The position numbers were made by a program, and so were the translations under genes. From the NCBI GenBank assembly GCA_019650355.1, contig BOWX01000001.1, positions 10,514 through 74,513 of the forward strand: 64,000 nucleotides of DNA, given 5' to 3'. The number at the start of each line of letters is the position of its first letter. Within the stretch, counting starts at the first letter, position 1. The notes below the pieces were generated by a model. That model saw nothing but the letters and a program-made list of their open reading frames with translations. It had not been told where the DNA came from and did no database searches. Source of the stretch: Fidelibacterota bacterium. GTDB taxonomy: Bacteria > Fidelibacterota > Marinisomatia > Marinisomatales > Marinisomataceae. Of this stretch, positions 1 to 64,000 are shown piece by piece.

Positions 1-2211
1 TCTTTTGCTATTTCGCTGACATTTCCAACAGGATTTTCTATCAGATATTCCTATCAATTAAATGATATTGCAAATGAGCCTATAATTGCACCATTTGATT
101 TTGGAATTTTAAAGACAGATCAAAAACTAAATAAAGATTTAGATGAAGCTCGAAATTCAGTTCCATTTTCATTTTCAAGAGATCAAGACTTTGTTGATAA
201 TCAAATTTCTGTGATAGATACTTTTTTCATTTACTTAAATGATATATATACAGCGCATGATTTATTTATTTCATCTCAAGACTCTCTTTATAAATATCGA
301 TATGAACCAGAATTTGAGAGTTTTCAATCTAGTTTTATTGCTGATAGCACCACATATGTTACATTGTACAGTGAATTTCTTAATCAATATCAATTTCAGA
401 TTGATAAAGCCCAATGGGATCAGTTGCTGGGTATTAATGAAAGTCTTACAGAACCACTTAATTTAGAATTATTCAAAAATCAGATTAAGCAAATATGTTT
501 AAATAGATGGGCAGAAGGTATAATTGATGAACCATTAGAGAATATTTTTAGTGATGAAATAAGTATTATTCAAGGAGGGGAGCTAGTAATTGCTCCAACA
601 AAAAATTATAATGATATTGAAACAGCTTGGAAAAAAAATAGAGAAGAAGTAAATCAGATATATGATAATGAGCTTGATATTAAATCTACTCTGAGCTATG
701 AATTAATTAATGAATTTACTAAACCAAATATTCTTTTTGACAAAGATTTAACTGAATCAAGACAAAAAGAAAGATTAGATAAAGTATCAAGATTTCAAGG
801 AACTGTACTTGCTAATGAGCTAATTGTAGATACAAATAATAGAATTACTGAATCTGTGCTACTTAAGTTAAAGTCATTGCAATTAGAATCTGAAAGAAGG
901 CTTGGATATGAAAGGGCAGCAGATAAATTCAGAGAGTATTTAGGAGCTTTCTTTGTAGTATCAATATTATTGTTTTTACTTTTTTCTTTCTTTTACATTT
1001 ATAGGAACGAGTATTTTATAGAATCCAAATTATTGTTATTGATTGGATTATTGATGTACCTAATAGTGTTCTTTTCTTGGATTATAGTTAGTTATCAATT
1101 ACCTGTTTATATCATTCCAATTGCAATGTTTTCAATTTTATTAACAGTATTGCTAGATACCACGGTTTCTCTTATCTCATCAACAATATTAATACTTTTA
1201 GTCTCATTGCTCATTGGGAATGATTTAGACTTTGCAATAGTACAGTTTTTTATATCATTTATTGCAATTTTAAGTGTAAGAAAATTACGAAAAAGAAGAC
1301 AAATCATTGCAACTATGTTAACCCTAGTATTCTGTAGTTTGTTTGTATTTTTCTCTGTAATGCTTTTTAAAGGAATTGATTTCCTTGATTACAACTATTC
1401 AACAGTTGGTTATTTAGCTCTTTCAAGTTTTTTATGTCCAATTTTAGCATTTGGACTTGTACCATTATTTGAATCATTTTTTGGAATAACTACAGATTTG
1501 AGCTTAATTGAATTGCTTGATTATGATCAGCCTTTATTAAAGAAATTAATGGAAGATGCTCCCGGAACTCACACTCACAGTGTGAAAGTAGGAACTCTAG
1601 CGGAATCTTGTGCAAATGCTATTGGAGCTAGAGCACTGTTATGCAGAGTTGGATCATATTATCATGATATAGGAAAAATTAAAAAACCAGAATATTATGC
1701 AGAAAATCAAACTGGAGAAAATAAGCATGATTCTATAACTCCACATATGAGTGCAAAAATTTTAAAACAACATGTTACTGATGGACTTGCTTTAGCTGAT
1801 GAATATGGATTACCAAATATTGTTAAAGACTTTATTGAAACCCATCATGCTAAAAATAGAATGGAGTTTTTCTACAAAAAAGCATTAGAAAATGATAGCA
1901 AAGTTGATGAGAATGAATTTAGATATCCTGGGCCAAAACCTTCATCAAAAGAAACAGGTATTGTTATGTTAGCTGAAGCAATTGAAGCACAAGCTAATTC
2001 ACTGAAAAATCCAACGTTAGAAAAATTTGAAACAATGATTGATAAAGCAATTCGAAGTAGATTAGAAGACGGGCAATTAGACGAATGTCCGCTAACAATG
2101 GAAGATCTTCAAAAAATTAAAGGTAGAAGAGATGGTAAACATGGTTTGTTACCAGTACTATCAGGATTGTATCATTCTAGACCTGAGTATCCATCAAAAG
2201 ATGATGAATGA
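1..2211 (+). CDS. 7TM-receptor/HD-domain membrane phosphohydrolase (PgpH/YqfF-like); 5' end lies outside the window
   Basis: Frame 1 is open from nt 1, with no stop before the listed GTG at 211, so the gene starts upstream. A multi-TM block (aa ~235-420 of the listed ORF) is followed by an HD/HDIG region (HTHSVKVG, YYHDIGK, ETHH). It lies directly upstream of ybeY, as in the conserved yqfF-ybeY arrangement. Confidence 0.75.
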   Translation, partial: SFAISLTFPTGFSIRYSYQLNDIANEPIIAPFDFGILKTDQKLNKDLDEARNSVPFSFSRDQDFVDNQISVIDTFFIYLNDIYTAHDLFISSQDSLYKYRYEPEFESFQSSFIADSTTYVTLYSEFLNQYQFQIDKAQWDQLLGINESLTEPLNLELFKNQIKQICLNRWAEGIIDEPLENIFSDEISIIQGGELVIAPTKNYNDIETAWKKNREEVNQIYDNELDIKSTLSYELINEFTKPNILFDKDLTESRQKERLDKVSRFQGTVLANELIVDTNNRITESVLLKLKSLQLESERRLGYERAADKFREYLGAFFVVSILLFLLFSFFYIYRNEYFIESKLLLLIGLLMYLIVFFSWIIVSYQLPVYIIPIAMFSILLTVLLDTTVSLISSTILILLVSLLIGNDLDFAIVQFFISFIAILSVRKLRKRRQIIATMLTLVFCSLFVFFSVMLFKGIDFLDYNYSTVGYLALSSFLCPILAFGLVPLFESFFGITTDLSLIELLDYDQPLLKKLMEDAPGTHTHSVKVGTLAESCANAIGARALLCRVGSYYHDIGKIKKPEYYAENQTGENKHDSITPHMSAKILKQHVTDGLALADEYGLPNIVKDFIETHHAKNRMEFFYKKALENDSKVDENEFRYPGPKPSSKETGIVMLAEAIEAQANSLKNPTLEKFETMIDKAIRSRLEDGQLDECPLTMEDLQKIKGRRDGKHGLLPVLSGLYHSRPEYPSKDDE

Positions 2212-2638
2212 AATAAATATTTTTAATGAATATAAAGATATTGATTTCCATAAAGATCATATCATTCAACTAATCAATTTATCACTTGAGACAGCTAAAT
2301 ATAATCAGGTAAAAATCAACTTGATTTTCTGTGATAATGATAAGTTGAACTCTTTTAAAAAAGAATATTTTAATGACGATGTATTAACAGATATAGTTAC
2401 TTTTCCCATTAAGAATGATAATGATTTAGAAGCTGAAATATACATCAGTGTTGAAATGGCCAGGATAAATTCCAAGGAATTTAATGTTTCGCTTGATAAT
2501 GAGCTTAGTAGGCTTATAATTCATGGAGTATTGCATTTAATTGGGTTTAACGATGATACAGAAGATTCCAAAAAAATTATGTTTTTAAAACAAGAAGAGA
2601 TTATTTCCAATTTTTCAGGAAACATTTGTTGTGAGTGA
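2201..2638 (+). CDS. ybeY: endoribonuclease YbeY (rRNA maturation factor)
   Basis: HGVLHLIGFND matches the H-G-x-L-H-L-x-G-x-D metal-binding motif of YbeY. The in-frame ATG at 2201 overlaps the upstream stop and gives a typical ~145 aa protein. The ORF-track start at 2132 is probably too far upstream. Confidence 0.8.
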   Translation: MMNEINIFNEYKDIDFHKDHIIQLINLSLETAKYNQVKINLIFCDNDKLNSFKKEYFNDDVLTDIVTFPIKNDNDLEAEIYISVEMARINSKEFNVSLDNELSRLIIHGVLHLIGFNDDTEDSKKIMFLKQEEIISNFSGNICCE

Positions 2639-3401
2639 AGCAGTAAAAGAATTAATTGATATTGTAATTAAGCTAAGATCTGATAATGGTTGTGATTGGG
2701 ACAGAAAGCAAACTTCAGAATCATTGACACCACATTTAATTGAAGAAGCAAATGAGGTGGTAGATGCAGTATTAGAAAAAAATTCTGAAAATTTGAAAGA
2801 AGAGTTAGGAGATTTGCTTCTACATGTAGTTTTTCAAGCAGTTATAGCCTCTGAGAAAAAAACATTCGAGTTTGAGGACGTTGTCCAACAAATAAATGAA
2901 AAACTAATTAAAAGACATCCTCATATTTTTGACAAAAACTATGATGGTGAAGATTTATCCAATGCAAAAAATTGGGAGCTTATTAAAAAGAGCGAAAAAA
3001 ATAGAGAATCCATTCTTGATGGTATGCCTAAATCACTTTCAGCTCTAATTGTAGCCCAAAGATATCAAGATAAAACAGGCGCTGTAGGTTTTGAATGGGA
3101 AAACTTTTCTCAAGCAATGGATAAAGTTGACGAAGAATTAGGAGAGCTAAAGCAGGCTATAAACAATAATGATTTAAATAATATTGAAGAGGAAATTGGA
3201 GATTTATTAATTACCATAGTTAATCTTGCAAGATTTTTTGATATTTCAGCTGATTTAGCACTAAGAAAGACCAATCAGAAATTTTATAGAAGATTTAATT
3301 TTATTGAAAAAATTGTACAAAAAAATAATCAAAAAATTGAAGATATATCATTAGGGGAACTATTAAATTATTGGGAGAAAGCTAAGCATGAAGAAAAATA
3401 A
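2631..3401 (+). CDS. mazG: nucleoside triphosphate pyrophosphohydrolase MazG
   Basis: Two tandem MazG-type EExxE/D helices (IEEANEVVDAV..ELGDLLLHV and VDEELGELKQA..EEIGDLL). The 256 aa length is typical. The GTG start overlaps the ybeY stop. Confidence 0.8.
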   Translation: MSEAVKELIDIVIKLRSDNGCDWDRKQTSESLTPHLIEEANEVVDAVLEKNSENLKEELGDLLLHVVFQAVIASEKKTFEFEDVVQQINEKLIKRHPHIFDKNYDGEDLSNAKNWELIKKSEKNRESILDGMPKSLSALIVAQRYQDKTGAVGFEWENFSQAMDKVDEELGELKQAINNNDLNNIEEEIGDLLITIVNLARFFDISADLALRKTNQKFYRRFNFIEKIVQKNNQKIEDISLGELLNYWEKAKHEEK

Positions 3402-3810
3402 AATCGTTGGAATAACTTTTGGTTCTTTTGATCTTTGTCATTACGGCCATGCTTTGATGTTTGAAGAATGTAAGGAATATTGCGACTACTTAATTGTTGG
3501 GGTACAATCAGATCCTAGCATAGATCGTCCTGAAAAAAATAAACCTGTTCAATCACATGAAGAAAGAATAGGTATAGTAAGTTCTCTAAAGTTTGTTGAT
3601 GAAGTGGTAACATATGATACCGAAGCTGACTTAATTGAGGTTTTAAAAAATATTCAGCCAGATGTAAGAATTCTTGGTGCAGATCATGAAGGAAAGCCTT
3701 TTACAGGACATGAGCTTCCTATTAAATGTATTTTTAATACAAGAGACCATGGTTATTCCACTTCAGAGCTTAGAAGGAGAGTTTTTGAAGCAGAGAAAAG
3801 TAAAAATTAG
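3388..3810 (+). CDS. small cytidylyltransferase-family nucleotidyltransferase (TagD / glycerol-3-phosphate cytidylyltransferase-like)
   Basis: GSFDLCHYGH (HxGH motif), VQSDPS...KNKPV and the C-terminal RDHGYSTSELRRRV (RxxGxST motif). The 140 aa length is typical. Confidence 0.6.
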   Translation: MKKNKIVGITFGSFDLCHYGHALMFEECKEYCDYLIVGVQSDPSIDRPEKNKPVQSHEERIGIVSSLKFVDEVVTYDTEADLIEVLKNIQPDVRILGADHEGKPFTGHELPIKCIFNTRDHGYSTSELRRRVFEAEKSKN

Positions 3811-4385
3811 TTTCCAATTAGGTAATTAAATATAATACTAGATCCCAATCTTAAATTGTTATCCTCATTAAGTTCACTTTCAAAAATACTTTCTTCTTTT
3901 AAAGCTAAAACTCGAAGCTTTTCACTAATGTATACTTGTTTTGTGTTAAACTGTAATTGTTCAAAATTGACTCTATATGGATTATTTTTCAAAACTTCTG
4001 AAATGGAATTATTTTTTTCAGGATATTCGGCTAGCAGTTTTTTAAGAAAGATTGATAATGTATAATCAGACTTATAATTATCAATTAATAGTAAACTTCC
4101 ATTCAAAATCATTCTATTTAACTCTTGAATATGAGTTTCTGATAATTTTAAATAAGAATTACCGCATAGAAATATTATTGCATATTTAGAAAATACTAAA
4201 TTAGCTTCATCATTTATTTCAAATGCTAAATCAATATTTGAAGTATTTTTAAGGTATTCAGATAATTTATTTGCTTCATCAATATTACAACTTCCATATA
4301 ATAATATTTTATCTGATTGAGCAAATAATTGATTGACGAGCATTAGCATTATTAATAATGCAGTTATATTTAGTTTTTTAATCAT
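3807..4385 (-). CDS. hypothetical secreted protein (possibly DUF4159-like)
   Basis: N-terminal signal peptide (LLIMLMLVNQLFAQS). I recognise no catalytic motif. The weak DUF4159 resemblance (YAIIFLCGNSYLKLSETHIQELNRMILNGSLLLIDN) is from memory only. Confidence 0.35.
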   Translation of the reverse strand: MIKKLNITALLIMLMLVNQLFAQSDKILLYGSCNIDEANKLSEYLKNTSNIDLAFEINDEANLVFSKYAIIFLCGNSYLKLSETHIQELNRMILNGSLLLIDNYKSDYTLSIFLKKLLAEYPEKNNSISEVLKNNPYRVNFEQLQFNTKQVYISEKLRVLALKEESIFESELNEDNNLRLGSSIIFNYLIGN

Positions 4386-4416
4386 TATTAATAATTTAGG
4401 TTTTAATTTTATTTAA

Positions 4417-5586
4417 ATGAAAAAACTTAAATTTTATCTCATAATAGTTTTGATAACTTCATTAGCATTTAATCAAGATCAAAACTTTGATAAATCAATT
4501 AAAGATACTGAAGAACAAATTAGTAGACTTAAAGCATCTATCAATTCAGGTAATAATGAAGTTGAAAAATTGAAAACTCAATCAAAAAAAACAAAAGATA
4601 TAATTGAATTAACTAGAAAAAATATTAAAAACTCAAATGCATTAATTAATGCATATGACAAAAAAATAAGTCTTTATAATAAGCAATTAGTGAATCTTGA
4701 AAATGCAATCATCAGAAATAATCAATCCATTAATGATATAAAAAAATCTTATGAAATAAGATCAATAAGTCTTTATAAAAATAGAAATAATGATCTTTCA
4801 AATTACATCTTTAATTCCAAAAGTTTTTCGCAGATGATTTATCGTCTTAAATACTTTAATATAATTTCAGAGATAAATCAAAAGTCTGTTGATAAAATAA
4901 AAACTACACAAAAGTTTAATAGACAAAAAACTTCTGAAATTTCTGGACTGCTTGATAAGGTTGAAGAAAGTAAAAATTCCAAAAAAACAGAAATATCTAG
5001 CTTAAATCAGAAAAAAAGATATCAAGAAAAGTTACTGAAACAACTCAAAAAGGAAGAAAATGAAGTAAAAGCTGAGATCGCAATACAATTACAACAAATT
5101 GATGCTTTGGAAAAACTTCGTAAGCAAATTATTGCGGACAAAAAAAAGTATAATGAGCAGCAGTTAGCTAGCTTAAAAAGAATTGATAAGGATATAAGGA
5201 ATTATAAAGGAAAGTTAGATTGGCCTGTTCAGGGGAAAGTCGTTAAATCATTTGGACCACAATGGAATCCTCGTTTAAACACTACTTTAGATAATCCAGG
5301 TATTGATATTAGCGCAAGAGCAACACTTCCAGTTAAAAGTGTTTTTGATGGATATGTATCAACCATTACATTTATAGCTGGATATGGAACTACTGTGATA
5401 ATCGATCACAACAATAGTTACTACACTGTTTTTACTCATTTAGAAAATTTGCTTATATCAGAAAATATGAATGTTAGAGAAGGTCAAAATATTGGTTATG
5501 TATCAAATGATAATATTATTCATTTTGAAATTTGGGGTAATAATCAAAAATTAAATCCAGAAAAATGGTTAGTTAATGGAAATTAG
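4417..5586 (+). CDS. EnvC-like coiled-coil protein with degenerate LytM/M23 peptidase domain
   Basis: Signal peptide, then ~230 aa of K/E/Q/N-rich coiled coil, then a C-terminal M23 fold (GIDISA..PVKSVFDGYVS..GYGTTVIIDHNNSYYTVFTHL..GQNIGYV..HFEIW). The usual HxxxD histidine reads NPGID, and HxH reads IIHFE. Confidence 0.7.
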   Translation: MKKLKFYLIIVLITSLAFNQDQNFDKSIKDTEEQISRLKASINSGNNEVEKLKTQSKKTKDIIELTRKNIKNSNALINAYDKKISLYNKQLVNLENAIIRNNQSINDIKKSYEIRSISLYKNRNNDLSNYIFNSKSFSQMIYRLKYFNIISEINQKSVDKIKTTQKFNRQKTSEISGLLDKVEESKNSKKTEISSLNQKKRYQEKLLKQLKKEENEVKAEIAIQLQQIDALEKLRKQIIADKKKYNEQQLASLKRIDKDIRNYKGKLDWPVQGKVVKSFGPQWNPRLNTTLDNPGIDISARATLPVKSVFDGYVSTITFIAGYGTTVIIDHNNSYYTVFTHLENLLISENMNVREGQNIGYVSNDNIIHFEIWGNNQKLNPEKWLVNGN

Positions 5587-6640
5587 TCAAATACAAAGTG
5601 GATCATGGCAAAAGTTTGAAAATGCCATCAAAGAAAAAAAAATTTCAAATGCTTACATTATTCATGGACCATCTGGCTCAGGTAAAGAAGCATTAGCATT
5701 GCAATTTGCTGCTCAGGTTTTATCATCAAAAATGACTGATTTGGTTTCTAACGAAAATATTACTTTTATTGCTCCAGCATCAAAAGATTTTTACCAAAAT
5801 TTATTTAAAAGTAAAACATTTGAAACTGATGAGTATAACCAATGGAAAGAATTTTTAAGTAATAAAATGTACAATCCTTTCTTGAAAAAGGTTTTATCTG
5901 ATAGTAATAATATTCCTGTTGTAACAATTAATAATTTAAAAGAGAAAATCTACTTTAAGACCAGTAGTAGAAAGATTGTAGTAATTTTTAACTCTGAGGC
6001 ATTATCTCATGGAAGTGGTGAATCAGCAAATATGCTTTTAAAAGTGTTAGAAGAACCACCGAGCAATACTACATTTATTTTAGTAACTGATTATATTGAT
6101 AAGGTAATGCCAACAATTAAGTCACGATGTCAGTCTGTATATGTTCCTAGATTAACAAATGACTCAATTGCACAATTTTTTACAAAAAACAACCAATTAT
6201 CTTCCAATTTCATTTCTTTTATTACAGATAATAATTTAAATGCACTCAATTCACTTAATTCTTTTGACAAAGAGGAAATTCTAGATTGTATAAAAGATTA
6301 TTTTAATGCAATTAGATATAAGAATGCAGAATCTATTTCAGGTTTTATAGATAGAATCGAAAGCCTTTATAAATCCTCAAGAAATGAATTTGATTTTCAC
6401 CTATCAGTAATTGGGAAGTTCATTAAGCTCATTTCAATGATTAATCAGTCTATTGATTATGATATTGAATTTGAGGAATTTGAAGAACTAGCATTAATTA
6501 TTAATAAAAAATATGAAAATATGGATCATATCAAATTAATTGAAAACATTGAAAAATTTATAAGTGCGCTTGATGGTAACGCAAATTTCAGGTTATCATT
6601 AATGAACATGATTATTAATTCAAATAAGGCGTTAAATTAG
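5576..6640 (+). CDS. holB: DNA polymerase III subunit delta'
   Basis: AYIIHGPSGSGKEALA (P-loop-like), LLKVLEEPPSNTTFILVT and TIKSRCQ, which are classic clamp-loader delta' motifs. Confidence 0.8.
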   Translation: MEISQIQSGSWQKFENAIKEKKISNAYIIHGPSGSGKEALALQFAAQVLSSKMTDLVSNENITFIAPASKDFYQNLFKSKTFETDEYNQWKEFLSNKMYNPFLKKVLSDSNNIPVVTINNLKEKIYFKTSSRKIVVIFNSEALSHGSGESANMLLKVLEEPPSNTTFILVTDYIDKVMPTIKSRCQSVYVPRLTNDSIAQFFTKNNQLSSNFISFITDNNLNALNSLNSFDKEEILDCIKDYFNAIRYKNAESISGFIDRIESLYKSSRNEFDFHLSVIGKFIKLISMINQSIDYDIEFEEFEELALIINKKYENMDHIKLIENIEKFISALDGNANFRLSLMNMIINSNKALN

Positions 6641-6643
6641 CAC

Positions 6644-8118
6644 ATGGAAAAGTATTATATAACTACACCAATATATTATGTAAATGATAAGCCTCATATT
6701 GGGCATGCATATACAACAATACTTGCAGATACCATTTCAAGATTTAGGGCTTTAATAGGAGAAAAACCCACTTTTTTAACTGGATTAGATGAGCATGGGT
6801 TAAAAGTCCAGCAAGCAGCAGAAAAAAATGGAAAGGCGCCTCAGGATCATTGCGATTCAATGGCTCCAGCATTTAAAGATTTGTGGAAAAAATTAAAAAT
6901 TAACTATTCTGATTTCATTAGGACTACGGAGCATAGACATACAAAGATTGTTCAAAAAATTTTAACAAAAGTTCATGAATCAGGTGATATATATATGGAC
7001 GAGTACGAAGGATGGTATTCAATATCTGAAGAAAGATTTATTACAGAAAAGGAGCTTGATTCTGGTCAATTTGGTCAGGTAAAACAAATAAAGGAAAAAA
7101 ATTATTTTTTCAGAATGAGTAAATACCAAGCAACCTTAATAGATAAAATTGAAAAAGATGAATTGTTAATTCAGCCAAAAAGTAGAAAGAATGAGGTGCT
7201 TGGTTTTCTTAAAAATGAATTGTCTGATCTTTGCATTTCCAGACCAAAATCTCGACTTGAGTGGGGAATAGAACTACCTTTTGATGATAATTATGTCACA
7301 TATGTATGGTTTGATGCACTAATCAATTATATATCAGCTATTGGAGCATATAGCAATGATGAGCAGTTTTCTTCTTTATGGCCTGCAGATGTTCATTTAA
7401 TTGGTAAGGATATTTTAACTACCCATTCGGTTTATTGGCCTACAATGTTGCTATCATTAGGATTGCCATTACCGGAAAGAATTTTTGCACATGGATGGTG
7501 GCTGACTGATGATCAGAAAATGAGTAAATCATTAGGAAATGTTGTAAGTCCCTTAATGTTAATAGATGACTTCGGAGTTGATTCTGTAAGATATTATCTA
7601 ATGTCTGAAATGGTTTTAGGTATGGATGCAACATTTTCATCAGAATCTTTTGAAAAAAAATATAATAGTGACTTAGCTAATGATTTTGGCAATTTAGTGA
7701 GCAGAGTTTCAACTTTAATAAAGAATAATTTTGATGAAAAAATTCCAGAAAGCAGTTTAGCAGAATCTGATCTCTCTACCAATTTTCAGAAAATAGTTTT
7801 AAAAGAACAATTAGATAATTTAGAGATTGATAAAGTAATTAATGATATAATGACTTTCATTCGTAGCATTAATGTTTTTATGGAACAAAACGAACCATGG
7901 AAATTAGTAAAAAGTGATAAAGTCAGGCTGGAAATATACTATACCATTGCGCAGAATCCTTAAGGTTAGCTGCTATAATGTTATCTCCTGTAATGCCTTC
8001 AAAAACTAAGGATATTTTAGATATTCTAGGAACTAATGATGTAGAATTAGTTTGGGGTAAATTAGAATCAGGATCAAAGATTTCTATTTCAAAGCCTATT
8101 TTCCCGAGAATTAGTTAA
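6644..8118 (+). CDS. metG: methionine--tRNA ligase; reading frame broken by one frameshift near 7931-7935
   Basis: YYVNDKPHIGH (HIGH) and KMSKSLGN (KMSKS). The listed ORF stops at 7963, but the conserved C-terminus (ILYHCAESLRLAAIMLSPVMPSKTKDILDILG...PIFPRIS*) continues in frame 1 to 8118. Restoring one A in GAAAT (7931-7935) joins the two parts. Confidence 0.85.
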
Positions 8119-8877
8119 TGCTATTAATTGATACACATGCACATCTTTATTATGATAATATGTATGAGAATTTATCTGAAGTTCTGAAGTTAGCAGAATC
8201 TAATAATGTAAAAAAAAACTATTTGTATAGGTACAGATCTTGAGACTTCATTAAAGTCAGTAGAAATCGCAGAGCAGTATGAAAATATTTTTGCTACAGT
8301 AGGTATTCATCCACATGATTCAAAAGATGCCCCAAAAAATTATTTGCTTGAGCTTGAAAAATTATCTGAAAGTAATAAAGTGGTAGCAATTGGTGAAATT
8401 GGAATTGATAATTATAGAAATCATTCTCCACAAGATATACAGAAAAAAGTAATGATAGAACAAATGGATCTTGCATATAAATTAAATCTTCCAATTGTCT
8501 TTCATAATAGAGATGCAGATAATGAAATATTTGATGTGTTGAAAAAACATCCATTTCATAAAGCATTATCTCATTGTTTTTCAAGCAATTTAGATTTTGC
8601 AAACAAACTGATATCTCTTGGAATCAAAATTTCTTTTTCAGGGAATGTGACTTTTAAAAATGCTACTAATACTGAAGTGGTAGAAAATATTTCAATTAAT
8701 GATTTTATGCTTGAAACTGATTGTCCATTTTTAGCACCTCATCCATTTAGAGGTAGTAAAAATGAACCAAAGTACGTATTGACAATAGCCGAAAAAATTG
8801 CCGAGTTAAGAGGTGAAACGTTAGAACAAATTGCATTATCTACTTCAAAAAATGCGGAACAATTTTTTAATATATAA
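8118..8877 (+). CDS. tatD: TatD-family metal-dependent DNase/hydrolase; frameshift in the A9 run at 8210-8218
   Basis: The N-terminus MLLIDTHAHLYYD (the HxH metal motif) starts at a TAATG overlap with metG. After the A9 run the frame changes to TICIGTDLETS...GIHPHD...AIGEIGID, which is continuous with listed ORF 8344..8877. Confidence 0.8.
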
Positions 8878-9638
8878 ATGGTTTTTGCAAAAAAGAAATG
8901 GGGACAAAATTTTCTAGTTGATAATAATCTATTAGAAAAAATAATCAAAACCATTGATATCAAAAAAGATGATGAAATATTAGAAATAGGCCCAGGCATG
9001 GTGCACTATCTGAAAAAATTATACAAAAAACTAAAACTCTAAAAATGGTTGAGATTGATCCTGAACTGATTCAAGTAATTGGTCAAAATCCATTACTTTC
9101 ACCATTTGAAATTTTTAATCAAGATATTTTAAAAACAAATCTTCAGGAATTAGGTTTAAATAATCCAAAGGTTATTGGAAATATTCCATATAATATCACT
9201 TCTCCAATTATATTTTGGCTTATTGATCACTTGCCTTATTGGAATGAATCATATCTGATGGTTCAAAAAGAGGTTGCTCAAAGATTAATAGCCGATATCG
9301 GAACAAAAGATTATAGTCGAATAACAGTAATGACTGGTTTGTATTTTAATATCAAAATATGTTTTTATATTTCTACAAATGTATTCAATCCAAAGCCAAA
9401 AGTTGAATCAGCCTTTATATCAATTAAAAAGAATGATAAATATGATTTAAGTAAAATTGATTCAAAGAAATATAGTCAGGTAGTTCGTATGGCTTTTAAT
9501 CAAAGAAGAAAAATGTTAAGAAATTCCCTTTCTGCATTGGACATTAATAGAGATAAGTGTGAGGTTGATTTTCAAAGAAGACCAGAACAGCTTACAATAG
9601 ATGAATTTTTGGACATTTCTAATAATATTATATCCTAA
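8878..9638 (+). CDS. rsmA: 16S rRNA (adenine1518/1519-N6)-dimethyltransferase RsmA/KsgA; frameshift near 9000-9002
   Basis: [13 protein letters not shown]...ILEIGPG is the N-terminal SAM motif. GALSEKI...MVEIDPEL continues in frame 0 into listed ORF 9045..9638 ([16 protein letters not shown]). One missing G in ATGGTGC would join them. Confidence 0.8.
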
Positions 9639-9675
9639 TTGGCATTTTTGAATTTTATCACTAAGTTTCCGCACG

Positions 9676-9870
9676 ATGATTGAAGTAAACATAAAAGACA
9701 ATGAATCTTTAGAGAGAGCACTTAGACGTTTCAAAAAGAAATGGGAACGTTCAGGTGTGCTTAAAGACGTTAAAAGAAAAGCTTTTTATGAAAAGCCTAG
9801 CGTTACAAAGAGAATTGCCAAAAAACAAACCATTAGAAGAGCAGTAAGACTAGCAAAGTTTAATAACTAA
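9676..9870 (+). CDS. rpsU: 30S ribosomal protein S21
   Basis: 64 aa and basic. ESLERALRRFKKKWERSGVLKDVKRKAFYEKPS is the S21 signature. Confidence 0.9.
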   Translation: MIEVNIKDNESLERALRRFKKKWERSGVLKDVKRKAFYEKPSVTKRIAKKQTIRRAVRLAKFNN

Positions 9871-9921
9871 TAGTCCATATCTCCTCTTTCAATTCTAATA
9901 AAAAAGTTCTAATCTACAACT

Positions 9922-11235
9922 ATGTTAATTAGAAGTGCATCCGGTCTTAGAGGAATAGCTGAAGATCATTTTACCCCTGAATTAATTGATAATTACATTT
10001 CTGCATTTATTTCTACTCAAAATATAAAATCATGTGTTATTGGAAGAGATGGCAGACCTTCAGGGAAGCAAATTTCTCAATGGGTAATTGATTCGTTTCA
10101 TAAAAATGGAATCAATGTTGAAAACTGTGGTCTTGCAACAACTCCTACAATGCAAGTCATGACTGAAAAAGAACATTTTGATGGTGGTATTGTAATTACA
10201 GCTAGTCATAATCCATCTGAGTACAACGGATTAAAGTTCCTGCAAAAAGATGGGACATTTTTAAGTCCTGAGCAATGTGAAGAATTATTTAAAGCAGTCG
10301 ATCGGAATGTTTCAATAGAACCACCTGATTCACTTGGAGTAGTTTCAGACTATTCCACAGCAAATGAAGAGCATATAGATAAGGTTTTAGCTGCAAAATG
10401 TATCGACACAGATAATATTCGAAAAAATAACTTTAAAGTTGTAATTGATGCTGTAAATGGAGCAGGGTCATTTATTCTACCAATGCTTTGTGAGCGATTA
10501 GATTGTGAAGTTATACCAATGAATTGTAGTGGAGATGGATATTTTTCTAGAATACCAGAGCCACTAGCTGAAAATTTAGATGCTTTAGAGCAAAAAGTTT
10601 TAGAGGTTGGTGCTGATATTGGATTTGCTACAGATCCCGATGGAGATAGATTATCAATAGTTTCTAATAAAGGAAAAGCAATTGGAGAGGAATATACATT
10701 AGTTTTAGCAGTGAAAAATTATTTGAATTTTCAAGAAAGTATGGTTGTAACTAATCTATCAACCTCAATGATGCTTGATAATATTACAAACAAAACTATA
10801 AGAACAAGGATTGGGGAAGCGCACGTTGTTCAAAAAATGAATGAGTTGAATATTTCCATAGGTGGCGAAGGAAATGGAGGAGTGATTCTGAAAGAAGTAC
10901 ACTTAGGAAGGGATTCTTTGGTGGCAGTTTCTATGATTTTAAGCTTATTATCTATTTCCGGAAAATCAATTAGTGATGAAATTTGCAGCATACCAAAATA
11001 TTTAATGGTAAAAGATAAGATTCTTCTTAATAGTAAAATTGATTTTGATAGTCTTGAAAGTATATTTGATTGTGACGAAATTAATAAAATTGATGGTATA
11101 AAATTTAGTTGGTCAGATAAATGGATTCACATAAGAAAATCTAATACAGAGCCAATAATAAGAATTTTTGCTGAAGCACCAAATCAAGACGAAGTTGATG
11201 AGTTGGTCAATACATTAAAAAATTATGTAAAATGA
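9922..11235 (+). CDS. phosphohexomutase family protein (phosphoglucosamine mutase / phosphomannomutase-like)
   Basis: Active-site loop TASHNPSEYNGLK, Mg site FATDPDGDR and sugar loop GGEGNGG. The exact substrate cannot be told from the sequence. Confidence 0.7.
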   Translation: MLIRSASGLRGIAEDHFTPELIDNYISAFISTQNIKSCVIGRDGRPSGKQISQWVIDSFHKNGINVENCGLATTPTMQVMTEKEHFDGGIVITASHNPSEYNGLKFLQKDGTFLSPEQCEELFKAVDRNVSIEPPDSLGVVSDYSTANEEHIDKVLAAKCIDTDNIRKNNFKVVIDAVNGAGSFILPMLCERLDCEVIPMNCSGDGYFSRIPEPLAENLDALEQKVLEVGADIGFATDPDGDRLSIVSNKGKAIGEEYTLVLAVKNYLNFQESMVVTNLSTSMMLDNITNKTIRTRIGEAHVVQKMNELNISIGGEGNGGVILKEVHLGRDSLVAVSMILSLLSISGKSISDEICSIPKYLMVKDKILLNSKIDFDSLESIFDCDEINKIDGIKFSWSDKWIHIRKSNTEPIIRIFAEAPNQDEVDELVNTLKNYVK

Positions 11236-13856
11236 AGTTATTAGAAAAAAAACATAGCCCTTCAGATATTGAGAGTAAATGGTATAAACATTGGATTGAA
11301 AAAAAATATTTTTCAAGTAAAGAATCTGAAAACCATTATACAATCGTAATTCCCCCACCTAATGTTACTGGTAAGCTTCATATGGGGCATGTTCTTAATA
11401 ATACTATTCAAGATATATTGATTAGAAAAGCTAGAATGGAGGGTAAAAATGCATGCTGGATTCCTGGTACAGATCATGCGTCAATTGCTACTGAATCAAA
11501 AGTAACTAAGATGCTTGAAGAGCAAGGAATTAATAAAAAAGATTTAACTAGAGAAGAGTTTTTAAAGCATGCGTGGGAATGGAAAGAAGAATATGGTGGT
11601 ACTATCATTAATCAACTTCAAAAACTAGGGTGTTCGTGTGATTGGGATAAAACTAGTTTTACTATGGATGAAGATTATTCTAAAGCTGTTTTAGAGTCTT
11701 TTGTTCAACTATATAATAAAGGATTGATTTATAAAGGTAGTAAGCTAGTAAACTGGTGTCCAAAGTCACAGACCGCTTTAAGCGATGAAGAAGTTATGTT
11801 TAAAGAGGTCAATGGAACTCTTTGGTATATTAAATATGCTATTAATGATTCTGATACATTTATAGAAATTGCAACAACCAGACCAGAAACTATGTTAGGT
11901 GATACAGCAATAGCAGTAAATCCTAATGATAAAAGATATAAAGAATTGATAGGTAAGACAGCATTATTACCATTAGTTGGTAGAAGTATTCCTATTATAG
12001 CAGATGACATGGTAGATCCTGAATTTGGAACGGGCTGTGTTAAAATTACACCTGCACACGATTTGAATGATTATGAAGTAGGAATAAAGCATAATCTCGA
12101 AATGATTAATATTATGAATGCAGACAGTTCTATTAGCGATAAAGCTCCAGAAAAGTATAGAGGGATGTCAAGGGAGGCTGCTAGAAAGCAAATTGTTCTT
12201 GATTTAAAAGACATAAATCATCTAATAAAAGAAGAGGATTACTTTCATAAGGTTGGATATTCAGAACGAGGAAATGTACCAATTGAATATTATTTGTCAG
12301 AGCAATGGTTTTTAAAAATGGAAGATTTAGCTAAGCCAGCTAGCAAAGCAGTTAAAAATAATGAAATTAATTTTTACCCAAATCATTGGGTTAAAACCTA
12401 CAATCATTGGATGGATAATATTCAAGATTGGTGCATAAGCAGACAACTTTATTGGGGCCATCAAATACCTGTGTGGTATAAAAAAGGTACTGATAGAGCT
12501 AATCAAGATAATTGGTTCGTTTCAACCACACCGCCAACAGATTTAGAAAATTGGGAACAAGATAATGATGTTTTAGATACGTGGTTTAGTTCATGGTTGT
12601 GGCCTTTTGCAGTTCATGGATGGCCAGATGTAAAAACCACAAAATATTTTCCAACCAACGCACTAGTAACTGGCCCAGATATCATTTTCTTTTGGGTAGC
12701 AAGAATGATTATGTCCGGATATGAATTTATGGGTGATTTGCCATTTAAAGATGTTTATTTCACGAGCATTTTAAGAGACGAAAAAGGCAGAAAATTAAGT
12801 AAGTCCTTAGGAAATTCTCCTGATCCAATAACATTATTTGAAAAATATGGTACTGATGCAACTAGATTTTCCATAATGCTGATGTCACCACAGGGTTCTG
12901 ATGTATATTTTTCAGAGCATGGAATTGAAGTCGGAAGAAACTTTATGACCAAGATTTGGAATGCAAGTAGATTTATTATGCTCAATCACGAAGATTCATT
13001 TGCAGATGAGATTGATATTGAAGCATTAGATAATTTTGATAAATGGATTCTTGATTCACTAGACGAAACAGTCAATGAAGTCAATAAATACTTCGATAAA
13101 TATCAGTTTAATGAAGCAATAAAAAAAATCTATGATTTTACATGGAATGAGTTTTGTAATTGGTATATAGAAATTGTAAAACACAGATTTAGAGAAGGTG
13201 ATATTACTTCAAAAAGTAATTCGTTTAATATTTCTAAAAAAATAATTAAGAAAGTTCTATTATTATTACACCCAATTGCACCATTTGTATCTGAAGAGAT
13301 TTGGAATCACCTGAAAGATACTAATGAAGAAGATATTATTATATCATCTTGGCCTAAAGCTAAAAATAGCAACATAAGTCACAACAAAGATGAAATTTTA
13401 GATTTTAAAGAAATAGTTACTTCAATTAGAACTATTCGCTCAGAATTAAATGTTCCACCATCTAAAAAAATTGACGTGATAGCTCATGCAAAAAATGAAT
13501 CAATTGAGAGCAGATTAAATCCTTTAATTGATCTAATTAAATCTTTATCAAATTCTAAAAATTTGAATTTGAGTTCAAAAAAAGAAAAGCCAGAAAACTC
13601 TGCAGTAGCAGTATGCAAGTCAGTGGAGCTATATATTCCATTAGGGGATTTAGTAAATAAGGAGGAAGAACTCCAAAAGCTTGACAAAAGATTAAGCGAA
13701 CTAGACAAACTCATTTCATCAATTGAGAGCAAGTTGTCTAATGAAGAGTTTATAAGTAAAGCTCCTGAAAATATAGTTAATGGTGAAAAAAATAAACTAA
13801 GTGATTTTCTTGTTGAAAGAACAAAAATTCTTTCTAATATTGAGGTATTAAAATGA
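11232..13856 (+). CDS. valS: valine--tRNA ligase
   Basis: PPPNVTGKLHMGH (HIGH), KLSKSLGN (KMSKS), the editing-domain TTRPETMLGDTA motif and a C-terminal coiled coil. 874 aa. Confidence 0.95.
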   Translation: MKLLEKKHSPSDIESKWYKHWIEKKYFSSKESENHYTIVIPPPNVTGKLHMGHVLNNTIQDILIRKARMEGKNACWIPGTDHASIATESKVTKMLEEQGINKKDLTREEFLKHAWEWKEEYGGTIINQLQKLGCSCDWDKTSFTMDEDYSKAVLESFVQLYNKGLIYKGSKLVNWCPKSQTALSDEEVMFKEVNGTLWYIKYAINDSDTFIEIATTRPETMLGDTAIAVNPNDKRYKELIGKTALLPLVGRSIPIIADDMVDPEFGTGCVKITPAHDLNDYEVGIKHNLEMINIMNADSSISDKAPEKYRGMSREAARKQIVLDLKDINHLIKEEDYFHKVGYSERGNVPIEYYLSEQWFLKMEDLAKPASKAVKNNEINFYPNHWVKTYNHWMDNIQDWCISRQLYWGHQIPVWYKKGTDRANQDNWFVSTTPPTDLENWEQDNDVLDTWFSSWLWPFAVHGWPDVKTTKYFPTNALVTGPDIIFFWVARMIMSGYEFMGDLPFKDVYFTSILRDEKGRKLSKSLGNSPDPITLFEKYGTDATRFSIMLMSPQGSDVYFSEHGIEVGRNFMTKIWNASRFIMLNHEDSFADEIDIEALDNFDKWILDSLDETVNEVNKYFDKYQFNEAIKKIYDFTWNEFCNWYIEIVKHRFREGDITSKSNSFNISKKIIKKVLLLLHPIAPFVSEEIWNHLKDTNEEDIIISSWPKAKNSNISHNKDEILDFKEIVTSIRTIRSELNVPPSKKIDVIAHAKNESIESRLNPLIDLIKSLSNSKNLNLSSKKEKPENSAVAVCKSVELYIPLGDLVNKEEELQKLDKRLSELDKLISSIESKLSNEEFISKAPENIVNGEKNKLSDFLVERTKILSNIEVLK

Positions 13857-15181
13857 AAAAATTAATTTTTATACTTTTATCATTTAGTTTGGTGTTTTCC
13901 CAACAAGAATCTTCAAATAGATCTCTAACGATTTATAAAGATAATTTTGCTGTGATAAAGGAGCCAATTATATGGAATTTGAAATCCGGTAGCAACATCA
14001 CTTCCTTCTCAAATATTTCAAAAAACTTATTATTTGATTCACCTGTTTTAAATATTGAAGGAGTAGAAGTTTTATCTCAGACCTTAAATAAAAATTTTTC
14101 ATCCACTGATAGTTTTTTAAAAAATAGTATAGGTTCACCAGTTGAAATTATACCGATAAGTGGAAGTAGAACAGAAGGTTTATTGATGGATATTAATAGT
14201 TCAAGCATATCTGTTAAAACCAGTAAAGGCCTTGTTGTATTTCAAAGATCACAATTACTTTCATTTACATTAAAATCAAATAGTGTTCAGGATAAATTTA
14301 CTCCTGAAATAGTATGGGAATTAATTTCAATTGAAGAAAAACCTGTTAATGCAGAGTTAACATATATTTCTTCAGGATTTTCTTGGAAGCCAATTTACAC
14401 ATTAACGATTAACGGTGATGATTCTACTGCTTCATTAATGGTTAATGCAGAGGTAACAAATAATTCAAATGTTAGTCTTTTTGCCGCCAATTTAAAAGTT
14501 GTAGAAGGTAGTGTTCCTTTAAATTCCTCTTCTAAAAAATCATCATATCAAATGATGGAATCTAGAAGTGCTATGGATACTAGAAATTCATTAGGAGATT
14601 TTTATATCTTTGATATTGGTTCAAATCTAAAGCTAGATTCTATGCAATCAATTCAATTGCCCCTAATGGAGTCTAGACAGATTACTTACGACAAAAAGTA
14701 TATATTTGAAAATTCTGAAAGAGATCAGGGAGATGAACCTTTAAGTATTGAAGTTTCATTTGAAAACTCGGCTTCAAATAATTTGGAACTTCCATTACCG
14801 TCAGGAGTACTATTCCTCTATGAAAAAGATGATAAAAATTCAATGAACTTCATTGGAAGAAATTCACTTACTCAGCTATATAAAGGTGGTGTAGCAATTT
14901 TAGATGGAGGAAAGGCATTTGACATTATTGGGAAAAGAAGAATTTTAAATTTTGATAGACAGTCCAACAGTGAAGAATCTACTATATCTCTACAAATACT
15001 TAATACCAGTGATAAATCTATTAAAGTTAAAGCAGTAGAAAAAATCTATGGAGACTGGGTGATTAAAGAATCTTCTTCGATGTATATAAAAGAAGATGCA
15101 TCAACAATATATTTCCCATTAGAGATTGAACCTGGACAAACTGAGCTAATTACTTATACTTACAAAAAAGAATGGAAGTAA
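13853..15181 (+). CDS. secreted DUF4139-family protein
   Basis: Signal peptide (ILLSFSLVFSQQ). The AELTYISSGFSWKPIYTL block resembles the DUF4139 core as I remember it. Function unknown. Confidence 0.45.
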   Translation: MKKLIFILLSFSLVFSQQESSNRSLTIYKDNFAVIKEPIIWNLKSGSNITSFSNISKNLLFDSPVLNIEGVEVLSQTLNKNFSSTDSFLKNSIGSPVEIIPISGSRTEGLLMDINSSSISVKTSKGLVVFQRSQLLSFTLKSNSVQDKFTPEIVWELISIEEKPVNAELTYISSGFSWKPIYTLTINGDDSTASLMVNAEVTNNSNVSLFAANLKVVEGSVPLNSSSKKSSYQMMESRSAMDTRNSLGDFYIFDIGSNLKLDSMQSIQLPLMESRQITYDKKYIFENSERDQGDEPLSIEVSFENSASNNLELPLPSGVLFLYEKDDKNSMNFIGRNSLTQLYKGGVAILDGGKAFDIIGKRRILNFDRQSNSEESTISLQILNTSDKSIKVKAVEKIYGDWVIKESSSMYIKEDASTIYFPLEIEPGQTELITYTYKKEWK

Positions 15182-15187
15182 TGTCTT

Positions 15188-17288
15188 TTGAGCGAAGCTT
15201 TACAAAATTCTAATTCGTTAGATACCCCAATTCAATTCATCAAGGGCGTAGGTCCAAAAAGAGCTAAAGTGCTCGAATCATTAAATATTTTTACCATTAA
15301 AGATTTATTATACTATTTTCCTCGAAAATATTTAGATAGAACATCTCTTTCAACAATTGGATCTATTAGTGAAGGAGATGAAGTAAACTTGGTTGGTAGA
15401 GTCAAATCTGTAAATCTCAGAAGAATGAAAAAAGGAAACTTTGTTACTGCTAATGTAGCAGATCATACTGGTTCCATTAGATTAATGTGGTTTAACGCTG
15501 CGGATTACATTCATCAATCTCTTAAAGTTGGTGATTTGTTAACAATGCATGGCAAGGTAGCAGCGTATAAAGGTAGTCCACAGATAGTTCATCCTGAATA
15601 TGATAAATTAAATGCAAATGAAATTTCATTAACTACAGGATTTATTATCCCAGTTTATCCCTTAACAGATGATTTAAAAAAATCAGGACTCGATAACAGA
15701 AATTTGAGAAAAAATAATTTATTTAGCTTTAGAATCAGTAGACAGTATTGATGATCATTTTGATAAAGATTTAAGAAAAAAATTCAATATTGAAGATTTA
15801 GATATTTCTTTAAGAAATATTCACTACCCAAAAAATTTTGAATCACTAGAAAAGTCAACTCATCGCCTGAAATATGATGAACATTTCTTTCTACAGTTAT
15901 TATTAGCTATGAGAAAAAGTAAAATCAAAGAAAATAAATATGATTCTATAAAATTCAAGACAAAGTCATATAATAAGATATTAAAAAATCTTGATTTTGA
16001 GCTCACAGGCAGTCAGCAACTATCATTGAGAGAGATCGTTGATGATTTTATTTCAGAAAATCCAATGAATCGTATGATTCAAGGAGATGTGGGATGTGGT
16101 AAAACTATTGTATCTATTCTTGCATCATCAATTGTGGTAGATAATGATTATCAAGTTGGAATAATGGCCCCAACTGATCTTTTATCAAAGCAATTGTATA
16201 AAAATTTTAAATCTCATTTCGAAGCTATAGGCATAAAATGTTCCTTGTTAGTTGGAAGCTTAAAGCCGAAAGACAAAGACAAGGTTTTAAAGGATATTAA
16301 ATTAGGGAAATCTAATATAATAATTGGAACACACGCTTTATTTCAAAAGGATGTTCAGTTCCATAATTTAGGATTTGTAGTTATTGATGAACAACATCGA
16401 TTTGGTGTAAACCAAAGGCAAAAGCTTCTATCAAAATCGACTAATCCTAATCTAATGGCAATGACAGCAACACCAATACCAAGAACTCTAGCTATAACCT
16501 ATAATGGGGACATGGATTTATCTATTATTGATGAATTACCAAAAAATAGACCTGACATTCATACTTCGTTTATAGAAAAAGATAATTTATCAACCGCTTT
16601 TAATTTTATAAGGGAAAAAGTAGAAAGCGGAGGACAAACAATTATTGTTTATCCATTAATCAATGAAAGTGAAAAACAAGACTTATCTGCTGCAGTTGAA
16701 TCTTATGAATATTTAAGCAATAGTATTTTTCCTGATTTAAATGTTGGATTAATGCATGGACAATTAGAAGACGAAAATAAAAACAATGAAATGCAAAAAT
16801 TTATGGAAGGAGACATAGATATCTTAGTTTCTACAACTGTTGTTGAGGTTGGAATTGATAATCCAAATGTTAACGTAATGCTTATCAATAATTCTGAAAG
16901 ATTTGGATTAAGTCAGCTTCATCAATTAAGAGGAAGAGTTGGAAGAGGATCTTTGGAAAGTTATTGTCTTTTATGTAGTGATAGCGAATCTCCTAAAACT
17001 AAAGAAAGATTAAGTATCATTGTAAATTCAAGGAATGGTTTTGAAATTGCTGATGAAGATTTAAAATTACGAGGACCCGGAGAGTTTTTTGGAGAAAAGC
17101 AAAGTGGATTTGTAAAATTTAAAATAGCAGATTTAATTACTGACGGACCTATTATTAGAGATGCGAGAATGAATGCTTTTGAAATTATAAAGAATGATGC
17201 AAATTTGACCCATAATAACCATATAAATATCAAGCAAAAGTTTGATGATGAATATTTACAATTATTTTTAAAAACAACAGTAAACTGA
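15188..17288 (+). CDS. recG: ATP-dependent DNA helicase RecG; frameshift in the A-run at 15709-15714
   Basis: N-terminal wedge domain (FIKGVGPKRAKVLE). After the A6 run the frame-0 text LRKIIYLALESVD...IHYPKNFESLEKSTHRLKYDEHFFLQLLLA runs into listed ORF 15909..17288 with helicase motifs GDVGCGKT, DEQHRFGV, MTATPIPRT and QLHQLRGRVGRG. The true start may be the TAATG-overlapping ATG at 15181, which would need one more indel in the T-run at 15186-15189. Confidence 0.85.
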
Positions 17289-17295
17289 GGACTAA

Positions 17296-17610
17296 ATGAA
17301 AGAAAAACCAACAGAAAAACAATTATTTGATGCCTTGATTTCCCAAACAGCTTATGGAATTTGGGTGTCACTTGGAAAATTGCAAAACCCAGTAAGTGGA
17401 GAAACATCTATCGATCTTACTCAAGCATCAATTCAAATAGATATGTTAGATATGATTAACAATAAAATGCATGCTAGTCTTACGGATGAAGAAAGAGAGT
17501 ATATTGATAAAGTTTTAGCTGAAGCAAAAATGAATTATCTTGAAGTTGAGAAAAATGAGAACGAACAAGATAGTTTAAAAGAAGAAAATAAAGAAGAACC
17601 AGAAGCATAG
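17296..17610 (+). CDS. DUF1844-domain protein
   Basis: 104 aa. LGKLQNPVSGETSIDLTQASIQIDMLDMINNKMHASLTDEE matches the DUF1844 pattern as I remember it. Acidic C-terminal tail. Confidence 0.5.
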   Translation: MKEKPTEKQLFDALISQTAYGIWVSLGKLQNPVSGETSIDLTQASIQIDMLDMINNKMHASLTDEEREYIDKVLAEAKMNYLEVEKNENEQDSLKEENKEEPEA

Positions 17611-17612
17611 AG

Positions 17613-20492
17613 TTGAGTTTTTTCACTACTTATAGCAAAAAATTAGAAAATCTAATTGCTGGAGTTATTTTTCTCATAACATTTGCAGTATATTTTTCAA
17701 CAATGGCTCCTACAGTATCTTTCTGGGATACTGGAGAGTTCATAGCAACTTCTCATATTTTAGGAGTACCTCATCCTCCAGGAAGTCCACTATTTTTATT
17801 GGTTGGTAAATTTTTTAGTCTAATACCCATCAGTAGTGATATTGCATTCAGAGTGAATATTTTTTCACCTATAATAAGTGCATTAACCATTAGTCTCCTA
17901 TTTCTCATTTGTAATCAATTCATTGATAGAATAGATCCAAGTGATAATAATAAGTTTTTTAAGATGTGGTCCTCTTTAACTGCTTCTTTGACTTTTGCCT
18001 TCACTCATAGTCATTGGTTTAATGCTGTTGAAACTGAAGTGTATGCTTTTAGCGGATTTATGACTGCTCTAGTTGTATTTCTAATAATGCGCTGGTCTCA
18101 AAAAATTCATGATTCAAATCATATCATATACTTAATATTTATTAGCTATATCATTGGATTAGCAACAGGTTTACATTTACTTAATCTGTTAACTATCCCA
18201 TTTATTGGACTAATAATATATTTTTCAATCGGAAAATTGAGCACCAAAAATTTGATTCTTACCTTTATATTTTCTTTAATTATTTTTTTTGGAATTCAGA
18301 GTGTTATTATAAAAGGCCTCCCGCAATTAACTGCATCTTTAGGATTAGTTGGACTATGTTTTTTAATTATTTTATGGGCTTCAATGACTATTTACTCAAT
18401 TAAATCAAACAAAACTTTTTTATCAATTTTCTTATCATCTGTTTTACTGATTGTAATTGGCTATTCCACATATTTTGCAATTTTTATTCGATCTGGCCAA
18501 AATCCCAATATAGATGAAAATAATCCTGAAACTATTTCTGAAGCTATTTCTTATCTAAACCGAGACCAATATGGTCAAATGACTATTTTGCCAAGAAAAT
18601 TTGATAATCTTTCTTCAAAAGTTTCTATTGTGGGATCTCCAGCTGATGACAACTCACAGTTTTCATTTGATCAGGAATTGGATTACATGTTTCATGATAT
18701 TCCATCTCAAGCAAGCTTTTTATGGAATTACCAAATTAAAAAAATGTATTTAAGATATTTCTTATGGCAATTTGCAGGTAAAGGTGACAGCGGAGACCCA
18801 TTTGTTGCAAGTGTTGGAGCATCCTCTGATGAAGATGGAGTGGATTGGAGACAATTCGGATTACCAATTGCACTTATAATGGGCTTAATTGGAATAGGAT
18901 ATCACTTCAGGAGGAATAAACAAGATGCATTTTCTTTATTGATATTATTTTTAATGACCGGTATTGCAATTATTTTTTATCTCAATCAAGATGCTCCTCA
19001 ACCAAGAGAGCGTGATTATGCTTATGTAGCAAGTTTTATGACTTTTTCCATTTGGATTGGTTTAGGTATCTATTCATTCATCAATTTCATTACAGATTCT
19101 TTACTAGAAAAGTCAATTAAGTTAAAATCATCTTACTTTATGATAGGGTTATTCATTCTATTTATGCCAACTAGAATGTTAATTGCCAATTATCATGAAC
19201 ATGACAGAACAGGAAACTACATTGCTTGGGATATGGCATATAATATGCTTCAAACATGTGAACCAAACTCAATTCTTTTTACAAACGGAGATAATGACAC
19301 ATTTCCTTTATGGTATTTACAAGAAGTTGAACAAATAAGAACTGATGTGGTAGTTGCCAATTTGAGTCTTTTAAATACCACCTGGTATGTTGAGCAATTA
19401 AGAGAACGATATAAAGATAATCCGTTTATTAAAATGAGCGATAAGGAAATTCAAAGTCTAGATTTTAAAAGATGGGAATCAAAGAAAATCTCTATAAATG
19501 CTCCAAAAGATAGCAACAATGAGATAGGTAAAATTGAGTGGGAATTAAATCCTACCTATTTAGGCGTTGCATTAAGAACACAAGATCTTATGGTTTTAAG
19601 AATAATTAATGATAATAATTGGAATAGACCGATTTATTTTGGTGTGACTGTTTCCCCTACAAGCATGCTAAATCTTGATAACTATTTACAAATGGAAGGT
19701 TTAGCATACAGATTAGTAAATAATTCAAATCAGATAATTAATCAAAATAAAATGTCGGATAATTTATTATCATATATTGGAGATAATTCTTGGTTTACTG
19801 ATTACGATTCAAATAAATACAATTTACTCGATAGAGATATTTCAAAAGAATATCAGAGAGGATATATCTTTAGAAATCTTGCAAATGAGAAAGTATATGT
19901 TGATCCTCAATTAGGGCGATTGGTACAAAATTATCGTACTGGATTTGTAAGACTTTCTATATCTCATTATTTAAATAAAGATTTTCAAAAAGCTGAAGCG
20001 GCTCTTCTGAAAATGGAAGAAATTATGCCAAGCAGTATTATTCCTATACCTTCAAAACAACTTCAATACCAAATTGCACAAGTTTATAGTGGTGTAGGTA
20101 ATCAAGCTAAAATGAAATATCATATGAAAGAGCTTGTTGAAAGAAAAGATTTATTACTTGAAGACTATATTTTGTATGGGAAGACTTTCATTCAACTTTT
20201 AGAAGATTATGATGAGTCAAAATTAATTTTTGAAACTATATACCAGAATTATAAGCTTATTGAACAATCAATTTTAAGAAGAGGGTTCACAGCAACAAAA
20301 ATATCAGAAAAAGAATGGCAAGATTGGCAACAGTCACTTCCAGAAATTATTTACCTACTTTTTCTAAGTTACAAAAATCTTGAAATGTATGATGAAGCCA
20401 AAATATTATTAAATGATTGGATTAATAAGAATCCTGCTGATGATAATGCAAAAGAATTACTTGAGGAAATATTGCAGCTAGAGTCTTCCTAA
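17613..20492 (+). CDS. DUF2723/TMEM260-like polytopic membrane glycosyltransferase-fold protein with TPR-like C-terminal region
   Basis: SFWDTGEFIATSHILGVPHPPGSPLFLLVGK is the hallmark N-terminal loop of DUF2723 (GT-C-like). More than 10 TM helices and a long soluble C-terminus. Confidence 0.65.
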   Translation: MSFFTTYSKKLENLIAGVIFLITFAVYFSTMAPTVSFWDTGEFIATSHILGVPHPPGSPLFLLVGKFFSLIPISSDIAFRVNIFSPIISALTISLLFLICNQFIDRIDPSDNNKFFKMWSSLTASLTFAFTHSHWFNAVETEVYAFSGFMTALVVFLIMRWSQKIHDSNHIIYLIFISYIIGLATGLHLLNLLTIPFIGLIIYFSIGKLSTKNLILTFIFSLIIFFGIQSVIIKGLPQLTASLGLVGLCFLIILWASMTIYSIKSNKTFLSIFLSSVLLIVIGYSTYFAIFIRSGQNPNIDENNPETISEAISYLNRDQYGQMTILPRKFDNLSSKVSIVGSPADDNSQFSFDQELDYMFHDIPSQASFLWNYQIKKMYLRYFLWQFAGKGDSGDPFVASVGASSDEDGVDWRQFGLPIALIMGLIGIGYHFRRNKQDAFSLLILFLMTGIAIIFYLNQDAPQPRERDYAYVASFMTFSIWIGLGIYSFINFITDSLLEKSIKLKSSYFMIGLFILFMPTRMLIANYHEHDRTGNYIAWDMAYNMLQTCEPNSILFTNGDNDTFPLWYLQEVEQIRTDVVVANLSLLNTTWYVEQLRERYKDNPFIKMSDKEIQSLDFKRWESKKISINAPKDSNNEIGKIEWELNPTYLGVALRTQDLMVLRIINDNNWNRPIYFGVTVSPTSMLNLDNYLQMEGLAYRLVNNSNQIINQNKMSDNLLSYIGDNSWFTDYDSNKYNLLDRDISKEYQRGYIFRNLANEKVYVDPQLGRLVQNYRTGFVRLSISHYLNKDFQKAEAALLKMEEIMPSSIIPIPSKQLQYQIAQVYSGVGNQAKMKYHMKELVERKDLLLEDYILYGKTFIQLLEDYDESKLIFETIYQNYKLIEQSILRRGFTATKISEKEWQDWQQSLPEIIYLLFLSYKNLEMYDEAKILLNDWINKNPADDNAKELLEEILQLESS

Positions 20493-21505
20493 TGAAATTA
20501 TCAATTATCATCCCTCACCATAATGGTAAAAAGCTACTTTTTGATTGCTTAGAATCATTATTTGATAATATTTCTATTGATAGTTTTGAGGTTATTGTTG
20601 TAGACAATCATTCAAATGACGGATCAGCTGAGGAGGCCAAGCTTAAATTTCCATCTATCAATTTATTAAAATCAAAAAAAAATTTAGGATATAGTGGAGG
20701 TTGCAATTTTGGAGCAAAAAAAGCCATAGGTGAATATATTATTTTTCTCAATAACGATACATTGCACACAAAAAACTGGATAGAAGAGTTAATCAATTTT
20801 TTAGATAAAAATCCTCATGCGGGTGCAGCTCAGCCTAAAATTCTAAATGCAATAGATAAAGATACATTTGATTATGCTGGTGGAGCTGGTGGCTATATTG
20901 ATAAATATTGTTTCCCTTTTGTTAGAGGAAGATTATTCAATACGCTTGAAAAAGACTTAAATCAACATGACAGTGCTAAGAAAATTTTTTGGGCTTCTGG
21001 TGCAGCTTTTATAATAAGAAAAGAATTGTTACATGAATTAAATTTTTTTGACAATATTTTCTTTGCTTACATGGAAGAGATAGATCTATGCTGGAGACTT
21101 CAAGCGCTTGGTTGGGGAATATGGAATGTACCAACTTCAGTTGTTTTTCATTACGGAAAGCAAACTATAAAACAAAATTCATTTAAATCACATTACTTAA
21201 ATCATAGAAACTCATGGATTTTATTTATTAAAAATTCTCCATCATTTGAAAAAGGAATGTTAATTATAAAGAGATTCATTTTAGATCAAATGGCAGCTAT
21301 CTATTCTATTTTAACTCTAGATTTTAAAAGATTTTTAGCGATTTTTTATTCTCATTTTTGGTTAATCTATAATTTGAGAGTTATGGTAAATGTGAGAAAA
21401 AACAATGATTTAAGACATAAAAATCTTGATTTAATATATAATGGTAGTGTAGCTATTGATTATTTTTTTAAGCGTAAAAAATATTTCAATCAAATATTTG
21501 AATAA
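20492..21505 (+). CDS. family 2 glycosyltransferase
   Basis: LSIIIPHHNGKKLL...VIVVDNHSNDGS...FLNNDT...YMEEIDLCWR is the GT2 (GT-A, DxD-type) pattern. Confidence 0.8.
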   Translation: MKLSIIIPHHNGKKLLFDCLESLFDNISIDSFEVIVVDNHSNDGSAEEAKLKFPSINLLKSKKNLGYSGGCNFGAKKAIGEYIIFLNNDTLHTKNWIEELINFLDKNPHAGAAQPKILNAIDKDTFDYAGGAGGYIDKYCFPFVRGRLFNTLEKDLNQHDSAKKIFWASGAAFIIRKELLHELNFFDNIFFAYMEEIDLCWRLQALGWGIWNVPTSVVFHYGKQTIKQNSFKSHYLNHRNSWILFIKNSPSFEKGMLIIKRFILDQMAAIYSILTLDFKRFLAIFYSHFWLIYNLRVMVNVRKNNDLRHKNLDLIYNGSVAIDYFFKRKKYFNQIFE

Positions 21506-22359
21506 AATTCTTTATATATATTTGATCTTTGAGAGTCTAAGTCTTGAAGTTCTAATAACATCTCTTTTTGACCTAATTTTTCCATTATTTCTCCAATTTT
21601 AGGTCCATGATATTTCATAAACATGTTGGTATAGTTTTCTTGTGAATAATTATTAAATATCTCATCAAGATTATTAATCAATTCATCTAATGCTAATATA
21701 CATTCATCAATATTACCATTTTCAAAAAGTTCATATGATAAGTATGTTGAAAAACGAAGTTTTCTCAAACCTACATTATCTGTTAATAGATTAATTAAGA
21801 GTAATCTTTGCTCCCATCCTCTGGAAAAATTTGATGCACTTGCACGTACAGCTATACTTCTAGCTTTTTCATAATGCTGCGATCCACCCAGAGAGCTCCA
21901 TGTATCTAATTCTGCACCAAGTATTATATTTCCATAAAAACCAAGAAGACTTGATAGGGGATCATAATATACACTATCATAGTAAAGCGAAGAATTTTGA
22001 CTAAGCGAAAATTGAGAACCTTTATCAAAAAAATGTAAATCCATATTATTACTAAATAAAGACTGTATTAGAAAAGATTCTGAGCTACCAGTATTTGCAT
22101 TACCTTCAAAAATAACTTGAATATTTAACTTGAGTTCTAAATCTCTATATTCGTCATTCCAAACAGTATCAACATAAAACTTCTGCATAGAATTTTTAAG
22201 ATTAAATAGTGATGATTTTTCATCATCTCTCAAAAGTCGATCATCAAAAGTTATATTTGCTTCTTTAAACTGAGCATTTAATTCTGAAAAGAATAATACA
22301 ACAATAATGCATTTAACAATTTTTATTGGTAAGGAAATTTTAATTAGTTTTCTTAGCAT
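21490..22359 (-). CDS. hypothetical secreted protein (DUF4835-like)
   Basis: Signal peptide. The size (~290 aa) and the N-terminal pattern (F..ANITFDDR...F.NL...MQKFY.DT.WN..) resemble DUF4835 from memory. Weak call. Confidence 0.3.
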   Translation of the reverse strand: MLRKLIKISLPIKIVKCIIVVLFFSELNAQFKEANITFDDRLLRDDEKSSLFNLKNSMQKFYVDTVWNDEYRDLELKLNIQVIFEGNANTGSSESFLIQSLFSNNMDLHFFDKGSQFSLSQNSSLYYDSVYYDPLSSLLGFYGNIILGAELDTWSSLGGSQHYEKARSIAVRASASNFSRGWEQRLLLINLLTDNVGLRKLRFSTYLSYELFENGNIDECILALDELINNLDEIFNNYSQENYTNMFMKYHGPKIGEIMEKLGQKEMLLELQDLDSQRSNIYKEFYSNI

Positions 22360-22389
22360 AATAGACCTATATATTTTTTAATTTACAAA

Positions 22390-23808
22390 ATGACATTAAT
22401 TAAAGACATAATTAACCAAAATAAGAGATTGGCCAAAATTTCTAAAGTTATATCTGAGTTGAGCGATGAAATTCAGATAAATGCTTTTTTAGTGGGTGGC
22501 TGTGTTCGAGATTTGATGCTAAATCCATTAGCAGAATCAATTGATGTCGATATTATGGTTGAGGGAGATGGAATTGATTTTGCTGAAAAGTTAGCTAGAA
22601 AAATTAACGTTCCAAAAATCGTTCCTTTTAAAAAATTTGCAACTGCCAAAATTCCATTTAAAGAGTATGAAATTGAGGTAGCTTCAGCAAGACTTGAGAA
22701 GTATGATGAATCTTCCAGGAGTCCTTCTGAAGTTGTAATGTCTAATATTGAAGATGATTTATTAAGAAGAGATTTTACAATAAATGCAATGGCTGTATCA
22801 TTGAATAAAGAAAATTTTGGTGAATTTTTTGATCCATTCAATGGAATGGAGGATCTAAGTAATAAAATTTTGAGAACACCTCTTGATTCTGATACAACAT
22901 TTTCAGATGATCCACTGAGAATGATGAGAGCAGCATATTTTGCATCAAAACTATCATTAGATATAGATCCAAGTTGCTTAGAGTCGATTAAAAATAATGC
23001 AGAGAGAATTACAATAGTTTCTCAAGAAAGAAAAACAAATGAATTATTAAAAATTCTAGGTACCAAAAACCATCTATTGGATTAAATATTTTACAAGAAG
23101 CCGGTCTTATGGAATTTGTATTTCCCGAAATTGCAGTAATGTATGGACTTGATCAATCAAATGAATATCATCACAAAGATATTTTCTATCATACTTTGGA
23201 AGTTGTTGATAATGCAGCACAATTATCTGATAAGCTTGATTTAAGATTAGCTGCGTTGGTACATGATATCGCTAAGCCTAAAACACGAAGATTAAGTAAG
23301 TCTAAAGGATATACATTTTATGGACATGATGATGTGGGAGCAAGAATGTTAAAAGGCATATCTTCTAATATGAAATTTTCAAATTCAACAAGGGATTACA
23401 TTGCAAAACTAACGGCATTGCATTTGAGGCCAATAAGTTTAGCAAAAAAGATGTCACTGATTCTGCGATTAGAAGATTAATTGTTGATGCTGGTGAAGAA
23501 ATTGATGATTTAATGAAATTATGTAGAGCTGATATTACTACTAAAAATCCCAAAAATATCACAAAGTATTTAGGCAATTTTGATAGAGTTGAAAAAAGAA
23601 TGAATGAAGTGATTGAAATAGATAAGCTCAAAGCATTTCAATCTCCAGTAAGAGGAGATGAAATTATGAAAATGTTTGATTTGGGTCCTGGTAAGAAGTT
23701 GGAAAAATCAAGACTATGGTAGAAGATGCAATCATTAATGGTGAAATTAGCAACGATTATTCTTCCGCAATGTCATTTTTGGATCAAATTAAACAACAAA
23801 AAAAATAA
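22390..23808 (+). CDS. tRNA nucleotidyltransferase (CCA-adding)/poly(A) polymerase family protein with HD domain; three frameshifts
   Basis: FLVGGCVRDLML..DVDI and RRDFTINAM are the nucleotidyltransferase head. HD domain: YHHKDIFYHTLEV...LAALVHDIAKP. The fragments 22390..23085, 23109..23480, 23513..23722 and a tail to 23808 join when frames are switched at the A-runs 23065-23069 and 23444-23449 and at 23693-23698. Confidence 0.8.
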
Positions 23809-23888
23809 CTTTGCTTTACAAAATGTAAACTTTACTTTACATGTCCTTAAATGATAATATTTATTGGGATAAAAAATGGAAACTTTTC

Positions 23889-23903
23889 GACGTAAATTAC
23901 GTC
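23889..23903. promoter_or_regulatory. perfect 7-1-7 palindrome GACGTAA-A-TTACGTC upstream of the efflux operon (candidate operator or 5'-UTR hairpin)
   Basis: Read directly from the sequence. It sits 22 nt upstream of the tolC-like ATG (23925) and just 5' of its AAGGAG Shine-Dalgarno (23915-23920). It is a GC-containing palindrome in an otherwise AT-rich spacer. Confidence 0.4.
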
Positions 23904-23924
23904 TATAGAGTACCAAGGAGAAAA

Positions 23925-25191
23925 ATGAAGACTAAAATACTATTTATAATTCTTTTAAGTATTATAAGCGCTCAAACCTTAAGCGTTGATGAGGCAGTTA
24001 GAATTGCATTAGAAAACAAGTCTGCAATAACTAATGCAGAAAAGATGTTAGAATTGCCCAGTTGAATAGAAATTCATCAGCTGCACTACTATTGCCATCA
24101 ATAAGTGCTAGTAATTCTTTAGAGAAACAACTTATGGAAACTCTATTATTACAGGATCAGAATCATATTCTGGAGGTGTCAACTTATCTCAAAGTTTATT
24201 TAATTTTGGAGGAAAAGTTAATTCTGTTCGTCAAAGCGATAATTCTTATCAAATCACTAAAATTCAGAAGAGAGAAACAACATCTAGAATAATTTTAAAT
24301 GTATATACATTTTATTATCAACATTTGAAAGACTCAGAGTTGTATGAAATTGCTAAAGAAGATTTAAACCTATCAAAAAGACAACTTGATTTGGTTAAAC
24401 AACGATTTGATCTTGGGGCTGTGAGCAAAACAGACTATTTGAAAGCTACTGTAAGATATGGTTCTGCTAAATCGACCTTGCTTACAAGAGAGCTTAGTTT
24501 CAATAACTCTTTTAAAAATCTAAGAAATAGCATGGGTCTTATTGGTACAGATACTAAGATAAGTCTTCCTAAAAAAGTAGAAATTAACTTAATAATACCT
24601 TCATTTGATGAAGCGTATCAGTTAATGCTTTCTAATAGCCCAAGTTTAAATATTTTAGATAGAAGAGTTACCTCTGCAAAGATTGGCGTGAAACAGTCAT
24701 GGGCATCAAGTTTACCTAGTTTAAGCATGAGCCTTGGTTATAATGCTACATCAAGCGATCAAATTACTAAGCAATATTTTGAGGATAATTACATTAAAAG
24801 TGCAAATTTAACTTTAAGCATACCTCTTTTTAATGGTTTCAGAAAAAGGAACGACATTAAAATTTCCAAATTACAGTTATCTAAAAGTGAAGCTTCACTC
24901 GGCACTGCCAAAAAAGATGCTGAGGTTGAACTTTATTCTTCATTAAACCGATTAAATAATTACGAAGAGTTAATTCCTATTCAACAGGAAATTTTATTAT
25001 CAGCAGAAGAAGATTTAAAATTAGCCGAACAAAAATATGAGCTTGGATCTGCTGATATTCTAGAGTTGCTTGATGCTCAATTAGCAGTTATTCAAGCCAG
25101 CTCTTCATTAGTTACAACTAAGTATGATGCTGCGATTCAAATGGCAACACTAGATAATATCATTGGAACTTTAGACAGAAAATATAAATAA
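23925..25191 (+). CDS. TolC-family outer membrane efflux protein; two frameshifts
   Basis: AAGGAG plus ATG at 23925, with signal peptide MKTKILFIILLSIISAQ and the start of the mature protein TLSVDEAVRIALENKSAI. Listed ORFs 23841..24065, 24062..24292 and 24325..25191 are consecutive pieces. Frames switch near 24050-24060 and 24120-24133 (..LLLPSISASNS.. then YGNSIITGSESYSGGVNLSQSLFNFGGK..). Confidence 0.75.
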
Positions 25192-25200
25192 GGAGTATTT

Positions 25201-26460
25201 GTGAAAAATTTAATTGATAAAATTATGCAACATAAAATGAAAATTTTAGGACTTGTAATTGTTGTTCTAGGGTTATCATTCTTTAATGGAAATAATGATG
25301 ATGGAACTTTAGAAGTTTCAGTTCAAAAAGTTTCGACCAAAGATCTTTCTAGCAAAGTGGTGGCAGATGGAGTTTTAACTCCTGAAACAGAAGTTAAACT
25401 TAGCGCAAACAGTACCACTTACATTACTGAAATTGCTGTAAAGGAAGGAGACTTTGTTAAAAAAGGTGACTTCTTGATGTCATTAGATGATCGTCAACAA
25501 AAAGCTGCTACTGAAGCTTCAAGAGCAAGTCTTGAGGCAGCAAAAGTACAACTTGAACAAAGAAAAGCTCAGCAAGAAAGACAATCAAAACTTTATGCTC
25601 AAGGACTTATATCTGATCAAGAAATGGAAACTACTAATTCCTCATATGCATCAGCACTTAGTGCTTACAATGGTGCTCAATCTAGATTAATTCAAGATGA
25701 AGATGCATTGTCCAAGCTAAGATTAATTGCTCCACAAGATGGAACTATTACTTTTATTGATGGTGAAGTAGGAGATTTAGCTCAAGGTGGTATGTTTAGT
25801 CCAACTGTCTTGATGAAATTATCAGATTTATCTAAAATGGAAGTCTATGTTAATGTAAATGAAAATGATATAGCTGACATATCATTGAATGATACAGCCT
25901 TAATTCAAGTAGATGCATACCAAAACAAAAAATTTAAAGGTCTTGTAAAAGAAGTTGCATACGCTGCTACTACATCCAGCGGAGGTTCATCTCAACAAGT
26001 AACGAATTTTCAAGTTAAAGTGCAAATGTTAGAAGTAGTTGATGGAATGAGACCAGGTATGAGCGCTACTGTCGATATAATAACAGAGGAAAGACCGGGA
26101 GCTATTGCTATTCCAATTCAGGCATTGACTACTCCAAGACCAGGCAAAAGTGCTGAAAAGAAATCAGGATTTTCTGCTGAGGTTAGTGTCAATGGAGAGT
26201 CACAGTGGTCCAATAGAAAGCAATTTGGAGGCAATCAAAAAAAATCAACAGTTGTTTTTGTCTTGAAAGATGATAATACTGTTGAGCAACGTATTGTTGA
26301 AGCAGGTATTGTTGGAGACAGAGATTATGAAATTATTTCAGGATTAGAAGTAGATGAGACAATTGTTACAGGTAGTTTTATTGCTATTAGTAGAGAATTA
26401 TATGATGGAGCTGTTGTTAAAGTAAAAGAAAATTCTAGACCAAGTCGTAAACGTGGCTAA
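25201..26460 (+). CDS. efflux periplasmic adaptor (membrane fusion protein, MacA/HlyD family)
   Basis: N-terminal TM anchor, lipoyl-like halves ([17 protein letters not shown] ... LIAPQDGTI) flanking a coiled-coil hairpin, then beta-barrel/MP domains. Position is between tolC-like and the ABC genes. Confidence 0.8.
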
Positions 26461-27142
26461 GTCCAAAAAAGAAATTATATCTATTCAGTCCGTATCTAAG
26501 ATCTACAATTTAGGTGAAACGGTTGTTAAGGCTTTAGATAATGTATCATTAAGCATTTATGATAACGATTACATTTCTATCATGGGACCTTCAGGTTCTG
26601 GAAAATCAACATTAATGAATATTATTGGATGCTTAGATGTCCCTACTAAAGGAAAATATAAATTTAAAGATGAGTTAATTTCTGAGATGGATGATAACCA
26701 ACTTGCCAATATTAGAAATGAAAAAATTGGTTTTGTTTTTCAAACTTTTAATCTCCTTCCAAAACTTAATGCTATGCAAAATGTTGAGGTTCCTTTGATT
26801 TATTCTTCACTTGGAAGAAAAGAAAGGATAGAACGCGCAGAAGAGGCATTACATATTGTAGGTTTGCAGGATAGAATGACTCACAAGCCTAATGAATTAT
26901 CAGGAGGACAAAGACAAAGAGTTGCTATTGCAAGAGCATTAGTAAATAAGCCCTCAATCATTTTGGCTGATGAACCTACTGGTAATTTAGATTCAAAAAG
27001 TGGTAATGAAATCTTGAAATTTTTTGCAAAACTACATAAGGATGGAAATACAATTATTATGGTGACCCATGAAGAGTCTGTAGCAAAGCTTTCTAAAAGA
27101 CGTATTGATATTTTTGATGGAAAAATTGCTAGAGATGAATAA
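26453..27142 (+). CDS. ABC transporter ATP-binding protein (MacB/LolD-type)
   Basis: Walker [10 protein letters not shown], signature [15 protein letters not shown], Walker [12 protein letters not shown] and the FVFQ.FNLLP motif typical of the MacB/LolD clade. Confidence 0.9.
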
Positions 27143-28376
27143 TTTTTTTAAAAATATTATCATTGGTTTATTTTCTGTTAGATCAAATCTCACCAGAGTT
27201 ATTTTAACCGCTTCAGGTTTAACAATAGGTATTTTCACCGTAAGTATAGTTTCTGCAGCAGTTTCAAGTATTGATAAAGAATTTGCTAAATCAATGGATT
27301 ATTATGGTAATGATAAAGTATATGTTGGAACGTGGCCGTGGTCTTTTGATTTTGATTGGTGGAAATATAGAAATCGTCCAAAAATTGAAGAATCTTCATT
27401 AGAGTATATTACCCAATACAGTGAGTACATTACAGATGTAAGTATCAAAAAAAATACTTGGACTAGAGCAACTTATGGAAATAAAGCCTCATGGGTACAA
27501 TTGAACGGAGTATACCCAAGTTATCAAGATATGTTAAGTGGCACAAAAATTGAGAACGGAAGATTTTTCTCTCAAAATGAATGGGATCTTCAAAGAAGAG
27601 TTATCATTGTTGGAGGTACTGTAAGAGACGGTTTTTTTCAAGGTAAAGACCCTATTGGCAAAAAAATAAGATTGAATAATGTTACTTTTGAAATTATTGG
27701 TGAATTGAAAAAACAAGGAATAGGAATGGTTCCAGGTGGAACATTAGATAACTTAGTTATTATGCCCTCAACTACATTTGAAAGAATTCTTACAAGATGG
27801 GGTTTTGATGAACTGGTTTTACAAACCAATCCTGAAGATATTCCTTTAGCAAAAGAAGAAGTTGGAATGATTATGCGTGTTGCTAGAAAAATTCCTCCAG
27901 GTGATGATGATAATTTTGCTGTTAATTCAGCTGATGCATATATGGAACAATTTAATACAATGAAAAATGCAATAGCGGGAATGGGATTTTTAGTAACAGG
28001 AATTTCTTTGGTAGTCTCTGCAATTGGTATTATGAACGTAATGTTTGTATCAGTTAGAGAACGAACAAGAGAGATTGGCCTTAGAAAAGCAATGGGAGCA
28101 ACCAATTTCAATATATTAACTCAATTTTTAAGCGAGGCAGTGGCTATAGCAATTATTGGAGGATCAGTTGGAATTGCACTCATTCGATTAACAGTTTTTG
28201 GACTCGCTTCTTTTCCTATACCAAACTTTAATGGCGCAACATTACCAATAAGTTTTGACTTATTGCTTGTATTTTACACCTTTACTGTGTGTGTTTTCAT
28301 TGGTGTTTTAGCAGGTTTGATTCCAGCCAGAACAGCAGCAAATCTAAATCCTATTGATGCCTTAAGAGATGAATAG
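27135..28376 (+). CDS. ABC transporter permease, MacB/FtsX type (paralogue 1)
   Basis: TM1, then a ~250 aa periplasmic domain, then the FtsX 3-TM bundle ([16 protein letters not shown]). The ATG at 27135 overlaps the ATPase stop by 8 nt. The listed start at 27105 is probably too far upstream. Confidence 0.85.
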
Positions 28377-29640
28377 AATAATAAATTATTTAGTCGATGC
28401 TATCGGTGGAGTACTTTTTTATTTTGGTCAAACAAAACTAAGAACTGCGTTAACTCTGATGGGTATTACTGTGGGAGTTTCTTCTATCATTGCAATTATG
28501 ACAGTTTTAGAAACTTTTGAACAATCGACTGAGTCGTTAGTCGCAGATATGAAAACCAACATATTTTACATTACAAAAGATAATCCTGTCCAAGTACAAT
28601 TTGGTAATGATGCAGGATGGGGTAAAAGAAAAATACCAAGAATTACATGGGATGAATATGAGCAATTAAAACGAAATCTTACTCTAGTAACTAACATGGC
28701 TGCTACAACCACGGAAGAACCAAGCGATAGAACAATCTCTGTTGGAAAAGAAGAATTGAAAAGTAGACTTGCAAGTTTTTGGGGTTCTGATGGCGATGTA
28801 TTATCCGTTTCAAAATATGATATCCTTGATGGAAGAAATATTCAAGATGTTGATATAGAAAATGCTAGTAGGGTTGCTATCGTAGGATATTATATTAAAG
28901 AGCAACTCTTTCCATACTCAAATCCAGTGGGACAAAATATAGAAATTGACAATATACCTTTTGAAATAATCGCTTTAACTGAACCTAAAGGTGAATTGTT
29001 AGGTCAAAATATGGATAGTATGATTGGTATTCCTATCAGCACATATTTAAAATATTATGGAGGAAAAGGATGGAGAGGGAGACCTGATCTTCAACTTATT
29101 TTAGAAGCAGAATCCATGGATACTTTGGAAGATGCAACTGATGAAGCTATTGGAGTATTTAGAGCTATAAGAAAAATTCCACCAGGTGAACCTAATAACT
29201 TTTACATTGCAACCAATGATCAATTAATGGACACTTTTGGCAGCTTTACATCATCTATAAAAATTTTTGTTGGTTTGGTAGCAGGTATTTCTTTAATCGT
29301 CGCTGGGATTGGAATTGCTAATATTATGCTAGTTTCTTTAACAGAAAGAATTAAAGAGATTGGTATTAGAAAAGCTTTAGGCGCAAGAAGAGTAGATATC
29401 TTTTTACAATTCTTAATTGAAGCAATTTTAATCTCTATCCTTGGTGGAATTGTTGGGATTATTTTGGGCTTATCTTTCGGTAATGTAGTAGCTACCTTTC
29501 TTGAACAAAATCCTGTAATTCCATATGAGTGGGTGTTCTATAGTCTACAAATTTGTGCTTCTATGGGTATAATATTTGGTCTCTATCCAGCAATTAAAGC
29601 ATCAAAGTTGAATCCAATTGATTCAATGAGATACGACTAA
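28369..29640 (+). CDS. ABC transporter permease, MacB/FtsX type (paralogue 2)
   Basis: Same architecture as the preceding gene (LTERIKEIGIRKALGA, C-terminal LNPIDSMRYD versus [10 protein letters not shown]). Confidence 0.85.
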   Translation: MNRIINYLVDAIGGVLFYFGQTKLRTALTLMGITVGVSSIIAIMTVLETFEQSTESLVADMKTNIFYITKDNPVQVQFGNDAGWGKRKIPRITWDEYEQLKRNLTLVTNMAATTTEEPSDRTISVGKEELKSRLASFWGSDGDVLSVSKYDILDGRNIQDVDIENASRVAIVGYYIKEQLFPYSNPVGQNIEIDNIPFEIIALTEPKGELLGQNMDSMIGIPISTYLKYYGGKGWRGRPDLQLILEAESMDTLEDATDEAIGVFRAIRKIPPGEPNNFYIATNDQLMDTFGSFTSSIKIFVGLVAGISLIVAGIGIANIMLVSLTERIKEIGIRKALGARRVDIFLQFLIEAILISILGGIVGIILGLSFGNVVATFLEQNPVIPYEWVFYSLQICASMGIIFGLYPAIKASKLNPIDSMRYD

Positions 29641-29698
29641 GTCTTATGGCCTTTTCTTGATGAAGTCTTTCTAATCATCTAAATTGTCAAAATAATTT

Positions 29699-30006
29699 AT
29701 GTCCAAAAAAAATAAAATTTCAGAACAAGAAGTAAAGAAGATTGCTGAATTATCAAGATTATCTTTAACAAGCGAAGAGCTTAAAAAACGCACAGAAGAT
29801 ATGAATAATATTCTTAATTATATGGATACATTAAACGAAATTGATACTGAAAACGTTGAAGAGTTATATAATGTTCATGATATGAACAACACTTTAAGAG
29901 AGGATAATTATGAATCTTCATTGGATAAAAAAGATGTATTAGCAAATAGTCCAAGTTCTAATTCTGATTATGTTGAAGTGCCCTTAACTGTAAAGAAGGA
30001 AAGCCA

Positions 30007-30010
<4 letters not shown>
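29699..30010 (+). CDS. gatC: Asp-tRNA(Asn)/Glu-tRNA(Gln) amidotransferase subunit C
   Basis: VKKIAELSRLSLTSEELKK...ILNYMDTLNEIDTENVE. ~100 aa. Confidence 0.8.
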
Positions 30011-32287
<2,277 letters not shown>

Positions 32288-32289
32288 AT

Positions 32290-33110
32290 ATGAATAAAGT
32301 AAAGCTAGATAACATTATTTTTGGAGATAGCGCTATACCTTTCATTGGAGGTCCATGTGTTATTGAAAGCAGAGATCATTGTTTCGGCATTGCTGAAAAA
32401 ATAACTGAAATTACATCTAAGCTAAATATCCCATTTGTTTTTAAGAGCTCTTTTGATAAGGCTAACAGGACATCTATTTCATCATTTAGAGGAGATGGTT
32501 TAGATGCTGGATTAAAGATTTTAGAAGAAATAAAAAACAACTTTAACATTCCGGTCACTACAGATATTCATTTACCTGAACACGCCAATGCAGTGTGTGA
32601 TGTAGTAGATATCATTCAAATTCCAGCATTTCTTTGTAGGCAAACTGATTTATTAGTTGAAGCAGCAAAAACTGGTAAGGTAGTGAATGTTAAGAAAGGA
32701 CAGTTTTTATCTCCTTACAAAGTAGAAAATATCATTAAAAACTAGAAGAAAGTGGCAATAAAAATATTCTAATTACAGAAAGAGGAAATACTTTTGGTTA
32801 TGATAGTTTAGTTACTGACCTAAAATCGATTCCCATAATGCAAGCATTTGGTTATCCTGTTATTTTTGATGCCACACATAGTGCACAAATACCTGGAAAT
32901 CATGAATCAAAAACAGGTGGTAATAGGCAATTCATTCCAAACCAAACATTTGCTGCTGTTTCATCAGGTGCAGATGGCATTTTCATGGAAGTTCATGATG
33001 ACGTCGATAATGCATTAAGTGATGCTAGTACACAATGGCCAATTGATAAATTAGAAAACATATTAACATCTATTATTGCTTTCAGAAAAACATACTTAGA
33101 TCATGGATAA
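32290..33110 (+). CDS. kdsA: 3-deoxy-8-phosphooctulonate synthase; frameshift in the A-run at 32737-32741
   Basis: GPCVIES, FKSSFDKANR.S and IQIPAFLCRQTDLL lie in listed ORF 32290..32745. KLEESGNKNILITERGNTFGYDSLVTDLKSIPIM continues in frame 0 into listed ORF 32838..33110 (VIFDATHS). Confidence 0.85.
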
Positions 33111-33645
33111 AAAATTAAAAGATTCACTTTCAAAAATTAAATTATTGATTTGTGACATTGATGGTGTTCTAACTGACGGATCATTTATTAAAAGTACTTC
33201 TGGTGAAGAATTAAGATCTTTTAATGCACTTGATGGTGTGGGTTTTGTAGTGCTCAGGTTATTAGATCTAAATGTTAAAACAGCATGGATTACAGGGAGG
33301 GAATCTCTTACAACAACTCAAAGAGCAGAAGAGCTTCAAATTGATGATGTATATAATGGAGTAATTCGAAAAATTGATGCTTATAACGAATTAAAAAAGA
33401 AATATGAATTATCTGATAGCGAAGTTTGCTTCATTGGGGATGACATTATTGATATACCGATCTTAGAAAAAGTTGGATTTGCCGTTACAGTGCCAAATGC
33501 TCCAAAGTATATATCTAATTATGCGCACTATACCACTGCAGTTGAGGGAGGTAAAGGCGCAGTAAGAGAAGTAATTGATTTACTCATTGAATCAAAAGGT
33601 GATTTTTCTGAACAATTAGATAAGTTAGTTAGCGACCTAAGATGA
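33103..33645 (+). CDS. kdsC: KDO 8-phosphate phosphatase (HAD superfamily)
   Basis: LLICDIDGVLTDG, WITGRES and FIGDDIIDIP. 180 aa, adjacent to kdsA. Confidence 0.8.
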   Translation: MDKKLKDSLSKIKLLICDIDGVLTDGSFIKSTSGEELRSFNALDGVGFVVLRLLDLNVKTAWITGRESLTTTQRAEELQIDDVYNGVIRKIDAYNELKKKYELSDSEVCFIGDDIIDIPILEKVGFAVTVPNAPKYISNYAHYTTAVEGGKGAVREVIDLLIESKGDFSEQLDKLVSDLR

Positions 33646-34172
33646 CATTTGACTTAATCAGAAAACTAATTTTTTTATCGTTATTTTTTTCAATTTCATG
33701 TTCAAAAAATGACTTTACAGATAATTTTGAAAAAGATATTCATGACCAATTATCAACAAATGTTGAAATAACTTTAACAAAAAAAGGTAATGTAACTGCA
33801 AAAATTAAATCTGAGGTTCTAAAAAAAAATAATCAATCTCTTCAGTTAGAATTATTTGATAATGTGAATGTTGACTTATTTGATGAAAATTTTCAGCAAA
33901 AATCTTTAATCAAATCGCAATCTGCAATGGTAAATGAAAAAGAAAACAAAATAAAAGCTTATGGAAGCGTTGTGGTCATTTCGAACGATGGTAAAATACT
34001 TATGACTGATTCTTTGACATGGGATAATAATTCTGATAAAATTTATACAGATGCAAATCTTGAATTCATTACATCAGATTCAGATACTCTTTATGGAACT
34101 GGATTTAAATCTAATATAGACCTAACTGATTGGAATATTTTGCAACCAAGAGGAAGAATTAGTAATGACTAA
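33642..34172 (+). CDS. lptC: LptC-like LPS export protein (lipobox-containing)
   Basis: 176 aa. N-terminal hydrophobic segment ending in a FSISC lipobox. All-beta OstA-like composition. Position is immediately upstream of lptB and overlaps it. Confidence 0.55.
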   Translation: MTFDLIRKLIFLSLFFSISCSKNDFTDNFEKDIHDQLSTNVEITLTKKGNVTAKIKSEVLKKNNQSLQLELFDNVNVDLFDENFQQKSLIKSQSAMVNEKENKIKAYGSVVVISNDGKILMTDSLTWDNNSDKIYTDANLEFITSDSDTLYGTGFKSNIDLTDWNILQPRGRISND

Positions 34173-34896
34173 AGTATTAAGAGCAGAAAATCTTGTTAAA
34201 AAATATGGAGATTTTTATGCCGTTAATGACATCGATTTAAATTTAAAAAAAGGTGAAGTTGTAGGACTTTTAGGCCCAAATGGAGCTGGAAAAACAACAA
34301 CATTTTACATGATTACTGGAATGATAAGGCCTTCCTCTGGTAAAATAATTTTTGGAGATAAAGATATAACAAAGTCTCCCATGTACAAAAGAGCTAGAAT
34401 GGGAATTGGGTATTTAGCTCAGGAACCATCAATTTTTGGAAAACTAAGTGTTGAAGATAATTTGAAAATCGTTCTAGAAACAATCATTTCTAGCAAAGAA
34501 GAACAAAATAATCTAATTGATAAACTTTTGAATGAGTTCAATATTTCTCATATAAGAAATAATATGGGAGCTGGATTGTCAGGCGGGGAAAGGCGTAGAG
34601 TTGAAATATGCCGTACTTTAGCCTTAAAGCCTGATTTTGTGTTATTAGATGAACCGTTTGCAGGTGTTGATCCAATAGCAGTTGAAGATATTCAACAGAT
34701 GATTATTTCTCTAAAACAGCAAAATATTGGAGTACTAATTACTGATCATAATGTTAGAGAGACACTTTCAATTACAGATAGGTCATACCTTCTATACGGA
34801 GGAAAGATATTAAAATCAGGAGATGCCCAAACCTTAGCTAATGATGAGGAAGTCAGAAGAATATACTTGGGTAAAAATTTTAAATTGGATCAATGA
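34165..34896 (+). CDS. lptB: LPS export ABC transporter ATP-binding protein
   Basis: GPNGAGKTTTFYMI, LSGGERRRVEICRTL, LLDEPFAGVDP and ITDHNVRETL. Position is lptC-lptB-rpoN. Confidence 0.9.
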   Translation: MTKVLRAENLVKKYGDFYAVNDIDLNLKKGEVVGLLGPNGAGKTTTFYMITGMIRPSSGKIIFGDKDITKSPMYKRARMGIGYLAQEPSIFGKLSVEDNLKIVLETIISSKEEQNNLIDKLLNEFNISHIRNNMGAGLSGGERRRVEICRTLALKPDFVLLDEPFAGVDPIAVEDIQQMIISLKQQNIGVLITDHNVRETLSITDRSYLLYGGKILKSGDAQTLANDEEVRRIYLGKNFKLDQ

Positions 34897-36182
34897 ACAA
34901 ACTTTCTACCAAGCTTAGACAAAAACAATCTATAGTTCCTCAGCAAATTATAAAATCTAGACTATTAGAGTTATCTATTGATGAGCTTGAAAAAGATTTG
35001 GAAAATGAAATACAAGTAAACCCTGTAATTGAAGAAAAAAGCATTGAAGAATCAAGATCAAATAATCAGGTAGATTCATTTCAAGATCAAAGTAGCTATG
35101 AATTATTCTTAGCAAATATTCCAGAAAGCAAGGACATCACAGATGATTTAATAACTCAAATTGATACATCAAATCTTGATGAGAAATCAAAATTAATTGG
35201 AAAAGAAATAGTATTTAATTTAGATAAGAATGGATTTTTAGATATTGAGTTAGAGTTAATAGCAGATAATCATAATGTTGATGTTGAAGAAATAGAACAA
35301 ATCAGAAAAGAAGTAATGGAGCTTAATCCTGTGGGTGTGGGAAGCAAAGATTTGAAAGAGTATTTAACTTTTCAAATTGGAGATTCTAATGCACTATCAA
35401 ACAAAATAGTTGAAAATCATTTTGATGATTTTCTAAATCAGGATAAAGATAAAATAAAACAACATATAAATTGTACGGACAAAGAAATTGATGAAGCTTT
35501 TTCATTCATTTCAGATCAAAATTTTTCACCTATTCTTGATAATGATTTAGGCATCGAAAATGTTTTACCAGACGCTATAGTAAAGGAAAAAGAAGATAAG
35601 TGGTTGATTCTTATAAATGATAGACTATTAAATAAGTATCAAATTTCGCAAGATTATCTTGATGCAGCAATGAATTCAAATTCTTCAAAAGAAGAAAAAA
35701 CTTTTTTAAAAAACCATATTAGTGATGCACAGAATATCTTAGATACATTGAATTATAGATCTAATACACTTAAGGATGTTATTGAGCAAATTTTATTAGT
35801 GCAGGGAAATTTTTTAAGCAATAAAAGTGAATTTTTAAATCCGTTAAAATTAGAAGATATTGCAAATAAAATTGATAAAGATATTTCAAGTATTAGTAGA
35901 GTGGTCAAAAATAAATATATTGATACACCAATTGGATTAATTAGTTTAAAAAGTTTATTTTCAAACGCATTAACTAAAAAATCTGGTAAAATTGCATCTA
36001 CAAATGAGCTTAAAAAAGTGATGCTTGAAATAATAGATGCCGAGGATAAAAAATCTCCACTATCTGATTCAGATATTGTAGAGAAATTAAATGAAAAAGA
36101 TTTTCTGGTAGCAAGAAGAACGGTTGCTAAGTATAGAAAGCTATTAGATATTAAAAATGTAAATCAAAGGATAGAAAAATGA
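34893..36182 (+). CDS. rpoN: RNA polymerase sigma-54 factor
   Basis: C-terminal RpoN box ARRTVAKYR, an acidic/Q-rich N-terminal region, and conserved position after lptB. Confidence 0.9.
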   Translation: MNKLSTKLRQKQSIVPQQIIKSRLLELSIDELEKDLENEIQVNPVIEEKSIEESRSNNQVDSFQDQSSYELFLANIPESKDITDDLITQIDTSNLDEKSKLIGKEIVFNLDKNGFLDIELELIADNHNVDVEEIEQIRKEVMELNPVGVGSKDLKEYLTFQIGDSNALSNKIVENHFDDFLNQDKDKIKQHINCTDKEIDEAFSFISDQNFSPILDNDLGIENVLPDAIVKEKEDKWLILINDRLLNKYQISQDYLDAAMNSNSSKEEKTFLKNHISDAQNILDTLNYRSNTLKDVIEQILLVQGNFLSNKSEFLNPLKLEDIANKIDKDISSISRVVKNKYIDTPIGLISLKSLFSNALTKKSGKIASTNELKKVMLEIIDAEDKKSPLSDSDIVEKLNEKDFLVARRTVAKYRKLLDIKNVNQRIEK

Positions 36183-37102
36183 GCGTAAAACATTGTATAA
36201 AAGTAGATGACTTTAGTAAAAATGAGATTTTAGATTTATTTGAATTGGCTGCTGAATTAAAGTCTAAATATAGAAGTAAAGAAAGTTATCAACCCTTCAA
36301 AGACCACTCCATGGCTATGATATTTGCAAAACCTTCTGCGCGAACCAGAGTTTCATTTGAAACAGGTTTTGCTTGGATGGGAGGGCATGCAATTTATTTA
36401 GCTCCCCAAGATATTGGCTTAGGAACTCGTGAGAGTGCAGGTGATTTAGCTCAACTTTTCAGTAGATATAATGATATGATTATGGCAAGAGTATATAGTC
36501 ATAATGATATGTTGGAATTTGAAAAACATGCTACTGTTCCAGTTGTGAATGGTCTAACTGATTATAACCATCCATGTCAAATTCTTACTGATATGTTTAC
36601 AATTTGGGAGCAAAAAAAAGATAATTTAAGTGATTTAAAGATTGTATATGTTGGCGATGGAAATAATATTGTTAACTCATGGATAAGATTAGCTTCAGTA
36701 TTACCATTTGAATTCACTTGCGTCTGTCCTGAAGGGTATGAACCTGATGCAGAAACAATTTCATATGCCAATTCTAAAAATATCTCTTCAATAAATATTC
36801 TTCATGACCCAATTCAGGGAGTAAAAAATGCTGATGTTATCTATACAGATGTTTGGGCATCAATGGGTCAAAAAGAAGAAGTTGATGAAAGGGTAAAAAT
36901 ATTTTCTCCTTTGCAGGTAAATAATGATTTGATTCAACATGCAAAAAATGATTATATGTTTATGCATTGTTTGCCAGCTGAAAGAGGTAGAGAAGTTACC
37001 GATCAAGTAATTGATTCTCAAAATTCCATAGTATTTGAGCAAGCTGAGAATAGACTACATACCCAAAATGCTATTATGGTAACTCTAGCAAATAAAGTTT
37101 AG
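36179..37102 (+). CDS. argF: ornithine carbamoyltransferase
   Basis: SARTRVSFE (carbamoyl-phosphate site), HPCQ, DVWASMGQ and HCLPA. Confidence 0.8.
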   Translation: MSVKHCIKVDDFSKNEILDLFELAAELKSKYRSKESYQPFKDHSMAMIFAKPSARTRVSFETGFAWMGGHAIYLAPQDIGLGTRESAGDLAQLFSRYNDMIMARVYSHNDMLEFEKHATVPVVNGLTDYNHPCQILTDMFTIWEQKKDNLSDLKIVYVGDGNNIVNSWIRLASVLPFEFTCVCPEGYEPDAETISYANSKNISSINILHDPIQGVKNADVIYTDVWASMGQKEEVDERVKIFSPLQVNNDLIQHAKNDYMFMHCLPAERGREVTDQVIDSQNSIVFEQAENRLHTQNAIMVTLANKV

Positions 37103-37836
37103 TTATAAACTTTTTATACTAATTGAATTACCATCATATTTGGCATAATTAAATTGTTGATCACAACAATCATCAAGTATAATTAATTGTTTTTGATTTT
37201 CATTAAAATTAAATGAATGATGATAGTGACCCATGATTACAATATCACAACCTTTATTCCACTTTGATCTAGCATATTCAATCAACTCTGAATGAATTCT
37301 ATCTAACTTTTTATTATCAATTTTGTGTGAATCTTTTCTTTCATATGAAATTTTTTCTGCAACTTTTAACGCAATACTTTTTGGTAATAATGAGTATAAA
37401 AAACGAAAAATTTTACTTCTTAAAATAATCTTTAATAATCGATATCCTTTATCCCAAGATAGGATACCGTCTCCATGAGTGACATAAATTCTTTTATTAC
37501 CTGCAAATAAAATTTGATCATTTAAAAAAGATTTTGTTGTTAGTGATTCAAATTCTTTTCCTATCCAAAAATCATGATTCCCTGCTATAAAATATATTTC
37601 AATTCCTTTTTCTTTTATTTTTTCTAGTAATAAAAAAATCTTTTCAAAATAATTTGGATTATTTTTATTGTATTCGAAGTAATAATCAAAAAAATCACCC
37701 CATAATAAAGATACTTCCTTTAGACTTTTCAATTACATGAATAAACTCTTCCATTTTCTTGATTTTATGTTCATTAGATAATGAAGGAGTTGGAGAAAAG
37801 TGATTATCTCCAAAAAAATAGATTGGTAATTGCATT
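37103..37836 (-). CDS. lpxH: UDP-2,3-diacylglucosamine diphosphatase-like metallophosphoesterase; frameshift in the C4 run at 37699-37702
   Basis: The reverse strand from ATG (37836) reads MQLPIYFFGDNHFSP...KGSIFIMG, then stops. Removing one G of GGGG continues it as ..IMGDFFDYYFEY.. into listed ORF 37103..37732 (IAGNHDFW, THGDG, GHYHH). These are metallophosphoesterase motifs I-V in the LpxH order. Confidence 0.65.
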
Positions 37837-37981
37837 AAAAAACTTAATCTTTTATAAAAATTGCATCAATGAATTAATAATTTAAAATTTTTGTCTTAAA
37901 TTATACTATCTTTGATAATAAAAATATTTTGAATAAATAAATTATTTGAAACTTTATCAATTTTTTAACTTATAAAATCAT

Positions 37982-40900
37982 ATGCGCATTATACTTACTA
38001 TATTATTATTAACTAATCTTTTATATCCACAAAGTTTTGGGCAAAATAAGGTTCAATATGAATCCTTTGATTGGGAATACATTGTAAGTCCAAATACCAA
38101 TATATATTACTACGGAGATAATAAAGACCTAGCTATTTTTACATCTAAAGTAGCAGAAAGATCCATCGAGCAAATTGGAAAACATTTAAGATGGAGAAGT
38201 AATAAGCCAATTAAAATTATTGTTTATACTTCCCATAATGATTTCCAGCAAACAAACGTTGTAAATGTATATATGTCAGAGGGTGTTGGGGGAGTAACGG
38301 AATTATATAAAAATAGAATTGTTATTCCTTTTGAAGGTTCTTATGAACAGTTTGAACATGTAATTCATCATGAGCTCGTTCATGCAGCGATAAATGAGCT
38401 GGTGTATGGAGGGAATGCACAAGGTTTGATAAGTGGAAGAATACGTGTACAAGTTCCGCTATGGGCTAATGAAGGTTTAGCTGAATTTTTATCTGTTGAT
38501 TGGGATACTAATTCAGATATGGTACTAAGAGATCTAGCAATTGAAGATAGACTGCCTTCAATACCTGAACTTAATTATTCTATTTTAGCATATAAAGGAG
38601 GACAGTCTGTTTGGCAATACATTACTCAAAAATATGGTAGAGAGAAAGTTGGTGAAATTTTTCAGCAAATGAAAAGAGCACAGAATGATGAGCGCGGTTT
38701 TGAAAGCGCTTTGGGAGTAGATTATGAAAAACTTACTGAAGATTGGCATGATTTTGTTAAAAGAGAATATTGGCCTGACCTAGTAAATAGGGAAAATTTT
38801 GATGACTTTTCAACAAAAATAACTGATAGAACTGAAACAAGAAATTTTTATAATGTAAGTCCTTCATTTTCTCCAGATGGAAATACTATTGCATATTTTT
38901 CTGATCAAGATGGATATATGGATTTAATATTATACGAAGTTGATTCTGAAAAGCAAAAACAGCGCCTTATTAGAGGTAATACTACTCCAGATTTTGAGGA
39001 ATTAAAATGGTTGCAACCTGGAATTTCTTGGTCACCAGATGGGAAATCTATATCATTTGCTTCTAAGAGTGGAGAGCAAGATTCAATTATTATTGTAGAT
39101 ATTAAATCTGGAAAATATAAAAAGATTCCTATAGATCTTGATGGAGTTTTTACTACTTCATGGCACCCAACTGAAAATAAGATTGCATTTATGGGTCACA
39201 AGGATGATTCAAGTGACATTTATGTTATTGATTTAACAACAAAAGAGGTTACAAATATTACCAATGATATTTTTTCAGAATCTTCTCCAAGCTGGTCTTC
39301 AAATGGTGAAATAATTTATTTTACTTCAGATAGAGGTCAAAATACTAGCACTAATAGTATGTATGATGTTGATTTTTCTCAAACTGATATATTTCAATAT
39401 AGTTATCAAACCAACACAGTTTCTCAAATAACTAATACTGAATATAATGAAAATTATCCAGTTGCCAGTTCAGATGGAAATTTATTTTATACTGCAGACT
39501 ATAATGGTATTACAAATATTTTTAAACATAATCTTAGTAACAATGAAGCTTTTCCAATTACTAATGTTGTTACTGGTGTTCAACAGATAGATTTAGATAG
39601 TAATGATAATTTGGTTTTTTCAGGATTTAAGAAACGAGGTTGGGATTTATATATAATGAATAATCCTAATTCTTTTGAAAAAAAGGAAATTAAGCCAACA
39701 AAATTTTATGCAAATAAAAACCGTAGTACTGATTTTGAAGATTTAAGAACTTTTACAAGCAAAAAAGTCAACTTAAGTCCAGAAGATTATTCCAAATATA
39801 TTTTTGCCAGAAATTATCAGTACAGAAATGATAAGAAAGATAATAATGAAGAAGTAGAAGTTGATTCTTTACGCTTTCAGGATGATTATTTAGCAAGAAA
39901 ATATCAAACAGATTTTTCTGTAGATTATATCGCCACAACAGCAACCATTGATAATCTTTTTGGAACTCGTGGTGTTGCAAACTTATCTTGGAGCGACGTA
40001 ATGGGAGATCATAGAATCAACGTTGGTACCAATTTAGTTTTTGACTTAAATAATAGTGATTTAGTAGTTCAGTATGCATATCTAAAAAATAGAACAAATT
40101 ATTATACTACATTATTTCAACAAGCTAATACATTTTCTTTGGGATATAATATGAATTATGACTTCATTGGTCAACTTAGAGATTACGGTATAGGATTTTA
40201 CGGACAATACCCTTTTTCTAAATTTATGAGATTAGATTTTGGAGCAACACTAAGAAATGTAGATTATGAAATTAAGCAATTTGATATTTTTACTTTTCAG
40301 ACTTCAACAAATTATAAAGAAAATTTAAAAGCAGTTGTTCCTATTACAAGTTTTGTTTTTGATAATTCTACTAATGGTTATACTGGTCCAGTTGATGGAT
40401 TTAAGCAATATTTTACATTTCAATTTAGTCCTGATATAGGATCAAACTCTATACCATTTCAAACTCTAAAATTTGATATGCGAAAATATTACAAGATTAA
40501 TAGAAATTATAGTTTAGCAGCAAGATTAATGTTAGGTAAAAGTGTTGGAGATAAACCTCAAAAATTCTTTTTAGGTGGTAATTCTCAAATGATGATTTTT
40601 TCAGATACACAAACTGAAGGAAGAGATGATTCGGGATTTTATGCTCAAAGAGTTCTTGATTATGATAATACAAGTATTTTAGAAGATGTTTATTTTAGTG
40701 AATATGTTTTTCCTTTAAGAGGTGCAAGATATAGAGAAAGAGTGGGAGAAAATGTAGCTGTAGCTAACTTTGAATTTAGATTCCCATTTGTTAACTATGT
40801 TGATGTAAGTTTTCCTGCTAGAATTAGATTTGGAAATATTTTTGGTCATCTTTTTGTAGATGTTGGAGCAGCCTGGGATTCATCTGATGAATTCAATAAT

Positions 40901-41089
40901 AGTGAGTTAGTTAGAAATAAATATGGGCTTACTGATCCTGAAGCTTCTCCAATATTAACTACCTTTGGTATCGGAACAAAAATTTTTACTCCATTTGCTT
41001 TAATTAGAATTGATACAGCATGGGATAAATACCCAAGCGGAGGTTATTCAAAACCTCAATATATAATATCTTTCGGTTACGACTGGTAA
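37982..41089 (+). CDS. large outer-membrane protein: N-terminal HExxH zincin-like region, PD40/TolB-type beta-propeller repeats, C-terminal Omp85/surface-antigen-type beta-barrel
   Basis: Signal peptide, then HVIHHELVHAAINE (HExxH). At least five PD40-like repeats follow (SPSFSPDGNTIAYFSDQDG, ISWSPDGKSISFAS, TSWHPTENKIAFMG, SPSWSSNGEIIYFTSDRG, YPVASSDGNLFYTADYNG). The C-terminal third is alternating-hydrophobic and ends FGYDW, with a terminal aromatic. Confidence 0.6.
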   Translation: MRIILTILLLTNLLYPQSFGQNKVQYESFDWEYIVSPNTNIYYYGDNKDLAIFTSKVAERSIEQIGKHLRWRSNKPIKIIVYTSHNDFQQTNVVNVYMSEGVGGVTELYKNRIVIPFEGSYEQFEHVIHHELVHAAINELVYGGNAQGLISGRIRVQVPLWANEGLAEFLSVDWDTNSDMVLRDLAIEDRLPSIPELNYSILAYKGGQSVWQYITQKYGREKVGEIFQQMKRAQNDERGFESALGVDYEKLTEDWHDFVKREYWPDLVNRENFDDFSTKITDRTETRNFYNVSPSFSPDGNTIAYFSDQDGYMDLILYEVDSEKQKQRLIRGNTTPDFEELKWLQPGISWSPDGKSISFASKSGEQDSIIIVDIKSGKYKKIPIDLDGVFTTSWHPTENKIAFMGHKDDSSDIYVIDLTTKEVTNITNDIFSESSPSWSSNGEIIYFTSDRGQNTSTNSMYDVDFSQTDIFQYSYQTNTVSQITNTEYNENYPVASSDGNLFYTADYNGITNIFKHNLSNNEAFPITNVVTGVQQIDLDSNDNLVFSGFKKRGWDLYIMNNPNSFEKKEIKPTKFYANKNRSTDFEDLRTFTSKKVNLSPEDYSKYIFARNYQYRNDKKDNNEEVEVDSLRFQDDYLARKYQTDFSVDYIATTATIDNLFGTRGVANLSWSDVMGDHRINVGTNLVFDLNNSDLVVQYAYLKNRTNYYTTLFQQANTFSLGYNMNYDFIGQLRDYGIGFYGQYPFSKFMRLDFGATLRNVDYEIKQFDIFTFQTSTNYKENLKAVVPITSFVFDNSTNGYTGPVDGFKQYFTFQFSPDIGSNSIPFQTLKFDMRKYYKINRNYSLAARLMLGKSVGDKPQKFFLGGNSQMMIFSDTQTEGRDDSGFYAQRVLDYDNTSILEDVYFSEYVFPLRGARYRERVGENVAVANFEFRFPFVNYVDVSFPARIRFGNIFGHLFVDVGAAWDSSDEFNNSELVRNKYGLTDPEASPILTTFGIGTKIFTPFALIRIDTAWDKYPSGGYSKPQYIISFGYDW

Positions 41090-41094
41090 ATGTT

Positions 41095-42216
41095 TTGAAA
41101 TTCTCAGTTTTATCTGAAGATAATAATTCTCTAGCTAGAACAGGCTTGATCGAAACAGATCATTCCACAATAGAAACTCCAGTTTTTATGCCAGTAGGAA
41201 CCCATGGTGTTGTTAAAACGCTATCTCCAGATGACTTAAATGCTATGAGCGTTCAAATAATGCTTTCAAATACCTATCATTTATATTTAAGACCGGGAAC
41301 CGAGATTATAAATGAAAATGAAGGGTTGCATAAATTTTTAAATTGGGATAAAAGCATTCTAACTGATAGTGGTGGATATCAAGTATTCTCTTTAAGCAAC
41401 ATGAACGAAATAACTAGCGATGGTGTAAATTTTAGATCGCATTTAGATGGAAGTGAACATTTTTTTACTCCCCAAAAATCCATGGAAGTTCAAAGACAGT
41501 TAGGTTCTGACATAATTATGGCTTTTGATTATTGCCCTCCCGCAGATTGCTCTGAAAAAGAGCTTAGAAGAGCATCAACTTTAACTGAAAAATGGACCAA
41601 GCAAGCTTTTGAATATCTAAACGATAAAACGAGCATTTATGGTCATAATCAAACGCTTTTCCCAATAATTCAAGGGGGTATTAATCCAGAAGAAAGATTA
41701 AAATGTTTGAATCAAATGCTTCCATATGCTACATGTGGAATAGCAATTGGAGGACTTTCAGTTGGCGAAAAAAAAGAACCAATGCTTGATATTGTTGAGT
41801 TATTAGGAAAAAATATGCCCGTAGATCAACCAAGATATTTGATGGGAGTTGGTAAACCTACAGATTTGGTTAAAGCAATTTTACGAGGTGTAGATATGTT
41901 TGATTGTGTGCTGCCCGCCAGGAATGCAAGAAATGGTCAGATATTCACACATGATGGTGTTATAAATATTATGAATAGTGCTTATTCAAATGATACATCA
42001 CCAATAGATAAACATAGTTCAATAGAGTATGCAAAAACTTTTTCAAAGTCATATCTAAGACACCTTTTTAAAGTGAATGAGATGTTTGGACTGAGGATTG
42101 CAACCTTAATCAACATAGCATATTATTTGGATTTGATTAATGAAATAAAAAATGAAATTAATAATAATACTTTTGTAAAATGGTCTGATAAGTATTTAAA
42201 AATGTATGAGAATTAA
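41095..42216 (+). CDS. tgt: tRNA-guanine(34) transglycosylase (queuine tRNA-ribosyltransferase)
   Basis: ARTGLIETDHSTIETPVFMPVGT, LTDSGGYQVFSL, GLSVGE and DMFDCVLPARNARNG. Confidence 0.9.
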   Translation: MKFSVLSEDNNSLARTGLIETDHSTIETPVFMPVGTHGVVKTLSPDDLNAMSVQIMLSNTYHLYLRPGTEIINENEGLHKFLNWDKSILTDSGGYQVFSLSNMNEITSDGVNFRSHLDGSEHFFTPQKSMEVQRQLGSDIIMAFDYCPPADCSEKELRRASTLTEKWTKQAFEYLNDKTSIYGHNQTLFPIIQGGINPEERLKCLNQMLPYATCGIAIGGLSVGEKKEPMLDIVELLGKNMPVDQPRYLMGVGKPTDLVKAILRGVDMFDCVLPARNARNGQIFTHDGVINIMNSAYSNDTSPIDKHSSIEYAKTFSKSYLRHLFKVNEMFGLRIATLINIAYYLDLINEIKNEINNNTFVKWSDKYLKMYEN

Positions 42217-42219
42217 ATT

Positions 42220-42675
42220 ATGTTAAAAATTGGTCAAAAAGCTCCAGAGTTTTCATTGCCAAACCAGGATGATGTAATTATATCTTTAAAAGATTTTAAA
42301 GGTCAAAAGTTGCTTATATGGTTTTTCCCCAAGGCAAGTACAAGTGGTTGTACTAAAGAAGGAATAGGGTTCAATGATCTCATCAAAAATTTTAACAAAC
42401 AAAATATTTCTATCTTAGGTGTTAGTAAAGATTCAGTTAAAGCTCAAAAAAACTTTTGTACAAAAAATGAATTTAAATTTGATATTTTATCAGATACGGA
42501 ATTAAGTGTCCTAAAAAAATATAAAGCATGGGGGCTTAAAAAAATGTATGGAAGAGAATATGAGGGTATTCTTAGGATATCTTATTTAATAGATGAAAAT
42601 GGAATGATTGAACAAGCTTATAGTAAAGTAAAAACTGCAACACATGCATCTGATGTTCTTGAATCAATTAAATAA
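42220..42675 (+). CDS. bcp: thioredoxin-dependent peroxiredoxin Bcp
   Basis: KAPEFSLPNQ..., WFFPKASTSGCTKE (peroxidatic Cys motif) and GVSKDSVKAQKNF. 151 aa. Confidence 0.85.
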   Translation: MLKIGQKAPEFSLPNQDDVIISLKDFKGQKLLIWFFPKASTSGCTKEGIGFNDLIKNFNKQNISILGVSKDSVKAQKNFCTKNEFKFDILSDTELSVLKKYKAWGLKKMYGREYEGILRISYLIDENGMIEQAYSKVKTATHASDVLESIK

Positions 42676-43708
42676 GATACTCTTAGCTCTATGTTTGCTA
42701 GTTCTATTTTCATGTGCATCTGTTAAAGCGCCTCAAGGAGGACCTTTAGATTCTGATCCACCAAAATTAAAGTCAACTACTCCAGCAATTTTAACCAATC
42801 TAAATCAGGGGCAACAAATTACCTTATCTTTTAATGAGTTTATTAAAGAAGAGTCTCTTAAAAACGCAATCGAACTTTTTCCAACCGTAAATCAAAAAAT
42901 TGATTTTGAATATTATGGAAAAGAGGTAATAATTACGTTACCATCCAATCTTGATAAGGACAAAACATATGTTATATCATTGAATTCTAATTTATCTGAT
43001 GAACAAAATGTTAAGTTAAATGAAAATATTGTTATTCCAATAAGTCTTTCAAATTCAATCAATCAAGCAGCAATTAAAGGAAAAATATTTGGATCATATA
43101 GCAAACCCTCAATATTATTATGGAAAGGTATAATTGATAAGAATGAATTACTTTCAAAAAAACCTGATTATATAATTTCATCTTCAGATAAATTTAGTTT
43201 TGGTTATTTAGCATATGATAAATACACCATCTTGGCTGTCGATTTATATAATCCAAAATTATCATTAGAAAAAAATAAATTATCATTTTTTTCAGAAAGC
43301 TTTATTGATTTAAAAAAAGATAATGTTCCAGATTTAAATTTCTTTTTTAATGCTGAAGAAGTTGAAGTTGAATCAGACTCTTTGAATGCAACAGAGGATA
43401 TAGAGCAATTTGCAAATATTGTAGGTAATATTAATGGCAATTATATTCTCCCAGTTGTTATTGAATTAAAAAATGAAGATAATACTTTTAAAACAGAATT
43501 ATCTTTTGATGGAAAATTTAAAATTGATAATGTAATTAGTGGAACGTATCAATTATTTGCTTATCAAGATCGAAATAATAATAAGATTCTTGATACTGGG
43601 AATTTAGAAGATGATATTAACTCAGAAAAATTCTATGTTTATCCAGATTCATTAACTTTAAGGGCAAATTGGGAATTAGAAATAGAAGATTGGAAGATAA
43701 ATCAATGA
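42644..43708 (+). CDS. Ig-like-domain lipoprotein (hypothetical)
   Basis: Lipobox LVLFSC followed by ASVKAPQGGPLDSDPP, a start typical of Big_5/SbsA-Ig-like lipoproteins. Beta-rich. The start could instead be the ATG at 42653. Confidence 0.45.
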   Translation: MHLMFLNQLNKILLALCLLVLFSCASVKAPQGGPLDSDPPKLKSTTPAILTNLNQGQQITLSFNEFIKEESLKNAIELFPTVNQKIDFEYYGKEVIITLPSNLDKDKTYVISLNSNLSDEQNVKLNENIVIPISLSNSINQAAIKGKIFGSYSKPSILLWKGIIDKNELLSKKPDYIISSSDKFSFGYLAYDKYTILAVDLYNPKLSLEKNKLSFFSESFIDLKKDNVPDLNFFFNAEEVEVESDSLNATEDIEQFANIVGNINGNYILPVVIELKNEDNTFKTELSFDGKFKIDNVISGTYQLFAYQDRNNNKILDTGNLEDDINSEKFYVYPDSLTLRANWELEIEDWKINQ

Positions 43709-44116
43709 AGAAAGGAAATAGTAGTAGCTGTTAGTGGATATTTTGATCCAATTCATGTTGGACATTTAGAGTATTTACAGCTAGCTAGTCAATTGGGAGA
43801 TAAATTAATTGTTATTATAAATAATAATCATCAAGCAGAGATCAAAAAGGGAGAGTTTTTTATGCATGAGAATGACAGAATGGAAATTGTCGCTGCACTT
43901 AAATGCGTTGATGAAGTTTTTTTAAGTATTGATTCAGATGGAAGTGTTTGTAAAAGTTTAGAAGCAATAAAACCTGATATTTTTGCAAACGGAGGAGATA
44001 GATCTTTGGAGGAAATTCCTGAAACTGCTGTCATGAAAAAATATAATATTAAAATGGTCGATGGTTTGGGTGATAAAATAAGAAGCAGTAGTGATTTAAC
44101 TGGAATTGGTAAATGA
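43705..44116 (+). CDS. cytidylyltransferase-family nucleotidyltransferase (RfaE domain II / heptose-1-P adenylyltransferase-like); frameshift near 43712-43716
   Basis: The frame-2 text IVVAVSGYFDPIHVGHLEYLQLA (HxGH motif) has no start codon of its own, because TGA lies at 43706. It is reached from the ATG at 43705 (ATGA overlap with the upstream stop) only by a 1-nt shift in AAAGGAAA. It continues into listed ORF 43793..44116 (..RSSSDL..). Confidence 0.6.
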
Positions 44117-44391
44117 AAAAAAAGCCTGATAAAAAGAAAACACAATTATTAGAAGATTTCCTTGAGCTTGGAGAAAAATGTAACATAAAAATCATACATG
44201 ATAAAGGTGATTTTAATGGCGATAACTGTTTATTATTTTCAAATGATACTATTGTAATTAATAAGCACAAACCTCTTGAACAGAGATTGTATGTTTTAGC
44301 AAAGTGTTTTAGTCAAATTAATCTTGATAATGTTTATATTAAACCCATGCTAAGAGATTTAATTAATCAAGCCAAAACAGATAATACATGA
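44113..44391 (+). CDS. hypothetical 92-aa protein
   Basis: The ORF is linked by ATGA overlaps to both neighbours. Lys-rich N-terminus. No motif recognised. Confidence 0.35.
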   Translation: MKKKPDKKKTQLLEDFLELGEKCNIKIIHDKGDFNGDNCLLFSNDTIVINKHKPLEQRLYVLAKCFSQINLDNVYIKPMLRDLINQAKTDNT

Positions 44392-44885
44392 GTAATCAAA
44401 AACATTTATGGGCTCCATGGAAAATGGATTACCTCAAAAATAAGAAACAAGATTCTCAAAAGATTTTTTCTGATTTTATAAATGAAGATAATGATAAAGA
44501 ACATTTAATCCTTCATCGTGCAAAACATTGTTATGTAATAATGAATTATTATCCTTATAATAATGGACATTTAATGGTTATTCCTTATAAAGAAGTTGAT
44601 AGATTTGAAGATCTCGAAGATGAAGTTTTATCTGAGATTATGTCTATTTCCAAAAAAGTGATGAAAATATTAAGAAGTAGTTTTAATTGTGATGGATTTA
44701 ATTTTGGAGCTAATGTAGGTGAAGGCTCGGGTGCTTCCATTCAATCTCATTTGCATTTTCATATAGTTCCTCGCTGGAAAAGTGATACATCTTTTATGCC
44801 AGTTATTGGAAATACAAAAGTGATGGCTCAAACGTTTCATGATACATATGAGCAATTATTAAAATTATTTAAGGGTGAACTATAA
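44388..44885 (+). CDS. HIT-family nucleotide hydrolase/phosphorylase (Ap4A-phosphorylase-like branch)
   Basis: Histidine triad HLHFHIVPR. The N-terminal LWAPWKMDYL resembles the GalT-like/Ap4A phosphorylase HIT subgroup. Confidence 0.7.
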   Translation: MSNQKHLWAPWKMDYLKNKKQDSQKIFSDFINEDNDKEHLILHRAKHCYVIMNYYPYNNGHLMVIPYKEVDRFEDLEDEVLSEIMSISKKVMKILRSSFNCDGFNFGANVGEGSGASIQSHLHFHIVPRWKSDTSFMPVIGNTKVMAQTFHDTYEQLLKLFKGEL

Positions 44886-45169
44886 TGGATTTATTTTCAC
44901 ATTCCTGGCTTCCTTTTATGTATCAATATGGTTTTGGGATATTGATTTTTGGTGGAGGTCTTTTTGCAGTATTTAAGGCTTATGGTGGAAAAGAATTTTG
45001 GAACCAGTATAAGATATGGATTCAAATATTGATTTGGGGATTCATTTATGTTTCTTCAATTCACTTATTAATGACTGTTTCAGCGCTGAATGATTATCCT
45101 CAGTTATATCTAGTAATTTTATCTTTGTACATATTCAATGTCTTTTTATTGACAAGGAAAATTACATGA
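44885..45169 (+). CDS. small integral membrane protein (possible symporter small subunit)
   Basis: 94 aa, three hydrophobic segments. It overlaps the start of the downstream sodium:solute symporter gene by 4 nt. Confidence 0.4.
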   Translation: MDLFSHSWLPFMYQYGFGILIFGGGLFAVFKAYGGKEFWNQYKIWIQILIWGFIYVSSIHLLMTVSALNDYPQLYLVILSLYIFNVFLLTRKIT

Positions 45170-47034
45170 ATACCATTGCTACTTCAGAATTATTCTGGGT
45201 TATCCTAGCTGGTTATGTTTTCTTTGTATTAGGTGCGGGATTATTTTTTGCAAGAAATAATCAATCAACCGAAGACTTCTTTTTTGGTGGAAGAAGATTT
45301 TCATGGTGGTTAATTGGAATGTCAATGTTGGCAACTGGTGTAGGATCACATAGTTTTGCCAAATATGCATCTAAAGGTTTTGAATATGGGTTTTCATCCA
45401 CCATGACCTATATGAATGATTGGTTTTTTATGCCATTATTATTATTTGGTTGGATTCCAATTATTTATTACATGCAGGTCAATTCCATTCCTGAATATTT
45501 TGAACGTAGATTTAATTCTACTGTAAGAAATTTATCTACGATAACCATGCTTTTATACCTGATAGGATATATAGGTATTGGATTATTGGCCTTAGGATCA
45601 TTATTACAGCCAATTTTAGGATGGGAAATTAATACTATTATTATAGTAGTAGCTATTATATCAGGTACCTATGTATCATTAGGTGGCCAAACTGCAATTA
45701 TATTTACTGACTTCTTACAAGGTGTCATTCTGCTATTTGCAGGGTTACTAATTTTTGGTTTGGGTATTGCTTATTTGGGAGGGTTTGATTTCTTCTGGAG
45801 CAATTTGTCAGCTACAAATAAGTTGCCATTGGCAGATTTTAACTCCCCACCTGACTTTAACTTTGTTGGAATTTTCTGGCAAGACGGAGTAGTTGGTTCA
45901 GTTGGATTTGCATTTATGAATCAGGCAGTAATTATGAGATTTTTAGCATCTCGATCTGTTATTCATGCTAGAAGAGCAACTATGATGAACGTATTAGTTT
46001 TCTTGCCAATAGGTACTGTTGCAGTTTCAAATTCTGGTTGGTTGGCTAGAGCTATGGAAAATATGACCCCTGGTGTTATCACTGATTTATTACCAAATGG
46101 AAGTGCAAATGGTGTTTTTACTGTTGTTGCTTCCCTGGTAGCTAATTCAGAAGCAATTTTTGCATTTTTAGTAGCAGCAGTAGTTGCTGCTTTAATGTCC
46201 AGCTTGGATTCACAAATTAATGCATCAGCAGCAGTGGCGGTTAATGATGTATATACGCCATTAAGTAAAAATCCTTCTGAAAAAACACGCTTAAGAGTTT
46301 CCATGTTTACTTCCTTGCTTGTTACCTTTGTTGGGATACAGGCAGCATTCTTATTTGCACAATATGGAACCATTTATGAGGCCCATGGTGCATTTCATAG
46401 CGTAGTGACTCCACCAATGGTTACGGTTATTTTCCTTGGTATTTTCTGGCAGCGCTTTTCATCAAGAGCAGCTGTATTAACGTTTGTCTTAGGTGCAGCA
46501 TTTATTTTCCTTGGAATTCAGTATCCTCAAATTTTTGTTCAACCATTCTCACATGGGATAGAATATGTTGAAGCAAAACCATGGTCATATATTAGAGCAT
46601 TATATAATGTAGTGGCATGTACATCCATTGGAATCATAGTAACCTTACTTACTTCAAAACCAAATCAATCGCACTATGAACAAATTAAAGGATTAACACT
46701 TTGGACTATTAAAGATGGTCCACAATTTTTTAAAGGATCTGAGGTTAATGAAAATGCAGGTAGTAAAATCACGTTTGATGGTGATATGATTAAAGTTGTG
46801 GATGACACAGATAATAAAATATATTTACCAGCAGATTTGATGAAAGATCTTGGTGCAAAAGAAGGAGATTTTGCATATATATCTGATACAAGATGGTACT
46901 TAGGTGGAATTAAATCTACTCACGCCTACATTGGAAAAATGTCATCAAGTAATAAAATTGAAATCTCTAAAAATGTCCAGAATCATGGTCAATTTGATCC
47001 TTCAAAAAAATTATTTATCGAGTTAGAATTATAA
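45166..47034 (+). CDS. sodium:solute symporter family (SSF) transporter with ~110-aa soluble C-terminal extension
   Basis: FFGGRRFSWW.., ..SIPEYFERRF.. and 13-14 TM segments typical of SSF. The last ~110 aa (KGSEVNENAGSKITFDGD...FIELEL) are hydrophilic. Confidence 0.8.
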   Translation: MNTIATSELFWVILAGYVFFVLGAGLFFARNNQSTEDFFFGGRRFSWWLIGMSMLATGVGSHSFAKYASKGFEYGFSSTMTYMNDWFFMPLLLFGWIPIIYYMQVNSIPEYFERRFNSTVRNLSTITMLLYLIGYIGIGLLALGSLLQPILGWEINTIIIVVAIISGTYVSLGGQTAIIFTDFLQGVILLFAGLLIFGLGIAYLGGFDFFWSNLSATNKLPLADFNSPPDFNFVGIFWQDGVVGSVGFAFMNQAVIMRFLASRSVIHARRATMMNVLVFLPIGTVAVSNSGWLARAMENMTPGVITDLLPNGSANGVFTVVASLVANSEAIFAFLVAAVVAALMSSLDSQINASAAVAVNDVYTPLSKNPSEKTRLRVSMFTSLLVTFVGIQAAFLFAQYGTIYEAHGAFHSVVTPPMVTVIFLGIFWQRFSSRAAVLTFVLGAAFIFLGIQYPQIFVQPFSHGIEYVEAKPWSYIRALYNVVACTSIGIIVTLLTSKPNQSHYEQIKGLTLWTIKDGPQFFKGSEVNENAGSKITFDGDMIKVVDDTDNKIYLPADLMKDLGAKEGDFAYISDTRWYLGGIKSTHAYIGKMSSSNKIEISKNVQNHGQFDPSKKLFIELEL

Positions 47035-47050
47035 ATTCCAAAAAAAAAAA

Positions 47051-47080
47051 TTGACAAATATTTTTTTCTTTGTTTAATAT
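47051..47080 (+). promoter_or_regulatory. sigma-70-type promoter for the TonB-dependent receptor leader
   Basis: TTGACA (47051-47056), an 18-nt spacer, then TAATAT (47075-47080), or TTAATA with a 17-nt spacer. An A11 run lies immediately upstream. Confidence 0.5.
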
Positions 47081-47099
47081 CTATGCGTAGTTAAAATCG

Positions 47100-47300
47100 C
47101 TTTTTAAGATGTTGAAGCAGGTCTTAATGAAAAAATTGACCTGGCCATGCACTTAAAAAGAGTTTTATTACTTTTTAAGAGTTGAAGCAGATGTGGATGA
47201 GAAAACATATCTGGCCATGCGATTAAAAAAGTCTTAGGGGGCGTTTTTAAAAGTTGAAGCTAATTTTATGAAAAGGAGATTAGGCCATGCGATTAAAAAC
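47100..47300 (+). repeat. three tandem ~60-nt hairpin-forming leader units (periods 70 and 72 nt); the last contains the receptor's SD and start codon
   Basis: Units at 47100-47160, 47171-47231 and 47243-47300. Each is YTTTTTAA..GTTGAAG-[variable stem-loop]-GCCATGC..TTAAAAAR. The stems differ in sequence but remain complementary. See the first finding. Confidence 0.75.
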
Positions 47301-50022
47301 AATTATAATATCCGTATGTCTTGTCACATCACATTTATTTTCACAAACAGGTAATTTATTAGGAACAGTTTCAGATTCAAATGGTTCCTTTCCATTACCA
47401 GGTGCCAATGTTTATTTGGAGGGAACTAACTTTGGAGGAATAACTGATTCCGGAGGAAAGGTTTATCTTTCAAATCTACCAGCAGGAAATTATAAGCTAG
47501 TAGTGTCGTACATTGGATATGAAAATCAAGAAAAAGATATTTCTATAGATGCAGAAAGTTTGAATACTTTTGCAGTAGAATTATCAGTTGGAACATTAGT
47601 TGGAAACGATATTGATGTAATTGGTAATTCTTTATCGGGACAGGCTAGAGCGTTAAATAATCAAAAAAATAAATCAAATATTAGTAATGTAATTTCATCC
47701 GATCAGGTTGGAAAGTTTCCAGACTCAAATATTGGAGATGCGTTAAAACGTGTCCCTGGAATTGCTGTATACAACGATATGGGTGAAGCTAGATTTGGAC
47801 ATGTTCGCGGAACTCCATCTAGTTTTAATTCAGCAACCATTAATGGTGAAAGAATGCCTTCCGCAGAGGCTACAACAAGAAGTAACCAGTTAGATTTGAT
47901 TCCTGCTGATATGATCCAAACTGTTGAAGTTATAAAAGCACTTACTCCAGATATGGATGCAGATGCAATAGGAGGGTCTATTAATCTTATTACACGAAAA
48001 GCTGCAGGAACACGAACATCAGTTACTGTTGGAAGAGGTGAAAATACCTTAGATCAAGCTGGTAAAATAGTACAGTTATCTGGAATGCATTCCAATAGAT
48101 CAGAAGATAGCAATTTTGGATATATGTTTAATTTTTCTTTTTATGATAACTGGACAGGTTCAGATAACGTTGAAGCTGAATGGGACGATGAAGGAAATAT
48201 TGTTGAACATGATATTAGAAAATATTTAGTTCATCGTGAAAGAAAGAGTCTTGGATTGAGATTCGATTATAATTTGGGTAATACAGAATTATATACGGAT
48301 CTTAATTATAATGATCGTGATGATTACGAAAATAGATATCGTCAAAGAATAAAGGATTTAGATGAAGGCGAAGGAAGCCAAGAGGTTAGAAGACAAACCA
48401 AGGCAGGATTGCCAGGTAATGAATATGGAAGACTGGAAGATCAAAAGCTTTTTTCCTATAAATTTGGTGGAACAAGTCTTTTAGATAAGCTAAAACTAGA
48501 TTATTCTTTTAAAATTTCAGAGGCTTCAGAGTTAAGACCGAACGAAAGATATCTAGCTTTAAGATTAAAAAAACAAACTGCCGTTTGGAATCAAAGTACT
48601 GAAAAGCCAAACTTTACTTTTTCAAATGCAATCGCTGCAGACTTAAATAATTCATGGGATTTTAGAAACTTAATTGAAGAAAGAAGAGATACGGACGAGA
48701 AGGCGAGAAGTTTTAAAGTTGATGCTGATTATAACTTTAGTGACAATTTAAAAATTGAGGCAGGATTAAAAATTAGCACAAGAAAGAAAGAAAGACGTAA
48801 TGAGTTCTATGAATTTGAACCAGTTGATGAAGATGCTTTTTTAGCTGATGCTTTTTCAAACATCGTTAGTCAAAATAAAAGTGAATGGCTAAATGACGGA
48901 GATGGAACTTCTTATAATTCTGGATCATATGTAAGCAGAGAATTTGTAGGAAATCTAGATTTATCAAACACAGCACTCTTTGAACGAGTTGTAGTTGAAG
49001 AGGAATTAGCTGGAAATTTCAAAGCGTCTGAAGATATAACCTCATTCTATGGTATGGCAACATATGATTATTCTGATCGATTATTGATAGTTGGCGGTTT
49101 AAGATTAGAAAGAACATCCTTATATGATCTTGAAGCAAGAAGTTATGATGAAGATAACGATGTAAATAATGTTATATCAGCATCTGATAATGACTATACT
49201 GATGTATTACCTTCGTTGCACTTGATATATGATTTAGATGGTGCATCAAAGATTAGGGTTGCTTTAACAAAGTCTTTAGCAAGACCTAATTACTTTGATA
49301 CAGTTCCATATCAACAAGTAAAAGTGGAAGATGAAGAGATAAAGGTTGGTAATCCTGAATTAGAGCCTACCATTTCAACAAATTTTGATATTTCTTTCGA
49401 AAGGTATTTTGATGATGTTGGGTTATTCTCAGCAGGAATGTTTACAAAAGATATAGATAACTTTGTTGTTTATACTAGTGGCTATGTAACTCAAGCTGAC
49501 AATCTACCAGACTACAATGGTTTTCAATTAGACAAAGCATTTAATGGTGGAAATGCATCTTTATTAGGAGTTGAAATTGCATTTCAAAGGCAAATATTAC
49601 CGGGACTAGGTTTATATGCTAATGTTACTGCTATTGACTCAAAAATAGATAATTTAGATCCAAAACTTCAAGAGGACAGACCTGATGTAAAAGATAATCC
49701 TATGCCAGGTACGTCTGAGCTTAGTTATAATCTTTCTATGTCATATGAAAGAGGGCCAATGACCGTACGTTTATCTCTTAATCATCAAGGAGAGTTTCTT
49801 GAAGAATTTGGTGATTCCAAATCTGAAGATAGATGGTATGATAAATCAACCTATGTTGATTTGAATGCAAATTATAATGTAAGAGAAAATATTTCTCTTT
49901 ATGCTGACTTTAATAATTTAACTAATCAACCATTGAGATATTATCAAGGAAGTAGTAGATATTTAATGCAAGAAGAATATTATAACACAAAATTTACAAT
50001 TGGTATAAAGGCTGATCTGTAA
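47287..50022 (+). CDS. TonB-dependent outer-membrane receptor with N-terminal carboxypeptidase-regulatory-like domain
   Basis: Signal peptide, then a CarboxypepD_reg-like beta-sandwich (GTVSDSNGSFPLPGANVYLEGTNFGGITDSGGKVYLSNLPAGNYKLVVSYIGY). Plug region (SSDQVGKFPDSNIGDALKRVPGI). Long beta-barrel of 911 aa. No SusD-like gene follows. Confidence 0.85.
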   Translation: MRLKTIIISVCLVTSHLFSQTGNLLGTVSDSNGSFPLPGANVYLEGTNFGGITDSGGKVYLSNLPAGNYKLVVSYIGYENQEKDISIDAESLNTFAVELSVGTLVGNDIDVIGNSLSGQARALNNQKNKSNISNVISSDQVGKFPDSNIGDALKRVPGIAVYNDMGEARFGHVRGTPSSFNSATINGERMPSAEATTRSNQLDLIPADMIQTVEVIKALTPDMDADAIGGSINLITRKAAGTRTSVTVGRGENTLDQAGKIVQLSGMHSNRSEDSNFGYMFNFSFYDNWTGSDNVEAEWDDEGNIVEHDIRKYLVHRERKSLGLRFDYNLGNTELYTDLNYNDRDDYENRYRQRIKDLDEGEGSQEVRRQTKAGLPGNEYGRLEDQKLFSYKFGGTSLLDKLKLDYSFKISEASELRPNERYLALRLKKQTAVWNQSTEKPNFTFSNAIAADLNNSWDFRNLIEERRDTDEKARSFKVDADYNFSDNLKIEAGLKISTRKKERRNEFYEFEPVDEDAFLADAFSNIVSQNKSEWLNDGDGTSYNSGSYVSREFVGNLDLSNTALFERVVVEEELAGNFKASEDITSFYGMATYDYSDRLLIVGGLRLERTSLYDLEARSYDEDNDVNNVISASDNDYTDVLPSLHLIYDLDGASKIRVALTKSLARPNYFDTVPYQQVKVEDEEIKVGNPELEPTISTNFDISFERYFDDVGLFSAGMFTKDIDNFVVYTSGYVTQADNLPDYNGFQLDKAFNGGNASLLGVEIAFQRQILPGLGLYANVTAIDSKIDNLDPKLQEDRPDVKDNPMPGTSELSYNLSMSYERGPMTVRLSLNHQGEFLEEFGDSKSEDRWYDKSTYVDLNANYNVRENISLYADFNNLTNQPLRYYQGSSRYLMQEEYYNTKFTIGIKADL

Positions 50023-50104
50023 ATTTGGTTGTTATTATTCTAATCGAAAATAAAAGTAATAATACTTGTTTTTTCGATAATAATATTAAAAATTTCTACC
50101 ATCT

Positions 50105-50177
50105 TCCGGAGTAGCTCAGTTGGTAGAGCGAGTGACTGTTAATCACCAGGTCGGGGGTTCGAGTCCCTCCTCCGGAG
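50105..50177 (+). tRNA. tRNA-Asn (anticodon GTT)
   Basis: Cloverleaf read by hand. The acceptor TCCGGAG pairs with CTCCGGA. D arm GCTCAGTTGGTAGAGC, anticodon loop CTGTTAA, T arm GGGGGTTCGAGTCCCTC, discriminator G. CCA is not encoded. Confidence 0.9.
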
Positions 50178-50213
50178 CTTGCATGCCAGGCTCAATAAAA
50201 GGAAATAAATAAA

Positions 50214-51188
50214 ATGGATTTTTTAACACTATGGTCTTTATTGGGCTTTCTATTTGCGGTATATGCTGTAACTGCAAATGATAGTATTCAAACTCTAGGT
50301 ACGTATATTTCATCAAATAGAGATATCAAGTGGTATTGGATGTTTGGATACATGGGTTCCATTTTTCTTTTCACTATGATTCAAGGCTTTTCAATAAACG
50401 ATCCAGCATTTGGAAGATTAGATAAATTTGAACCAATTACCATTCAATGGTATCATGCATTAGCTCCGCTTGTTTTAGTGGCATTAACCAGATTAAAAAT
50501 TCCAGTCTCTACCACATTCCTAGTACTTTCCGTTTTTGCTACTTCAATAGTAATGGAGCAAATGCTGATTAAAAGTTTTGTTGGTTACGCTGTTTCATTT
50601 GTTTTTGCATGTGGTTCATGGTATCTCATCAGTAAATATTTCCTTTATGAAGGGGAAAAAGGTGACAATAAATACAATAATTATTGGAGAGTTGCTCAGT
50701 GGTTAACTACTGGATGGTTGTGGTCAACATGGCTAAAGCATGATTTAGCCAATATTATGATTTTCTTACCAAGATATAGTACGGTGCAGTCATTTCAATT
50801 CCAGCTGTTTGTTGTGTCAATAATGTTATTAGGTTTAGCATTCATGTTTTATGAACGAGGTGGGCGAATTCAAGAGATTGTTTTATCTAAAACGAATACT
50901 CGATATGTTAGATCTGCTACCCTAATCGATTTAGTCTATTGTTTTGTTCTATATTATTTCAAAGAGGTAAATAATATTCCTATGAGTACAACTTTTGTAT
51001 TTATGGGAATGTTAGCCGGAAGAGAACTAGGTATTTGGCTGTCAATTGGTTATGGAAAATTGACATATACAGACAGACACAAAAAAGCTATTTTCCCAAT
51101 GCTTTATATGGATTTCTTAAGATTAATGCTAGGCTTAATGATTAGCGTTTCTTTAGCGTATGGAATTCAATGGTATTCCAGTCTATAA
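50214..51188 (+). CDS. polytopic membrane protein, distant PiT/PHO4-like (phosphate/sulfate permease superfamily) candidate
   Basis: The N-terminal TANDSIQTLGT resembles the PiT GANDVAN motif. Two internal copies of the P(V/M)STTF motif (IPVSTTFLVLSV, IPMSTTFVFMGM) resemble the PiT PVSTTH motif but have Phe where His is expected. Confidence 0.4.
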   Translation: MDFLTLWSLLGFLFAVYAVTANDSIQTLGTYISSNRDIKWYWMFGYMGSIFLFTMIQGFSINDPAFGRLDKFEPITIQWYHALAPLVLVALTRLKIPVSTTFLVLSVFATSIVMEQMLIKSFVGYAVSFVFACGSWYLISKYFLYEGEKGDNKYNNYWRVAQWLTTGWLWSTWLKHDLANIMIFLPRYSTVQSFQFQLFVVSIMLLGLAFMFYERGGRIQEIVLSKTNTRYVRSATLIDLVYCFVLYYFKEVNNIPMSTTFVFMGMLAGRELGIWLSIGYGKLTYTDRHKKAIFPMLYMDFLRLMLGLMISVSLAYGIQWYSSL

Positions 51189-51204
51189 TATTTTATTTTA
51201 ACAT

Positions 51205-52038
51205 ATGAATCTTAAAAATAAACTTGTTCTTATCACGGGAGGAGCTAAAGGTATAGGTTTAGCTACTGCACAAAGAATTCTAAATGAAGGTGGGAAAGTA
51301 ATTCTTTGGGATTTCAAGGAAGATGATCTAAACAAAACTGTTAATAATTTTAAAGAGCAAGGATTTGATGTTTTTTCACAAATTTGTGATGTTACTAACA
51401 AAGAGCAGGTATATAGTAATGCAAATATCATTAAAGAAAAGTTTGGTAGTTTAGATATACTAATTAATAATGCTGGTACTGTTTATACAGGGTATATGTT
51501 AGATAGAAGCGATGAAGAGCTTGAAAATCTTATTAATGTAAACTTCACATCAATGATATATACCATTCGTGCATTCATGCCAGCTATGCTTGACAAAAAT
51601 TCTGGCCATATTATAAATATTTCTTCTGCATCATCAATGACTGGTGCTCCCAAGTTAGCAGTATATGCTGCTACTAAATGGGCTGTAGCAGGACTTACTG
51701 AATCTTTAAGACTTGAAGTACAAAAGATGGGTAAGTCAGGTGTTAAATTTTCTTCCATTCATCCAAACTTTTTGAAGAAAGGATTATTTGAAGGAACTAG
51801 GCTTAATTTTCTAGGTCAGTTATTAGCACCAGGGGTGAAGAGTCATGATGCTGTTGCAAAAGTTATTGTAAACCGTGCAATAAAGCTTGGATTTCATTCA
51901 CCAAAAGTTCCCTGGATTATGAACCAAGTAGTTTTGCTTAGAGCTTTGCTACCAAGCTCTCTGTTAATAAAAGTAAGTAGTCTTTATGGTTTATATGATA
52001 TGATGGATGATTATAAGGGTTATAAAGATGGAAGATAA
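51205..52038 (+). CDS. short-chain dehydrogenase/reductase (SDR) family oxidoreductase
   Basis: TGGAKGIGLA (TGxxxGxG), NNAG and YAATKWAV (YxxxK). Confidence 0.85.
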   Translation: MNLKNKLVLITGGAKGIGLATAQRILNEGGKVILWDFKEDDLNKTVNNFKEQGFDVFSQICDVTNKEQVYSNANIIKEKFGSLDILINNAGTVYTGYMLDRSDEELENLINVNFTSMIYTIRAFMPAMLDKNSGHIINISSASSMTGAPKLAVYAATKWAVAGLTESLRLEVQKMGKSGVKFSSIHPNFLKKGLFEGTRLNFLGQLLAPGVKSHDAVAKVIVNRAIKLGFHSPKVPWIMNQVVLLRALLPSSLLIKVSSLYGLYDMMDDYKGYKDGR

Positions 52039-52079
52039 TTTTACTTTACTCTTTTTTTGAAACATAATAGAATTTGAAC

Positions 52080-52829
52080 ATGAAAAACTTATACGTAACC
52101 ACTTTTATTTTAATCTTTATATTGTGTTCTTGCTCAACACAGGATCAAACTGTTAAATCAGACAAGGAACTCATGGTAACCTTTCAAGATTCATTAAGTT
52201 ATTCAATGGGTATAAATATTGGCAAAAATTTGCCAGAGGCTCAAATTAATCAAGATTTGTTAATTGAAGGCTTAAATGATTATTGGTCTAAGGAAGAGCC
52301 TAGGCTTAATGCATCAGAGCGAATGGAAGTTTTGAGAGCGTTTAATATAATGAATTCTGAGATGGATCGTAGTACTATGAAAGCTCTTAGCGAAAAAGCT
52401 GTCAAACTTTCCAGAGAAAATAAAATGAAGGGTCAAGAATTCTTAGAAAAAAACAAAACAGCGGAAGGAATAAGAGTCTTTAACCGAAGTCAAATTCAAT
52501 ATAGAATTGTCGCAGAAGGCGATGGTGCAGTCCCCGATTATGATGATGTTGTTAAAGTACATTATAATGGTTATTTAATTGATGGGTATAAGTTTGATAG
52601 TAGTTATGATAGAGGAGAACCTGCTACATTTAGTGTAAAAGGTGTTATTCCTGGCTGGACAGAAATTCTTCAAAAAATGCCTACTGGATCAAAATGGGAA
52701 GTATTCATTCCTCAAAATTTAGCATATGGAGTATCTGGAGTTGCTAGTGATCCAAAAAAAGGTGAATATGTAATTCCGCCTTCTTCAACACTTATTTTTG
52801 AGATAGAGCTTCTGGAAATTGTTGAATAA
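52080..52829 (+). CDS. FKBP-type peptidyl-prolyl cis-trans isomerase lipoprotein (FkpA-like)
   Basis: Lipobox ILCSC, an N-terminal helical dimerisation-type region and a C-terminal FKBP domain (VKVHYNGYLIDGYKFDSSYDRGEPATFSV..VIPGWTEIL..IPPSSTLIFEIELLE). I prefer the ATG at 52080 to the listed TTG at 52074. Confidence 0.85.
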   Translation: MKNLYVTTFILIFILCSCSTQDQTVKSDKELMVTFQDSLSYSMGINIGKNLPEAQINQDLLIEGLNDYWSKEEPRLNASERMEVLRAFNIMNSEMDRSTMKALSEKAVKLSRENKMKGQEFLEKNKTAEGIRVFNRSQIQYRIVAEGDGAVPDYDDVVKVHYNGYLIDGYKFDSSYDRGEPATFSVKGVIPGWTEILQKMPTGSKWEVFIPQNLAYGVSGVASDPKKGEYVIPPSSTLIFEIELLEIVE

Positions 52830-52832
52830 TCA

Positions 52833-53780
52833 ATGAGTCTAAAAAAACTTATATCTCTTTTTTCCGTCGCCATTATTTTAAGTTGTAGCCCTAAGCAAGA
52901 ATCTATTTTGTTAGAAAATCCTATGTTTGCTACTGAGCCCGTTGAAAATGCTGGATTAGACAGTATTGGATTTCTAATGAGAAAACATGTGATTATTGTT
53001 ACAGTTAAAGAAAAAAATGAAATTCATGTTTATGGTGCTATGAATGGAAAATTTAAAAAATCAATTAAAAGAGAAAATGCATTTCCTAATGGAGTAACGA
53101 CCATTAATGATCAATTTGTTTTAGTAACTGAACGAGATAATAAACAGGTTGCTGTGTTTGATTCATCGATGAATTTTTTAGGAACCTTTGGCAATAATGA
53201 ACTACGTAGCCCTTATGGCATAACTTTTTATAAGCGTGATGATAAATCTTATAAGGTATTGGTAACAGATAGTTATGAATATAATAACCCTAGAAAAGAT
53301 CGAATTCTCAGTTGGGATTTTACCATTGAAGATGGTGGATTTAGTGTTGGACCAGTCAGTATTTTGGGGAGCCCAACATTGTATCAAGTTGAAAGCATTC
53401 AAGCTGATAAACACTTTAGAACATTATTAGTGGCAGAGGAAATGGAAGAGCATCATAAAATTATGGCTTTAGATTTAACTTCTGGTGAAGTTTTAAAAGA
53501 AGATTTAGGAAATTTCAATAGGGGAAATGATCCCGAAGGTATTGCACTTGTTGCAAATCCTGATAATTCTGGATACTGGATTTGTACTGAGCAAAGCAAA
53601 ACCGATAACCGTTTTCATTTATATGATCGTGAAACATTAGAACATATGACTACTATGTATTTAGATAATGTTTCCTACACAGACGGCATTGCTACAGCAT
53701 ATATGCACGGTAAATGGTTTTTATATGCAGTAGATAATGATGCAAGAGTTGTTGCATTTGAATTACCAAAAATCGATTAA
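52833..53780 (+). CDS. beta-propeller phytase-like (3-phytase domain) lipoprotein
   Basis: Lipobox ILSCS. Blocks resembling Bacillus-type BPP: VESIQADKHFRTLLVAEEMEE, NDPEGIALVANPDNSGYWICTEQSKTDNRFHLYDR and YTDGIATA. Assignment is from memory of the family pattern. Confidence 0.5.
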   Translation: MSLKKLISLFSVAIILSCSPKQESILLENPMFATEPVENAGLDSIGFLMRKHVIIVTVKEKNEIHVYGAMNGKFKKSIKRENAFPNGVTTINDQFVLVTERDNKQVAVFDSSMNFLGTFGNNELRSPYGITFYKRDDKSYKVLVTDSYEYNNPRKDRILSWDFTIEDGGFSVGPVSILGSPTLYQVESIQADKHFRTLLVAEEMEEHHKIMALDLTSGEVLKEDLGNFNRGNDPEGIALVANPDNSGYWICTEQSKTDNRFHLYDRETLEHMTTMYLDNVSYTDGIATAYMHGKWFLYAVDNDARVVAFELPKID

Positions 53781-54646
53781 GTGAATATTCTTTTCCTTAT
53801 TATATATTTTTCCATTTTTCTGGTTGTTACATATTTTTTTAGAAATTCAATTATACAAAACATTTATAAACTGCCTATTATTCGAAAATCGTGGCAGCTA
53901 CCTGAAATGAATGCACATAGTGTAAATTTGATTAATAATGATAAACCTGTAGTTGTTTGTTGTGGTGATAGTATTACTCATGGACATATTGGATATGACT
54001 GGGTGAGTTCTTTAAGAAGAAGAGATGGTTCTAAAATTTATATAAATGCAGGTATAAATGCTGATCTAACTTGGAATTTAAATCAGAGAATCAATGATAT
54101 TATTAAGCATAATCCGGATTACATTACCATTTTAATTGGCACAAATGATGCAATAGGGAGTCAGCCTGTTAAATTAATTCAAGATTACTACATACAAACA
54201 AAAAATCTTCCACAAGCTCCTTCCATTGAATGGTTTGAAGAGCAAATTGAAATTTTTGTAAAAAAAATAAAAAAAAATACTACTGCCAAAATTGCTATTC
54301 AACTCTTCCATGGCTTGGTGAGCAAGAGGATGCATCTATAATGAGTATAATTAATAATTATAATGTTATAATTAAAAGAATTGCCTTGAAGTATGATATA
54401 TCAATCTTGGATTTATATTCAAAATTCAAAGAACAGATAAATGAAAATGATAGTGTTCCATATACTACTTCTGAACTTCGCAGGTTAAGAGGTTTGAGAG
54501 CTGTTATTTTGTACTATGTTTTTGGTTGGAGTTGGAACAGAATAGGCAAAAAATATAAGCTTCAACTACTTTGTGATCATATTCATTTGAATGAAAGAGG
54601 AGGAAGCTTGATGGAAAATATGGTTAAAAAATTCTTATCAGCATGA
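53781..54646 (+). CDS. SGNH/GDSL-family hydrolase with N-terminal membrane anchor; frameshift near 54290-54305
   Basis: Block I VVVCCGDSITHG and block III LIGTNDA. After ..TTAKIAI the conserved continuation LPWLGEQEDASIMSIINNYN... is in frame 2, continuous with listed ORF 54341..54646, which carries the block V DHIHLN. Confidence 0.7.
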
Positions 54647-54759
54647 ATTAATAATATTAATCATCTCCTAGACTACTTAATATCTGCCAAGCAAGTATGA
54701 TAAATAGTATTTCCACTAATCAAATTAATAAAACTAAAACAAAGTTAATACAAGCTAAT

Positions 54760-55071
54760 TTATGTCCTTACCGACACAATCTTTAAACCAGAACTTGTAC
54801 AGCGTAAAGTATAGTCAATTGGATTCATACCTCCGCAGTATACAGTTACATAATAATCATTTCCACTTTGTCTTACACTTCCGGTTGAAAAACGACAACC
54901 AACTGCACTTGCTCCAAGACCGTAGTTACTTCTTGCATGACTAAGTGCTTTCATATCTGCTGTACTTTTATAGCACTTTGAAGATTTACTTTTTGGTTTA
55001 CTCGGTATAATTAGAAGTAAAATAATTATACTTAATAACCCAATTATAACTATTAAAGCTTTTTTTTCCAT
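54760..55071 (-). CDS. hypothetical membrane-anchored small protein with 4-Cys ectodomain
   Basis: 103 aa. N-terminal TM/signal anchor (ALIVIIGLLSIIILLLII), then a Lys/Ser linker, then a ~70 aa domain with four Cys. It starts 4 nt after the upstream gene's stop. Confidence 0.4.
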   Translation of the reverse strand: MEKKALIVIIGLLSIIILLLIIPSKPKSKSSKCYKSTADMKALSHARSNYGLGASAVGCRFSTGSVRQSGNDYYVTVYCGGMNPIDYTLRCTSSGLKIVSVRT

Positions 55072-55075
55072 CTTA

Positions 55076-55357
55076 TTAATCCAATTCTTTTAAGGCATCG
55101 ACTAATTCATACTCTTTATCAAATCTTTCTTTCATGCCACCTTTTTCTTTAAGTAAAATATATCCATAAGATTTTGATCCAATGGCAACTTTATCTCCAT
55201 ATCGAGTATCATACCAATATTGATCGCCTTTGCTATCGATGATTACTTGATACCTGCCATTTTGGTTTTCTTCTTCATGATCATCAAATCCCATTAATAA
55301 AAATAAGTTTACTGTTGCTAATACACCTATGATAAAACTTTTAATTTCTAATTTCAT
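55076..55357 (-). CDS. hypothetical small secreted protein
   Basis: 93 aa. Signal-like N-terminus (FIIGVLATVNLFLLMG). An AGGAG Shine-Dalgarno lies 5 nt upstream of the ATG. No homology recognised. Confidence 0.45.
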   Translation of the reverse strand: MKLEIKSFIIGVLATVNLFLLMGFDDHEEENQNGRYQVIIDSKGDQYWYDTRYGDKVAIGSKSYGYILLKEKGGMKERFDKEYELVDALKELD

Positions 55358-55426
55358 ATTGTCTCCTAGTTATTTTTAATAAATATAAAGTATTAGACTT
55401 TTGAAATAAAGAAGGGAATTAATAAT

Positions 55427-55475
55427 GTACCCCGGACAAGATTTGAACCTGTGTCCTCGGATTAGAAATATGTTG
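55427..55475 (-). pseudogene. degenerate partial copy of the 3' part of tRNA-Arg(TCT) (att-like scar)
   Basis: Hand alignment to 55911-55960 gives 44 matches, 5 mismatches and 1 gap over 50 columns. It covers the 3' acceptor strand, T arm, variable region and anticodon loop. The 5' half of the tRNA is absent. Confidence 0.7.
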
Positions 55476-55503
55476 ATAATAAAGGAAAAAATTAAAAATA
55501 TTG

Positions 55504-55848
55504 TTATTCAATAGCATCTATCAGTTTTTTTGTAAGAATACCTAGTGCCTCATTATTATTTTCAATTCTTTTCTGAGTTTCCTTTAATTTTTTAAGACTA
55601 GCTGCCACTTCATCAAAATCTCCTACTCCATCATTTATGTACAAATAAATTTCAAAATATAATGCTCCGAATAAGGATATATCGCTACTAAGATCTTTAG
55701 CAGATAAGACAAGTTCTTGTTGTTGTAATAGAACACTTTCTTGAATAGTAAAATATTGATTTACTCTATTAATTATTTGAAATAATGATAATGAGAGAGT
55801 TATCATTAGAATAGATATAGAAATATTTAATATTTTTTTTGTCCACAT
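55504..55848 (-). CDS. hypothetical single-pass membrane protein
   Basis: 114 aa. N-terminal TM (ILNISISILMITLSLSLFQII), with the remainder predicted helical. It is the only ORF between the tRNA-Arg gene and its partial copy. Confidence 0.35.
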   Translation of the reverse strand: MWTKKILNISISILMITLSLSLFQIINRVNQYFTIQESVLLQQQELVLSAKDLSSDISLFGALYFEIYLYINDGVGDFDEVAASLKKLKETQKRIENNNEALGILTKKLIDAIE

Positions 55849-55911
55849 ATAAATATAATAATGATATTTGGGAATTAAATATTTTTAAAAGCGAAAAAGG
55901 GTTTGTCGTTG

Positions 55912-55985
55912 TACCCCGGACAGGATTCGAACCTGTGACCTACGGATTAGAAATCCGTTGCTCTATCCAGCTGAGCTACCGGGGC
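55912..55985 (-). tRNA. tRNA-Arg (anticodon TCT)
   Basis: The reverse complement folds as acceptor GCCCCGG/CCGGGGT (G1-U72 wobble), D arm GCTCAGCTGGATAGAGC, anticodon arm ACGGA-TTTCTAA-TCCGT, T arm ACAGGTTCGAATCCTGT and discriminator A. 74 nt, no encoded CCA. Confidence 0.9.
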
Positions 55986-56066
55986 ATGCGCCAAATTTAA
56001 CTAATTAATAAAAATTTTAAAGCATTTTTGTAAAATTCTTCCGAGGGGACTCCGACGAGAAATTTC

Positions 56067-56095
56067 TTGCAAAAAATCAAGTTTAGTAGTAGAAT
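56067..56095 (+). promoter_or_regulatory. sigma-70-type promoter of the 75-aa repeat-protein gene
   Basis: TTGCAA (56067-56072), a 17-nt spacer, then TAGAAT (56090-56095). It is followed by AAGGAG (56126-56131), which lies 6 nt before the ATG at 56138. Confidence 0.5.
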
Positions 56096-56137
56096 ATTGA
56101 AATTAGCTTATTCACTAAACTTTTTAAGGAGAATATA

Positions 56138-56365
56138 ATGGCTGAAAAAGTAAAAACATGTGGTGTTAGTAAAGAAAAAGGCTATCTATACTATTTAGGT
56201 AAAGATGGTAATGTATGGCGCTCAGGTATGTCAAGAGGCGGATCTGGTGGCGGTAATGCTGAAAAAGTTGCTGACGCAGGTGTAACACGTGAAAGTGGTT
56301 ACCTATACTTCATCGATAAAGACGGTGATGTATCTCGCGCACCTATGGCTAGAGGTAGAGGTTAA
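56138..56365 (+). CDS. small Gly/Arg-rich protein built from two tandem ~35-aa repeats (unknown function)
   Basis: aa 2-35 (AEKVKTCGVSKEKGYLYYLGKDGNVWRSGMSRGG) and aa 41-75 (AEKVADAGVTRESGYLYFIDKDGDVSRAPMARGRG) align without gaps. Own promoter, strong SD, strong terminator. No signal peptide. Confidence 0.7.
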   Translation: MAEKVKTCGVSKEKGYLYYLGKDGNVWRSGMSRGGSGGGNAEKVADAGVTRESGYLYFIDKDGDVSRAPMARGRG

Positions 56366-56392
56366 TAAACTTTTATCTTATTAGGTTTAATT

Positions 56393-56425
56393 AAAAAAAG
56401 GAGCATTTCGATGCTCCTTTTTTTT
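56393..56425. terminator. bidirectional rho-independent terminator
   Basis: An A7 run, the stem GGAGCAT / ATGCTCC (56400-56406 / 56411-56417) with a TTCG tetraloop, then a T8 run. The symmetric A/T flanks let it work for both convergent genes. Confidence 0.85.
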
Positions 56426-57042
56426 ATTTTACTATAGAATTTTTGTGGCTTCCAACAATACCACTGGAAACAATCATTCTGAATCCTTCTTCAACATCTA
56501 CATCTGCAGGCGTAGTATCTTCTTTTGGAATAATTAGAAAAAATCCTGATGTTGGATTTGGTGTAGTTGGAACAAATAAATGATAAAACTCTTCATTATT
56601 TTCGTTTGTTGACTCGCTAGTTACAAAACCTAAAGTCCATGTACCTTTTCTTGGATATTCAACGTATACAACTTTTTTAAAAGAGTTATTCTGAGATCCG
56701 GATACTGTTTCAATGATTTGTTTTGTTGTACCATAAATTGTATCAATTAAAGGAATTTTTTAAAAATTCCTTCAAACCAGTCAACAACCCTTTTTCCAAA
56801 ACATTTCTAGCTAAAGCTCCAAAAATGATAAGAGCCAATAAAACAATTAAAAGACCTACAATTGAGCTGATAATACCGAAACCTGGAAAAGTCACATTAA
56901 CAAATCTTTCCAGTGGCTCTGCAACAGTTCCACCAAGCCAAATAGTTATTTCTAATGTAACTTGAATAACATAAACAGTTAGCGCTAGGGGTACAATAGT
57001 TGCTATACCAGCGAGAAGGTTTGATTTAATTTTTTCAACCAT
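56424..57042 (-). CDS. DUF502-family membrane protein; frameshift in the T6 run at 56756-56761
   Basis: The N-terminal part (listed ORF 56743..57042) has two TM helices. On the reverse strand the text continues in another frame as PLIDTIYGTTKQIIETVS...VVYVEYPRKGTWTLGFVT...FVPTTPNPTSGFFLIIPKED...MIVSSG, which is the conserved DUF502 core. Confidence 0.65.
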
Positions 57043-57067
57043 AATTTAATTTATTATAAAATAGGCT

Positions 57068-57949
57068 CTATTTCCTATATATAAGTATAGAACTTCCAAG
57101 AATAAATAAGGTTCCAATAATTTCTTTTGTTGTAAGTATTTCTCCTAAAAATACCCAACCAAGTAGTATGGCAACTATTGGAGGGAAGATAGCAACATAA
57201 GTAACTTGTGTTACATTAAGGTATTGGTACAGCCAGAAATAAATCCCCCAAGAAATAAATCCTCCAAAAATTATAAGATATAATGTTGAAAGTATAAGCT
57301 CATTTGTCCATAATATAACTGAAGTATCTTCTTTTACTAGAAATGACATAGAAAGCATTACAAAGCCTGTTAATACCTGACAAACAGCATTCATTTGATA
57401 CGGACCAACTTCGTCATTGTATTTTTTATAAAGAACACTTGGATATGCTGCTATAATAATTACTGCAATTAAAACAAGAATTGCCAAAAACGATTGAGAG
57501 GCTAAATCAATTTCTTGATTAGTACTCATAATTATAACTCCTGTAAGACCAGTAAATAGAGCTGCAATTTTATTTTTATTCAATCTTTCATTAGGATCAT
57601 CTTTAATCATAAAATGAGCCATTAAGCTTGTAAAGAGTGGAAATAGACCCCATAGAATCGATGAGATGCTAGAAAAAATATATTGAGTAGCCCAATAAGT
57701 CATTCCATAAGATAGACTGAAGTTTAATAGTCCAAATGAGAGATATAATTTTATTGCTTGTGGAGTAAATGGTATAGATAAATTTTTATAATAAATATAT
57801 AAGTAAAAAATAATTCCAGAAAAAAGAAATCTTAATCCCACTCCATAAAAAGGTGGAACTCCAGCATTTAAAGAAATTTTAATGAAATACCATGTTGAAC
57901 CCCAAATCACGCACAGAGCAATGAATGGAAATAAAATTTTATTATTCAT
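57068..57949 (-). CDS. DMT-superfamily (EamA-like) transporter
   Basis: 293 aa, 10 hydrophobic segments arranged as two EamA-type halves. Confidence 0.7.
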   Translation of the reverse strand: MNNKILFPFIALCVIWGSTWYFIKISLNAGVPPFYGVGLRFLFSGIIFYLYIYYKNLSIPFTPQAIKLYLSFGLLNFSLSYGMTYWATQYIFSSISSILWGLFPLFTSLMAHFMIKDDPNERLNKNKIAALFTGLTGVIIMSTNQEIDLASQSFLAILVLIAVIIIAAYPSVLYKKYNDEVGPYQMNAVCQVLTGFVMLSMSFLVKEDTSVILWTNELILSTLYLIIFGGFISWGIYFWLYQYLNVTQVTYVAIFPPIVAILLGWVFLGEILTTKEIIGTLFILGSSILIYRK

Positions 57950-58872
57950 TATTTATTAGAAGATTGGTAGATGGTTGCAAGCAATGCACTAGCAATATAA
58001 ATACTAGAATAAGTACCTACAATGACACCAACTAACATAGTAAAAGAGAATGGTCTTATTACTTCACCGCCATAAACGAGCAAAACAATAATAACAAACA
58101 GTGTCGTTAAAGAAGTAATTAAAGTTCTGCTTAGGGATTGATTAATGCTTTTATTAATAGTTGATTCAAACATTACAGTACCAGATGATTTCATATTTTC
58201 TCTAATTCTATCTAAAATAACAATTGTATCATTTAAGGAGTATCCAACAATAGTTAAAAAAGCAGCAACCGTACTTAGTGTAATTTCAAAACCAGTTAGA
58301 GAAAAAATTCCTAATGTAATGACAACATCATGAACTAATGCTAAAATAGCTCCTAAAGCAAATCTAAACTCAAACCTTACAGATATATAAAACAAAATTA
58401 AGACTAAAGCAGATACAACAGACCAAAATGCTTTTCCACTTAATTCAGATCCTACTTTAGGACTTACTGAACCTAGTGAAAGAATAAAATCATTTTTGTT
58501 TTCTGGTGCTTTTGCTGACATAGAATCATACAAATGATTAATAACTATTTGACCAAAGTTTTCAGGTTCATTATCAAGAGATTTTATTTTAATCATAACA
58601 TCACTTTGACTTCCAAAATATTTAATTTCTTCTCCACTTAAATCTACTAAGCTATCATTTAAAGATACTGATTTAAGTGAACTTCTTACTTCTTGAATGG
58701 ATACATCCTCAGAAAAACTAACTCCAATTGCTGTTCCACCTTTAAAGTCAATGCCAAGATTCACGCCCATAAGGAGAAGTATAATTGATCCAAATGCTAA
58801 CACGGACGAGAGACCAAATCCAAATGATTTGAACTTCATAAAATTGATTTTAGTGTTTTCCATGAATTTCAT
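57949..58872 (-). CDS. secF: protein translocase subunit SecF
   Basis: GIDFKGGT, the 6-TM C-terminal block with YSLNDTIVILDRIREN, and position downstream of secD. Confidence 0.9.
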   Translation of the reverse strand: MKFMENTKINFMKFKSFGFGLSSVLAFGSIILLLMGVNLGIDFKGGTAIGVSFSEDVSIQEVRSSLKSVSLNDSLVDLSGEEIKYFGSQSDVMIKIKSLDNEPENFGQIVINHLYDSMSAKAPENKNDFILSLGSVSPKVGSELSGKAFWSVVSALVLILFYISVRFEFRFALGAILALVHDVVITLGIFSLTGFEITLSTVAAFLTIVGYSLNDTIVILDRIRENMKSSGTVMFESTINKSINQSLSRTLITSLTTLFVIIVLLVYGGEVIRPFSFTMLVGVIVGTYSSIYIASALLATIYQSSNK

Positions 58873-58874
58873 AA

Positions 58875-60671
58875 TTATATACTCAGTCTTTCTATATTTT
58901 TTCTCGTTGTTACAAAATCAAACACAAATCTTGTTACAATAATAGCAGTAAACATACTTACAATAATTCCCCAGAAGAGAACAGTTGCAAAACCTTTTAT
59001 TGGACCACTACCATATTGATAAAGTACTGCTGCTGCTATACCTGTAGTTAAATTAGCATCTACAATTGTTCTAATTGCTCTTTCATAACCAGAATCAATA
59101 GCTGATCTAACAGATTTACCATTTCGCAGTTCTTCTTTAATTCTTTCAAAAATAATAACATTAGCATCAACAGACATACCCACAGTTAATATTAGACCTG
59201 CGATTCCAGGAAGAGTTAATGTTGCCTCTAAAAGTGCTAAGACACCTAGCAATAAAATTAAAGTCCACATAACAGAGAAGCTTGCAATTAAACCTGACAT
59301 CTTATAGAAAAATACAATGAAGCATACCACTAGAAGTAAACCAATTGCCATTGATAGTGTACCTTTGCTAATTGAATCTGCTCCTAAAGATGCTCCAACA
59401 GTTCTTTCTTCAGCAATTGTAACGGGAACAGGTAAGGCACCCGCTCTTAAAACAATAGCAATATCTTCTGCTTCTTCTATGGAATCTAACCCTTCAATAA
59501 CAGTTCCTCCGCCAAAAATTTGACTTCTAATGACAGGAGCCATATGCACTTTCTTATCAAGTACAATAGCAATTCTATTGTTTATATTAGCACCTGTAAT
59601 TCTAGCCCATTCTCTGGAACCTTCACTATTCATTTCAACTTCAACAACAGCTTGTCCAGCAGTTACTCCTGCTTGACTTAATCTCATTTGAGCATCTTCA
59701 ATTACTCCTCCAGTGAGCTCAGCATTATTAAATAAATGGAATAGTGTATAAAATTCTTCTTCTTCACCAATTTCATTTACAAGCTTGATTGAAGAGTCAC
59801 TTGTTAAAATGGTACTATTGGTTGCTTCTAAAATTTGTTTAACATCTTCCTTAGATAAAATATCTTTAAGAGCAGTTAAGTCTTTTGAAGCAATTGCTAG
59901 GTTTCCTCCAACCGATATCAATAATGAAGAAAATCCTAGTTCAGATGATGAGCTTGAATCAAATAATTCATTAATTTCATCATTTTGGCTATTATCATTA
60001 CCATTTGAAGCTGTCATAATACTATCAATTTGTCTAATGATTGCATTTGTACTTTCAACATTTTTAACAATCATCAATTCTAATAATGCTGTACTTTGAA
60101 GAAGATCTCTAGCTCTTTCTGAATCTTCAATTCCTGCTAACTCTACAATAACTCTATTGTTTCCTTGTTTTTGAATTGTTGGTTCAGCCACACCAAATTG
60201 GTCTACACGATTTTGAATAATTTCAATAACTCTTTTAATGGAATCTTCAGATTGTAAAGATAGTTGAGTGATTATTTGGTCTTTTGTTTTTCCGTAATTA
60301 ATAAAATATCTTGGAAGTTTTAATTCTTTTTCATCTGCTAAGTTTTCAAAGACAGAAAAAAAATCACTTGAAGAGTTATTATATTCATTTTTTAAATCAA
60401 TTAAAAACTCATTAAAATTATTATCTTTATTTTTAGCTAAGTTATCAATCAATTGTGGAAGATCTACTTCAAGAACAATATAAATTCCACCTTTTAAGTC
60501 TAATCCTTGTTTGATACTTCTTGACTCAAAATAATCTATTTGTTCATCAGAAAGATTTGATTTTTTCTCTTCATCCATCAATGAATATCTTAATGATGGA
60601 AGAAGAGCATATATTCCTAATCCAAAAACAAACAATATTGTTAATAATCTATTTCTTATTGAACTATCCAT
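58875..60671 (-). CDS. secD: protein translocase subunit SecD
   Basis: GLDLKGGIYIVLEVD, a large periplasmic domain, and C-terminal TMs with GMSVDANVIIFERIKEE. Confidence 0.9.
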   Translation of the reverse strand: MDSSIRNRLLTILFVFGLGIYALLPSLRYSLMDEEKKSNLSDEQIDYFESRSIKQGLDLKGGIYIVLEVDLPQLIDNLAKNKDNNFNEFLIDLKNEYNNSSSDFFSVFENLADEKELKLPRYFINYGKTKDQIITQLSLQSEDSIKRVIEIIQNRVDQFGVAEPTIQKQGNNRVIVELAGIEDSERARDLLQSTALLELMIVKNVESTNAIIRQIDSIMTASNGNDNSQNDEINELFDSSSSSELGFSSLLISVGGNLAIASKDLTALKDILSKEDVKQILEATNSTILTSDSSIKLVNEIGEEEEFYTLFHLFNNAELTGGVIEDAQMRLSQAGVTAGQAVVEVEMNSEGSREWARITGANINNRIAIVLDKKVHMAPVIRSQIFGGGTVIEGLDSIEEAEDIAIVLRAGALPVPVTIAEERTVGASLGADSISKGTLSMAIGLLLVVCFIVFFYKMSGLIASFSVMWTLILLLGVLALLEATLTLPGIAGLILTVGMSVDANVIIFERIKEELRNGKSVRSAIDSGYERAIRTIVDANLTTGIAAAVLYQYGSGPIKGFATVLFWGIIVSMFTAIIVTRFVFDFVTTRKNIERLSI

Positions 60672-60715
60672 AAGTGAGAGAATTTAACACATTAAGATAT
60701 TTTTTCACTATTTTT

Positions 60716-61891
60716 TTAAATAATATTTAGAGCTTTACCGCATTCCTTAAAAGCTCTAATTGAATGTTTTAATTGATCTTTGGTATGAGAAGAAGATAAT
60801 TGCACCCTTATCCTTGCTTGATTTTTTGGAACAACGGGAAATGAAAATGGAATTACATAAATATTTTTTTCTAATAACATTTCAGACAAAGCAACTGCTT
60901 GCTTTGCATCATAAATCATTATCGGGACAATTGGATGTGAATCTCCTTTTACTTCATAGCCAATTTCAGTGATTTGTTCTCTAAAGTATAATGTATTATC
61001 ATGAAGCTTCGTGATAAGGTTTTTGTTATTATTGATTATTTCAAGTGCTTTTAAGCATGCTACTACCAATGCTGGTGCTAAGCTATTTGAAAAAAGGTAA
61101 GGTCTAGATTTTTGTCTAAGCGTATCTACAATATTTTTGATGCAGAGATAAATCCTCCCGAGCTCCTCCAAGAGCCTTACCAAAAGTTGAAGAAATAATA
61201 TCAACTTCATCTAAAACTCCACAATGTTCTCCACTTCCTTTTCCATTTGTTCCAATAAAGCCAGTAGCATGACAATCATCTACCATAACTAATGCATTAT
61301 ATTTTTGGCTAATTGAACAATCAAGTCTACAGGTGCAATTGTTCCGTCCATGCTAAAAACTCCATCTGTAACAATCAGCTTAACCCTTGCATCTGAATTA
61401 CTTAACTTTTCTTGCAAATCATCCATATCACAATTTTTATATCTAAACTTTTGAGCTTTACTCAGTCTGATTCCATCGATGATTGATGCATGATTTAATT
61501 CGTCAGAAAAAACAGCATCTTCTTGTTCTAAAATTGTTTCAAATAGACCACCATTTGCGTCAAAACATGATGAATATAATATTGTATCTTCCTTGCCTAA
61601 AAAATCACTTACTGATTGTTCTAATTCTTTATGAATTGTTTGAGTACCGCATATAAATCTAACTGAACCTAATCCAAACCCCCACTCTTGTATAGCTTTT
61701 ATAGCTGCTTCCCTAATTTCACTATTATTTGCCAAACCTAAATAATTATTTGCGCAAAAATTTAATACCTTTTTGCCATTTACGTTAATTTCTGACTCTT
61801 GAGCAGTTTCAATAATTCTTTCATTCTTGTAGGTGCCCTGCTCTTTAATGTCATTTAGTTGAGATTGTAGTATTTGATCTATTTCTTTCAT
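60716..61891 (-). CDS. kbl: glycine C-acetyltransferase (2-amino-3-ketobutyrate CoA ligase); three frameshifts
   Basis: The N-terminal part is listed ORF 61289..61891 ([30 protein letters not shown]). The middle part, [29 protein letters not shown]...[10 protein letters not shown] (the PLP lysine region), lies in a different frame. The C-terminal part is listed ORF 60716..61210 ([11 protein letters not shown]). Frame switches lie at the T-run 61302-61306, at ~61158-61163 and at the T-run 61134-61138. Confidence 0.8.
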
Positions 61892-61893
61892 TT

Positions 61894-62844
61894 TTATTTA
61901 TTTATTATTGAATTTAAAAATTCTTCAAGGCTAATATTACTTGAAAAATTCCAAAATTTTTTAGCTTTTTCACAATTTAGACTCGAGGGCCAAGTATCTG
62001 CAACCGATTGAAAATTTTTATCTTCATTGAATTTAATTTTAAAAGAAGGAAATTTTCCCACCAAAAAATCACTTAGTTGTTCAACAGAAAAACTAGCTTC
62101 TTGAACATTAAACACTCTCAATTTTGACTCAATTATTTCTAAATTCATTATATCAATAATAGATGATATTGTTTTATCTATTCCTATAAATGGTAGTTTT
62201 GTGTTTGGAGATAACTTGCATTCAAATTTTTCACCTTTTTTTGCACAATTTATCATTTGTGGAGCATAATCTGTAGTACCTCCAGATGGAACAGTATCAT
62301 AACTTATTACTCCTGGAAATCTAATTGATCTAAAATCTAATCCAATTTTTTTAAATAGACTTTCTTCATGTAATTTACTTCCATATTGTTCAATGATAAG
62401 TTTATTGTTTCCGTAAATTGTTGTTGGTTTAATAATATCTTGCTCTGAAGCATTTTCAATTTTTCTTGGACCATAAACAGCAATTGAGCTAGGGAAAAAG
62501 AATCTTGTTTTACAATTATTTTTTATTCCAAAAGTGTATGAACAATCAATTAAGTTTTTTGATGCTTTTTCGTTTATTTCAAATGCTAATTTAGGGTTTT
62601 GAGAAGCTGTTTGGCTTAGTAGTGCAGCAAAGTGATAAACTTCAGTAATATGATAATCGTTAAATATTGAATTTATCAGTTCATTATTAGTTATTGAATC
62701 TTTGATGTATTTAACAGAATGAATTTTTTCTTTTGGATTATTTATATCTAAAGCAATAATTGATTTACCTATGCTAACTAATTCTTTAAGTGCCTTACTA
62801 CCTAATTCGCCATTGTATCCAGTAATTAATATTCTTTCTTTCAC
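61894..62844 (-). CDS. tdh: NAD-dependent epimerase/dehydratase-family protein, probable SDR-type L-threonine 3-dehydrogenase
   Basis: [12 protein letters not shown] is a Rossmann motif. UDP-glucose-4-epimerase-like length (316 aa). Immediately upstream of kbl, the known pairing for SDR-type Tdh. Confidence 0.55.
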
Positions 62845-62922
62845 TCTTAAAGTTAAGTTAGATAAAATGATTTTTTAAAAACTTTGTATTACCCTTATTT
62901 ACCGATTAAATTTTTCATTCAT

Positions 62923-63687
62923 ATGAAAAAAATTATTTCCATAATAAATCAAAAAGGGGGAGTAGGCAAAACTACTACTGCAATTAATTTAGCTGCTAGC
63001 TTAGGTATCTTAGAAAAGAAAACTTTGTTAATTGATTTTGATCCTCAAGCCAATGCTACGACAGGATTAAATGATTTTGATATTAATAATGAATTTTCAA
63101 TCTATGATGCAATTACAGGAAATGAAAAAATAGTAGACATTATTTCAAACACATCTATTGAATATATGGATTTTATAAAATCAGACACCAATTTAGTTGG
63201 CTGTGAAGTAGAGCTGGTTTCATTGCCAAATAGAGAAAAGCAGTTATTAAAGTTGATAAATAAGGTGAAAAAAAATTATGACTATATCCTAATTGACTGT
63301 CCTCCCTCCTTAGGTCTTTTAACATTAAATGCTTTAACTGCTTCAACAGATGTTTTAATTCCTATTCAAAGCGAATTTTTTGCACTTGAAGGTTTAAGAA
63401 GTCTACAGGAAACAATTAAAATTGTTAAAGAGAATATAAATGATAAGCTGAATATTCTTGGATTGCTGATTACAATGCATACAAAGAGACTGAGACTTTC
63501 TAAAAAAGTTGAGAGTTTGTTAAAAACAAATTTTAAAAATAAATTATTTAAAACTAAAATTAGTCGAAATGTAAGATTAGCTGAAGCACCAGATGATGGA
63601 AAACCTGCAATTATGTATGATGTAAATTGTTCGGGTGCAAAAGATTATATGGACTTAGCATTGGAGATAATAAATGAAAAAAAATAA
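62923..63687 (+). CDS. parA: chromosome partitioning ATPase ParA/Soj
   Basis: IINQKGGVGKTTTAINLA (deviant Walker A), DCPPSLG, and position upstream of parB. I prefer the ATG at 62923 to the listed TTG at 62884. Confidence 0.9.
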   Translation: MKKIISIINQKGGVGKTTTAINLAASLGILEKKTLLIDFDPQANATTGLNDFDINNEFSIYDAITGNEKIVDIISNTSIEYMDFIKSDTNLVGCEVELVSLPNREKQLLKLINKVKKNYDYILIDCPPSLGLLTLNALTASTDVLIPIQSEFFALEGLRSLQETIKIVKENINDKLNILGLLITMHTKRLRLSKKVESLLKTNFKNKLFKTKISRNVRLAEAPDDGKPAIMYDVNCSGAKDYMDLALEIINEKK

Positions 63688-64000
63688 ACAGCTCGGTCAA
63701 GGTTTAGGAGCTCTTTTAACTCCTTCAAAAAACAATCTAGAAGATTTTAATCAAAGCAGTATTCTTTTAAGCAAAATTAAACCCAATCCTAATCAGCCTA
63801 GAAAAAATTTTGCAGACAAATCTCTTAAACAACTAGCTCAATCCATAGATGAAAAAGGTTTAATTAGTCCAATTACTGTCAAAAAAGTCGACAACAAATA
63901 TATTATTGTAGCTGGTGAGAGAAGATATAGAGCCCACAAACTATTAAACAAAAAAAGAATTTTAGCTTACGTTATTGATGCAGATACAACAAAAGATGTA
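63674..64000 (+). CDS. parB: chromosome partitioning protein ParB/Spo0J; 3' end outside the window
   Basis: Not in the ORF track because it runs off the window. The ATG at 63674 overlaps the parA end. Text reads LGQGLGALL...IKPNPNQPRKNF...LAQSIDEKGLISPITV...YIIVAGERRYRA (ParB box). Confidence 0.85.
   Translation, partial: MKKNKQLGQGLGALLTPSKNNLEDFNQSSILLSKIKPNPNQPRKNFADKSLKQLAQSIDEKGLISPITVKKVDNKYIIVAGERRYRAHKLLNKKRILAYVIDADTTKDV

Follow-up and report, generated by a model that had tools for sequence, protein, structure and literature searches.

A triplicated structured RNA leader upstream of a TonB-dependent receptor gene in a SAR406 subclade

The 64,000-nt stretch of DNA analysed here (hereafter, the window) contains a gene for a TonB-dependent receptor that is preceded by a promoter and a leader composed of three tandem structured units, and is followed by a tRNA gene and a gene for a multi-pass membrane protein. 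The features of the locus are as follows:

47051..47080, plus strand: promoter of the sigma-70 type, with −35 TTGACA (47051-56), an 18-nt spacer and −10 TAATAT (47075-80); 10/12 in a consensus scan
47090..47099, plus strand: 5' segment GUUAAAAUCG of the predicted transcript, the same in 14/14 distinct leader variants
47100..47160, plus strand: unit 1, with the outer helix 47100-08/47152-60, box A GUUGAAGC (47111-18), the hairpin CAGGUC/GACCUG (47118-23/47138-43) and box B GGCCAUGC (47143-50); covariance model score 72.6 bits
47161..47170, plus strand: linker 1 AGUUUUAUUA, the leader's most variable segment, of constant length and without indels (70-100% identity between lineages)
47171..47231, plus strand: unit 2, with box A (47181-88), the hairpin CAGAUGUG/CAUAUCUG (47188-95/47206-13) and box B (47213-20); covariance model score 82.2 bits
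47232..47242, plus strand: linker 2 UCUUAGGGGGC, a conserved G-run within a region of 30% GC
47243..47300, plus strand: unit 3, with box A (47253-60), the hairpin CUAAUUUU/GGAGAUUAG, in which UUUU 47264-67 is predicted to pair with the Shine-Dalgarno (SD) purines 47276-79, the SD AAGGAG (47273-78), box B (47283-90) enclosing the receptor AUG (47287-89), and a 3' outer arm formed by codons 3-5; covariance model score 75 bits
47287..50022, plus strand: TonB-dependent receptor gene, 911 aa, with an N-terminal CarboxypepD_reg domain, a Plug domain and a barrel; TIGR01782 subfamily (Pfam, NCBIfam)
50105..50178, plus strand: tRNA-Asn(GTT) (ARAGORN, Rfam, synteny)
50214..51188, plus strand: gene for a distantly PHO4/PiT-like multi-pass membrane protein of 324 aa (Pfam PHO4, E = 0.0058, below the cut-off)

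A reading of the sequence bore out all the positions given in the preliminary description, namely those of the −35 and −10 elements, the GTTGAAG boxes (47111, 47181 and 47253), the GGCCATGC boxes (47143, 47213 and 47283), the SD, the ATG at 47287 and two mini-ORFs (47147-47185 and 47217-47237). For some homologues of the PiT-like protein, PF01384 is assigned in precomputed annotation, and the Pfam/NCBIfam annotation revealed no candidate RNA-binding regulator encoded nearby.

Each unit consists of an 8-9-bp A/U outer helix with two closing pairs (G-C and U-G), a 5x5 internal loop in which UGAAG faces GCCAU, the latter holding an AUG, and a hairpin of 6-8 bp. The units recur with a period of 70 nt (TRF) and align with a mean column identity of 78%. 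Folded singly, all of them give this one shape, with energies of −20, −15.6 and −13.1 kcal/mol (z = −3.7, −2.2 and −2.2 for units 1, 2 and 3, respectively), and the unit covariance model, R1, scored them at 72-82 bits, the next-best match in the 64-kb window reaching 19.7 bits. Against an expectation of 0.00, the window contains three instances of the combined pattern GTTGAAGC-N(12-30)-GGCCATGC; the remaining plus-strand matches to GTTGAAGC in the window are in-frame Val-Glu-Ala codons. The proposal that a three-unit structured leader lies between the promoter and the receptor ATG is sustained by this common fold and by the conservation of the promoter in orthologues. Of the orthologous contigs, 16 extend over the promoter; in these, the −35 element is TTGACA or TTGACT (TTGTCA in one) and the −10 element varies within TAnnnT (TAATAT, TAAACT, TATAAT, TATTAT and TAAAAT), with a spacer that is only ~65-78% identical between contigs. 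One detail needs amending: the outermost pair of the outer helix had been described as flipping from C-G in units 1 and 2 to G-C in unit 3, and in unit 2 the C-G pair requires a bulged A, the model-based alignment placing C opposite A (pair 1-61). Interpretations of the internal loop as a K-turn, a loop E or a UAA/GAN motif were dismissed on inspection because the sequences do not fit.

The hairpins stay paired through changes on both strands, as had been noticed within the leader, and the same is seen between orthologues. In a model-based alignment of 55 units (16 distinct), 93.4% of the cells are paired, and six of the eight inner-hairpin pairs change on both sides while staying paired. The covariation score was 0.291, against 0.137 ± 0.019 for shuffled alignments (0/500) and no more than 0.127 with slid partners, in a set that comprises about six independent lineages, includes units that are both paralogues and orthologues, and may contain some paired changes brought in together by recombination. 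Between units, pairs 2 and 3 are A-U/G-C in units 1/2 and U-A/A-U in unit 3. Across lineages, pair 4 of unit 1 is G-C in the window and A-U in L129, L132, L139, L143, L134 and L128 (contigs are designated here by L numbers), and in unit 2, pair 5 is U-A, C-G or U-G, pair 6 is G-U, A-U or U-A, and pair 8 is G-C or U-A. The leaders of the window and of its nearest relative, L139, differ at only two positions, which are the two sides of unit 1 pair 4. Because G-U pairs are frequent, the fold is possible only in the plus-strand RNA. No lineage, on the other hand, shows any change in GUUGAAGC and GGCCAUGC of units 1 and 2, and invariant boxes between variable stems are the pattern that would be expected of a binding core. 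Gene conversion was rejected as the cause of box identity, given that units are closer to their orthologues than to their neighbours and that the boxes of unit 3 decay independently.

The suggestion that the fold is under selection is borne out by the comparison of the leader with coding positions. Between the window and L133/L002, the receptor proteins are 87% identical, with 54% identity at fourfold-degenerate sites and 94.5% at second codon positions, and the 214-nt leader is 93.5% identical; compared with L138, the leader is 97.7% identical at 54% identity of fourfold sites. The leader thus evolves about as slowly as second codon positions. By segment, identity is 100% for unit 1 together with the 5' end, 100% for linker 2, 96% for unit 3 and 85% for unit 2, compared with 76% for the promoter spacer and ~70-73% for the flanking genes. 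Unit 3 retains 96-100% identity across the receptor-bearing lineages, and linker 2 is 100% identical among all of them; in the L128 lineage, linker 2 carries one G>A change that keeps the pairing with U. Altogether, we consider it very likely that the leader is a functional, selected, structured RNA.

The search of metagenomes for the unit at orthologous receptors, which had been recommended at the outset, recovered the leader together with pairing-preserving changes. Within the collections searched, it was confined to the syntenic locus, on 17 independent contigs from marine metagenomes; 15 of the 17 have all three modules, and the L127 contig ends after module 3. A scan of the metagenome collection for the exact pattern gave 18 loci, namely 16 instances of the same syntenic locus and two chance matches in unrelated sequence, and a scan of viral contigs for the unit pattern returned 0 matches. 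When the loose pattern GTTGAAGC-N(10-32)-GGCCATG was run against genome contigs, at least 120 loci were retrieved, with chance matches only among those listed; the unit model had no match in 97 of these chance loci or in the two chance metagenome loci, a scan that covered 716 kb of unrelated genomes in which both boxes occur fortuitously. Receptor homologues at 92% and 87% identity (L001 and L002, respectively) bear the same three-unit leader. The 69% receptor orthologue (L003-L005) carries no unit, only a plain spacer of 88 nt with AAGGAG, and most related genomes are also without the motif. The loci fall into the following types:

Type i: SSF symporter, leader, receptor, tRNA-Asn, PiT-like gene (the window, L139, L130)
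Type ii: SSF, tRNA, leader, receptor, PiT-like gene (L002, L133, L131)
Type iii, receptor deleted: SSF, tRNA, leader, a ~45-nt stub of the receptor signal peptide, PiT-like gene (L128, L135, L136, L142, L147, L134)
Type iv: SSF, tRNA, PiT-like gene, with neither receptor nor leader (L144-146, L150-158, L163-165); 16 of the 17 SSF-linked loci retrieved via homologues of the PiT-like gene
Type v: the 69% orthologue, in a different context

The tRNA-Asn gene is thus located downstream of the receptor in the window and upstream of the leader in other lineages, and the cassette with the leader bears evidence of movement between lineages. The leader is restricted to one locus in one SAR406 subclade, and the presence of the unit at a single locus, in the metagenome collection and in the window alike, shows that it is not a dispersed repeat of the REP or MITE kind. 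The leader originated by triplication of the receptor's own translation-initiation region, and it is a young regulatory RNA, particular to its lineage, with an origin that is directly legible in the sequence. At NCBI, cluster mates of proteins encoded in the window carry the name Candidatus Marinimicrobia (SAR406). These bacteria are uncultured and rank among the most abundant such lineages in the ocean, their gene regulation is nearly unstudied, and TonB-dependent receptors are central to their nutrient uptake.

The lineages that have lost the receptor are particularly informative. They retain the promoter, the 5' end, units 1 and 2 and linker 2, and the PiT-like gene comes directly after the leader, ~150 nt downstream of units 1-2. 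In unit 3 of L128, the SD AAGGAG has become AAAAAA and the boxes have become GTTAAAAC and GATTATAC; in L134, the unit 3 boxes have decayed to GTTAAAGC and GGTTATGC. In the receptor-less lineages, box changes amount to 6/16 in unit 3 but 0/32 for units 1 and 2 taken together (Fisher p = 0.0007); the corresponding figures in L134 are 3/16 and 0/32 (p = 0.03). L134 has several derived characters in common with the L128 lineage, namely TTAAATAAG, a box A with G>A, a box B with CC>TT, and the stub itself, so a single receptor deletion probably came before the two lineages split. Since that split, the PiT-like genes have come to be 41% identical at fourfold sites and the stub to differ at 48% of its positions, compared with differences of 7% in the 5' end and unit 1, 15% in unit 2, 9% in linker 2 and 22% in unit 3 (p = 7e-14, 5e-8, 0.009 and 4e-5, respectively, against the divergence of the stub). 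The leader is far more conserved than the stub that adjoins it and is thus under purifying selection in the absence of the receptor, and because the boxes of units 1-2 are intact there, they must serve a purpose beyond holding the receptor start codon. Judged by these sequence comparisons, the function of the leader is not tied only to the receptor start codon, and a role confined to the receptor does not accord with a leader that is conserved after receptor loss with the boxes of units 1-2 intact and those of unit 3 decayed. Natural constraint is therefore measurable in two ways at this locus, through compensatory changes and through a natural deletion that parted the leader from its original gene.

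The leader is a real RNA element without earlier description, namely a modular structured 5' leader of narrow distribution. It had not been recognised as a known riboswitch or leader family, and the Rfam searches agree: a search of 46900-47500 against Rfam 15 with permissive filters gave mir-465 as the best match, scoring 19 bits where the gathering threshold is 65 (E = 0.42), the whole window at the gathering threshold yielded two tRNAs only, and the divergent variant L128 matched RAGATH-7 with 15 bits against 112. A survey of the literature on leader or small RNAs of SAR406/Marinimicrobia found nothing relevant.

In addition to the three units, the non-repeat segments 47090-47099 and linker 2 (GUCUUAGGGGGC) are conserved, and they can form a long-range helix; neither had been noted in the preliminary description. 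The 5' segment could either lengthen the outer helix of unit 1 or pair with 47231-47250, and linker 2, together with 47231 and 47243-50, would provide the 3' strand of the long-range helix. RNAalifold analysis of nine whole leaders predicted, instead of three separate units, a 19-bp helix that joins 47091-47110 (UUAAAAUCGCUUUUUAAGAU) to 47231-47250 (GUCUUAGGGGGCGUUUUUAA), alongside pairing of the unit 1 3' arm with the unit 2 5' arm. In constrained folding, the two conformations lie within ~0-3 kcal/mol of each other in 14/14 variants. The long-range helix is predicted to break the outer helix of unit 3. Its pairs are invariant save for one G>A change that retains the U partner, with no two-sided covariation, and the helix may, if weakly, account for the conservation of segments 47090-99 and 47232-42. 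Repeats with complementary arms generate alternative pairings almost automatically.

The fold had also been proposed to mask the SD and the start codon. Prediction agrees as far as partial occlusion goes, the SD and the AUG each having an unpaired probability of ~0.4; masking as a full account is poorly supported, the predicted occlusion being partial and no stronger than in the leaderless 69% orthologue, for which the predicted accessibility is ~0.2. The accessibility calculation was accordingly discarded as proof of SD masking.

The leader probably controls the expression of the uptake genes behind it. In the model that we favour, and hold to be quite possible, the three modules would bind a common effector and thereby shift the balance between the three-module fold and the long-range fold. 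The region would then be the 5' untranslated leader of a SAR406 nutrient-uptake transcript, in which the three internal loops would serve as repeated recognition sites for one putative effector, an RNA-binding protein or a small ligand, and the hairpins would be free in sequence so long as pairing holds. Binding of the effector would tip the leader towards the fully folded three-module state, with the receptor SD and AUG held within module 3; without the effector, the RNA could refold into the equally stable alternative, in which the 5' end (47091-47110) pairs with linker 2 and the 5' arm of module 3 (47231-47250), breaking the outer helix of module 3 and freeing its coding-side arm. The output would be the initiation of receptor translation and probably, too, what becomes of the entire transcript, given that lineages without the receptor retain the leader ahead of the following gene. 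The analysis shows the architecture of the leader, its conservation and covariation, the strand, the confinement to a single locus and the persistence in the receptor's absence; where transcription starts, whether there is an effector and of what kind, the switch between folds and the direction of regulation are inferred. An effector, if there is one, would be a pointer to what the receptor/PiT-like pair imports. Against the model, no candidate RNA-binding regulator was found nearby, confinement to one locus and one subclade is unusual for riboswitches, and the model leaves unexplained how units 1-2 would act on the PiT-like gene ~150 nt away where the receptor has been lost. A bolder reading of the same predictions, in which the leader would represent a riboswitch-like class with a ~60-nt aptamer and a UGAAG/GCCAU pocket, arranged as a cooperative triple array that toggles two isoenergetic folds over a TonB-receptor/PiT-like operon and arose by recent triplication of the gene's own start site, appears decidedly doubtful.

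The leader could, alternatively, be constitutive: the stacked 5' stem-loops would shield a highly expressed outer-membrane protein mRNA from 5'-end-dependent decay, serve as a ribosome standby platform, or both, with neither effector nor switch. The 5' UTR of Escherichia coli ompA is a long, stably folded stabiliser of an abundant outer-membrane protein mRNA for which structure alone is needed, and the leader would resemble it in having a predicted stem-loop near the 5' end of an outer-membrane protein mRNA. A helix may start a few nucleotides from the predicted 5' end (predicted pairing begins at about nt 3, the transcription start being placed from the promoter alone), the promoter is both strong and conserved, A and U predominate in the loops and arms, and retention in front of the next gene after receptor loss would suit a generic stabiliser. 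However, a stabiliser needs structure rather than sequence, whereas in units 1-2 the 16 box nucleotides per unit are invariant while neutral sites are saturated and stems vary; unlike in the ompA 5' UTR, the internal loops keep an invariant sequence in a module that is present three times, and 5' protection requires neither three copies nor conserved linkers. We therefore regard a purely constitutive role as unlikely; should there be no effector, the leader would be a model for structured 5' UTRs that arise by tandem duplication. Less probable is a trans-acting RNA or sponge, in which units 1-2 or the whole leader would mimic the initiation region of the receptor and titrate a translational regulator. 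In multi-hairpin RNAs of the Csr/Rsm type, repeated copies of a motif lead to cooperative or titrating behaviour, and the leader likewise has three repeated hairpins with identical exposed motifs, of which units 1-2 have kept their boxes intact in lineages without the receptor. Unlike those RNAs, the leader lacks a conserved GGA loop motif, its copies lying in cis in one leader: GGA occurs in the SD of unit 3 and in unit 2 of some lineages only, and is missing from the loop of unit 1 as well as from unit 2 in L002 and L128. Furthermore, no terminator or obvious 3' end was found after unit 2 or unit 3, and an element that is missing from most close relatives would not be a core regulator, so that we consider a sponge improbable.

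The control by upstream ORFs that had been raised in the preliminary description fares worse. Here, translation of the 12-codon and 6-codon mini-ORFs would unwind successive units and so open the receptor start. Both ORFs are open in all variants, the linkers are free of indels, and the first ORF spans from box B of unit 1 to a UGA within box A of unit 2; yet no SD-like purine run lies 5-10 nt before the AUG at 47147 or at 47217, whereas the real gene and the 69% orthologue use AAGGAG, and the variable codons change mostly non-synonymously (V/F/I, L/S, K/N, S/G). The start and stop codons fall within the invariant boxes, which makes conservation of the ORFs inseparable from RNA constraint; the stops are 31 and 49 nt ahead of the next AUG, too far for classical coupling, and attenuation would lack a terminator, no intrinsic-terminator-like site having been detected within 46800-47500. 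Such a relay is thus more improbable than a sponge. Mini-ORFs starting at AUGs in the loops (MKKLTWPCT and MRKHIWPCD, each followed by a stop), which at first seemed conserved, were also rejected, as the frame is broken by a 1-nt longer unit 2 loop in L002, L133 and L131, unit 2 of L128 has no AUG and the unit 3 loop of L002 has AUU. Lower still is the probability that the hairpin of unit 3 is an RNA thermometer that melts with temperature in the manner of the FourU element, which controls the TonB-dependent haem receptor genes shuA and chuA (PMC3660397). The likeness lies in the mRNA of a TonB-dependent receptor with a weak hairpin just before the AUG and four U paired with SD purines; in the predicted structure (MFE and centroid), these pair with GGAGA of the SD by A-U and G-U pairs only. 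Unlike a FourU element, however, the hairpin is the inner stem of a larger boxed module that is repeated three times, twice without an SD, and a thermometer would leave units 1-2, the invariant boxes and the conserved linkers unexplained. The computed unpaired probability of the SD is nearly flat, 0.39 at 4-20 °C and 0.44 at 37 °C, and we know of no obvious temperature cue for a pelagic SAR406 lineage. Finally, a tandem direct repeat beside a tRNA gene, in a cassette that has moved, might be a DNA-level feature (repeated operators or a mobile repeat) or the debris of neutral duplication. This is barely credible: conservation is far beyond neutral, compensatory changes and strand-specific G-U pairs would be meaningless in duplex DNA, and box A has no complementary partner within the unit, as attC would require.

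For the effector-binding model, known systems offer partial parallels. In the translational operators of the phage MS2 coat protein, ribosomal proteins and ThrRS, which contain the start codon, a protein recognises a defined hairpin or internal-loop motif that takes in the initiation region. Tandem riboswitch arrays include triplets, such as the triple c-di-GMP-I array, and tandem glutamine riboswitches occur in marine bacteria (PMC9481103). As in such arrays, there are several copies of a small module in one 5' leader, the invariant core is placed between covarying stems, as expected of a riboswitch whose conserved core in loops is flanked by covarying helices, the last copy overlaps the translation start, and the downstream genes encode transporters. 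Unlike them, the leader matches no riboswitch class, has an expression platform in the third copy only, and is found at one syntenic locus of one subclade rather than at many genes and in many taxa, with no further copy in the window; moreover, its module duplicates the initiation region of the gene itself. By analogy, the closest working likeness would be to tandem riboswitch arrays or to protein-bound translational operators, the leader being a member of neither; its distinguishing features are its origin by triplication of the receptor gene's own initiation region and its retention once that gene is lost.

The order of the tRNA-Asn gene and the cassette consisting of the promoter, leader and receptor gene is swapped between related loci: the tRNA gene is located 3' of the cassette in the window type (47035-50178) and 5' of it in the L002 type (L002 159-600). 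In L002, a pseudo-copy of approximately 45 nt of 3'-terminal SSF sequence (SSF being the symporter gene upstream of the leader) lies between the tRNA and the promoter; this pseudo-copy is partly deleted in L133 and L128. Taken together, the swapped order and the pseudo-copy suggest that the cassette moved or recombined between SAR406 lineages. Among the SSF-linked loci found via homologues of the PiT-like gene, the cassette is wholly absent in 16 of the 17.

The PiT-like gene itself, 3' of the receptor gene (50214-51188), encodes a multi-pass membrane protein of 324 aa that contains the PiT/PHO4-like motifs ANDSIQTLGT, IPVSTTF and IPMSTTF and yields a sub-threshold match to Pfam PHO4 (E = 0.0058). 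Two genes beyond it lies another gene:

52833-53780, 315-aa gene, product with a weak NHL/beta-propeller match

The homologue of this product in L150 produced a weak Phytase match, and the surroundings of the two genes may represent a neighbourhood for phosphorus acquisition.

The sequence GTTGAAGC, which corresponds to box A of the leader units, is over-represented in the window (9 observed vs 1.5 expected). The plus-strand copies outside the leader, four in number, were considered as potential related elements:

26296, plus strand, in-frame GTT-GAA-GCx (Val-Glu-Ala)
32656, plus strand, in-frame GTT-GAA-GCx
46567, plus strand, in-frame GTT-GAA-GCx
48169, plus strand, in-frame GTT-GAA-GCx

Because all four are in-frame Val-Glu-Ala codons, they reflect codon usage, and this candidate relationship was rejected.

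Box B, GGCCAUGC (47143-47150, 47213-47220 and 47283-47290), includes the palindromic tetranucleotides GGCC and CAUG. Both are exposed in the internal loop, and through them the units could form kissing contacts. Unit 1 carries an additional T at 47110 (GAUGUUGAAGC) that lengthens the pairing of the outer helix and creates an AUG ahead of box A; the receptor-bearing lineages have this T, and the receptor-less L128 and L134 lack it.

Several metagenome contigs are broken inside or right beside the leader (L127 ends there; L129 and L132 start there), probably owing to assembly trouble caused by the 70-nt repeats, and such breaks could hide copy-number variants. A further promoter-like site overlaps the plus-strand -35 element and faces the SSF gene, so oriented that it reads into the 3' end of that gene:

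47057-47028, minus strand, promoter-like site, 11 of 12 matches

TTGACAA is nearly palindromic, and this site may have arisen from it by chance.
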